32,000 nt of DNA from the NCBI GenBank assembly GCA_048886185.1, contig JBHLKY010000020.1, positions 12,392 to 44,391 of the forward strand. Direction: 5' to 3'. Made by a program: the position numbers and the translations under genes. The stretch comes from Candidatus Hermodarchaeota archaeon. Its GTDB lineage: Archaea; Asgardarchaeota; Heimdallarchaeia; Hodarchaeales; Hodarchaeaceae. Positions 1-32,000 of this stretch are shown here, one piece after another; positions within the stretch are counted from its first letter, which is position 1, and every line of letters starts with the position of its first letter. A model generated the notes under the pieces. That model ran no database searches and was not told the origin of the DNA. It was given only the letters and a program-made list of their open reading frames with translations.

Positions 1-2
1 CA

Positions 3-1322
3 TCAGGCCACTTAACAAGTTTTAATGACCCTCTGATTTTTTGTCAGGGTAAGTGTAAAAAGAAACACAGACTAGATCATTTAGTGGAGGATCAACTGAA
101 CATTCGTACTGAAGATCTAGATATTGCCGATCTAGGGGAAATTATCAAAGAAAAAGGGCTAAGATGTCCTGATTGTGGAGGTACTTTTGGCGAACCTGTC
201 ACTTTCAACTTAATGTTCAACACATACATCGGGCCTGTACAAGATTCAGCTTCTCTTGCCTATTTGCGTCCAGAAAATGCCCAACTCATCTTTTCTGGAT
301 TTAAAAATGTCATCGATTCTACACGTGTAAAAATACCATTTGGAATAGCACATACAGGGATTGTTTTTAGAAATGAAATTTCCCCCCGTAATTTTCTTTT
401 TCGAGTAAGGGAGTATGAGCTAATGGAATTTGAATACTTTACAAATCCAGAGAAAACAAACGAATGTCCTTATTTTGAAGAAATAGCAGAATTAGATATC
501 AATGTATTATCACAAAATGATCAAGGTCAAAATCATGAAAAAAAGAATCTAGAGGAAGACTATCGAGTCATGAAAGTAGGTGAGGCATGGGAAAATAAAA
601 TATTCAAGAATAAATGGCAATTATATTGGCTAACTATTTTCGTTTACTGGTTTATTGAAGCATTAGGGATACGAGGAGAAAAATTACGGTTAAGACAACA
701 CATGAAAACAGAATTAAGTCATTATGCTTTAGACACATGGGATTTAGAATACAAATATCCTTTTGGTTGGAAAGAACTAATGGGATGCGCGAATCGAACT
801 CAATTTGACTTGAACCAACATCAAATGCACTCCAAAATCAAAATGCAGTTCATTGAGCAGACTGAAAACGGATTAAAAAGATATATTCCGTATGTTGTAG
901 CTGAACCCTCTGTCGGATTAGGTAGAATCCTTCTAACTGTAATTGCTGAAGGTTATACAGAGGAAGTTGTCAAAGGGCGTAAGCGTATTGTTTTGAAAAT
1001 TCATCCGCGGCTAGCACCTTATGATGTTTCAGTTTTCCCCTTACAAAAAGATGAGAAAATTTTCGCTAAAGCACGAAGTATTTTTGAAAATCTTCGTAAT
1101 AATGGATTTATTGTCCAATATGATGACAGTGGTTCGATTGGAAAACGCTATAGGAGACATGATGAAATTGGTACACCATTTTGTGTCACGATCGATTATG
1201 AAACCTTGGAAGATGAACAAGTGACAATAAGGATTCGAGATACAATGGAGCAAGTAAGAATTCCAATAAAAAACCTCCATAAAGAGCTAAGTTACCGAAA
1301 GAAGCATTATAAGATGAACTGA
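3..1322 (+). CDS. glyQS: Glycyl-tRNA synthetase, alpha2 (GlyQS) type, 5'-truncated by the window edge
   Basis: The frame is open from nt 3 (SGHLTSFNDPLIFCQGKCKKKHRLDHL), upstream of the track's GTG at 84. It has class II motif 2 (FRNEISPRNFLFRVRE), motif 3 (EPSVGLGR) and a C-terminal anticodon-binding domain (SGSIGKRYRRHDEIGTPFCVTIDY). Confidence 0.95.
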   Translation, partial: SGHLTSFNDPLIFCQGKCKKKHRLDHLVEDQLNIRTEDLDIADLGEIIKEKGLRCPDCGGTFGEPVTFNLMFNTYIGPVQDSASLAYLRPENAQLIFSGFKNVIDSTRVKIPFGIAHTGIVFRNEISPRNFLFRVREYELMEFEYFTNPEKTNECPYFEEIAELDINVLSQNDQGQNHEKKNLEEDYRVMKVGEAWENKIFKNKWQLYWLTIFVYWFIEALGIRGEKLRLRQHMKTELSHYALDTWDLEYKYPFGWKELMGCANRTQFDLNQHQMHSKIKMQFIEQTENGLKRYIPYVVAEPSVGLGRILLTVIAEGYTEEVVKGRKRIVLKIHPRLAPYDVSVFPLQKDEKIFAKARSIFENLRNNGFIVQYDDSGSIGKRYRRHDEIGTPFCVTIDYETLEDEQVTIRIRDTMEQVRIPIKNLHKELSYRKKHYKMN

Positions 1323-1340
1323 AGCATTATTGAATTTTGA

Positions 1341-2264
1341 GTGGATTTTATGGTTTCCTCAGACAATTTAAATTCATCATTTTTTGGTGCTACAGTCGAA
1401 GATATTGATGAAGGAAATTTAATTGTATTAGGCATTCCTTGGGATTTTTCTTCTTCTTATAGAAAGGGGTGTACAAAAGCTCCTGAAACATTACGTCAAG
1501 CAACTTCAGGAGAATTATATAATACGTATACAGAAGCCATGGTTAATATTAAGGATAAATGGCAGATATTTGATGCGGGAGATGTTAATATCTCATCAAA
1601 TGATGCCATGACAACTCGAAACGAAGTCTTAACCAAATTAAAACGAATTAGCAATATTGAGAAAGATAAACGATTTCTTTTTCTAGGAGGAGATCATCTT
1701 TCAACTTATTTTTGCTTCTTTTCGCTTTCTGAAATTGGATTCTTTCAAGAAGATAATAGTGCAATAATTTACTTAGATGCCCACCCAGACTTATACTATC
1801 AGTATAAAGGGGATATCTATTCTCATGCTTGCGTATTACGACGTATTATTGATCAAACAAGGATAAAACCAAGTAATATTATTCAATTTGGAATCCGAGC
1901 TAGTACCAATGAACAAAGAGAATTTGCCCATAATGCGGGAATTCAAACTATTACTAAGAGGAAATTTTTGGAAAAAGGAGCATTAGAAATAGCAAACATG
2001 ATTAAAGGCATGTTTTTAAATAATCCTAGTAAAATCTATTTGTCTATCGACCTAGACATTTTAGATCCTGCTTTTGCACCTGGTTTAGGAAATCCAGAGC
2101 CTGGGGGACTAACTACTCGAGAATTAGTTTCATTCATACAAGAACTCTCAGATCTACCTATTGTTGCTTTTGATGTCGTAGAATTTTGCCCTAATTATGA
2201 CCAATCAAACATAACTGCTTTTGCTGCAGCGAAAATAATCAAGGAGATTCTCGGGATAATATAA
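1341..2264 (+). CDS. speB: Agmatinase / ureohydrolase (arginase family)
   Basis: Mn-binding motifs GGDH, DAHPD and SIDLDILDP, plus APG..PEPGGL and DVVEFCP. The true start may be the ATG at 1350. Confidence 0.88.
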   Translation: MDFMVSSDNLNSSFFGATVEDIDEGNLIVLGIPWDFSSSYRKGCTKAPETLRQATSGELYNTYTEAMVNIKDKWQIFDAGDVNISSNDAMTTRNEVLTKLKRISNIEKDKRFLFLGGDHLSTYFCFFSLSEIGFFQEDNSAIIYLDAHPDLYYQYKGDIYSHACVLRRIIDQTRIKPSNIIQFGIRASTNEQREFAHNAGIQTITKRKFLEKGALEIANMIKGMFLNNPSKIYLSIDLDILDPAFAPGLGNPEPGGLTTRELVSFIQELSDLPIVAFDVVEFCPNYDQSNITAFAAAKIIKEILGII

Positions 2265-2382
2265 ACGGAGCTAAATCCCCTCTTTTGGATTTTCAAGTCA
2301 CTTGAGAAAATAAAAAATGTCCTTCAGATTTAAGTTCCAGAGAACAGAATTATGTCAACTTACAAATGAAATTACGTTATGT

Positions 2383-2415
2383 ATATAACAATAGTTAAAA
2401 AAACAATTGTTATAT
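2383..2415. promoter_or_regulatory. Inverted repeat, candidate operator upstream of iscS
   Basis: ATATAACAAT (2383-2392), a 13-nt spacer, then ATTGTTATAT (2406-2415), about 50 nt before the iscS start. AT-rich, so chance cannot be excluded. Confidence 0.3.
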
Positions 2416-2462
2416 TTTCTATTTGAAGAACATTTCAATAAATAAGAGAAGGCGGAACATTC

Positions 2463-3716
2463 TTGAAAGTTTATTTGGATAATAATGCTTCGACAAGGGC
2501 TGATCCAGTAGTCATCGAAGCCATGATGCCTTATTTTTCAGATATTATTAGCCCACCAAGCTCTGATTATGGCCATTCTTTTGGAGTAGAAGCAAAACAG
2601 GCCCTTGATTCAGCACGAGAAACTCTTGCCTCTAAAATCAATGTCCATTCCTCTGAAATAGTTTTTACCTCTGGACAAGCAGAATCAAATAATTTTGCGA
2701 TAAAAGGTATAGCTCTAACAAATCTTAAAAGAAAGAGGAAAATCTTTATTGCATCAAGTGTTTCTCATTCTACAATTTTAGATAGCTTATCTTCTTTGAA
2801 AAAACATGGTTTCGAAGTAAAACTAATAAAAGTTGACTCAGAGGGTTTTATTGACCGTAGTCATTTACAAAAGCTTCTTACAGAAAATAATGAACTCCCT
2901 CTATTAGTTTCAATCCCTCATGGTAATGTTGAGATTGGTACTGTCGAAAATATTCAAGAAATTTCGTCTATCTGTCATGAATACAAAGTTCCGCTTCATG
3001 TTGAGGCGACGTACAGTTTTTGTAAAATCCCTCTCGATGCTTCTCTTGTAGATATGGCAACAATAACTAGTCACTTAATCCATGGACCTAAAGGCGTCGG
3101 AGCTCTCTATATTAAAAAAGGCCTCAAGATTCAAAGGTTAATTGATGGTGGTCTTCAGGAAAACAAAAAACGAGGAGGAACTGAAAATTTACCAGGAATC
3201 GTCGGTTTCGCCAAAGCAGCTGAATTGTACACACCAGCTATCAATGAGAAAGTTAGAGAACTTCGTGATTATCTGTGGGAAACCTTTAATAAAAAAATCT
3301 CAGATTTCAAAGTTACTGGCCCAACTGATAGAGATAAAAGATTACCAAATCATTTTTCAGTTGTAATTAACTATGTTGAGGGAGAATCTATCTTATTACA
3401 TTTAGATTTACTCGATTTTATGATAGCAACAGGATCTGCTTGTTCATCAAAGCAGTTAAAGGCAAGTCATGTTCTTTCAGCAATTGGACTACCAACAGAG
3501 GTCAGTCATGGAAGTGTTCGGGTAGGATTAAGCAAATATAATACCAAGGAAGAGATTAATCAATTTATCGATCATTTAGTGAACATTGTTGAAAGATTAA
3601 GGGCAATCAGTCCAATGAATGCAGATTTTATGAGAGAGTGGCAAGAAATGAAGGATCAGGGAGTTATAGAAGAAAATAATCATCATCATGATTTTGAAGA
3701 AATAGAGGATGAATAA
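2463..3716 (+). CDS. iscS: IscS/NifS-family cysteine desulfurase homolog with the PLP lysine replaced by Leu
   Basis: VYLDNNAST, FTSGQAESNN, HGPKGVGALY, RGGTENLPGI and the GSACSS Cys loop. TTG start. Overlaps or abuts iscU. Confidence 0.93.
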   Translation: MKVYLDNNASTRADPVVIEAMMPYFSDIISPPSSDYGHSFGVEAKQALDSARETLASKINVHSSEIVFTSGQAESNNFAIKGIALTNLKRKRKIFIASSVSHSTILDSLSSLKKHGFEVKLIKVDSEGFIDRSHLQKLLTENNELPLLVSIPHGNVEIGTVENIQEISSICHEYKVPLHVEATYSFCKIPLDASLVDMATITSHLIHGPKGVGALYIKKGLKIQRLIDGGLQENKKRGGTENLPGIVGFAKAAELYTPAINEKVRELRDYLWETFNKKISDFKVTGPTDRDKRLPNHFSVVINYVEGESILLHLDLLDFMIATGSACSSKQLKASHVLSAIGLPTEVSHGSVRVGLSKYNTKEEINQFIDHLVNIVERLRAISPMNADFMREWQEMKDQGVIEENNHHHDFEEIEDE

Positions 3717-4125
3717 GATGGCGAAAATTTATTCCGATGAGGTCATGAAATTATTTATGAATCCAAAGAATATGGGAGAAATTGAAAATCCCAGTGGTCT
3801 TGGAAAAGTAGGAAATCCAGTTTGTGGAGACGTAATGTGGATTTATATTAAAGTTGATGACGCTACAGATGTGATAGAAGATATCAAAGTCAAAACTTTT
3901 GGATGCGTTGCTGCAATTGCCACAAGTTCAAAAACAACAGAAATGGCTAAAGGAAAAACTCTTAAGGAAGCCTATGCGATAACGAAGAAACAGGTTGCTG
4001 ATGATTTAGGGGGTTTACCAAAACAAAAAATGCATTGCTCAAATCTAGCTGTTGATGCACTTCAAAGAGCAATCGTTAATTATTTTGAGAAGAAAGGTAG
4101 ATCTATTGAAGAATTAGAGGGATAA
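3709..4125 (+). CDS. iscU: IscU/NifU-N Fe-S cluster scaffold
   Basis: All three Cys motifs are present: NPVCGD, FGC and HCSNLA. The start is either the ATG at 3709 or the ATG at 3718. Confidence 0.95.
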   Translation: MNKMAKIYSDEVMKLFMNPKNMGEIENPSGLGKVGNPVCGDVMWIYIKVDDATDVIEDIKVKTFGCVAAIATSSKTTEMAKGKTLKEAYAITKKQVADDLGGLPKQKMHCSNLAVDALQRAIVNYFEKKGRSIEELEG

Positions 4126-4134
4126 GAGAATTCA

Positions 4135-4383
4135 ATGAAAACGGAAGAACCTGACTTTTTAATTGATATCACAGGGTTAACCTGCCCAATTCCGCTGATT
4201 AAGGCACGAAGGGCAATAAAGAGCGCCAGAAAAGGTCAGAAAATCAAATTTGTGGGAACAATTGAGGAGGAAGTATCACGAAAGGAAATTCTTATAGCCA
4301 TTTCTAATCTAAATCAGCGTTTAATAGAAAATATAGACCAGATTGAAGAAAAAAGATGGTATATATTAATTGAAAAAAATTAA
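4135..4383 (+). CDS. tusA: TusA/SirA-family sulfur carrier
   Basis: IDITGLTCPIP matches the CPxP motif. 82 aa, starting 9 nt after iscU. Confidence 0.85.
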   Translation: MKTEEPDFLIDITGLTCPIPLIKARRAIKSARKGQKIKFVGTIEEEVSRKEILIAISNLNQRLIENIDQIEEKRWYILIEKN

Positions 4384-4433
4384 TTCTATTGAATTTATAA
4401 AAAAGAGCGAGATTATATCTCATTGATCCTCCT

Positions 4434-5312
4434 TTAAGGACTTAATTTTGGAAAGAATTGGAGAAAACCACTCAATGAGTTTCCCAAAAGAATATCAATC
4501 ATAAATAATGTAATCAATGTTGAGACAGGGATTAATAAATTATCGAGATCTGATGGGGAGAAAGCTTCGATTACCATTGCAACTACACCAAGGATAATGA
4601 TGACAATAAGTATGAATGCGATATCAATATTTTCTCCTGGATTAGCAAGTATAATGGAGTTAGTACCAAAGTCCATGCTGCCAATAATCCCAAGGAGTAT
4701 ATAAAAGATCAAACATCCTGCTATACTAAATAATAATACTCCGAGAGACCCTTCTAAAGTTTTTTCGCGTCCCAAAGTCTTATATTTCCGATTTCCCCAT
4801 CTTTTCCCGATATATGGGGCAATTCCATCACCCCATCCCACAATCGCCATCATGAACATTCCTGCATAACTTCCGTATAGAGCTGTTCCTGCAACCATCA
4901 TGACAATTGTGAAATATAATGGGCCCTTCATTAATTCACGTGGATCACCAGTTCTAGTCATTGTTTTTACATCTGGATCGTCTGATGAACCTTTCATTCC
5001 TTTATATATAAAAGTTAAAAAAAATAAGAATGGTACAGTGATATTCAACATATAAGAGAAAAATGCTTTATCCGAGGTATTCATAAACAACCAGATCCAA
5101 ATAAATGAGCCTGCTGCAATATGAATAATCTTTCGGGAAAGATCAGAGGAGAGTTTGCCAGAATCTACTAATTTTTCTAATAATGAGATTATCACTTTTA
5201 CATATATCATTGCAACTATAGCACCAAAGAAAAAATTCCATAATATTGCTCCAACATCAACACCAGCGAAGAGTATTTCTGGAAAAATCGTTATGTAACC
5301 CATTTTCATCAC
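4434..5312 (-). CDS. CTP-dependent polyprenol kinase (phytol/farnesol/dolichol kinase family), membrane protein
   Basis: SRKIIHIAAG, RELMKGPLY, GDGIAPYIGKRWG, KTLEGS and DNLLIP motifs, with multiple hydrophobic segments. Confidence 0.85.
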   Translation of the reverse strand: MMKMGYITIFPEILFAGVDVGAILWNFFFGAIVAMIYVKVIISLLEKLVDSGKLSSDLSRKIIHIAAGSFIWIWLFMNTSDKAFFSYMLNITVPFLFFLTFIYKGMKGSSDDPDVKTMTRTGDPRELMKGPLYFTIVMMVAGTALYGSYAGMFMMAIVGWGDGIAPYIGKRWGNRKYKTLGREKTLEGSLGVLLFSIAGCLIFYILLGIIGSMDFGTNSIILANPGENIDIAFILIVIIILGVVAMVIEAFSPSDLDNLLIPVSTLITLFMIDILLGNSLSGFLQFFPKLSP

Positions 5313-5408
5313 ATGATTTATTCTCTAATTTAAAATACCAGAATAATTCTTAAATTTTTAAAATCAATTACATCCTGTTGTCAAAATAAAATCTCAAGAC
5401 AACACTTT

Positions 5409-6104
5409 TTAACTAATTTTTTGAAGCATTTTAATCTCATTAATGAATTTTCTTGTCTCAGATAATGATAAATCGTACCAATCTTTATATGCATCAGCTA
5501 CAGCAAAAGGATATCGATCACGAATATTTAAAACAATTATTTTATCTACATGTGGTTCTAAATGATGTACTGAGCTAATAGGAGCTGTTGGGACAGCAAT
5601 GGAAATTTCTTCAGCACCAAGCTTTTTCAGCCATTTTGCTCCTGCTAGTACTGAAAAACCAGAGGCAATTCCATCATCTGTTATCAATACTTTCTTACCA
5701 TATACTTTTGGTTGTTTCTTTAATTGAAGCAATTCTCTTCGTTTTTTCTCAACTTCCTGTACTGCTCTTTCTATCTGCTGCTCTAACTGAAAATTTGTTA
5801 AAGACAGACGAGAGACAATGTCCTCATTCAGGAATATTTGGCCATCAGGTGTGATTGCTCCCATACCTGCTTCTGTACTTCCTGGGATCTGAATTTTTCG
5901 TATTATTAAGAGATCGAATGGTTTTTTGGCTGGTATTAAGGGGAATTCTAACAAACCCAATCCGACTGGAACACCACCATTTGGGATAATATAAAGAACA
6001 TCGAAGTCCTCTAATGTGACAAAAGATCCAAGTAAGAAGCCAGCACGTCTCCGAGAATGAAAGATATAGTATTTATTTCTTAATTCTTTATTTTCTATAA
6101 TCAT
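5409..6104 (-). CDS. Type I phosphoribosyltransferase (COG1926-like)
   Basis: IPNGGVPVG, RKIQIPGSTEAGMGAI and the PRPP-binding loop VLITDDGIASG, followed by IAVPTAP. Confidence 0.88.
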   Translation of the reverse strand: MIIENKELRNKYYIFHSRRRAGFLLGSFVTLEDFDVLYIIPNGGVPVGLGLLEFPLIPAKKPFDLLIIRKIQIPGSTEAGMGAITPDGQIFLNEDIVSRLSLTNFQLEQQIERAVQEVEKKRRELLQLKKQPKVYGKKVLITDDGIASGFSVLAGAKWLKKLGAEEISIAVPTAPISSVHHLEPHVDKIIVLNIRDRYPFAVADAYKDWYDLSLSETRKFINEIKMLQKIS

Positions 6105-6170
6105 TCTCTTTCATTCCCCATTAGAAATCCCATCTATTATCCAGCGTTAGGAAATAAAGTTAAAGGTAGG

Positions 6171-7106
6171 TTATTTTGATGTTTTTTCTATCCATAATTC
6201 AAATAGTTCCTCGCCTAGATTTCTAAAGCTATCTAAATCTTCTATGATATCAATCCAATTTTTTGGAATCCCTCTTTCTCCCAAGAACGCTCCTGCAATT
6301 GCACCTGACATACAGGCTATTGTGTCTGTATCCCCTCCACAGCGTATTGAAGAATGTAGAACTTCGTAAAAATTTGTTCTATTACTTAAAAAATGATATA
6401 TAGCTGAAGGAACGGATTCTGGAGCTGTTACATTCACTCCAAGCTGGCTAACTATTCTATCAATAGGAGGAGGAGAACTTAAATAAGTTTCAATTCTTTC
6501 AAGTTTTTGTTGATATACTTTAGATAATTGCAACGTTCTAAGTTGCTCCATAAAATCCAAAACTTCAAAATTTTTTGGATCACTATTAACAGCTAGCGCC
6601 ACAGCATAAGATTGGAGAATAGCTCCCTGTCTTCCAAGTGTGTGAAAATGTGTGATCATTGATACTTTATCAGCTATTTCTTTTACTTTTTCTAAATCTT
6701 TGTGATAAAGTAAGCCTACTGGCCCAATTCTCATGGCAGCACCATTTCCCAACGACCCCTCACCATAGAAAGCTTCTTTAGCTGGTATATCCCATTGATT
6801 TCCATCCTTTATTTGCATTAAAATGGAAATAGTTCCAGGACCATAGCCTCTAGTATGATCAAAATTACGTACGAAAGTATCTGCCATATCTTGTCCGTTG
6901 AACTTCCCTTTATTACCCAATAAGGATTCCAAAACTCCTTTCATCATTTCACTATCATCAGTGTATCTCCCTCCAACCATCTGAAAATCTTCAACACGGA
7001 TAGTTTCATGAAACGATCCTTCATACTTGGCTCCCCATGAATCGCCTATCACACTTCCCAAGATAGAACCTAGGAATTTATCCTTTATCTGGTTATACTG
7101 GTTCAT
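6171..7106 (-). CDS. ADP-ribosylglycohydrolase (ARH/DraG family)
   Basis: GSVIGDSWG, YTDDSEM, GNGAAMR, THFH and GGDTDTIAC Mg-binding motifs are all intact. Confidence 0.93.
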   Translation of the reverse strand: MNQYNQIKDKFLGSILGSVIGDSWGAKYEGSFHETIRVEDFQMVGGRYTDDSEMMKGVLESLLGNKGKFNGQDMADTFVRNFDHTRGYGPGTISILMQIKDGNQWDIPAKEAFYGEGSLGNGAAMRIGPVGLLYHKDLEKVKEIADKVSMITHFHTLGRQGAILQSYAVALAVNSDPKNFEVLDFMEQLRTLQLSKVYQQKLERIETYLSSPPPIDRIVSQLGVNVTAPESVPSAIYHFLSNRTNFYEVLHSSIRCGGDTDTIACMSGAIAGAFLGERGIPKNWIDIIEDLDSFRNLGEELFELWIEKTSK

Positions 7107-9172
7107 TAGTAAAACCTAGCAAGAATCGCGTTCTTTTGAATAGCTAAAGCCTTTTCTTTCTTTGGATCTTTCTGATGGAACTGATCCAAAATATACTCTA
7201 GACTCTCCTTATCTAGTTCATAAATCTTAGCCACCAACGAATCAATTGTCGCTTGGATATAAGCTCTGTTTAAAAGGGACTGATCTGAACAGCTTGTCCC
7301 AAACTGATTATTAAGGGTCTCAAATTTAGGAAATAGATCCGCAACGTTTCTTACAATCTCCTGATAGATAATGTCGTGCTTAGATAACCGTGGCACAGGC
7401 ATATCATAGATGAAAAACATGTTCAAATTTGTAGTGACTTTCAGTCGAAGCAAATAATCGAATACAAAACTATTGAATACTCCACACAAATATAATAAAT
7501 CGGATTCACTGATCAGTCTTCGCCCCTCTGGATCATAAATTTTAGTTACAATTAAAGAATTTCCACAACAAACATTGCGCGGTATGATTGAAGCAATCAT
7601 TGTTCTTCGATTAGTACTCGCAGCGACTGCTCGAAATCCCAAACGATATTCGCTAAAATCTTGGTAATGTGAACCAAACTTAGACATAACATGTTCTTTT
7701 AGGATCCAGTACCTTGGTTCTTTGAACTTATGGGTATATTGCTCAATCATCTTCCCTTCATAGAGTGTAAGCCCTTTTTGTTCTGTGTTAAATAAGCTAC
7801 TATCGAGTGAAATATCAAATTCCCTAAAAAAGTTAACCCTCCAAGAGTCAGGGATTGATACTCTTAGAGGAGGGTGCTGGTATAGTTTTTGTGTAAGTTC
7901 CACATCTCTGAATCTCTTGAATTCCAAAATAGACCATGATGAAGGGGATAAACACTTAATTATTTCCCATTCAATCGAAATTGTCTTACTATCAATTTCT
8001 TTAATAATATCTGGATCGTGTAACATAAAAGCTGCATCAAATAATCTTGTTTTTCCTTTTTTTCTAAAAATTAAGAGATCAAACTTGAAAGATTTATGAA
8101 TAGAGTGAAAAATACCTTTACGATTCTCAAAAGAATATAGTTTACGAACCTCATTTTTTTCGAATAACAACTCTCTTAATCCTTTAGTACCAGCATCAGT
8201 ATGGAACCCAGATGGAATTATAACTCCACAATATCCTTGAGGCTTTAATAGGCAATAGATCCTCTCAAGGAACAGTTTATAAAGATTAATATCCCCACTT
8301 ACCGTTTTCAACCTGTTACTTCCCAAAATTTTACCAGATTGATATTTGTATTCCTTTCGATAATAATTCTTAGTTATTGAGAATGATTGCTTATATTCTT
8401 GCCATTCCAATCTGATATCTTCTTTTTCAAGTAATTCATGTATGATTTGTTTCGCCTCTTTTTTATCAACACCATATTTTGTCAATCGAGAATCATATTG
8501 AGAAAAAAATTCCTTCTCAATTGGTTTATAGATATTCCAAGGAGGATTACCTATACATAAATCAAACCCTTTACTTTCAGTAATTTCAGGAAATTCTACG
8601 TTCCAATGGAAAGTTTTTAACTTAGGAAATTGTTTCTTTTGAAATTTCTTCTTACTTTCTATAGAACCTAGTAGTGAATTGCCACATCGAATGTTTGTAC
8701 TTATTTTGGAACTTACATTACTGTCATTATCCTTAATTAACTCCAAAAAGATGGAAAATCTAGTCCTACATTCATCAATCGCAAGAGGAGAGAGATCGAC
8801 ACCATAGATATTTTTCCCAATAATCCATTTTCTTATTTGAAATGAATCCCAATCACAAATATCAATCATAACTAGATAATCATATATTGTTTCTAGTGTT
8901 AATATTGCTTCTAAAAGAAAATGTCCTGTTCCCACTGCAGGATCAAGTATTTTAATGGTTTTTACAACATCCATTAGATATTGCAGTTGTTGCTTGTTTA
9001 ATTGATTTAAAATATTCTCAATGTCGCCTTTATATTGAAACTTCGTCCCAAAATGATCATTTACTTTGTCAAGAACATAAGGGAATATTGTATATCGACA
9101 AAGATATGTTGTTATATTTTTTGGGGTATATATAACACCTAAATCCTTGATTTTGAGTGAAGACATCCTCAC
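7106..9172 (-). CDS. N6-adenine DNA methyltransferase, Eco57I/type IIG-like MTase plus TRD, no nuclease domain seen
   Basis: Motif X GVIYTP, motif I DPAVGTGHFL, GVDLSP, motif IV GNPPW and a C-terminal TRD-like region. The likely start is the ATG at 9166-9164, preceded by AGGTGAGG. The stop overlaps the ARH start (TAATG). Confidence 0.88.
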   Translation of the reverse strand: MRMSSLKIKDLGVIYTPKNITTYLCRYTIFPYVLDKVNDHFGTKFQYKGDIENILNQLNKQQLQYLMDVVKTIKILDPAVGTGHFLLEAILTLETIYDYLVMIDICDWDSFQIRKWIIGKNIYGVDLSPLAIDECRTRFSIFLELIKDNDSNVSSKISTNIRCGNSLLGSIESKKKFQKKQFPKLKTFHWNVEFPEITESKGFDLCIGNPPWNIYKPIEKEFFSQYDSRLTKYGVDKKEAKQIIHELLEKEDIRLEWQEYKQSFSITKNYYRKEYKYQSGKILGSNRLKTVSGDINLYKLFLERIYCLLKPQGYCGVIIPSGFHTDAGTKGLRELLFEKNEVRKLYSFENRKGIFHSIHKSFKFDLLIFRKKGKTRLFDAAFMLHDPDIIKEIDSKTISIEWEIIKCLSPSSWSILEFKRFRDVELTQKLYQHPPLRVSIPDSWRVNFFREFDISLDSSLFNTEQKGLTLYEGKMIEQYTHKFKEPRYWILKEHVMSKFGSHYQDFSEYRLGFRAVAASTNRRTMIASIIPRNVCCGNSLIVTKIYDPEGRRLISESDLLYLCGVFNSFVFDYLLRLKVTTNLNMFFIYDMPVPRLSKHDIIYQEIVRNVADLFPKFETLNNQFGTSCSDQSLLNRAYIQATIDSLVAKIYELDKESLEYILDQFHQKDPKKEKALAIQKNAILARFY

Positions 9173-9284
9173 CTGTAAAACGCCAATCCGCGATTGTTGG
9201 TAATCTATTTTTATAATATTCTGTTTTGTTCTTAATTGAATATTTTTTGAGGAAAGCTGATAATTTAATCAATATCTAAAAAAT

Positions 9285-12200
9285 GTGTATTACATGATAG
9301 TGGATCGTAAAGCTAGGGATACCTACCAATTTGAAGACTCATTCTTCAACTCTCGGGGTTATGTTAATTTCCCTCACCTACATGACGTTCGGATATTTGT
9401 CCAAAAAATTAACCAAAAACGAGATCTTATAAATTTCCCAGAAATTGCGGTAAGAGGTAGTGAAATTAACGGTATTGCCCTTGAAACTGAAATTTTTCAC
9501 CACTTTTTTAATATCTATCAGAAAGAAACTGATGTCGATTTAATTGAAGAGATTCCGAAATGGTTAAGGGAAAAAATAGGTGCCGAAGAATTAAATGAGA
9601 CATTAAAATCAATGCTAGAGGAATTTCCTTCACCACCTATTTACAATGGTGAAATGGATATTGATACGTATCTAAAAGAAGAAACAGATGGAATTCCCAA
9701 TGTTTATATAACAATTTCATCAATGATCAATCTATGGCTAAGTAATTTTAATCCCGCCTTTTCAAACAACTTGGATCTATTTAATGATTCTGAATTAGAA
9801 AAGAAAACCAAATACTTGCAAATAATTAAGAATATTGAAGAGCTTTTTGATATTTTACCTTCTTTTGGCCCTGAAAACCAGAATTTCATCAAAATGTTAC
9901 ATTCATTAGCTATTGAGAAACCACATTCTATCAAAGGTCAATTAGAGTATATTAATGAAAAATGGGGATCTTTAATAACCCCATTTCGATTTAAAATACT
10001 ATTAGCCTTAGATCTCTTTAATGAGGAAGAGAAATTACGAGGAATAGGCCCAGGAAGAGCTCAAGTCTATGAATACGACTACTTAGACGAAAATTATACA
10101 CCTGATAAGGATTGGATGCCAAAAGTTGTTATGATAGCCAAGAATATTTATGTTTGGCTAAATCAACTCTCAAAAAAATACAAAAGGCCCATTCATAAAC
10201 TCAACCATATACCAGATGAAGAATTAGATCAATTTGCGGTATGGGGATTTAATGCATTGTGGCTTATTGGGGTTTGGGAAAGAAGTAGCGCTTCTAAAAC
10301 AATTAAACGTTGGTGTGGGAATCCTGAAGCAGAGGCATCTGCATACTCTTTATATGATTATGTCATTGCTCAGGATTTAGGAGGTAATGCTGCTTTAGAG
10401 AATTTAAAGAATCGTGCTTGGAATCGGGGAATCCGCATCTCATCAGATATGGTACCTAATCATACAGGAATCGATTCTAAATGGATGATGGAACATCCAG
10501 ATTGGTTTACTTCGCTTCCATATAACCCATTCCCAGCATACTCCTACAGTGGACAAAGTTTGTCCAATAATCCAAGAATAGGCATTTTCATTGAGGATCA
10601 TTACTTTTCACGAACAGATGCGGCAGTAACGTTCAAATGGGTAAACTATGAGAGTGGAGAGGTGCGATATATTTACCATGGGAATGATGGTACATCAATG
10701 GCTTGGAATGACACCGCTCAACTTAACTTTCTCCTACCAGAAGTACGAGAAGCAGTTATTCAAACAATATTACATGTAGCTCGAATGTTTCCCATTATTC
10801 GATTTGATGCAGCAATGACTCTGACAAAAAAACATTATCATAGATTGTGGTTCCCTCCGCCTGGAAGTGGAGGGGATATCCCTTCACGGGCTGAGCATGG
10901 ATTAAGTAAGCACGATTTTGACAAGGCAATGCCACAGGAATTTTGGCGGGATGTAGTTGATCGAATAAATCAAGAAGCTCCAGATACATTATTACTTGCA
11001 GAGGCTTTTTGGTTACTTGAGGGATTTTTTGTACGAACATTAGGCATGCATCGTGTATATAATTCTGCCTTTATGAACATGCTGAGAGACGAAGATAACG
11101 CTAAATATCGGTCTGTGATTAAGAATACTCTTGAATATGACCCTGAGATTTTGAAGCGATTTGTTAATTTTATGAATAATCCAGATGAAAAAACTGCTGT
11201 AGACCAATTTGGAAAAGGGGATAAGTATTTTGGAATATGCTTGCTTCTGGTTACAATGCCAGGCCTCCCAATGTTCGGTCATGGACAAATTGAGGGATTT
11301 GAAGAGAAATATGGAATGGAATATCGTCGTGCTTACTGGAATGAGGAAATCGATTATGGTTTCGTTCAGTACCACGAGAAAATTATTTTCCCTTTAATGA
11401 AAAAAAGACATCTATTTGCTAAGGTTGAAAATTTCCTTCTATATGATTTCTATACACCAAATGAGGCTGTTAATGAAGATGTTTTCGCTTTTTCAAATCG
11501 TTCAGTCAATGACCGATCTTTAGTAATATATCACAACAGATTTGCAAATACTAGCGGTTGGATAAAGACTTCAGCTGCCTTTGCATTAAAGAAAGGTGAT
11601 CAAACACAGCTTATTCAAAAGAATTTAACCGAGGGATTATTATTGCATCAAGAAGGAGATTTCTTTTGTATTTTCCGAGAGCACATTAAAGGTCTGGAGT
11701 ATATCCGTAGTAGTAAAGAAATCTATGAAAAAGGATTGTATTTCAAGTTAGGGGCTTATGAATCAGTAGTTTTACTTGACTTTCGTGAAGTTCAAGATGA
11801 TGAAAACAAGCATTATACACTCCTTAATAACTTCTTAATGGGTAGAGGTGTTTCTAATATTGATGAAACTCTTCAAGAGCTAGTTTATCATTCTCTTCAC
11901 AAAGCATTCAAGGAAATAGTAAATCCTACAGTCTTTAAAACAATCATAGAAGCAATGAATAAAAATAAATTACCAGAACTTGAGAATATTTTAGATATTA
12001 TTGATTCAAAGTTACTCCATCTCCAGAAGGAGGTAGCAGAGTACTCTTCAAGCGATATTACTGATTTAGATTTAAAAAAAGAAATTAGTAATAAGCTTCG
12101 CAATCTTATCAAAATAAAAACAGTTATTAACAAAGTAACCTATTTATCTGAAATATCGGATGAATTACAGGAATATTTAAAGGAAAGCTTTTCATTTAAT

Positions 12201-12734
12201 CATGATTGGAGCCTCATCTTGTCATGGATATTTGTACACTTACTTGGAAAGGTTGCAAATCCTGTTAATTATGAACTTAAAAGCAGGAGCTGGATAGATG
12301 AGTGGGGACTCGGTAGAATAGTTGAATTATCATTAAAAGAGTTCTATGAGAAACAAACATCTATTATGGAGTCCTTAGTTTTAATAAAAATTCTAACCTC
12401 GCATCAAAATTGGTATGGACAAGTAAGAGAAACAAAGTACCAAGCTTCTCAAATCATGAGAATTATTATGAGTGATTTGGAGGTTCAATCTTACATCCAA
12501 ACTAATCGGTACAAGAATATTCTATGGTTCAATCAAGAATCCTTTGAAAATCTCGTTCAATGGTTATTCAAAATCTCAGTAATAAATTCTTACCCACAGA
12601 AAAAAGAAGAAGATCTTGCACAAAACCTGGAGAATCATTATAGAATTACAAAAATTTGGTTAAGAGCAGCTAAAAACTCTAATTACCAAGTTGAAAAGTT
12701 ATTCGATATTCTTGAGGGGATTGAAATTCTCTGA
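9285..12734 (+). CDS. Large multidomain GH13 alpha-amylase-family glycoside hydrolase
   Basis: Region I DMVPNH, region II IRFDAAM, region III LLAEAFW and region IV FMNNPDE, with long N- and C-terminal extensions and no signal peptide. The start may be the ATG at 9294. Confidence 0.88.
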   Translation: MYYMIVDRKARDTYQFEDSFFNSRGYVNFPHLHDVRIFVQKINQKRDLINFPEIAVRGSEINGIALETEIFHHFFNIYQKETDVDLIEEIPKWLREKIGAEELNETLKSMLEEFPSPPIYNGEMDIDTYLKEETDGIPNVYITISSMINLWLSNFNPAFSNNLDLFNDSELEKKTKYLQIIKNIEELFDILPSFGPENQNFIKMLHSLAIEKPHSIKGQLEYINEKWGSLITPFRFKILLALDLFNEEEKLRGIGPGRAQVYEYDYLDENYTPDKDWMPKVVMIAKNIYVWLNQLSKKYKRPIHKLNHIPDEELDQFAVWGFNALWLIGVWERSSASKTIKRWCGNPEAEASAYSLYDYVIAQDLGGNAALENLKNRAWNRGIRISSDMVPNHTGIDSKWMMEHPDWFTSLPYNPFPAYSYSGQSLSNNPRIGIFIEDHYFSRTDAAVTFKWVNYESGEVRYIYHGNDGTSMAWNDTAQLNFLLPEVREAVIQTILHVARMFPIIRFDAAMTLTKKHYHRLWFPPPGSGGDIPSRAEHGLSKHDFDKAMPQEFWRDVVDRINQEAPDTLLLAEAFWLLEGFFVRTLGMHRVYNSAFMNMLRDEDNAKYRSVIKNTLEYDPEILKRFVNFMNNPDEKTAVDQFGKGDKYFGICLLLVTMPGLPMFGHGQIEGFEEKYGMEYRRAYWNEEIDYGFVQYHEKIIFPLMKKRHLFAKVENFLLYDFYTPNEAVNEDVFAFSNRSVNDRSLVIYHNRFANTSGWIKTSAAFALKKGDQTQLIQKNLTEGLLLHQEGDFFCIFREHIKGLEYIRSSKEIYEKGLYFKLGAYESVVLLDFREVQDDENKHYTLLNNFLMGRGVSNIDETLQELVYHSLHKAFKEIVNPTVFKTIIEAMNKNKLPELENILDIIDSKLLHLQKEVAEYSSSDITDLDLKKEISNKLRNLIKIKTVINKVTYLSEISDELQEYLKESFSFNHDWSLILSWIFVHLLGKVANPVNYELKSRSWIDEWGLGRIVELSLKEFYEKQTSIMESLVLIKILTSHQNWYGQVRETKYQASQIMRIIMSDLEVQSYIQTNRYKNILWFNQESFENLVQWLFKISVINSYPQKKEEDLAQNLENHYRITKIWLRAAKNSNYQVEKLFDILEGIEIL

Positions 12735-12770
12735 AAGCTTGATTTCTTTATGCTTATGTAAATCTCGATT

Positions 12771-13751
12771 CTATAGTAGATCTGCTTTTTTTAAATAAAA
12801 CCATATTGGAACTATTAAAATTGCACTAAGGATCAAGATTATCCAAAAAGAGAAAGGACTATTTGCCAAAGGCAAAAAACTAAAATCAGACCCTAAATTC
12901 ATTCCATACAAGGAAGCAATAAGAGTAGGAACCATAAGAATTAAACTAATTGAAGCTAATACCTTCAAAAGATCATTTTGATTGTTAGAAATGATAGATG
13001 AGAACGCATCAAGACTAGATTCAATGAGATCACGGTAAATCCTGAGAAGATCAGCCTGTTGCTGAAGGTCAATTGCTAAATCTTCTAGATCATCAAGAAA
13101 TTCAGTATGATCCTCAAATTGTGGTGCTTTCTTCAAACCATAAAAGGCACGGAGGTTACCTCTTAAGGCAGCATCGAGATAGGTGGCATCTCTCGATAAT
13201 CGGAATACCTCTTCAATTGAAGAACTTCTAATTGATTGAAAAATAACCCTTTCGACGTTTTCTAAATCTTGATCTATTATATCCACTTTAAGCTCGAAAG
13301 ATTTAACCACGGTTTCAAGATAATCAAGTAGTACTAGGATAGTTGGTGTGGCCCTTTTTCTACGAGAACCAATCGGTTTTCTAATTCGTTTTGTTCTGAG
13401 TTTAGCGCTCTGAATGGTGATTAAATGATTTTCTGTTAAAAAAACGACTGCTGGTTGTGTTGATGGTGGAAGTTGTTCTTCTTCTTCTCTAAAATTTTCT
13501 AATGCAGGAACTCGTAAGACAAGTTTGAGAAATGGGGGTTTATAATCAGGTTCTAGTTCCAATCGAGGCCGCTCATCCTCATCTAATGCATCTTCTAAAT
13601 CTTCATAGGGAATATGAAAGGTTTGTTGGATCGTATGAAGTTCATCTTTGGTTGGATTAGTGCAAATAAGCCAAGTAGGAATTTTAGGGGTTATTCCTGG
13701 AACAAAATCAGTGTATGTTAACCCACTTTCTAAATCCTTGATTTCTATCAT
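12771..13751 (-). CDS. corA: CorA-family Mg2+/Co2+ transporter
   Basis: DALDEDERPRLE, a long soluble domain, then two C-terminal TM helices with the YGMN signature. Confidence 0.92.
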   Translation of the reverse strand: MIEIKDLESGLTYTDFVPGITPKIPTWLICTNPTKDELHTIQQTFHIPYEDLEDALDEDERPRLELEPDYKPPFLKLVLRVPALENFREEEEQLPPSTQPAVVFLTENHLITIQSAKLRTKRIRKPIGSRRKRATPTILVLLDYLETVVKSFELKVDIIDQDLENVERVIFQSIRSSSIEEVFRLSRDATYLDAALRGNLRAFYGLKKAPQFEDHTEFLDDLEDLAIDLQQQADLLRIYRDLIESSLDAFSSIISNNQNDLLKVLASISLILMVPTLIASLYGMNLGSDFSFLPLANSPFSFWIILILSAILIVPIWFYLKKADLL

Positions 13752-13854
13752 GATAAGACCACCAATGTAAAGACCTACAATTCTATGGTTAGTAACAGCG
13801 TAAAGACTTGTGGAATATTCTGTTATATTTTTCTTTACGTTTAGTTCTTATCTA

Positions 13855-14793
13855 CTACATAAGAAGTCTAGGATGAAAAACCTTTAAAGCTTTTTTAATA
13901 CGGTCAATTTCATCATTTGATAATTCAAATTCAGTGGAATTCACATTTCCCTCCAATTGAGCTAAATTCTTTGCACCAGGAATTGCTATCACTGATGGAT
14001 TCTTAATCACCCAATTGAGTGCAATTTGAGCCATAGTAGTCTGATGATCCTCAGCAATTTCTCTAATAATAGATAACAATTGCTCTCCACGCTTAAAGTT
14101 CCTCTTTGAAAATAATCTGTTAGTTCGTCGAATACCTTTGGGTGAGTTATCAGCAGAATATTTTCCTGTTAACCATCCTTGAGCGAGAGGACTATAAGCC
14201 ATTAATGTCATTCTTTCTCGTTGGACATATGGAAGAAGATCTTTTGCTGCTTTATTCTTGGCTATGCTATAATTTACTTGATTTACTTGCAATCGATGAT
14301 TCTGCATTTTTTTCTGGGCATTCTGCAGCCTCTTCTGATTAAAATTACTCACTCCAATATAGCGAATTAATCCATCATCAGCCATTTTTTCCATTTGATT
14401 GAGAACTCGGCCAATAAACCAAGGAGCAGGCCAATGAATTAAGTATATATCAATATAATCTGTTTGTAGCCTTTTAAGACTCTTATTCAAAGCTCTTACG
14501 ACAGCAGAGGACCTGATTGCTGTTGGCATGAATTTAGTCGAAATAATGAGGTTTTCACGATCGTAATCCTTTATTGCTTCACCTATTATTATTTCAGATT
14601 TTCCTTGACCATATACTTCAGCGGTGTCTATTATATTAATCCCTAATTCTAATGCTTTCTTAACAATTGAAATAGCATCAGCTTTGTTAAAATCAGTACC
14701 ATAACCCCAGCTTTTAGATCCGAATTGCCATGTTCCTAATCCAATTTGGGAGGCCTTTACATCTGTGTTTCCTATAACAGAAAATTTCATCAT
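13855..14793 (-). CDS. Aldo/keto reductase
   Basis: IGLGTWQFG, DTAEVYG, STK, LIHWP, IGVSNF and AYSPLAQG. The catalytic D/Y/K/H tetrad is intact. Confidence 0.93.
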   Translation of the reverse strand: MMKFSVIGNTDVKASQIGLGTWQFGSKSWGYGTDFNKADAISIVKKALELGINIIDTAEVYGQGKSEIIIGEAIKDYDRENLIISTKFMPTAIRSSAVVRALNKSLKRLQTDYIDIYLIHWPAPWFIGRVLNQMEKMADDGLIRYIGVSNFNQKRLQNAQKKMQNHRLQVNQVNYSIAKNKAAKDLLPYVQRERMTLMAYSPLAQGWLTGKYSADNSPKGIRRTNRLFSKRNFKRGEQLLSIIREIAEDHQTTMAQIALNWVIKNPSVIAIPGAKNLAQLEGNVNSTEFELSNDEIDRIKKALKVFHPRLLM

Positions 14794-14996
14794 AACCCAT
14801 TGGATACTTTTTGTGATAAACTCTTAAAAATTTAGTTTCAATTATTCGAAATATGATTTAATTGGTTTATAATTCAATGAGAGGTTATTCTAGCTTTTAT
14901 TTTAAACATTTCTGCTTATATTTGAATAAAACTGTGAATTAAAACTCGGTAAACATTGAAATAATCACCATATTATTCTGTGATCCATAATATTTT

Positions 14997-16133
14997 ATGA
15001 GGAAAATGAAAATGAAGTTAAACATCGATCAATTAGAAGCATGGACTAATGCTTTTGGCCCATCAGGCTTTGAACATGAAGTAGCAAAACTCATTAAAGA
15101 ATATGTCACCCAATTTGTTGATGAAGTTTCTCAAGATAAGACAGGTTCAATTATTTTCCGAAAAGGCAATCAAGGGCCTAAAATTATGCTTGCAGGCCAT
15201 ATGGATGAAATAGGTTTCATAATAACAGGGATCAATAAGCAAGGGTATCTCACTTTTAATCAACTTGGTGGGTGGTGGGATCAAACTCTTTTAAGTCAGA
15301 GAGTTATCATAAAAGTACGAGATGGCTCGAAAATCACAGGTATTATTGTTGCTAAACCACCTCATATACTTGATCCTGAAGAAAGGAAAAAAGTCGTGGT
15401 TAAAACAAAGATGTACATTGATGTTGGATGTAAAAGCAAAAAGGAAGTTGAAGCCCTTGGTATTAAAATCGGTGATCCAGCTGTACCTGATAGCAAATTC
15501 GAACTATTAAAACGTACACAGATAACAAAAGAGAAGGACGAGGAAAAAAAGAAAGAAGTAACATTAGCAATGGCCAAAGGTTTTGATGACCGAATAGGTG
15601 CTTTTATTGCAGCGGAAGTTATGCGACGCTTGAAAGAGGAGAATATTGAGCATCCAAACCAGATTTTTGGTGTTGCTACAGTTCAAGAAGAAGTTGGATT
15701 ACGAGGCGCTCGTACTGCCGCCCATGTCATCCAACCTGATATTGGATTTGCTTTGGAAGTAGATATTGCTGGAGATGTACCAGAAGTTGAGAAGACCAAA
15801 GCTCCATCAGAAATGTCCAAAGGAGTTTCAATTCTGACTGCAGACGCGTCTATGATACCGAATCCAAGATTAAAACACTTCGTATTAGATATCGCAAAGA
15901 AAAAGGGGATAACTCATCAACTGTCCATAGTTTTAGGAGGAGGGACTGATGCTGGAATGATTCACATAACAGGTGCAGGTTGTCCTTCTCTAGTGATTAG
16001 TGTACCTACGAGACACATCCATTCACATAATGGAATATTAGATCTGGGAGACGTGGAAGAAGCAGTGAAACTGCTTGTGGAAGTCGTTAAGAAGCTTGAT
16101 CAGAAAACTGTTGAGTCATTCACTCAGATATAA
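14997..16133 (+). CDS. M42-family aminopeptidase (TET/FrvX-like)
   Basis: AGHMDEIG, FDDRIG, VQEEVGLRGA, EVD and RHIHS metal ligands. Confidence 0.93.
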   Translation: MRKMKMKLNIDQLEAWTNAFGPSGFEHEVAKLIKEYVTQFVDEVSQDKTGSIIFRKGNQGPKIMLAGHMDEIGFIITGINKQGYLTFNQLGGWWDQTLLSQRVIIKVRDGSKITGIIVAKPPHILDPEERKKVVVKTKMYIDVGCKSKKEVEALGIKIGDPAVPDSKFELLKRTQITKEKDEEKKKEVTLAMAKGFDDRIGAFIAAEVMRRLKEENIEHPNQIFGVATVQEEVGLRGARTAAHVIQPDIGFALEVDIAGDVPEVEKTKAPSEMSKGVSILTADASMIPNPRLKHFVLDIAKKKGITHQLSIVLGGGTDAGMIHITGAGCPSLVISVPTRHIHSHNGILDLGDVEEAVKLLVEVVKKLDQKTVESFTQI

Positions 16134-16141
16134 AAAAAGGA

Positions 16142-16178
16142 AAGGATGAATTAATGGGATTCATCCTTATTTTTTTTT
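16142..16178 (+). terminator. Stem-loop plus T-tract terminator after the M42 gene
   Basis: Perfect 10-bp stem AAGGATGAAT (16142-16151) / ATTCATCCTT (16159-16168) with a 7-nt loop. It is followed by a T run and preceded by an A run. Confidence 0.7.
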
Positions 16179-16232
16179 CTTCCCACCTCAAGGGTTTTCA
16201 ATGAAGTAAAGATCAAAGAAATTACCCAGCTC

Positions 16233-17360
16233 TTGGAATCTATTCACATGAAACTCAATAGCTCTAATATTAGATGGATCATGAAATTAACAAAACCAGA
16301 GCGAGATAAAGGGTATACACGAACATTTTACTCGTACCCAGCAAAGTTTCAAGCGAAATTACCAAGAGGATTGATTGAACGATTTACTACTGAGGGAGAT
16401 CTTGTTCTAGATCCATTTGTAGGAGGGGGAACTACTGGATTAGAAGCAATGCTTCTAGATAGAAGATTTCTTGGATATGACATCAATCCATTTGCAATTC
16501 TCGTTTCTAGTGTAAAAACTACCTATCTTGATTCTAATATCTTAAAAGCTTATCTTGTAACAATACTTTCACAAGTAAGTGAAACGATAGACCCTAAATG
16601 CGATATTCTAGATTATGAGGATAAAGTATGCCTCGGATCTTCGATTTCAAATGAAATTAATTCTATTTTTGCAATGATTTCAACCATTTCTAAGGAGCTT
16701 TCTTTTAAACAATTTTTTGAACTAGCTCTTATCCATTCCATCAAAATTGTTGGAAGAAGGGATTTTGAAATCAAAAATAAAAATATCTCTATTATTCCAA
16801 TCTTTGAACGTAAAGCAAGTAAAATGATACGAGAAATTTCATCCCTTCCACGAAGCCCTAAATTTACCCCCGTTTTTAAATTGGCTTCAAACCAATATAT
16901 GGAACAAGAAAATGACTCAGTTGACTTAATAGTGACTTCACCTCCCTATAAAGACAAGGACATTGAATATCAAAAAGTTCAGATCCAAAGACGATCTTTG
17001 AGGAAGTCAAAACGATCTGATGTGATTTCTAATATACTGAAAATCAATCCTCTTTCAAAAATAGAACTCTGTTGGACTGGTAGATCTGGAAGAAATTATT
17101 GGGAGAACAGTCTAAAATCACTGAAAGAGTGTTACCGACTGCTTAAACCTCTTAAATATGCCTTTTTTTGGCTTGGTTTCAAAAATACATCTGATATACA
17201 AACATTTGAATTACAGTTAACAAAGGTAGGTTTTCAAGTTTTAAAGTCAATTCGAGTGAGATTAAGCGATGATCGTGCTGCTTCAGGGCGTTCAACTCAT
17301 CATGGAAAATCAACAGGAATGATGAGTCATGATTACCTTTTTACCGTTGGAAAAGAATAG
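16233..17360 (+). CDS. Orphan DNA methyltransferase, probably N4-cytosine (motif I before SPPY)
   Basis: YPAKF, VLDPFVGGGTT (motif I), GYDINP and DLIVTSPPY (motif IV). The TTG start is uncertain, with in-frame ATGs a few codons downstream. Confidence 0.85.
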   Translation: MESIHMKLNSSNIRWIMKLTKPERDKGYTRTFYSYPAKFQAKLPRGLIERFTTEGDLVLDPFVGGGTTGLEAMLLDRRFLGYDINPFAILVSSVKTTYLDSNILKAYLVTILSQVSETIDPKCDILDYEDKVCLGSSISNEINSIFAMISTISKELSFKQFFELALIHSIKIVGRRDFEIKNKNISIIPIFERKASKMIREISSLPRSPKFTPVFKLASNQYMEQENDSVDLIVTSPPYKDKDIEYQKVQIQRRSLRKSKRSDVISNILKINPLSKIELCWTGRSGRNYWENSLKSLKECYRLLKPLKYAFFWLGFKNTSDIQTFELQLTKVGFQVLKSIRVRLSDDRAASGRSTHHGKSTGMMSHDYLFTVGKE

Positions 17361-17375
17361 AGAATGAAGGCTTTA

Positions 17376-17708
17376 TTACCCATAGAAGGATGGTGGTTCT
17401 TCTTCTTCCTTTTTAACAGGACGTCCTAATTGGATCTCTCCATGCATATTTTCAAATCGTTTTACGTGTTCAATCATCCAAAGAGCCATTCTTTTGAAAA
17501 CTGCAGGACTCATTCTGACGGTAACTACAAAATTATGTTCAATTGTATCTAAGATGATCTGTCCTGGTCTATCACTTTCTCGTGGAATAAGTTGATCCTG
17601 AAAGAAGCTTATATTTCCCTCATTGGGATTAACTCCACCAAAAAAACCTGAAATAGCGAAACTCGGTACGTCTTCAAATTTCACTTTAATAATTGGTTGT
17701 TTGTGCAT
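17376..17708 (-). CDS. DUF3467-like small protein
   Basis: The pattern ..ISFF...VVTVRMSPAVFKRMALWMIEHVKRFENMHGEI resembles the DUF3467 C-terminal helix. Recognised from memory, not searched. Confidence 0.6.
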   Translation of the reverse strand: MHKQPIIKVKFEDVPSFAISGFFGGVNPNEGNISFFQDQLIPRESDRPGQIILDTIEHNFVVTVRMSPAVFKRMALWMIEHVKRFENMHGEIQLGRPVKKEEEEPPSFYG

Positions 17709-17880
17709 TTTCTTTCCCTTCTATTCATGTAATCCAATTTTACCTCTGTACATTAAACTCTTTTCAGTTATGGATTTTTATGAGTCTAACAAAGAAGCAG
17801 TGAACATGTTAAATTTGGATGATAACTAGTTAGAATTTATCACTGAATTATTATATATCATTAATTGATGTTGAAGATCC

Positions 17881-20331
17881 ATGGCCCCAATTCCTGATAT
17901 GCTATTTGGTTTACTGTTAATAGCTATCTCTCTTTTTATTATCATTGGATTAATCGCCTACTCGTTAATACAAGTGGTATTCTTAAGTAGGAAACGTTTT
18001 ATTCTTGAGCCTAAACCATATAAAGGGCAAGATACCGTTCTAAATGGTGCAGATCTATCAAGGGATATGACAGTAACTCAAGCAACAATGACTGGTGTTG
18101 GAGCTATGATTGGTGCAGGTATATTTGTACTTACTGGAATTGCCGCAGGAATTGCAGGTCCAGGATTATTGGTTGCTTTTGCTTTTAATGGATTAATTGC
18201 AACCTTAATTGCAATGGTTTATGCTGAACTTGGCTCTGCAATACCTGAAGCTGGTGGAGGCTACATTTGGGCACGCGCAGGTTTAGGGGAAACTCAAGGA
18301 TTCTATTCTGGATGGATGAGCTGGTTTGCAGCGGCTGTAGCAGGTTCATTATATGCACTCGGTTTTGGTGCGTATTTTGTTGCATTTCTTGTTAATCTAG
18401 GGATTAATATCCCTAATGAACATATATTTTTTGTAGAAAAGGGAATCGGGGTAACAGCTATCATTTTATTCATCCTCATCAATCAGTTTGGATCTTCGGT
18501 TATGGGAAAAGCAGAAACATGGATATCTGGATTAAAAGTATTAATTCTTGGCTTTTTTATCTTTACAGGATTAATAATTATGATTCTAAATCCTTCTCAA
18601 ACCTCATTAAACTTCGTAGATTTTTTTCCAAGAGGATTTTTTTCCATTTTCACCGCCATGGGATTTACTTTTATTGCATTTGAAGGATATGAAGTTGTAT
18701 GTCAAACTGGAGAGGAGATTTATGATCCAAAAACTAGTATCCCAAAATCTGTTCTTCTCTCAGTTTTAATAGTCATCCCTATCTATCTACTTGTAGGTAT
18801 GGTCTCTCTTGGAGCATTCGTAGTAGAAGGACAAACAAATTGGGAATTTTTAAGCGAAAACAAGGAATTAGGTCTATTATTTGCTGCTCAACAGATGATA
18901 CCTGGACTAGGATTGGTTGTTATTCTATTTGGAGGAATCTTATCAACATTATCAGCATTAAATGCAACTATTTATTCTTCCACTCGTGTAGCTTTTGCAC
19001 TAGCAAGAGACGGATCGTTACCACCCCAATTAGGAGCAGTTTCAAAGAAATGGCATACTCCAATAAATTCGATTTACACAACAGGGTTGGTAGTTATCAT
19101 CATGGCTATTATAATTCCTATTGAAGCTGTAGCGACCTCAGCTGACATAATGTTTATGATACTCTTCGGACAAGTCATGATTTCAGCCATTTTAATCCGA
19201 AAACGGGTGAGACTATCAAAAGAGAAGCTAGATTATGGCTACGAAACTCCACTATTCCCTTTGATTCCTCTTTTAGGTGGAATAGCTCTTTTAATCATCT
19301 TCATGTTCACATTATTCCTTCATTTTGAGGCATTTTTTACAACATTGATATGGCTATTGATTGGAACAGGACTCTATATTAGTTATGCTCGAAAAAGAAC
19401 CCCAATGCAAGCCCCTCAGAAATTAATAAAACATATCAGGCCCCGAGCTGATTATATACCTGAAGCATTTTTTACTACGGTATTGAATAATATCTTAGTT
19501 CCAGTAAGAGGGAAACCATTTGAATGGGATACACTTAGAATAGCGATACATATTGCGCATGAATTTGGACCAAAAGTGACGTTGTATCATTTTGGATACG
19601 AAAAAGAAGAATCATTTACTACTTATATAGAAGAATTGAAACGATTTAACCTATTATATGAATTGAAAATAGTTACTCCTTCCCAAAAAAAGATCTCAGC
19701 ACGCGATATCATTCAACATATGGTAGAGGTTGCAAGTACAGGGGAATACCAATTAGCGATCTTACCCTCCCCTCGGGAACGAAAAATTGGGGAAATTAGC
19801 ATTTCTCATAATGCTCTCAGAAAAATGCCTATACCAGGACTTCAAGTTTTTCCTAGTAAGACAGAGTCAATTGATAAAAAAGTCACATTTGAACATGTAG
19901 GGGCTTTAACTCCAGGTTCCAAACGTGATCCTTTCTTATTACAACTTGGGATTGCTATGGTTTCATCAACAAGAATTGCTGACTTAATCGCTTATCACTG
20001 GACTCATGTCCCTAAGTTAATCACACCTGAAGTAATGTCTGAAGCTCCTGGAGTTCAAGAAGATATTTCTATTTTTTTACATAATATTGGAGAAGCAATT
20101 CGAATGGGTATACCAATTGAGCAAAGACACATTTTAGGCCATGATTTTGTAAGATCAATAGCTGAAGTTGTCAAGAAAGACAAATTAGATTTGATTATTC
20201 TTGGATATGGTAAACCTCGACTAGGACGAAGACCATCGGAAAAATTGGTTCAAAAAATTGATTGTACAGCAGTTGTATTCCATGGAAGACCTTTTTACAA
20301 AATAAGAGAAGGATCAACACCCTCTTTTTGA
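17881..20331 (+). CDS. APC-superfamily amino acid permease with C-terminal USP-like domains
   Basis: GVGAMIGAGIF, YAELGSAIPEAGGGY, AFEGYE and FALARDG. The soluble tail has NILVPV and DLIILG..PSEKLV..AVVF, typical of USP folds. Confidence 0.88.
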   Translation: MAPIPDMLFGLLLIAISLFIIIGLIAYSLIQVVFLSRKRFILEPKPYKGQDTVLNGADLSRDMTVTQATMTGVGAMIGAGIFVLTGIAAGIAGPGLLVAFAFNGLIATLIAMVYAELGSAIPEAGGGYIWARAGLGETQGFYSGWMSWFAAAVAGSLYALGFGAYFVAFLVNLGINIPNEHIFFVEKGIGVTAIILFILINQFGSSVMGKAETWISGLKVLILGFFIFTGLIIMILNPSQTSLNFVDFFPRGFFSIFTAMGFTFIAFEGYEVVCQTGEEIYDPKTSIPKSVLLSVLIVIPIYLLVGMVSLGAFVVEGQTNWEFLSENKELGLLFAAQQMIPGLGLVVILFGGILSTLSALNATIYSSTRVAFALARDGSLPPQLGAVSKKWHTPINSIYTTGLVVIIMAIIIPIEAVATSADIMFMILFGQVMISAILIRKRVRLSKEKLDYGYETPLFPLIPLLGGIALLIIFMFTLFLHFEAFFTTLIWLLIGTGLYISYARKRTPMQAPQKLIKHIRPRADYIPEAFFTTVLNNILVPVRGKPFEWDTLRIAIHIAHEFGPKVTLYHFGYEKEESFTTYIEELKRFNLLYELKIVTPSQKKISARDIIQHMVEVASTGEYQLAILPSPRERKIGEISISHNALRKMPIPGLQVFPSKTESIDKKVTFEHVGALTPGSKRDPFLLQLGIAMVSSTRIADLIAYHWTHVPKLITPEVMSEAPGVQEDISIFLHNIGEAIRMGIPIEQRHILGHDFVRSIAEVVKKDKLDLIILGYGKPRLGRRPSEKLVQKIDCTAVVFHGRPFYKIREGSTPSF

Positions 20332-20439
20332 ATCATGGTTCAATAAATAAGAATTGGAATATATTAGACTAAAAAGAAAAATTATTGAGTATAATTAAGT
20401 TTTTCCTAAAAACAACGAATATTAGGAGCTAGAGGAAAA

Positions 20440-21465
20440 ATGACTGATATTTCTCGCATTGCACTCTATTTACAGGATAAACATGATATTCCTATGTCTA
20501 TAGAATTTGCTAAATATGCAGAAAAGAAGGGATTCGAAGCTATATGGCAGGCTGAGTCAAGACTGGCTCGTGTGGCAACTATTCCCCTTTCTGCAATGGC
20601 TGCAGTAACAAATAAGATTAAATTGGGCACTGGCGTAGTTAATAACTTGACTCGTAATGTTGCACTGATGGCAGCAACATTTAGTACCATGGATCAAATG
20701 GCACCAGGCAGATTTATTTGTGGAATAGGTGCGTGGTGGGAACCTCTAGCAAGTAAAGTAGGTACACCACAAAGAAAACCATTAACCATGATGAGAGAGT
20801 ATGTGACAGTAATGAAAAAATTACTCAATATGGAAACTGTTTCTTTTGATGGTGAGTTTGTGCATGTCGATGAAATACGATTAGACATCGTTCATGGAGA
20901 CCCTAATAAACCGCGCGAAGTTCCGATATTGATTGGTGCAACAGGGATGAAAATGATGGAACTTACTGGAGAGCTTTGTGCACAAAATCTTGCTGATGGT
21001 ATTTTACTCAACTACATGGTATCGCCAGAATATAATAAAACAGCATTGAAGTATTTGGAAATTGGAGCAAAAAGAGCTAGAGGATCACTTAAGGATATTG
21101 ATCGGCCACAATTAATTGTCTGTTCAATGGATCAAGATCGAGAAAAAGCATTGGATGAAGCTAGAGAATTACTAACCCAATACATGGGACAACAGCCACA
21201 TTTAATGAAAGCAAGCAAAATGCCTCAAGATATCCTTGATAAAATTCATGAAGAACTTACCTGGCCAGCAACTAAAGAGGAAATACATAAAGCAATGAAG
21301 TATATCCCTGACGAAATTGTCCAGAAAATTACTGCCAGTGGAAGTCCAAGTGAGTGCGTTGAGCAGGTAAATCAATGGATAGAAAGTGGTTGTACCTGTC
21401 CAGTCCTTTATCAACTCTCTGATGATGTGAAATTGATGATTGATACATTTGCTCCGAATCAGTAA
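20440..21465 (+). CDS. LLM-class (luciferase-like/Mer-like) flavin- or F420-dependent oxidoreductase
   Basis: [28 protein letters not shown] and [19 protein letters not shown] motifs. The cofactor cannot be determined from sequence. Confidence 0.88.
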
Positions 21466-21486
21466 GGATTCTCCCTCAATAATTCA

Positions 21487-22893
21487 TTACTTAGCTTCTG
21501 AATTATTCCCCTTTATCCCCTCCTCAGATTCCTCCTCAATTTCTTCCCTTTTTCTTTTCCCCCGAACAAGTAAGGTCTCAATACGTAATTCAGTAATTTC
21601 ATCCACAGTGAAGACAATGTCCTCTATTTTGAAAACTTCTTTTTCTTCAGGTAATCGGCCAAGCTTCTCTAGAATGAATCCTCCAATAGTAACAGAAATA
21701 TCTGATTGGAAATTCGTAGTGAAATAATCATTAAAATCATCCAAGGAGGTTTGACCACTAACTTTTGACTCCCCTTCATTCTCATCTGAGGGAGTGATTT
21801 CAGCGGGTTCATAGTCATATTCGTCTTGAATATCACCAACTAAAAGCTCTAGAATATCCTCTAAAGTTATTAATCCCACTACTGCCCCAAATTCATCTAC
21901 TACAATAGCAGAGTGCCGTTTTGCAGTTTGCAATTTTTCTAGCAGACGATCTGCTCGCATAGTTTCAGGTACGTAATCTACATCTCTCAATAATTGTGAA
22001 ATGTCAATTTGTTGCTTTTTATCAGCAATTCCATCAGAATCTAAAAATAATTCCAAGTAATTTAAGAGATCCTTGGCATATAAAAAGCCAATGACTTTTT
22101 CTCGTGATTCATCAAAAACAGGAAAGCGGGAATGACCTGTGCTATTAACACACTTAACAATCTCTTCAAAATCATCAGATACTGATATTGTTTTCATTTC
22201 ATATCTTGGAGTCATAATCATTCGTACCTGAGTATCAGGAAGATCAAAAGTACGTTTCAATATCGCACTCTCACGTTCTTCTAGAATACCTGCCTCTGAT
22301 GATTGAGAAATTAGTAACTTCAACTCAGTTTCAGAATAAATGTTCCTGTGACCCATTATAGGTCTTATACCAAAAATTGAGAGGATTAACCAGCCTGTTT
22401 GGTTAAATAACCAAATTACGGGTTTAAATAACATTGCAAACCAATGTAATGGTTTCGCAACCCACAAGCTTGTTCGCATAGGATATTGTAAAGCCACACT
22501 TTTTGGCGCTAATTCACCTAGAACAACGTGCATATATGTAGTAATTGCAAAAGCAAAAATGGCTCCCAGAGACAATCCAGCTAATATTCCTAGAGCAGTA
22601 AATCCTTCCTCAATAACAGGCTCGATATATGAACCTGCGACAAACCCTAAAGCTAAACTTGCCATTGTAATTCCTAATTGTGTGGCACTAATCACCTCAT
22701 CTTGGTTATCAATGGCTAATTTTACGGCTTTTGCTCTTCTACTCCCTGTTGATTTGATGAGTTCTTCTACTCTAGATGGACGAACACTTACTAAAGCGAA
22801 CTCAGCAGCCACAAAAAAGCCGTTTAACAATACAAGAATGAAAGCGATAAACAAAATCAGTAGAAAACCGAGGAGATCGATCTGATTTGACAT
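21487..22893 (-). CDS. CNNM/CorB (TlyC 'hemolysin') family: DUF21 TM domain, CBS pair and CorC_HlyC domain
   Basis: NGFFVAAEFALV, TQLGIT, GELAPK, MTPR, HSRFPV, VVDEFGAVVGLITLEDILE and TIGGFI. Confidence 0.93.
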   Translation of the reverse strand: MSNQIDLLGFLLILFIAFILVLLNGFFVAAEFALVSVRPSRVEELIKSTGSRRAKAVKLAIDNQDEVISATQLGITMASLALGFVAGSYIEPVIEEGFTALGILAGLSLGAIFAFAITTYMHVVLGELAPKSVALQYPMRTSLWVAKPLHWFAMLFKPVIWLFNQTGWLILSIFGIRPIMGHRNIYSETELKLLISQSSEAGILEERESAILKRTFDLPDTQVRMIMTPRYEMKTISVSDDFEEIVKCVNSTGHSRFPVFDESREKVIGFLYAKDLLNYLELFLDSDGIADKKQQIDISQLLRDVDYVPETMRADRLLEKLQTAKRHSAIVVDEFGAVVGLITLEDILELLVGDIQDEYDYEPAEITPSDENEGESKVSGQTSLDDFNDYFTTNFQSDISVTIGGFILEKLGRLPEEKEVFKIEDIVFTVDEITELRIETLLVRGKRKREEIEEESEEGIKGNNSEAK

Positions 22894-23179
22894 TTAGGTT
22901 CGGAAAGCTCCGATATGATCCATGAAATTTTAGCTTTTAGAATATAACATAAAACAATTAATAATGTGTTTCTAATTGAAGATATAGGGTAAATGACGTT
23001 CTTAAGCGTCAGTGAGGTGTTTAAGGATAAAACTGAACATTTTCTTAAAAAAATTTTTCCTTTACCTTGATTCACCTTGCTTTTACTATATTTTTACATT
23101 TTAGCATGAATAATGAAAGTAAACTCTAATAAATCACGAAATATTTCTAATAAGAAGAAAGAAAAAAAGGATAGAAGAC

Positions 23180-24469
23180 TCATATCCGTTCAATCACAGT
23201 GGCGATACCGACACCCCCACCACCACATAACGTCTGGATACCATATCGTTTCTTTTTATTAACTAAATAATGAACCATATCACTAAAATAGTGAACACCT
23301 GAAGATCCGATAGCATGACCAGTTGCTATCGCTCCACCATATGGATTAACACGGGGATCATCGAAAGGATAATTGAAGTGTTTAGCAAAAGCTAGACAAG
23401 GAGAAGCAAATGCCTCATTGGGTTCAATACAACCCATTTCAGCCATTGATAGATCACCAGCTCTTTTTAACGCTCGTTCTTGTGCAGGAATAGGCCCAGT
23501 CAGCATAAGCATAGGATCATCTCCCGCCAATGCAGTTGAAAGAATTTTCACCATTGGATTAATTCCTAAATCGTCCGCTTTCTCTCTTGACATTAGCATT
23601 ACAGCAGAAGCTCCATCTGTAATTTGCGAAGAGTTTCCGGCAGTTACTCTTCCATTTTCTGGACGGAAAACGGGGGGTAGGGATTGTATTTGGGCATAAG
23701 CTGTGTCAGGGTCATCAAGAGATATTGTACGAACTGTTTGGTCTTCTACTACCATTTTTGTTCCAAAAGAACCATCTGGATCTTCAATTTTAACTTCAAA
23801 AGGAACAACGCGTTTCTTATATGTTTCTTTGTCTCTCATTGCCTTCGTGGCCTTTTGATGTGACCATAAACCAAACTTATCCATATCCTCTCTTGAGATA
23901 TCATATTTATCAGCAACTAGTTCTGCAGACTCTCCTTGAACAAAGCTCATTCTAGATTGAAGTTCTTCCATCCGGGTATCAGACATATGACAATAAATGT
24001 TCTCAACAGGATACATGAATCCAACTTGAAAATCAATACCCATAGGATAATGTGTGAGGTTCTCAACCCCTGCAGCTATCATAATATCACCATCACCGAC
24101 TTTGATGGCGTTTGCACATGTATTAATTGCTTGTAATCCTGCGTTACAATATCTATTGACAGTTGCAGCGGCAACGATATCAGGGAGATTTTTTGCCATT
24201 AATTGAGCAATTCGACCGATATTTGCTCCTTGGTCTCCAATCTGAGTTAAGACACCCACATGAACATCCTCAATTTCATGAGGATCGAAGGAACTCGACT
24301 GTGATTGAACTCGATCAACAAGGATCTCTAAAACACCCGCTAACATATCTTGTGAAGACATATTTCGGTAATATCCTCCGTATTTATCCATTTGGGCCCT
24401 AGAGGATTTCCCCATTGGCAGCCGAATTGCATCAACAACAACACATTCTCTAAGCTCATTATTTCCCAT
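23180..24469 (-). CDS. Thiolase (acetyl-CoA C-acyltransferase)
   Basis: NRYC (nucleophile Cys), NEAF, GHAIG (His) and CGGGG (second Cys), plus TAGNSSQITDGA. Confidence 0.93.
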   Translation of the reverse strand: MGNNELRECVVVDAIRLPMGKSSRAQMDKYGGYYRNMSSQDMLAGVLEILVDRVQSQSSSFDPHEIEDVHVGVLTQIGDQGANIGRIAQLMAKNLPDIVAAATVNRYCNAGLQAINTCANAIKVGDGDIMIAAGVENLTHYPMGIDFQVGFMYPVENIYCHMSDTRMEELQSRMSFVQGESAELVADKYDISREDMDKFGLWSHQKATKAMRDKETYKKRVVPFEVKIEDPDGSFGTKMVVEDQTVRTISLDDPDTAYAQIQSLPPVFRPENGRVTAGNSSQITDGASAVMLMSREKADDLGINPMVKILSTALAGDDPMLMLTGPIPAQERALKRAGDLSMAEMGCIEPNEAFASPCLAFAKHFNYPFDDPRVNPYGGAIATGHAIGSSGVHYFSDMVHYLVNKKKRYGIQTLCGGGGVGIATVIERI

Positions 24470-24480
24470 AAAACTTCCTC

Positions 24481-24493
24481 AATTGAATCAATT
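24481..24493. promoter_or_regulatory. Palindromic operator-like site, copy 1 (AATTGAATCAATT)
   Basis: Perfect AATTGA-N-TCAATT palindrome directly next to the thiolase SD (GAGG, complement of 24477-24480). Confidence 0.55.
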
Positions 24494-24508
24494 TTGACGT
24501 TACTCTCT

Positions 24509-24521
24509 AATTGAGTCAATT
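24509..24521. promoter_or_regulatory. Palindromic operator-like site, copy 2 (AATTGAGTCAATT)
   Basis: The same palindrome, 28 nt from copy 1. Confidence 0.55.
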
Positions 24522-25028
24522 CTATTTATGTTTTTTCTCAACTACCCGAAAATAATTAAAAAGCAATTACTTTAAATTCACTTTTCTTTTTTCTTTCTCT
24601 TTGAAGAATTGTAATGTAGATAAAAAGGACTAGTATTTCCACTTAACTACAGAAATACATTAAGACTATAAGTTTTTTCCCTTTTTCTTTGTAAAAAAAA
24701 ACTATCAGAAAGATACAGAGTAAATATTATGATTTTGAGGGTAAGAACATGCTTGTTCAAGGAATCATTGAGATTATGCCATAGAAATTATAACATTAAT
24801 GAAATATATATTAGAATGTAATTCAGATTTTTTATTTCGTTCAGATTCTTGTTAGGATTTAAAGAATAAACAAGAAAAGCTTAAGCAAATGTTCTATAAT
24901 GGAGCTATTCGTATTTACGATTTCAGAGGGAAAGATTTAAATATTAGAAAATTGTGAAAATAAATGATTATATTTCCTTGAAAGAGGCAATTTAATCAGA
25001 AAATTTATTTGTAACAGAGGTGAATTTA

Positions 25029-25094
25029 ATGTCTGAAGAGAAGAAAAAAGAGTCAAAGATTCGAAAACCTCAGATTAAAAAACCTAAAAAGTAA
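25029..25094 (+). CDS. Candidate 21-aa Lys-rich microprotein MSEEKKKESKIRKPQIKKPKK
   Basis: ATG at 25029 and TAA at 25092-25094. GAGGTGA SD at 25017-25023, 5 nt before the ATG. It lies in an otherwise empty intergenic region. Confidence 0.55.
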   Translation: MSEEKKKESKIRKPQIKKPKK

Positions 25095-25147
25095 TTTTAA
25101 GTCAGCAGAATCTATAAATCTTACTTATCTTAAATTTTCATGGCATA

Positions 25148-25178
25148 ATTAGGAGGTGCGTGACACACACCTCCTAAT
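25148..25178. other. GC-rich hairpin (terminator or RNA element) containing SD/anti-SD sequences
   Basis: ATTAGGAGGTG (25148-25158) pairs perfectly with CACCTCCTAAT (25168-25178). A pyrimidine-rich tract follows on the + strand. Confidence 0.6.
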
Positions 25179-25250
25179 ACTTTATATTCTCTCTATATTT
25201 TAACAGTCAGATTACGATGGAGTTATTTTTCTTCTATGAAATAGTGAGGA

Positions 25251-25263
25251 AATTGACTCAATA
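25251..25263. promoter_or_regulatory. Palindromic operator-like site, copy 3 (AATTGACTCAATA)
   Basis: One mismatch to the AATTGA-N-TCAATT palindrome, about 155 nt upstream of the GNAT-OB gene. Confidence 0.4.
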
Positions 25264-25417
25264 AACTAATTAATAATAACTTTGTTGTTTTTATTGACAT
25301 CAGCATAATGTAGTGAACTACTCTTACTCACTCATCATTGAGTCTACGATCACTTCTTCCCCAAATAATAGTTATATGAGCAATCCAGATTAATGAATTG
25401 ACGATTTGGAATAGAAT

Positions 25418-26203
25418 ATGAAAATGATTAAAATCAGTATTGCACGAGCCATGAAAAAAGATGCAGAGAAGCTCACGTCAATATCTAAAAGAGCTTTTGA
25501 CAGTGATATTGAAGTAGGGGCACCTGGGCCTGGAGGCCCACCATGGTATGACTCCCCATCATTTCACCAACGATTTATGAAATTCATGGATTACTATAAA
25601 ATTCTCCTAGATGAGAATATCGTTGGTGGTATTTTTTCTCGAGGGGGAAAACAACACCGAGTGCTAGAAGGAATTTTCGTTGATCCTCCTTGCCACAACC
25701 AAGGTATTGCTTCTCGAGCTATGGAATTGCTTTGGGAGATGTATCCTGAAGTCCAACTTTGGACTTTAGGAACTCCTGAGTGGAATGTGAGAACAAGACA
25801 CTTTTATGAGAAGTTAGGATTTATACAGGTTGGATGGGAAAAGGGAAATCCTACTTGGAGGGGAATCTGGTATCAAAAAGTAATGGACCCATCAAGACCT
25901 TACCCGATGATGAAAGTAGGAGAGCTTAGAGATGGATTGAAAGAAGTTACTGTAGAGGGAGTTATTCATACAATATCCTCACCTAGGGAAGTGAGATCCC
26001 GATCTTCAGGAAAAGTACTTTCTGTGGCTAATGCTGAACTTGGTGATTCTACTGGAAAAATCATTTTAATACTATGGAATGAACAGATTTCACAAGTGAA
26101 AACCGATGACAGAGTGAGAATTGAATTTGGTAACATAAAATCATACAGGGGAGTAAATCAACTAAACATAGGCTGGACTGGAAGACTCATAATATTGGTT
26201 TGA
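25418..26203 (+). CDS. GNAT N-acetyltransferase fused to a C-terminal SSB/RPA-type OB fold
   Basis: N-terminal part: FVDPPCHNQGIAS (acetyl-CoA motif A) and N...HFYEKLGF. C-terminal ~98 aa: KVGEL...VTVEG...LGDSTGKIILILWNEQ...RIEFGNIKSYRGVNQLNIG, the pattern of archaeal SSB OB folds. Confidence 0.85.
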   Translation: MKMIKISIARAMKKDAEKLTSISKRAFDSDIEVGAPGPGGPPWYDSPSFHQRFMKFMDYYKILLDENIVGGIFSRGGKQHRVLEGIFVDPPCHNQGIASRAMELLWEMYPEVQLWTLGTPEWNVRTRHFYEKLGFIQVGWEKGNPTWRGIWYQKVMDPSRPYPMMKVGELRDGLKEVTVEGVIHTISSPREVRSRSSGKVLSVANAELGDSTGKIILILWNEQISQVKTDDRVRIEFGNIKSYRGVNQLNIGWTGRLIILV

Positions 26204-26250
26204 TGAAAACAAATAGTGAGGGATCAATATATTGGAGTCTTTGTTTTCCT

Positions 26251-27255
26251 TTATTTCTTCCAATCGAAAATTACACCGATATACTCATCCTTATTATTTT
26301 TTAATCCCTCATATGCTTCTTTACACTTCGAGGGGGATAATTTATGAGTGATAAGACTAGAAACATTCAATTTTTTATCTTCTAATAATTGAAAGATAAT
26401 TTCTAAATTTCTTTCAATAGAGTGTTTTGATACTGAATTTCTATTAATAGGAAAACGCCATTCAAGTGCTCCCTTAATCGTAATACATCCGTGTGAAATG
26501 AGATGACTTCGGTTGAGAAATTCTGTTAAATTACTTTGATATTCACCCCTTGGACTTCCAAGCAGAATAAGTTCTCCTAATTCACCAGCACAATTAATTG
26601 CCTGTTCAGCTACCGATGGGATACCAGTCGCTTCAATTACTGACCTACATTTTTCCCCATTAGTAATAGCAAATATTCTATCATTAATATTAACTTCCAA
26701 GGGATTAATAACATGCTTTATTCCACACATTTTAGCTAAGTCTAGTCTTGACTTGGAAATATCAATTCCTATTACTTCACAGCCACAAAGAGTAAAAAAT
26801 TGAGCGGATAAATTTCCAACGAGTCCTAAACCGAATACTGAAATATAATCACCAAGCTCAGCCTGTGAAACGCGATTCGCAGTGATTGAAACCGCAGCTA
26901 TCCTAGATACAACAGCATCTAGACTACTTAAAGTGTCTGGTACTGGAAGAGTGAGTACTGAGGTTAACCCATGGCTAGCATGTTTACCAAAGGTGAAAAC
27001 ACGATCCCCTGATTTAAAGTGTCTGATTGACTTACCAATCGCAATCACTTCTCCAACGGATCCATATCCTGGTACAAATGGTAAAGAAGCCCATGATTCA
27101 ATACCCTCAAGTATTGCTAGCTCAGTCCCAGCGCTTATAATACTGAATTCTGTTTCTATGGCAATGTCATTATTCCCCAGATTCCTGAAATTAAACTCAA
27201 ATTCTTCTAGTTTGACTACACCTGGTGAGGAAATAATGATCTGTTGAGCTTTCAT
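26251..27255 (-). CDS. MDR-family dehydrogenase, subgroup lacking the usual catalytic-Zn motifs (BchC/YcjQ-like)
   Basis: ISAGTE and PGYGSVGEV replace the usual C.. and GHE motifs. Rossmann motif VFGLGLVG and VIEATG are present. Confidence 0.85.
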   Translation of the reverse strand: MKAQQIIISSPGVVKLEEFEFNFRNLGNNDIAIETEFSIISAGTELAILEGIESWASLPFVPGYGSVGEVIAIGKSIRHFKSGDRVFTFGKHASHGLTSVLTLPVPDTLSSLDAVVSRIAAVSITANRVSQAELGDYISVFGLGLVGNLSAQFFTLCGCEVIGIDISKSRLDLAKMCGIKHVINPLEVNINDRIFAITNGEKCRSVIEATGIPSVAEQAINCAGELGELILLGSPRGEYQSNLTEFLNRSHLISHGCITIKGALEWRFPINRNSVSKHSIERNLEIIFQLLEDKKLNVSSLITHKLSPSKCKEAYEGLKNNKDEYIGVIFDWKK

Positions 27256-27295
27256 TTTTCAATCACCCATATCATCCAAAATGTGAAATAATTTG

Positions 27296-28162
27296 TCAGA
27301 ATTCTTCCTTGTCAGGTTTTATTATAAGGCAAATCCGTTTAATAAGATGATCCATAACTATCTGTGCTAATTTTGGAAATAGGAATATTTGACCATCTTT
27401 TTCAAATTGTCTCAAGCAGCGCTCTAATCCCACTTTTCTCAATGCTTCATATCTTTCCCCACCAAACTTGAGATAACCTCCTAATCCTCCTAAAACGGGC
27501 CATTTTTTCAAAGCAGCTTGTTTATCCTTTTTAATATAATTATTCATTTGATAGAACTTTCCATAATCGATCCCACTATATAATGTTGCAACTGAGTGTT
27601 CAATGGTATCTGCATGTCCCCCAGTTTTCACTGCTATTGAATAAGCGTTGTAAGTTTCTTTGGAGAAATTTTGTGATTCAAGAACTTCATCTATATCCAC
27701 CTCATATGTATTAATAAACATTAAGTCAGATAAATCAAATGTAGTCTTCAACTCTTTCCAAATAGGGAATTTATCTATTCCATAATTTCCGCCATGGCCA
27801 TTAATAATGACTACCTTGGAAAAATTTATTCCTCTTTCTTTAAGAATCCTACAATGATACTCTATGTAGGCTCCGCTTTTATTCACACATTCTTCCATTG
27901 GTATGTAAGCAGGACTCCAATCAAATGCAATATCTCCCACTTGATCAGTTGTATAAGGGATATGGGCAATAAATTTGGATCCAGATTGTTCAGATACATG
28001 ATAAGCAACGAAATTCGCACAGCGACTATCATTATCAGTTGATAGTGCTGGGCCATGTCCTTCACAGGGATTTCCCATCGAAAAAATTAATGTACTTGAA
28101 CTTTCTAACCCAAATGGCCCCCAATCACTCATTTTACCTTTTAGATTTAAAAAATCACTCAT
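27296..28162 (-). CDS. Creatininase/ArfB-like metal-dependent amidohydrolase
   Basis: E-x-H-x8-D (EGHGPALSTDND), INGHGGN and GGHADTIE ligand pattern. Confidence 0.78.
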   Translation of the reverse strand: MSDFLNLKGKMSDWGPFGLESSSTLIFSMGNPCEGHGPALSTDNDSRCANFVAYHVSEQSGSKFIAHIPYTTDQVGDIAFDWSPAYIPMEECVNKSGAYIEYHCRILKERGINFSKVVIINGHGGNYGIDKFPIWKELKTTFDLSDLMFINTYEVDIDEVLESQNFSKETYNAYSIAVKTGGHADTIEHSVATLYSGIDYGKFYQMNNYIKKDKQAALKKWPVLGGLGGYLKFGGERYEALRKVGLERCLRQFEKDGQIFLFPKLAQIVMDHLIKRICLIIKPDKEEF

Positions 28163-28209
28163 TTTTAATCTTTCCTTTTCATTGTAGAATTATTAACTTT
28201 GGAAGAAAT

Positions 28210-29157
28210 TCATAGGCTATAAATAAAACTAATTATCCCCATAGTTGCTACAACTACTCCAAGAAATCGGACTGCTAGTGTTTTCTTATCAAAGGGTTCT
28301 TGAAGGGCTTTCCGAAGAGTTTTATTTTGTGCAATGAGAATCATGAATATAAAAACAAATAACCCTTCTAAAGCAGTAATAGCTTCAGTAATAGTTAAAG
28401 ATTCCCCTATAGCAAGAGTCGTGGTAATATCTGCAATCATTATCAGAGCTACATATAATATGGCCTGGGAAACTAATTTTAGGTTTCCTACGGTTTCTTT
28501 TAAGGATTTTTTATCTCCAATTTTTCTATTTAAGAATGGATATAACAAAAGAGTGGCAAATAGCAAAAATGTTAAACGGAGTACAAGTTGAGTGAGAACA
28601 TTAATTTGATTGCTAAGTAGACGAATAAACGCATTTCCTATAGCAAAAAAGATAACTGCTATGACAAACCATCCTGATCCACTGGATTTAAAAAGAAAAA
28701 TCTCCTCTAATCCCAACTCTCTCTCCCATGATACCATTAGAACTCCTATGAACACTAGTATAATAAAAAGATATGAATTGAAAGGAAAACGCTCATTTAG
28801 AAATAACCATGCTAAGATAATACTAACTATTACTCGTGAAGAAATTATCACTCCTCCAGCTGATACATTTCCCCGATGTAAGCCAATATAAAAAGTAACC
28901 AATCCAGCAAAAATAGCTATCGCAGAACAGAATATAATAAAAATACTGTTAATGGATAGATTTTCAGTCATCTCTGAATCAAGCAATAAAAGATTTGGGA
29001 GATAAATAAATAATAAAAGTATATAATTAATTACTATTTGAAGAAATAACATGTGAATTGGATTTTTAATTTGAGAGAGAACTAATTTACTGTACACGAA
29101 ACTTATTGAAATAACAACGGTTCCAATAAAAGCCAATAGGATAAACACTGGATCCAT
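28210..29157 (-). CDS. EamA/DMT-family transporter
   Basis: About 10 hydrophobic segments in two repeats, with LAWLFLNERF at the end of the first repeat. Confidence 0.82.
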   Translation of the reverse strand: MDPVFILLAFIGTVVISISFVYSKLVLSQIKNPIHMLFLQIVINYILLLFIYLPNLLLLDSEMTENLSINSIFIIFCSAIAIFAGLVTFYIGLHRGNVSAGGVIISSRVIVSIILAWLFLNERFPFNSYLFIILVFIGVLMVSWERELGLEEIFLFKSSGSGWFVIAVIFFAIGNAFIRLLSNQINVLTQLVLRLTFLLFATLLLYPFLNRKIGDKKSLKETVGNLKLVSQAILYVALIMIADITTTLAIGESLTITEAITALEGLFVFIFMILIAQNKTLRKALQEPFDKKTLAVRFLGVVVATMGIISFIYSL

Positions 29158-29364
29158 GAAGATTCTTCCCTTTCAATATCATTTAGAGATTGTTAAAAAG
29201 ATAATTTTTGTTTTCATTTATGTTTCGAGTTTCATATTTCTGATTTTAATCCTATTAGCTTTTTATTATAAATCTCCATTGAAATATCAGGAACGGTTAA
29301 AGACCCTAACATTTGCAATGCCAACAAAATAGCTATTACAAGCGTTATAGGAAGCCTGTAAAAT

Positions 29365-29895
29365 TTGACTGATCAAAAAAAGGTTCAATTGATGATATGG
29401 GAGTTAGAGAATGGTTTTCAAGAATTAATACACACCTTGGAAGGAATTAGTAAGGAAGAAGCGCAATGGAAACCGTCTTATCACTCTAGAACATTGGAAA
29501 TTATCAAACAATGGAATATAAAAGGAGATGAATGGATATTATCTCAAAATTTGGATCCTATCTCCACAATTGAATATAAGGTCATTCACTTAGCCCAATG
29601 TAAGCAGATGTATAACGAATATGCTTTTAAAGAAGGCATCTTGAAATGGAGTGACCTTGAAAGTCCCGAATGGCCAAACAGTCTCGTTTATTTAAACCAA
29701 ACTCAAATAGAATTGGTAGATAGTCTTCAAAATCTAATTGACGATCAATTAGATACATTAGTTCCTACAAACTGGGGGGATTCATGGACAATTAAGCAAA
29801 TTATCTCAACAATGATTCATCACGATGCGTATCATTTTGGCCAGATTTGCACCATAAGGAGTCTCTATAAAATAATGAATAGGAATGGACTTTAA
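29365..29895 (+). CDS. DinB/YfiT-family metalloprotein
   Basis: VIHLAQC and IHHDAYHFGQI form the His-triad pattern, with W..KP near the N-terminus. TTG start. Confidence 0.8.
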   Translation: MTDQKKVQLMIWELENGFQELIHTLEGISKEEAQWKPSYHSRTLEIIKQWNIKGDEWILSQNLDPISTIEYKVIHLAQCKQMYNEYAFKEGILKWSDLESPEWPNSLVYLNQTQIELVDSLQNLIDDQLDTLVPTNWGDSWTIKQIISTMIHHDAYHFGQICTIRSLYKIMNRNGL

Positions 29896-29983
29896 AATAG
29901 TATATGGAAACAAATATCTCCATAGGTTTTAATATTCATGATTAAATACCCTATAAAGTTATTAACTATAGTTTTATAGTTTT

Positions 29984-30019
29984 TCTTCGAGCTAGAGTAT
30001 ATCTTCGGCTAGAAATATA
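29984..30019. repeat. Imperfect 18-bp tandem duplication
   Basis: TCTTCGAGCTAGAGTATA is followed directly by TCTTCGGCTAGAAATATA. Confidence 0.55.
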
Positions 30020-30060
30020 ATGATCCGAAATCTAGTGATGTTCTCTGAGATATCTTTAAG

Positions 30061-30741
30061 ATGCTTGAAACTATTATTCTTTTTATGAAATCAGAATATG
30101 TAAATCTATTAGCAAAAATAATCTGGAATTATCATCATATGAATCACAAGCTCGAGAAATCTGATTGTATTTTAGTTCTTGGGAGTCATGATGTACGAGT
30201 TGCTGAATATGCAGCCAGTCTATTTCTTGAAGGTTGGGCTCCAATTATTATTTTTTCCGGAGGAATTCGTAGTAAAAACGATTTATTAAAGACTGATTGG
30301 AATGAACCAGAAGCGGAGGTGTTTGCAAAAATAGCTATAAATATGGGAATTTCTAAAGACAGAATAATTATTGAGAATAAAGCTACAAATACAGGAGAAA
30401 ACATTCTCTATACTAAGAAAATCTTACAGGGTAAGAATATTGATCCCAAGAAGATAATTGTTGTTCAAAAACCATATATGGAGAGAAGAGCGTATACAAC
30501 TTTTAAAAAAATTTGGCCAGAAAAGGAAATAATTCTGACATCTCCTCCAATTGATTTTGAAGAATATCCCAATAAGGAAATTGTGAAAGAAGATGTAATT
30601 AATATTCTTGTTGGAGATCTACAAAGAATCAAGATTTATCCGAGTAAAGGATTTCAGATTTTTCAAGAAATTCCAAAGGATGTTTGGGAGGCTTACAAGA
30701 AGTTGGTTTCACTAGGATATACAAAACATCTTTTGAGATAA
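30061..30741 (+). CDS. YdcF/DUF218-family protein
   Basis: DCILVLGS, IIFSGG, EAE, IIENKATNTGENI and VQKPYMERRA. The start may be the ATG at 30085. Confidence 0.88.
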   Translation: MLETIILFMKSEYVNLLAKIIWNYHHMNHKLEKSDCILVLGSHDVRVAEYAASLFLEGWAPIIIFSGGIRSKNDLLKTDWNEPEAEVFAKIAINMGISKDRIIIENKATNTGENILYTKKILQGKNIDPKKIIVVQKPYMERRAYTTFKKIWPEKEIILTSPPIDFEEYPNKEIVKEDVINILVGDLQRIKIYPSKGFQIFQEIPKDVWEAYKKLVSLGYTKHLLR

Positions 30742-30937
30742 GTAAATGAGAGAATTTCATTATTTAGAAATAAAATAGACTTCAGCAAATTAATTATTTC
30801 CTTTATTTTTAAAACATGAGCAGAAATGAAAATGATATATTAAAAAAGTAAGTATATTGTATTTAATTAGTATTTTAATTTGTCAAAAAGTTAATCTGAA
30901 GGACTAATAAGTCTTATCAACATAAGGAGATATTTTT

Positions 30938-32000
30938 ATGTACTTACAAGGTGTGAATATTGGTGGTTATTTCTCACAAGTGGAAGAATTCAGTGAAGAA
31001 CATCTGGATACATTTATAACAGTTGATGATATGGAAATCATTAAGGAGTGGGGATTTAATGTTGTTAGACTACCTGTCGATTATTTTTTCTTCGAAGAAG
31101 ATGCAAAACCATTTCATTATTTGGAATATAGATTAAAATTAATTGACCAAGTGGTAAAATGGACTCAGGAAAAAAATATTTTTCTTATTTTAGATTTACA
31201 TAAAGCCCCAGGACATACTTTCGATGTTAGAGAGAGTGAAAAAAATGATCTCTGGGATCTAAACTCAGAGAATCGTGAAAGATTTTTAAAAATCTGGGAG
31301 ATGTTTTCTAACAGATATCGAACCTTAAATCACGTCATGTACGAGATCATGAACGAACCAACAGCCTCAAAAGCCTCTGATTGGTATAAGTTAGTTGAGG
31401 AAATAATTCCAATAATTAGGAAGAATGATCCAAATAAATATATTATTGTGGAATCAAACCTTTGGGGACAAGCCTCCACATTTAAGAGTATGCCGAAATT
31501 TGCTGACGAAAAAATAGTTTATAGTTTTCATTTTTATGAACCGCATGTAATCACTCATCAAATGGCTGAATGGGTTCCCTTTGTGTATAACAATATCTAT
31601 AGAAAGTATGTAAAATATCCAGGAAGGCCTGAAGGTTTAGCAAACGTGAAGAAGGAAGTTGCTAGAGTCTCCCCACAATTTGCTTCATTTTTTGAGAGAC
31701 AAGATATAAAATGGAATAAATCAGAACTTGAAAGGACAATTATTCCTGTCTTAGCTTTCAAACAGAAGTATGATGTCCCAATATTATGTGGGGAGTTCGG
31801 TTGTGTGGTAAAAGCGGATCAAGAAACCCGAAAGAACTGGCTTACTGACTTGATATCAATTCTTCATAAATATCGGATTTCTTATACTTATTGGAGTTAT
31901 AAAAACATGGATTTTGGTATTTTTGATTTTACTGAAAAATATCAAGATAATCCTAACTATTCAAAAGAAGAAAGGTTGGATAAAGCAACCCTAAAAGCGC
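30938..32000 (+). CDS. GH5 glycoside hydrolase (CelC-like endoglucanase/cellodextrinase), 3'-truncated and absent from the ORF track
   Basis: Manual translation: AAGGAG SD, then MYLQGVNIGGYFSQ...FNVVRLPVDY...LDLHKAPG...YEIMNEP (acid/base Glu)...SFHFYEP...CGEFG (nucleophile Glu)...WSYKNMDFG. No stop before the window end. Confidence 0.93.
   Translation, partial: MYLQGVNIGGYFSQVEEFSEEHLDTFITVDDMEIIKEWGFNVVRLPVDYFFFEEDAKPFHYLEYRLKLIDQVVKWTQEKNIFLILDLHKAPGHTFDVRESEKNDLWDLNSENRERFLKIWEMFSNRYRTLNHVMYEIMNEPTASKASDWYKLVEEIIPIIRKNDPNKYIIVESNLWGQASTFKSMPKFADEKIVYSFHFYEPHVITHQMAEWVPFVYNNIYRKYVKYPGRPEGLANVKKEVARVSPQFASFFERQDIKWNKSELERTIIPVLAFKQKYDVPILCGEFGCVVKADQETRKNWLTDLISILHKYRISYTYWSYKNMDFGIFDFTEKYQDNPNYSKEERLDKATLKA

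Follow-up and report, generated by a model that had tools for sequence, protein, structure and literature searches.

A clade-wide IscS homolog without the Schiff-base lysine in a conserved iscS-iscU-tusA operon of Hodarchaeales-type Asgard archaea

What does an IscS homolog do in an iscS-iscU-tusA operon once it has lost the lysine to which its cofactor would be bound? This question is raised by three adjoining genes in an Asgard archaeal genome, which lie within the 32,000-nucleotide stretch of DNA that was analysed as a whole (the window; Table 1). The product of the first gene matches the Pfam family Aminotran_5 (PF00266) over the full profile (200 bits, positions 1-371), and both this match and an AF2 model (pLDDT 89.2) give it the class V aminotransferase fold (fold type I). 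The model superimposes on NFS1, IscS and NifS structures with TM scores of 0.8-0.95, and Foldseek placed 4eb5_A among its best structural matches (TM 0.86/0.95, rmsd 1.8). Its best NCBIfam match was NifS (TIGR03402), with a score of 395.6 that lies under the cut-off of 530.75, and it scored 307.7 for IscS (TIGR02006) against a cut-off of 643.2, so that no curated equivalog cut-off was reached. It is the sole type I IscS homolog of the genome.

The motif that normally carries the Schiff-base lysine (S-x-H-K) reads T202-S203-H204-L205-I206-H207-G-P-K-G in this protein. A gapless phmmer alignment against the PDB sets 'tsHLihGPKG' over 'tAHKmyGPKG' of 9wer (E 2e-91), which places L205 at the Schiff-base position, where 105 of 105 canonical homologs have Lys. 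The second PDB match, Archaeoglobus fulgidus IscS2 (4eb5/4r5f; E 5e-86), has 'SSNDIYGPKG' at the same site. The phosphate-loop Thr, the Asp that contacts N1 and the Gln that contacts O3' of PLP, roles that we take over from E. coli IscS structures, are replaced by A73, E181 and Y184, respectively; the nucleophilic Cys of the mobile loop (C327) and the substrate Arg (R353) are invariant. An earlier note, made from the letters of the sequence, had read the motif as TSHLIHGPKG with a TTA codon for Leu205, the pyridine contacts as HVEATY and the mobile loop as GSAC327SS, and had described a full-length iscS coupled to an IscU with three Cys plus Asp and His and to a CPxP TusA. All of these readings held when the codons were read, translated and aligned. 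The same note had considered that the Lys of GPK might occupy the Schiff-base position. We rejected K210 as a substitute, because it is also present in canonical enzymes (nearly invariant in alignment A2) and in the inactive A. fulgidus IscS. A relocated Schiff-base lysine was likewise rejected, since the only clade-specific lysines are K333 on the mobile loop and K397 in the tail.

Table 1. Positions in the window of the genes and residues discussed in the text. The clade is the set of 62 Hodarchaeales-type sequences.
Feature	Position	Strand	Basis
iscS, type I cysteine-desulfurase homolog without the Schiff-base lysine, 417 aa, TTG start	2463-3716	+	Pfam, NCBIfam, AF2, Foldseek, dN/dS
Q72-A73, replacing Gly-Thr of the GGTE/GATE phosphate loop	2676-2681	+	Q 60/62, A 54/62 in clade
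V156 (position of E. coli N155)	2928-2930	+	V 55/62 in clade; N76/Q20/E6 in Lys-containing homologs
E181-A-T-Y184, replacing D-A-x-Q (pyridine N1 and O3' contacts)	3003-3014	+	Clade counts
Cys187, three residues past Y184	3021-3023	+	C 61/62 in clade; G51/T48 in Lys-containing homologs
Leu205, codon TTA, position of the Schiff-base Lys	3075-3077	+	Alignment, two assemblies, clade comparison
Cys327, mobile loop (ATGSAC327SSK)	3441-3443	+	62/62 in clade, 105/105 canonical
Arg353 (E. coli R354, substrate carboxylate contact), kept	3519-3521	+	R 62/62 in clade
C-terminal extension F389-M-R-E-W393, K397, G400, H407-H408-H409, acidic end	3627-3713	+	Conserved in 53-62/62 of clade
iscU, scaffold, 138 aa (135 aa from ATG at 3718), C39, D41, C66, H109, C110	3709-4125	+	Pfam NifU_N, 154.6 bits
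tusA, 82 aa, C17-P-I-P20, 9 nt past the iscU stop	4135-4383	+	Pfam TusA, 40.7 bits

That Leu205 is genuine was supported by Logan contigs, as distinct from raw reads, that match the sequence. Run X1 (depth 48.8) showed 0 differences across 2903-4383 and an identical TTA at codon 205, while run X4 covered the whole stretch with 3 differences, all in tusA (4261, 4281 and 4302), and the same codon 205. The stretch was hardly covered by runs X2 and X3; the four runs share one study, and the source sample may be X1 itself. We then compared 62 sequences of the Hodarchaeales-type clade with 105 Lys-containing homologs. Position 205 is Leu in 55 members of the clade, His in 6 and Tyr in 1, and Lys in none. 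Ten Leu-bearing relatives encode the residue with five different codons (TTA, CTA, CTT, TTG and CTC). Purifying selection on the gene is strong (dN/dS about 0.04-0.08) and similar to that on iscU (0.05-0.06). Given two assemblies that agree on the codon, the absence of Lys throughout the clade, the five synonymous Leu codons and an intact, full-length frame with low dN/dS, an error of sequencing or assembly, or a pseudogene in decay, is scarcely credible, and the expectation in the earlier note that a single miscall was unlikely proved sound. These data support the view that the clade as a whole has a Lys-less IscS homolog which is intact and under selection, encoded in a conserved iscS-iscU-tusA operon.

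The iscU start overlaps the iscS stop, and the IscU product scored 178.7 for NifU_clost in NCBIfam (cut-off 187.9). C17, P18 and P20 of TusA are invariant among 10 relatives. The order iscS-iscU-tusA recurs in a closed relative, in a Thorarchaeota-type relative and in each of the 6 other loci examined from the genus. The next gene past tusA encodes a convergent membrane protein, and the operon's neighbours include an agmatinase, a CTP_transf_1-like membrane protein and a PRTase. No DsrE2 (PF13686) gene was found in the operon. HscBA, Fdx and IscA are absent from it as well, which leaves an IscS-like/IscU-like pair of the MIS type. With its missing Schiff-base Lys, its loop Cys and an adjoining IscU bearing three Cys plus Asp, the IscS homolog also has the makeup of an inactive IscS paralog, here with TusA beside the pair.

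We next considered what else the genome offers for Fe-S assembly. SufB/SmsB (SUFBD_core) gave no match in this 96%-complete genome, although 14 of 14 control genomes were matched. An assembly gap was rejected as the reason, because the site syntenic to the smsCB genes of the closed relative (G055) is an uninterrupted interval of ~0.8 kb on contig C4 of this genome (G000). The single NifU_N match is the iscU of the operon, so that IscU is the sole scaffold found in the genome, and no A-type carrier was found there. Given that the pair includes the sole scaffold found and that SmsCB is cleanly missing from the syntenic site, IscS and IscU are presumably essential rather than a spare paralog pair. 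The earlier note had left open whether another Lys-containing desulfurase exists and had supposed that the operon might draw on inorganic sulfide or another donor. A SufS-type desulfurase with Lys and Cys is in fact encoded on contig C5 and conserved in 17/21 genus genomes, so independence from cysteine is not implied, and cysteine may be the ultimate sulfur source of this genome. Further parts of a sulfur relay lie elsewhere in the genome, namely, two rhodanese-TusA fusions and a DsrE2-like-TusA-FlpD cluster. DsrE (PF02635) had no match in this genome, and DrsE_2-like had only one, a weak match on contig C1.

To place the association with TusA, we compared loci and built a tree. Of 35 Lys-less type I genes, 28 have TusA at a distance of 2 kb or less, compared with 0 of 66 Lys-containing ones; these figures come from sampled loci that are mutually related and were chosen by sequence patterns, so that the counts are not independent. 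Three Lys-less relatives (P0053, P0092 and L039) have IscU nearby and no TusA nearby, and two Lys-containing canonical relatives (P0062/P0067 type) have TusA-DsrE2; the dead form thus does not require TusA, nor is TusA confined to it. The Lys-less Asgard clade and the canonical P0062/P0067-type clade are sisters (SH-aLRT 98). Since this Lys-containing sister has the same IscU-TusA-DsrE2 neighbours, the carrier linkage is older than the loss of Lys in this lineage. Well-supported branches of the tree force at least 7 changes of Lys state. A single Lys-containing sequence (P0057) is nested inside the Lys-less clade. In Thorarchaeota-type relatives, K to L is the only change and the rest of the pocket is unchanged, and DsrE2 is still present in a more basal relative (P0049). 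The succession of events may therefore be pictured as follows: the lineage would have started from a canonical IscS-IscU-TusA-DsrE2 cassette, as still seen in the sister Asgard clade; Lys would have been lost first, as in the Thorarchaeota type; the remaining pocket would then have been remodelled in the Hodarchaeales type; and DsrE2 would have been lost in the lineage of this operon.

Taken together, these observations make it probable that this is a MIS-type Fe-S operon in which IscS is no longer a PLP-dependent desulfurase and serves as a conserved non-catalytic partner of IscU. For the roles of Cys327 and of the sulfur source we rely on analogy with the A. fulgidus IscS-IscU pair. There IscS (K to D) has no desulfurase activity, binds PMP although its Lys is gone and provides the cluster on IscU with a Cys ligand (PMC7585200, PMC8918507), the inactivity and the ligand role being known from A. 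fulgidus only. By this analogy, a dimer of the IscS homolog would hold IscU, and Cys327 would either provide the fourth ligand of the nascent [2Fe-2S] cluster or carry persulfide for it. Sulfur would come not from the protein's own PLP chemistry but as free sulfide, or as persulfide from the co-encoded TusA, which could in turn be loaded by the rhodanese-TusA fusions or by the SufS-type desulfurase.

The canonical direction of sulfur transfer is from IscS to TusA, and we counted it against the above reading. It points to an alternative in which the operon chiefly relays persulfide for the thiolation of tRNA or for thio-cofactors, as E. coli IscS does through TusA, with Cys327 loaded by the SufS-type desulfurase or a rhodanese-TusA protein and sulfur passed outward to TusA. 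Such a relay would agree with the conservation of TusA in the operon, with the other relay parts in the genome and with the canonical sister clade, where an apparently active IscS accompanies TusA-DsrE2 and fits the IscS-to-TusA direction. We nevertheless regard it as unlikely, because no scaffold other than IscU, whose set of scaffold ligands is complete, was found, so that Fe-S assembly must pass through this operon, and because several Lys-less relatives do without TusA and none does without IscU where the contig is long enough. The predicted complex of the IscS homolog (alignment A2) with TusA (alignment A3) scored 0.26 against a mark of 0.32, which speaks neither for binding nor against it.

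Several contacts of the cofactor pocket have given way to residues that the clade conserves and that are together more hydrophobic (Q72, A73, V156, Y184 and L205). The phosphate loop of Lys-containing homologs has G in 95/105 and T in 96/105. Position 181 is E in 34 and D in 28 members of the clade, compared to D in 105/105 Lys-containing homologs, and position 184 is Y in 53 and F in 6 (Y/F in 59/62), compared to Q in 101/105. V156 alone is weak evidence, since many archaeal homologs that have the Lys also carry Q or E at the E. coli N155 site. Certain residues were kept: His102 (ring stacking) in 62/62, His204 in 61/62 and Thr240' in 58/62, along with Arg353 (substrate carboxylate). An empty pocket would not be expected to retain them, and as judged from the alignment they allow for a non-covalent PLP, PMP or other ligand. 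The Asp at position 181, retained in 28/62, is matched in the others by Glu, a conservative change.

These kept residues, together with the invariant Cys327, are what would favor a slow PLP-dependent desulfuration that persists with a non-covalently held cofactor, another base (His204, His207 or the clade-specific loop Lys333, six residues past Cys327) standing in for the Lys. A. fulgidus IscS does bind PMP/PLP without the Lys; it is inactive, however, and its D199K variant carries PMP rather than PLP (PMC8918507). The clade-conserved replacement of Gly-Thr by Q-A, of the O3' Gln by Tyr and of Lys by Leu205 also argues against such residual activity, as does the finding that the pocket segments contain no clade-specific Lys when the clade is compared with Lys-containing homologs. 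We therefore think residual desulfuration quite improbable.

The replacement residues are themselves conserved, which points to remodelling rather than decay and raises the possibility that the old pocket and the His-rich C-terminal tail took on another ligand or metal role, e.g., delivery of iron to IscU. The clade has a new Cys187 near Y184 and a conserved FMREW...HHH extension that is absent from canonical homologs, being mostly gap in the alignment of the Lys-containing ones. The argument is drawn from sequence, however; the tail is predicted to be disordered, with low pLDDT at 403-417, and no known metal-site motif was matched. The mobile loop (326-332), which should be flexible, has pLDDT <50 too. 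Acidic tails rich in His occur widely and in many cases lack specificity. A new ligand or metal role of this kind consequently seems very doubtful to us.

Returning to the non-catalytic partner of IscU, a fuller version can be offered tentatively, and we give it a low chance of being correct as a whole: the sole scaffold of the Hodarchaeales type would be served by a cofactor-free IscS whose Cys327 is fed by TusA persulfide or sulfide, while Cys187 and the His tail deliver iron or sulfur. If the cofactor-free reading with Cys327 fed in this way is true, it would describe an ISC/MIS pathway independent of cysteine desulfurase. The sulfur source of a dead IscS-IscU pair has been posed as a question for A. 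fulgidus (PMC8918507), and MIS has been named the least studied Fe-S system (PMC13066941). The locus also bears on Fe-S assembly in archaeal relatives of eukaryotes, as Hodarchaeales-type Asgard archaea are annotated within the archaeal lineage closest to eukaryotes, and an Asgard association has been reported for NFS1 and ISCU (PMC12872458). Finally, the canonical cassette, the form with K to L only and the remodelled Hodarchaeales form make up a natural series for biochemistry.

A Lys-less IscS is of a kind already known, from A. fulgidus IscS and from Methanosarcina acetivorans IscS1 (PMC7585200). What is new here is a separate Asgard lineage of loss with stepwise decay of the pocket, a canonical Lys-containing sister with the same IscU-TusA-DsrE2 neighbours, and the clade's own features, Cys187 and the C-terminal FMREW...HHH tail. 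In the literature searched on Asgard IscS/IscU and on inactive desulfurases with TusA/DsrE, neither this clade nor the carrier association was described. Like A. fulgidus IscS2-IscU (4EB5, 4EB7, 4HVK; D199K, 4R5F), described as an 'inactive cysteine desulfurase paralog', the present pair combines a type I fold without the Schiff-base Lys, a mobile-loop Cys and an adjoining three-Cys IscU. The changes differ, however. A. fulgidus IscS has H to N, K to D, Q to S and R to L, and keeps the Thr, Asn-Asn and Asp; the Asgard protein keeps His204 and Arg353, and has Gly-Thr to Q-A, N to V, D to E (in about half of the clade), Q to Y and K to L. More PLP contacts are thus lost than in A. fulgidus, as the earlier note had proposed in calling the protein more degenerate. 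Unlike A. fulgidus IscS, it also has the clade-specific Cys187 and C-terminal extension, and no TusA beside the A. fulgidus pair is described in the literature consulted on that pair. Nor do the two share a motif pattern (N-D, Arg to Leu) or an evident common descent: the tree, which took in A. fulgidus-like sequences (N-D or similar, Arg replaced) in place of A. fulgidus IscS itself, has these branching elsewhere.

The group to which M. acetivorans IscS1 is likened, with K to T, resembles our operon in that a Lys-less IscS adjoins IscU and TusA. It forms a separate clade (support 99), in which IEDFP replaces the stacking His, Q is changed to H and K to T. TusA-DsrE2 lies upstream and IscU is fused to an FeS_assembly_P domain (DUF59), as opposed to the Asgard operon without DsrE2; a Methanosarcinaceae locus (L038) has the order TusA-DrsE_2-IscS(K to T)-IscU.

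In E. coli, IscS is active with PLP and gives sulfur to both TusA and IscU. Its complexes with TusA (3LVJ) and IscU (3LVL) involve the same three families and the same fold (TM 0.84-0.85), but the E. coli genes are not in iscS-iscU-tusA order, and the E. coli ISC operon has HscBA and Fdx, both absent here. The chaperone-free IscS/IscU core in an archaeon is shared with MIS (MisS-MisU; M. acetivorans IscS2-IscU2), as set out in two sources (PMC13066941, PMC12442378); M. acetivorans IscS2, however, is an active PLP-dependent desulfurase (PMC7585200), whereas the Asgard product is without the Lys. A further comparison is with the canonical Asgard P0062/P0067 type (annotated Heimdallarchaeota), which has ~50% identity to the product and the same order IscS-IscU-TusA. 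Its IscS shows every canonical pocket residue (GGTE, H, D, Q and HK, with Lys codon AAG) and no C-terminal extension, and its loci have a DrsE_2 gene past TusA and an HTH/Cys-rich regulator ORF upstream.

The window's IscS homolog, IscS*, has lost the catalytic lysine and several cofactor contacts, and its fold, Cys loop and operon are retained under strong constraint. Codon TTA at 3075-3077 encodes Leu205 inside T-S-H-L-I-H-G-P-K-G. In a phmmer search against PDB sequences this segment aligned without gaps to A-H-K-M-Y-G-P-K-G of 9wer (top match, E 2e-91), which places Leu205 at the Schiff-base Lys site (E. coli K206), as the earlier note had claimed; the next matches were the Archaeoglobus fulgidus IscS2 entries 4r5f and 4eb5. 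Its other readings were borne out as well: E181 and Y184 of HVEATY stand where H-x-D-A-x-Q has Asp and Gln, mobile-loop Cys327 is kept within A-T-G-S-A-C-S-S-K, IscU has its three Cys (C39, C66, C110) together with D41 and H109, and the CPxP motif of TusA (C17-P-I-P20) was unchanged in 10 of 10 relatives compared. The three genes share one strand and are tightly spaced. The best PDB sequence matches to IscS* were seven 406-aa 'cysteine desulfurase' entries (9wep, 9wer, 9wew, 9wf8, 9wfb, 9wfe and 9wfy), which vary by point changes in the pocket, e.g., GGTE/GGIE, DAAQ/DAVQ and TAHK/SAHK.

Coordinates of the operon and of other features (C, contigs of the window's assembly G000 unless marked; L, loci; G055, closed relative)
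Feature	Location	Strand
iscS* (Aminotran_5 protein, 417 aa, TTG start)	window 2463-3716	+
iscU (NifU_N/IscU protein), start overlapping iscS* stop	window 3709-4125	+
tusA (TusA protein)	window 4135-4383	+
Eco57I-type restriction-modification methylase fusion (688 aa)	window 7106-9172	-
Separate N6/N4 DNA methylase	window 16233-17360	+
SufS-type gene	C5:132407-133651 (L001:1429-2673)	
89-aa ORF after SufS-type gene	L001:2670-2939	
Two paralogous rhodanese-TusA fusions (~254 aa)	C2:263430-263642, C2:272667-272876 (L012:958-1722)	
DsrE2-like (weak match), TusA, FlpD/MvhD-like trio	C1:54212-55513 (L117:1429-2730)	
Interval syntenic with G055 smsC-smsB region	C4:30698-31498	
smsC-smsB region of G055	G055 C1:2235567-2238891 (L130:6568-9892)	
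ORF overlapping iscS start in Asgard relatives (126-151 aa)	L129:3624-4004, L131:3124-3504, L127:3592-4008, L132:3044-3499	
G000 homolog of that ORF	C33:18298-18669	

A sequencing or assembly artefact at codon 205 was ruled out by agreement between sequencing runs, clade-wide absence of the Lys, the use of five Leu codons and low dN/dS. Logan contigs of run X1 (depth 48.8; possibly the source sample) showed 0 differences from the window over 2903-4383, and those of X4 spanned the whole stretch with 3 differences, all within tusA, and the same Leu205 codon; runs X1 to X4 all come from one study. Among the 120 nearest proteins in a 5.8-billion-protein collection, the Lys was missing from all of P0001-P0056 (58 to 100% identity; labelled Hodarchaeales, Heimdallarchaeota or similar), and the Leu codon found here in ten relatives was TTA, CTA, CTT, TTG or CTC. 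Nei-Gojobori dN/dS was 0.04 to 0.08 for iscS* (against three relatives, with dS saturated) and 0.05 to 0.06 for iscU. Because the glycyl-tRNA synthetase and agmatinase genes beside the operon are syntenic with a closed 4.94-Mb genome (CP070695), the contig is no contaminant.

We compared the cofactor pockets of 62 Hodarchaeales-type clade members and 105 Lys-containing (canonical) type I homologs. Since the substituted residues are themselves conserved, the comparison points to a pocket reshaped by selection, not to one in decay.

Pocket positions in the Lys-less clade and in Lys-containing type I homologs
Position (E. coli residue, contact)	Clade	Lys-containing
72 (Gly of phosphate loop)	Q 60/62	G 95/105
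73 (T76, phosphate)	A 54/62	T 96/105
156 (N155)	V 55/62	N 76, Q 20, E 6
181 (D180, pyridine N1)	E 34, D 28	D 105/105
184 (Q183, O3')	Y 53, F 6	Q 101/105
202 (S203, phosphate)	T 25, A 19, S 11, E 6	S 86, N 15
205 (K206, Schiff base)	L 55, H 6, Y 1	K 105/105

Retention in the clade was ~100% for His102, His204, Thr240, Cys327 and Arg353, and four conserved cofactor or substrate contacts persist in the IscS* pocket, which may therefore not be empty. From E. coli IscS and SufS structures we take the roles given in the table, and likewise take His102 to stack on the ring, Thr240 to contact the phosphate from the partner subunit and Arg353 to bind the substrate carboxylate. Conservation of the Lys, Arg, His and Cys set is borne out by a review (PMC8918507). 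Clade-specific features include S101 (Glu in 104/105 canonical sequences), Cys187 (61/62), three residues past Y184, H297, K333 on the Cys loop, and a C-terminal extension, F389-M-R-E-W393 ... K397 ... G400 ... H407-H408-H409, where canonical homologs are mostly gapped. The same 62-versus-105 comparison revealed no clade-specific Lys in the pocket segments. An AF2 model of IscS* (pLDDT 89.2, pTM 0.88) was confident except at the Cys loop and tail, and matched NFS1, A. fulgidus IscS and E. coli IscS at TM 0.84 to 0.95. IscS* fell under all NCBIfam equivalog cut-offs, the best being NifS (395.6 versus 530.75).

Trees (FastTree; IQ-TREE LG+C20 quick) placed the window protein in a Lys-less Asgard clade (SH-aLRT 95) whose sister is a canonical clade of P0062 type (SH-aLRT 98). 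A K-to-T group and a bacterial A. fulgidus-like group form separate branches, and well-supported branches require the Lys state to have changed 7 times or more; a solitary Lys-containing Odinarchaeota-type protein (P0057) nests within the Lys-less clade. Gene order is IscS(K)-IscU-TusA-DrsE_2 in two members of the canonical sister clade (P0062, P0067) and IscS*-IscU-TusA-DrsE_2 in a basal Hodarchaeales-type member (P0049). Among Thorarchaeota-type proteins (P0058-P0061), K to L is the sole difference from canonical, and P0060 has TusA; P0053, P0092 and L039 have IscU only, with no TusA. The most economical reading is a four-step order: an ancestral canonical cassette with TusA-DsrE2 would have lost the Schiff-base Lys, the Hodarchaeales type would then have remodelled the pocket and gained Cys187 and the tail, and DsrE2 would finally have been lost in the window's lineage.

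Across the Heimdallarchaeia surveyed, 56/78 genomes carried an IscS homolog and 34/78 SUFBD; the corresponding counts among 21 genomes of the window's genus-level group, besides G000, were 16 and 9. SUFBD_core, the SufB/SmsB profile, was patchy, with 0/9 in one genus-level group. Each of the six other genus loci examined has the order iscS*-iscU-tusA, as does the closed relative. Degenerate forms in other families differ; they include K-to-T copies close to TusA, copies that lost His or Arg and a single N-D copy resembling A. fulgidus, and some families have canonical copies as well. At L027-L030 (family f4) and L023 (G061), variously degenerate homologs adjoin IscU; in some the His of H-K is gone (D-R, S-R, D-K, Q-K) and Leu stands in for the substrate Arg, and the N-D homolog has TusA upstream. 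In a sample of 103 type I genes from Heimdallarchaeia and 80 species-representative loci, TusA lay within 2 kb of 28/35 Lys-less versus 0/66 H-K genes. This link of carriers with Lys-less copies is general but not exclusive, as the canonical P0062 and P0067 cassettes show. In several Asgard relatives an ORF overlaps the iscS start. Its weak similarity to HTH domains and its C-x2-H...C-x2-C motif near the C terminus suggest that it may regulate the cassette by sensing redox state or Fe-S; in G000 the homolog is found on a different contig instead of upstream of iscS*. In two relatives (L127, L128), too, the iscS cassette has Eco57I-type genes in its vicinity, which is probably coincidental.

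IscU is the only scaffold found in G000 (4.84 Mb, 75 contigs, 96% complete), where the window supplies the only NifU_N match and the only type I IscS homolog. A SUFBD_core search of G000 gave no match, compared with 14/14 control genomes. In closed relative G055, smsB (421 aa, SUFBD_core 132.7 bits) adjoins smsC. An assembly gap was rejected as the cause: orthologs of the flanking genes lie ~0.8 kb apart on G000 contig C4 with no N between, and tblastn for SmsB across G000 found nothing. The interval is otherwise syntenic, with smsC-smsB and a neighbouring 425-aa gene only in G055. Carriers comprise two Mrp/NBP35-type ATPases and one Nfu; no A-type carrier was found in G000.

A check of the genome for another Lys-containing desulfurase turned up a SufS-type gene, its sole intact Lys-plus-Cys desulfurase (A-S-M-H-K, R-S-G-F-H-C), with no scaffold gene adjoining. 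It occurs in 17/21 genus genomes and not in G055. Overlapping it by 4 nt is the 89-aa ORF, which matches nothing in Pfam or NCBIfam, contains one Cys (L-P-E-C-R-D) and might be a sulfur acceptor not yet recognised as such; convergent to it lies a radical-SAM gene. Elsewhere, the rhodanese-TusA fusions lie <10 kb apart, and the C1 trio may be a second sulfur-relay module tied to a heterodisulfide-reductase-type electron path.

A. fulgidus IscS is inactive and binds PMP, and its loop Cys serves as fourth ligand to the IscU-bound [2Fe-2S] cluster (PMC7585200, PMC8918507, PMC13066941). By analogy, IscS* would hold IscU, with Cys327 acting as ligand or persulfide carrier, and sulfur for the clusters would come from sulfide or TusA persulfide.

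[quoted passage not shown] Our literature search for a Hodarchaeales-type Lys-less clade found no published description. What is new is an Asgard lineage independent of these, whose substitutions follow a pattern of their own, along with clade-specific additions, an operon without DsrE2 and no alternative scaffold in G000. This lineage, its sole-scaffold context and a natural canonical-to-dead series make the question of how such Lys-less IscS-IscU pairs obtain sulfur directly testable. At the Lys segment A. fulgidus IscS2 reads S-S-N-D-I-Y-G-P-K-G, whereas IscS* keeps His and Arg and has changed Gly-Thr, Asn, Asp, Gln and Lys.

Follow-up and report, generated by a model that had tools for sequence, protein, structure and literature searches.

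The window, the whole stretch of 32,000 nucleotides analysed here, carries on its forward strand an uninterrupted open reading frame of 261 amino acids plus stop, in which a GNAT acetyltransferase domain (aa ~6-155) is joined by a short linker (aa 156-163) to an OB fold (aa 164-261). The ATG at 25424, the third codon, may be the true start, as the closest homologues begin there. The features of the locus are the following:

25263..25343, + strand: upstream block of ~80 nt kept in the closest relatives (comparison with relatives)
25418..26203, + strand: whole GNAT-OB gene (ORF call; 261 aa plus stop)
25433..25882, + strand: GNAT acetyltransferase domain, aa 6-155 (Pfam PF00583/PF13508/PF13673; VIA-align)
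25517..25555, + strand: alpha1-alpha2 loop signature, the presumed acceptor-binding loop (family alignment)
25694..25711, + strand: motif A, the acetyl-CoA pyrophosphate loop, H93-N-Q-G96-I-A98 (family alignment)
25760..25822, + strand: beta5-alpha4 signature W-T-L-G-T-P-E-W-N-x-R-T-x-x-F-Y-E-K-L-G-F (family alignment)
25883..25906, + strand: linker MDPSRPYP, aa 156-163 (AF2 model, family identity)
25907..25912, + strand: tandem ATG codons (M164, M165) at the domain boundary (sequence)
25907..26200, + strand: SSB-type OB fold, aa 164-261, without a C-terminal tail (PF21473/PF01336, PRK06461 models, PDB, Foldseek)
25991..26011, + strand: V192 (= SsoSSB I30) and the basic L12 loop R-S-R-S-S-G (alignment)
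26075..26077, + strand: W220 codon (= SsoSSB W56, hSSB1 W55) (alignment)
26132..26134, + strand: N239 codon (= SsoSSB W75, hSSB1 Y74) (alignment)
26144..26146, + strand: Y243 codon (= SsoSSB F79, hSSB1 F78) (alignment)
26183..26200, + strand: C-terminal strand R-L-I-I-L-V, aa 256-261, predicted to lie antiparallel to GNAT strand beta6, aa 137-142 (docking prediction)

The fusion of a GNAT and an SSB-type OB in a single frame, as first read from the sequence, is real: the frame holds no stop, both Pfam domains score above their curated cut-offs, and each half was found by Pfam and modelled with matches to known folds. The AF2 model of the whole chain has a pLDDT of 91.6 and a pTM of 0.86. Among the Foldseek and VIA-align matches listed there is no solved structure spanning GNAT and OB, and every VIA-align range listed stops by about residue 174 of the model.

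Next to it downstream lies a convergent Zn-dehydrogenase gene, the 948 nt upstream are free of ORFs of at least 40 aa, and no antitoxin-like neighbour was found; the GNAT-OB gene is best explained as monocistronic. Regarding noncoding RNA, the window has no tRNA genes or Rfam families. The upstream block sits 75-155 nt before the start and is possibly a promoter or regulatory region; as a structured RNA it offers just two short hairpins, with 0 compensatory pairs and -3.1 kcal/mol. Sigma-70 and terminator scans of positions 24400-26400, with models that are not archaeal, gave sites no commoner than in shuffled sequence. When the ORFs of 82 fusion loci were clustered, the top neighbours were PEMT/ICMT (13 loci) and MFS transporters (12 loci), and the remainder were generic redox, transport and HTH genes. 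Across these 82 loci there is no conserved DNA-repair or replication neighbour, and an AlkD-type gene occurs at one of them.

The same architecture was found in at least 190 non-redundant proteins from five archaeal groups (Hod/Heimdall, Thor, Bathyarchaeia, Theionarchaea and Methanofastidiosia) and is thus not specific to this assembly. Near-length homologues number 574, and the same Pfam pair is present in nearly all of the 120 listed, so that the fusion is far beyond chance. There are 80 species-representative fusion loci in Hod/Heimdall, Thor, Bathyarchaeia and Theionarchaea, and the three Atlas clusters that hold the fusion are all archaeal. An independent estuary contig spans the junction in frame (734 nt, 29 substitutions, 0 gaps), which together with the hundreds of homologues excludes an assembly artefact or a frameshift at the junction. 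The gene is accessory, being present in 63 of 301 Asgard genomes. Mean pairwise identity in the family is 56% for the GNAT and 54% for the OB, with dN/dS against the closest relatives of 0.10-0.16 and 0.12-0.17, respectively; purifying selection is thus similar on both. The original prediction knew of no characterised protein with this architecture, and literature searches likewise found no paper on it; and neither a 2026 preprint on Asgard histone acetylation nor a preprint on Asgard structural clustering mentions the fusion.

In the GNAT half, PF00583 matches aa 57-135 (E 2.7e-11, 44.2 bits against a cut-off of 20.7), and this part of the AF2 model matched many GNAT structures with Foldseek and VIA-align. 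VIA-align superposes model range 2-160 on 3fnc and on Ard1 (4pv6) with Z 18.3 and an rmsd of 2.5-2.6 A over 145-153 residues. The first position of motif A is His in 127 of the 190 family proteins, a variant of the Q/R in Q/R-x-x-G-x-G/A, and G96 is kept in 187. The alpha1-alpha2 loop has the family consensus G-G-P-P-G-Y-D-S, in which W43 replaces a G in the window copy, and D30, P41, Y44 and D45 vary little or not at all. In the beta5-alpha4 signature W115, N123 and R125 are each present in 190/190 and Y130 in 184/190; E84, in beta4, is kept in 171/190. By position alone, Y130 is the presumed general acid (motif-B Tyr) and E84 the presumed general base (beta4 Glu), and we infer from the kept catalytic positions that the GNAT half is intact as an enzyme. 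As judged from two sequence marks, the G-G-P-P-G-Y-D loop and the T-P-x-W-N-x-R-x-x-x-F-Y-E-K motif, it is a distinct subfamily. Across the family the median pI is 5.2 for the GNAT half, which is acidic, and 9.6 for the basic OB half; the invariant D30, D45 and E121 surround the presumed acceptor site.

No NCBIfam equivalog was reached by the GNAT half. NF053587 (SpmdActasePaiA) gave 11.8 bits against a cut-off of 250, missing the level of a polyamine N-acetyltransferase equivalog, and the match of the subfamily profile to PaiA (E 9e-11) denotes general kinship and no more. The same profile reaches KacT at E 3.5e-5 and KacT/AtaT-like chains at E 3.5e-5 to 4.6e-4, with PaiA, RimI and 3fnc scoring far better than these GNAT toxins. 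The fold and profile neighbours of the GNAT include, at tied scores, protein N-alpha-acetyltransferases (Ard1, RimI, Naa50) and small-molecule enzymes (PaiA, canavanine NAT 8osp, polyamine DpA); because the two kinds tie, the acceptor class is unreadable from similarity, and assignment of a substrate class from fold neighbours was dropped. PADLOC defence-protein models gave no family at E 0.01 or better for the GNAT-OB protein, and PHROGs gave generic acetyltransferase families and nothing more specific.

The OB half is matched by PF01336 (aa 177-249, E 1.8e-7) and by PF21473, Ssb-like_OB (aa 184-257, E 5.5e-7, 30.1 bits against 24), both above curated cut-offs. The NCBIfam PRK06461 SSB models match at E 3e-14, yet below cut-off, and the best SSB equivalog match, NF005049, scores the whole protein at 53.3 bits where 188 are required. 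PDB entries 1o7i, 2mna and 7wcg are matched at E 1e-6, and Foldseek superposes the OB on SsoSSB (1o7i) with an rmsd of 1.7 A over 99 columns and a TM of 0.76 on the target. DSSP on the AF2 model finds strands and a helix at 222-226, fitting a single barrel with a beta3-beta4 helix. Pfam, PDB and the superposition agree on an OB of SsoSSB/hSSB1 type, in line with the Sulfolobus-SSB/RPA pattern that had been proposed, and the absence of an acidic tail is likewise borne out: the chain stops with the last OB strand, at residue 261, without the flexible acidic C-terminal tail of SSBs. OB folds of the SSB type can also bind proteins.

The HMMER alignment to S. solfataricus SSB places I30/W56/W75/F79 on V192/W220/N239/Y243. 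The LW Trp (W220) and the Y-x-G aromatic (Y243) are therefore kept, as first noticed, and the three-aromatic set of SsoSSB (W56, W75, F79) is incomplete in the window copy. Loss of the second stacking aromatic, also suspected at the outset, holds for this copy but is no family trait, since position 239 is Tyr in 165/190 proteins, as in hSSB1 (Y74), and Asn in four. W220 is present in 190/190 and position 243 is aromatic in 190/190 (Y 147, F 43); V192 is kept in 188, S194 in 181 and R195 in 160, with K in its place in 19. The family stacking positions correspond to W55/Y74/F78 of hSSB1 (PMC6451162). Given an OB of SsoSSB/hSSB1 type whose stacking residues are kept family-wide, a link to single-stranded nucleic acid is the natural reading: most likely the OB binds single-stranded nucleic acid, ssDNA by ancestry and possibly also RNA, which SSB-type OB folds are known to bind too (PMC10684826). 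The window copy, with its Asn239, may be a weaker binder than typical family members. A second GNAT-OB copy in the same genome has Lys at position 239 and no R-S-R loop, so that nucleic-acid binding is possibly weakened in this organism.

The linker is ordered in the AF2 model (pLDDT 93-94) and less conserved than the domains, with 31% mean pairwise identity. Docking of aa 1-160 against aa 164-261 gave an ipSAE of 0.71, against 0.00 for the best of three controls; 58 of 80 solved complexes score this high, as do 2 of 110 mismatched pairs, counts that are rough because our own alignment was used. The runs share at least 97% of contacts, with a partner pLDDT of at least 89. The GNAT is predicted to dock rigidly onto the OB through the beta6 edge and the start of beta4/beta5, and residues 192, 220, 239 and 243 are absent from the residues named in the predicted interface. 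To our knowledge, no like complex has been solved. The original prediction pictured an acetyltransferase tethered to single-stranded DNA or RNA; the nucleic-acid link stands as natural, but a flexible tether does not agree with an ordered linker, this docking score and halves predicted to dock.

It had also been suggested that the MM at the boundary could be an internal start, producing from 25907 a free 98-aa SSB beside the fusion protein. The tandem ATGs do fall exactly on the domain boundary, and free 96-aa OB relatives occur elsewhere as genes of their own. However, M164 is found in 126/190 and M165 in 32/190 proteins, many members carrying L, I, R, F or P at these positions, and by eye there is no ribosome-binding, Shine-Dalgarno-like, TATA-like or promoter-like motif just upstream of 25907. 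Moreover, the docking prediction has the C-terminal strand, along with other residues of the OB, packed on the GNAT. Two short, seemingly free OB matches (70% identity) come from contigs 586 and 863 nt long and are thus probably fragments of fused genes. We consider an internal start hardly credible.

The free 96-aa OB proteins, from Bathyarchaeia (e.g. P0293), are 50-56% identical to the fused OB. Like it, they lack a tail and carry the signatures P-R-E-V-R-S-R, L-V-L-W-N-E-Q, E-N-G-Y and Q-L-N-V-G; they differ in being near-neutral (pI about 6.3 against 9.6) and in being stand-alone genes, named "DNA-binding protein" by NCBI (P0293) and themselves uncharacterised. Their genes are convergent with FEN1 and have Orc1/Cdc6 or the PolD small subunit within about 4 kb. 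In the tree a single branch parts free from fused OBs (SH-aLRT 97.6), which places the fused OB as sister to the free ones, by descent from them or from one shared origin. The window genome also has separate free SSB-like and RPA-like genes.

Members of the GNAT subfamily, which numbers 803 representatives at E 1e-3 or better, also occur without an OB. Lone-GNAT loci were collected with a two-motif DNA pattern, and the raw counts among 59 of them are 9 with an AlkD-type gene directly downstream, 4 with UvrB directly upstream, 4 with a WYL/PafC-type regulator and 3 with an adjacent GyrI-like gene; one further locus has GyrI-like and WYL genes together. The lone GNAT of the window genome itself lies 3 nt behind an HTH-GyrI-like gene. 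ORFs of 585-757 aa around some lone GNATs were rejected as fusions, being 5' over-extensions in high-GC genomes. The subfamily is, in addition, repeatedly fused to pentapeptide repeats with weak similarity to Qnr/MfpA, whose repeats are DNA mimics, and the acceptor-loop signature is the same in the lone bacterial, the pentapeptide-fused and the archaeal OB-fused GNATs. These neighbours and fusions point to DNA-damage or genotoxin protection, a theme drawn from lineage-specific synteny in lone bacterial relatives 35-45% identical, with few independent events. In resistance to natural products that alkylate DNA, AlkD-like and GyrI-like proteins are known to be partners (PMC9854587).

We propose, with a probability of roughly 0.55, that the gene encodes a two-domain enzyme in which a GNAT docked rigidly on a mini-SSB-type OB acetylates a cationic amine near nucleic acid. 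The canonical face of the OB (V192, W220, position 239, Y243 and the basic L12 loop) would bind single-stranded nucleic acid, the acidic GNAT would thereby be placed, or possibly switched on, beside it, and acetyl would pass from acetyl-CoA to the amine. For the acceptor, a small cationic compound that binds DNA (a polyamine, or else a genotoxin or antibiotic bearing an amine) comes somewhat short of an even chance, and lysines or N-termini of basic nucleic-acid-bound proteins are a tentative candidate. The initial suggestion had been a nucleic acid or a protein bound to it. Nucleic acid itself is very unlikely and is disfavoured by the acidic GNAT and by invariant acceptor-loop residues that are acidic or aromatic; the bound protein is not favoured alone, a cationic small molecule being at least as likely: in bacteria, lone members of the same GNAT subfamily are encoded next to genes for DNA repair and drug binding. 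A narrower form of the proposal, to which we give a low chance, is a detoxifying acetyltransferase anchored or switched by ssDNA, part of a genome-protection family of Bacteria and Archaea. Exposed ssDNA, the universal damage signal, would be bound by the OB, the rigid interface would position or activate the GNAT, and an amine-bearing DNA-binding toxin or polyamine would be N-acetylated on the nucleic acid. Such an enzyme would be the archaeal, protein-level counterpart of the bacterial GNAT pairings with ssDNA-sensing WYL regulators, GyrI-like drug binders, AlkD glycosylases, UvrB and Qnr-like repeats.

The proposal has to be weighed against three other readings. A protein acetyltransferase recruited to ssDNA or RNA, which would acetylate lysines or N-termini of bound basic proteins (SSB/RPA, Alba, histones, repair factors) and so tune their affinity or turnover, is possible, if doubtful. 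The ssDNA-binding residues are kept in the OB, basic protein substrates suit an acidic GNAT, Ard1, RimI and NatA/Naa50 are among the top fold neighbours, and the free SSB-like and RPA-like genes of the genome are possible targets. The pentapeptide-repeat fusion could likewise recruit a GNAT to DNA-binding proteins, and acetylation of hSSB1 at K94 by p300 is documented (PMC6451162). The acceptor loop, however, is shared across Bacteria and Archaea, whose ssDNA-bound proteins differ, so that a common specific protein target is hard to name; the conserved neighbours include no candidate substrate gene, and lone relatives adjoin drug-binding GyrI-like genes. If, on the other hand, the OB had ceased to bind nucleic acid in the window copy, it would be an appendage of the GNAT with a structural or regulatory role, such as keeping the beta6 edge stable, preventing dimerisation or holding another ligand. 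The replacement of the family Tyr by N239 here and by K239 in the paralogue, which lacks the R-S-R loop, would fit this, as would the predicted strand pairing that welds OB to GNAT and the finding of no nucleic-acid-related neighbours; but the window copy retains W220, Y243, V192 and the basic R-S-R loop, the dN/dS of the OB denotes continued constraint, and, with several aromatics in use in hSSB1/SsoSSB, the loss of one would usually weaken binding rather than abolish it. We regard the appendage as improbable.

Still less probable is that the OB binds tRNA, other RNA or DNA and the GNAT acetylates the nucleic acid, either at the amine of an aminoacyl-tRNA, like the toxins TacT/AtaT/KacT, or at an exocyclic base amine. 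The match to PF01336, a tRNA anticodon-type OB model, and the reach of the subfamily profile to KacT/AtaT-like chains speak for it. Against this, SSB-type models outscore the anticodon-binding type, the closest free relatives of the OB sit among replication genes, and PaiA, RimI and 3fnc are far above the toxins in score. The protein also lacks an antitoxin-like neighbour and the helicase or tRNA-binding module of TmcA/NAT10, and its acidic GNAT, with invariant D30, D45 and E121, would accommodate a polyanionic acceptor poorly.

Both GNAT enzymes and SSB-type OB folds are familiar by themselves, and we found no characterised example of an enzyme made of both; this one is kept under purifying selection in the principal archaeal lineages of sediments, among them the Asgard relatives of eukaryotes. 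Were the OB to direct acetylation to single-stranded nucleic acid, the protein would illustrate nucleic-acid-guided acetylation in a simple prokaryotic form. Chromatin or replication proteins as the target would bear on the origin of eukaryote-style regulation, and DNA-bound toxins or polyamines would mean a new route of genome protection. Should the detoxifying reading be true, the subfamily would be a previously unrecognised family of genome-protection acetyltransferases in Bacteria and Archaea. The pairings with AlkD, GyrI-like, UvrB, WYL and pentapeptide proteins are a testable lead for many proteins annotated just as "GNAT family N-acetyltransferase".

Among known systems, TmcA/NAT10 and TacT/AtaT/KacT, which act on RNA, have a GNAT in a nucleic-acid context, as proposed for GNAT-OB. 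Unlike TmcA/NAT10, GNAT and OB are by Pfam the sole domains in 261 aa, with no helicase/ATPase or tRNA-binding module; unlike TacT/AtaT/KacT, the protein has no antitoxin partner, and its similarity to them is much weaker than to PaiA/RimI. The small GNATs PaiA (1tiq), 3fnc, canavanine NAT (8osp), RimI (9mto, 5isv) and Ard1 (4pv6) share motif A and the motif-B Tyr, with VIA-align Z of 17-18 and profile E of 1e-10 to 6e-8, but are 12-21% identical and lack both the G-G-P-P-G-Y-D loop and an OB. Their substrates, polyamines, amino acids and protein N-termini, are so varied that no specificity can be transferred to GNAT-OB. The GNAT-pentapeptide fusions (P0153, P0186, P0204, P0230, P0250, P0253) carry the signature of this subfamily (34-44% identity) and, where GNAT-OB has its OB, a C-terminal add-on; here the add-on is a Qnr/MfpA-like pentapeptide beta-helix and not an OB, and these proteins are also uncharacterised. 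On the OB side, SsoSSB (1o7i, 2mna, 7wcg) and hSSB1 have the same single OB fold (Pfam PF21473, rmsd 1.7-2.0 A) and share with the fused OB the stacking positions, the D-x-T-G turn and the Q-L-N motif at about 27% identity. In contrast to them, the fused OB lacks the flexible acidic tail, is joined to an enzyme and is predicted to be docked on it.

The gene at the centre of this analysis is one unbroken ORF with Pfam matches for both halves, which bears out the original prediction of a GNAT acetyltransferase fused to an SSB-type OB fold. The genome also carries a second fusion copy and a lone relative of the GNAT half:

25418..26203, plus strand: GNAT-OB fusion gene, single ORF without a stop, 261 aa
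G000:C4:128348-129115 (L006:1489-2280): second GNAT-OB copy of the window genome, 47% identity, long branch in a separate Hod clade
G000:C40, L007:1480-1986: lone GNAT of the window genome, 3 nt behind an HTH-GyrI-like gene (L007:602-1474)

The GNAT half matches PF00583 at aa 57-135 (E 2.7e-11), as well as PF13508 and PF13673, and the OB half matches PF01336 at aa 177-249 (E 1.8e-7) and PF21473 Ssb-like_OB at aa 184-257 (E 5.5e-7), all exceeding the curated Pfam cut-offs. Crenarchaeal-type SSB models are the top NCBIfam match of the C-terminal half (NF005049, E 3e-14, well under the equivalog cut-off). The top PDB sequence matches are to S. solfataricus SSB, SsoSSB (2mna, 1o7i and 7wcg, E 1e-6, over aa 166-254), and this alignment places I30/W56/W75/F79 of SsoSSB on V192/W220/N239/Y243. 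The LW Trp (W220) and the aromatic of Y-x-G (Y243) are kept and the second stacking Trp is Asn, as had been read from the sequence, and the positions given for the MDPSRPYP linker and for the tandem ATGs (25907-25912) were also correct. The protein ends at the final OB strand and therefore has no acidic tail.

The fusion is not confined to this assembly. A search of 5.8 billion proteins returned 574 near-length homologues; the best 120 are nearly all of 255-270 aa with the same Pfam pair, and those with names carry only 'GNAT family N-acetyltransferase'. They come from Hodarchaeota/Heimdallarchaeota (up to 80% identity), Bathyarchaeota, Theionarchaea and Methanofastidiosia. Species-representative genomes hold 80 fusion loci, and the tree has four groups: a Hod/Heimdall clade with the window copy, a divergent Hod clade with the second copy of the window genome, a clade of Bathyarchaeia and Theionarchaea, and one of Bathyarchaeia and Thorarchaeia. 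The fusion genes of L027 (DATLAV010000029.1, binned Patescibacteria) and L036 (DATKWN010000031.1, binned Krumholzibacteriaceae, near-identical to loci L041 and L042) nest inside Bathyarchaeia, and both are probably misbinned archaeal contigs. Two MAGs, Thorarchaeota TM1M.79 (L020) and Heimdallarchaeota TM2S.58 (L021), have identical fusion proteins and neighbours in common; at least one label is probably wrong. A 734-nt Logan contig from an independent estuary metagenome aligns without gaps to 25319-26049 and differs by 29 substitutions, so the junction is in frame in another strain. Comparison with the four closest relatives gives dN/dS values of 0.10-0.16 (GNAT half) and 0.12-0.17 (OB half), and among the 190 non-redundant family proteins mean pairwise identity is 56% and 54%, respectively.

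Within this set of 190, W220 is invariant, V192 is present in 188, and position 243 is always Tyr or Phe. Position 239 is Tyr in 165, His in 8, Phe in 6 and Asn in just 4, so Asn239 is an oddity of the window copy and not a family trait. The resulting W-Y-Y/F pattern is the stacking set W55/Y74/F78 of the human SSB hSSB1 (PMC6451162). In the GNAT half N123, R125, W115, D30 and P41 occur in 190/190, motif A G96 in 187, Y130 in 184 and E84 in 171. The two halves differ in charge: the median pI is 9.6 for the basic OB half (net +3) and 5.2 for the acidic GNAT half (net -5). The suggestion that the MM at the domain boundary might be an internal start yielding a free SSB finds no support: with M164 in 126/190 and M165 in 32/190, MM is no family feature.

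Profile searches and structure prediction, proposed as checks on each half, both recovered the GNAT and OB folds. The AlphaFold2 model of the window protein, built with 28 homologues, has a mean pLDDT of 91.6 and pTM of 0.86, with an ordered linker (pLDDT 93-94). Residues 1-160 fit many GNAT structures in Foldseek and VIA-align, led by 3fnc and Ard1 4pv6 (Z 18.3), followed in VIA-align by RimI (Z 17.9-18.0) and the canavanine acetyltransferase 8osp (Z 17.4), and the C-terminal half fits SsoSSB 1o7i (rmsd 1.7 A, TM 0.76 on the target) and P. abyssi RPA; no chain spans both halves among the Foldseek and VIA-align matches listed. Folded as separate chains, the halves are predicted to dock, with an ipSAE of 0.71 vs 0.00 for the best of three controls; the ipSAE mark is reached by 58/80 solved complexes and 2/110 mismatched pairs, counts that are rough because our own alignment was used. 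The runs share at least 97% of contacts, with partner pLDDT of at least 89. The predicted interface comprises residues 75-77, 80, 82, 114, 116, 137-142 and 151 of the GNAT and 164, 176, 178, 222-223, 226, 234, 236-237, 254 and 256-261 of the OB, with GNAT beta6 and the last OB strand pairing antiparallel. Model confidence, which is not a measurement, thus supports a defined interface joining the halves. Since residues 192, 220, 239 and 243 are not part of it, the GNAT probably leaves the canonical binding face of the OB uncovered.

Of 301 Asgard genomes sampled, 63 were found to carry the fusion: 13/21 genomes of the family to which the window belongs, 38/77 and 9/19 of two further families and 2/69 of a fourth. 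The 26 other Asgard families searched gave none, a distribution that marks it as an accessory gene. In-frame stops (TGA and/or TAG) occur in three Asgard copies (G159:C330:7181-7840, G097:C78:13788-14555 and G128:C13:234446-235201), which may be pseudogenes or assembly errors; pseudogenes would fit an accessory gene sometimes lost. The window genome (4.84 Mb, 96% complete) also encodes three free OB proteins of Ssb-like type and one RPA-like protein, so the fused OB is not the main SSB of the cell. In the second copy position 239 is Lys and K-L-Q replaces the R-S-R loop; its OB may have moved still further away from a nucleic-acid-binding role.

The window gene stands alone, flanked by a thiolase and a Zn-dehydrogenase, both on the opposite strand. 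Over 82 fusion loci the commonest neighbour occurs in at most 13; the kinds found include PEMT/ICMT methyltransferases, MFS transporters, ABC, aldo-keto reductases, SDR and HTH regulators. Searches for tRNA, Rfam and PADLOC matches gave none. The 948 nt upstream (24470-25417) are AT-rich (27% GC vs 34.5% for the window) with no ORF of at least 40 aa; only 25263-25343, about 80 nt, is conserved with the closest relatives (80% identity to locus L018, 73% to L017), and no covariation was seen in its short inverted repeats. The region upstream of the second copy likewise has no ORF of at least 80 aa over about 1.16 kb. Elsewhere in the window, 17881-20331 (plus strand) is an 816-aa ORF in which an amino-acid permease is joined to a universal-stress-protein (Usp) domain at the C terminus.

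Free OB proteins of 96 aa in Bathyarchaeota show 50-56% identity to the fused OB, whose signature motifs they also have. In six loci (L095-L100, gene at about 4001-4312, 96-103 aa) their genes and FEN1 are convergent, and Orc1/Cdc6 or the PolD small subunit is encoded no more than about 4 kb away; they are candidate tail-less mini-SSBs of replication-gene neighbourhoods. A single branch (SH-aLRT 97.6) splits 45/45 free from 74/74 fused OBs, consistent with one fusion or one fission event. These free sisters give the strongest case for the fused OB being, by descent, an ssDNA binder of the DNA-replication type. RNA too is a target of SSB-type OBs (PMC10684826), and by analogy it could conceivably also be a ligand here.

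As query, the GNAT half alone retrieves 803 cluster representatives (E <= 1e-3). Many of these are 150-165 aa long and stand alone, bacterial ones among them, with the same G-G-P-P-G-Y-D loop and T-P-x-W-N-x-R...F-Y-E-K motif. A two-motif DNA pattern located 61 lone-GNAT loci in species-representative genomes (Chloroflexota, Actinomycetota, Clostridia, Kiritimatiellia, Spirochaetes and Thorarchaeota), of which 59 were analysable. An AlkD-type DNA-alkylation-repair gene lies immediately downstream, often overlapping, in nine (L109, L112, L121, L126, L142, L154, L156, L159 and L160), all Actinomycetota; UvrB is immediately upstream in four Chloroflexota loci (L106, L128, L147 and L148). A GyrI-like/Cass2 gene adjoins three and a WYL/PafC-type regulator is near four, and both a GyrI-like gene and a WYL regulator occur in one more locus, from a metagenome. 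In the window genome, the gene before the lone GNAT joins an ArsR-type HTH to a GyrI-like/Cass2 effector-binding domain, and the pair looks like a drug-sensing regulator with its enzyme. These are lineage-specific syntenies with few independent events, and so we treat the pattern as a lead.

The best-supported reading is a rigid two-domain enzyme, in which the basic OB face would bind single-stranded nucleic acid and the acidic GNAT, catalytically intact judging by its conserved residues, would acetylate a cationic amine at that nucleic acid. Similarity cannot decide the acceptor class, because protein N-alpha-acetyltransferases tie with small-molecule enzymes among the fold neighbours and the best profile hits alternate between classes (PaiA 9e-11, RimI 5e-10, polyamine DpA 6e-9, NatA-like 1e-8). 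We put the probability of a small cationic molecule that binds DNA, whether a toxin or a polyamine, at about 0.4, because the acceptor signature is common to the lone bacterial members that adjoin drug-binding and repair genes, and the fused loci resemble accessory detoxification or transport neighbourhoods. That the acceptors are basic proteins bound to nucleic acid is a somewhat less likely alternative. Acetylation of the nucleic acid itself, which the original prediction had also entertained, appears very improbable, since the surroundings of the active site are acidic and neither an antitoxin nor a tRNA-handling module accompanies the gene.

The literature search found no description of the GNAT-OB architecture, just as the original prediction knew of no characterised protein of this kind, and databases label these proteins by domain only. 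A comparable case lies in the same GNAT subfamily: six of ten longer relatives (P0153, P0186, P0204, P0230, P0250 and P0253) carry, in place of the OB, C-terminal pentapeptide repeats with a weak likeness to Qnr/MfpA, an architecture likewise uncharacterised. AlkD-like glycosylases are known to work together with GyrI-like hydrolases in resistance to natural products that alkylate DNA (PMC9854587). The same GNAT is recurrently joined to modules for DNA damage, DNA-targeting drugs or DNA itself.
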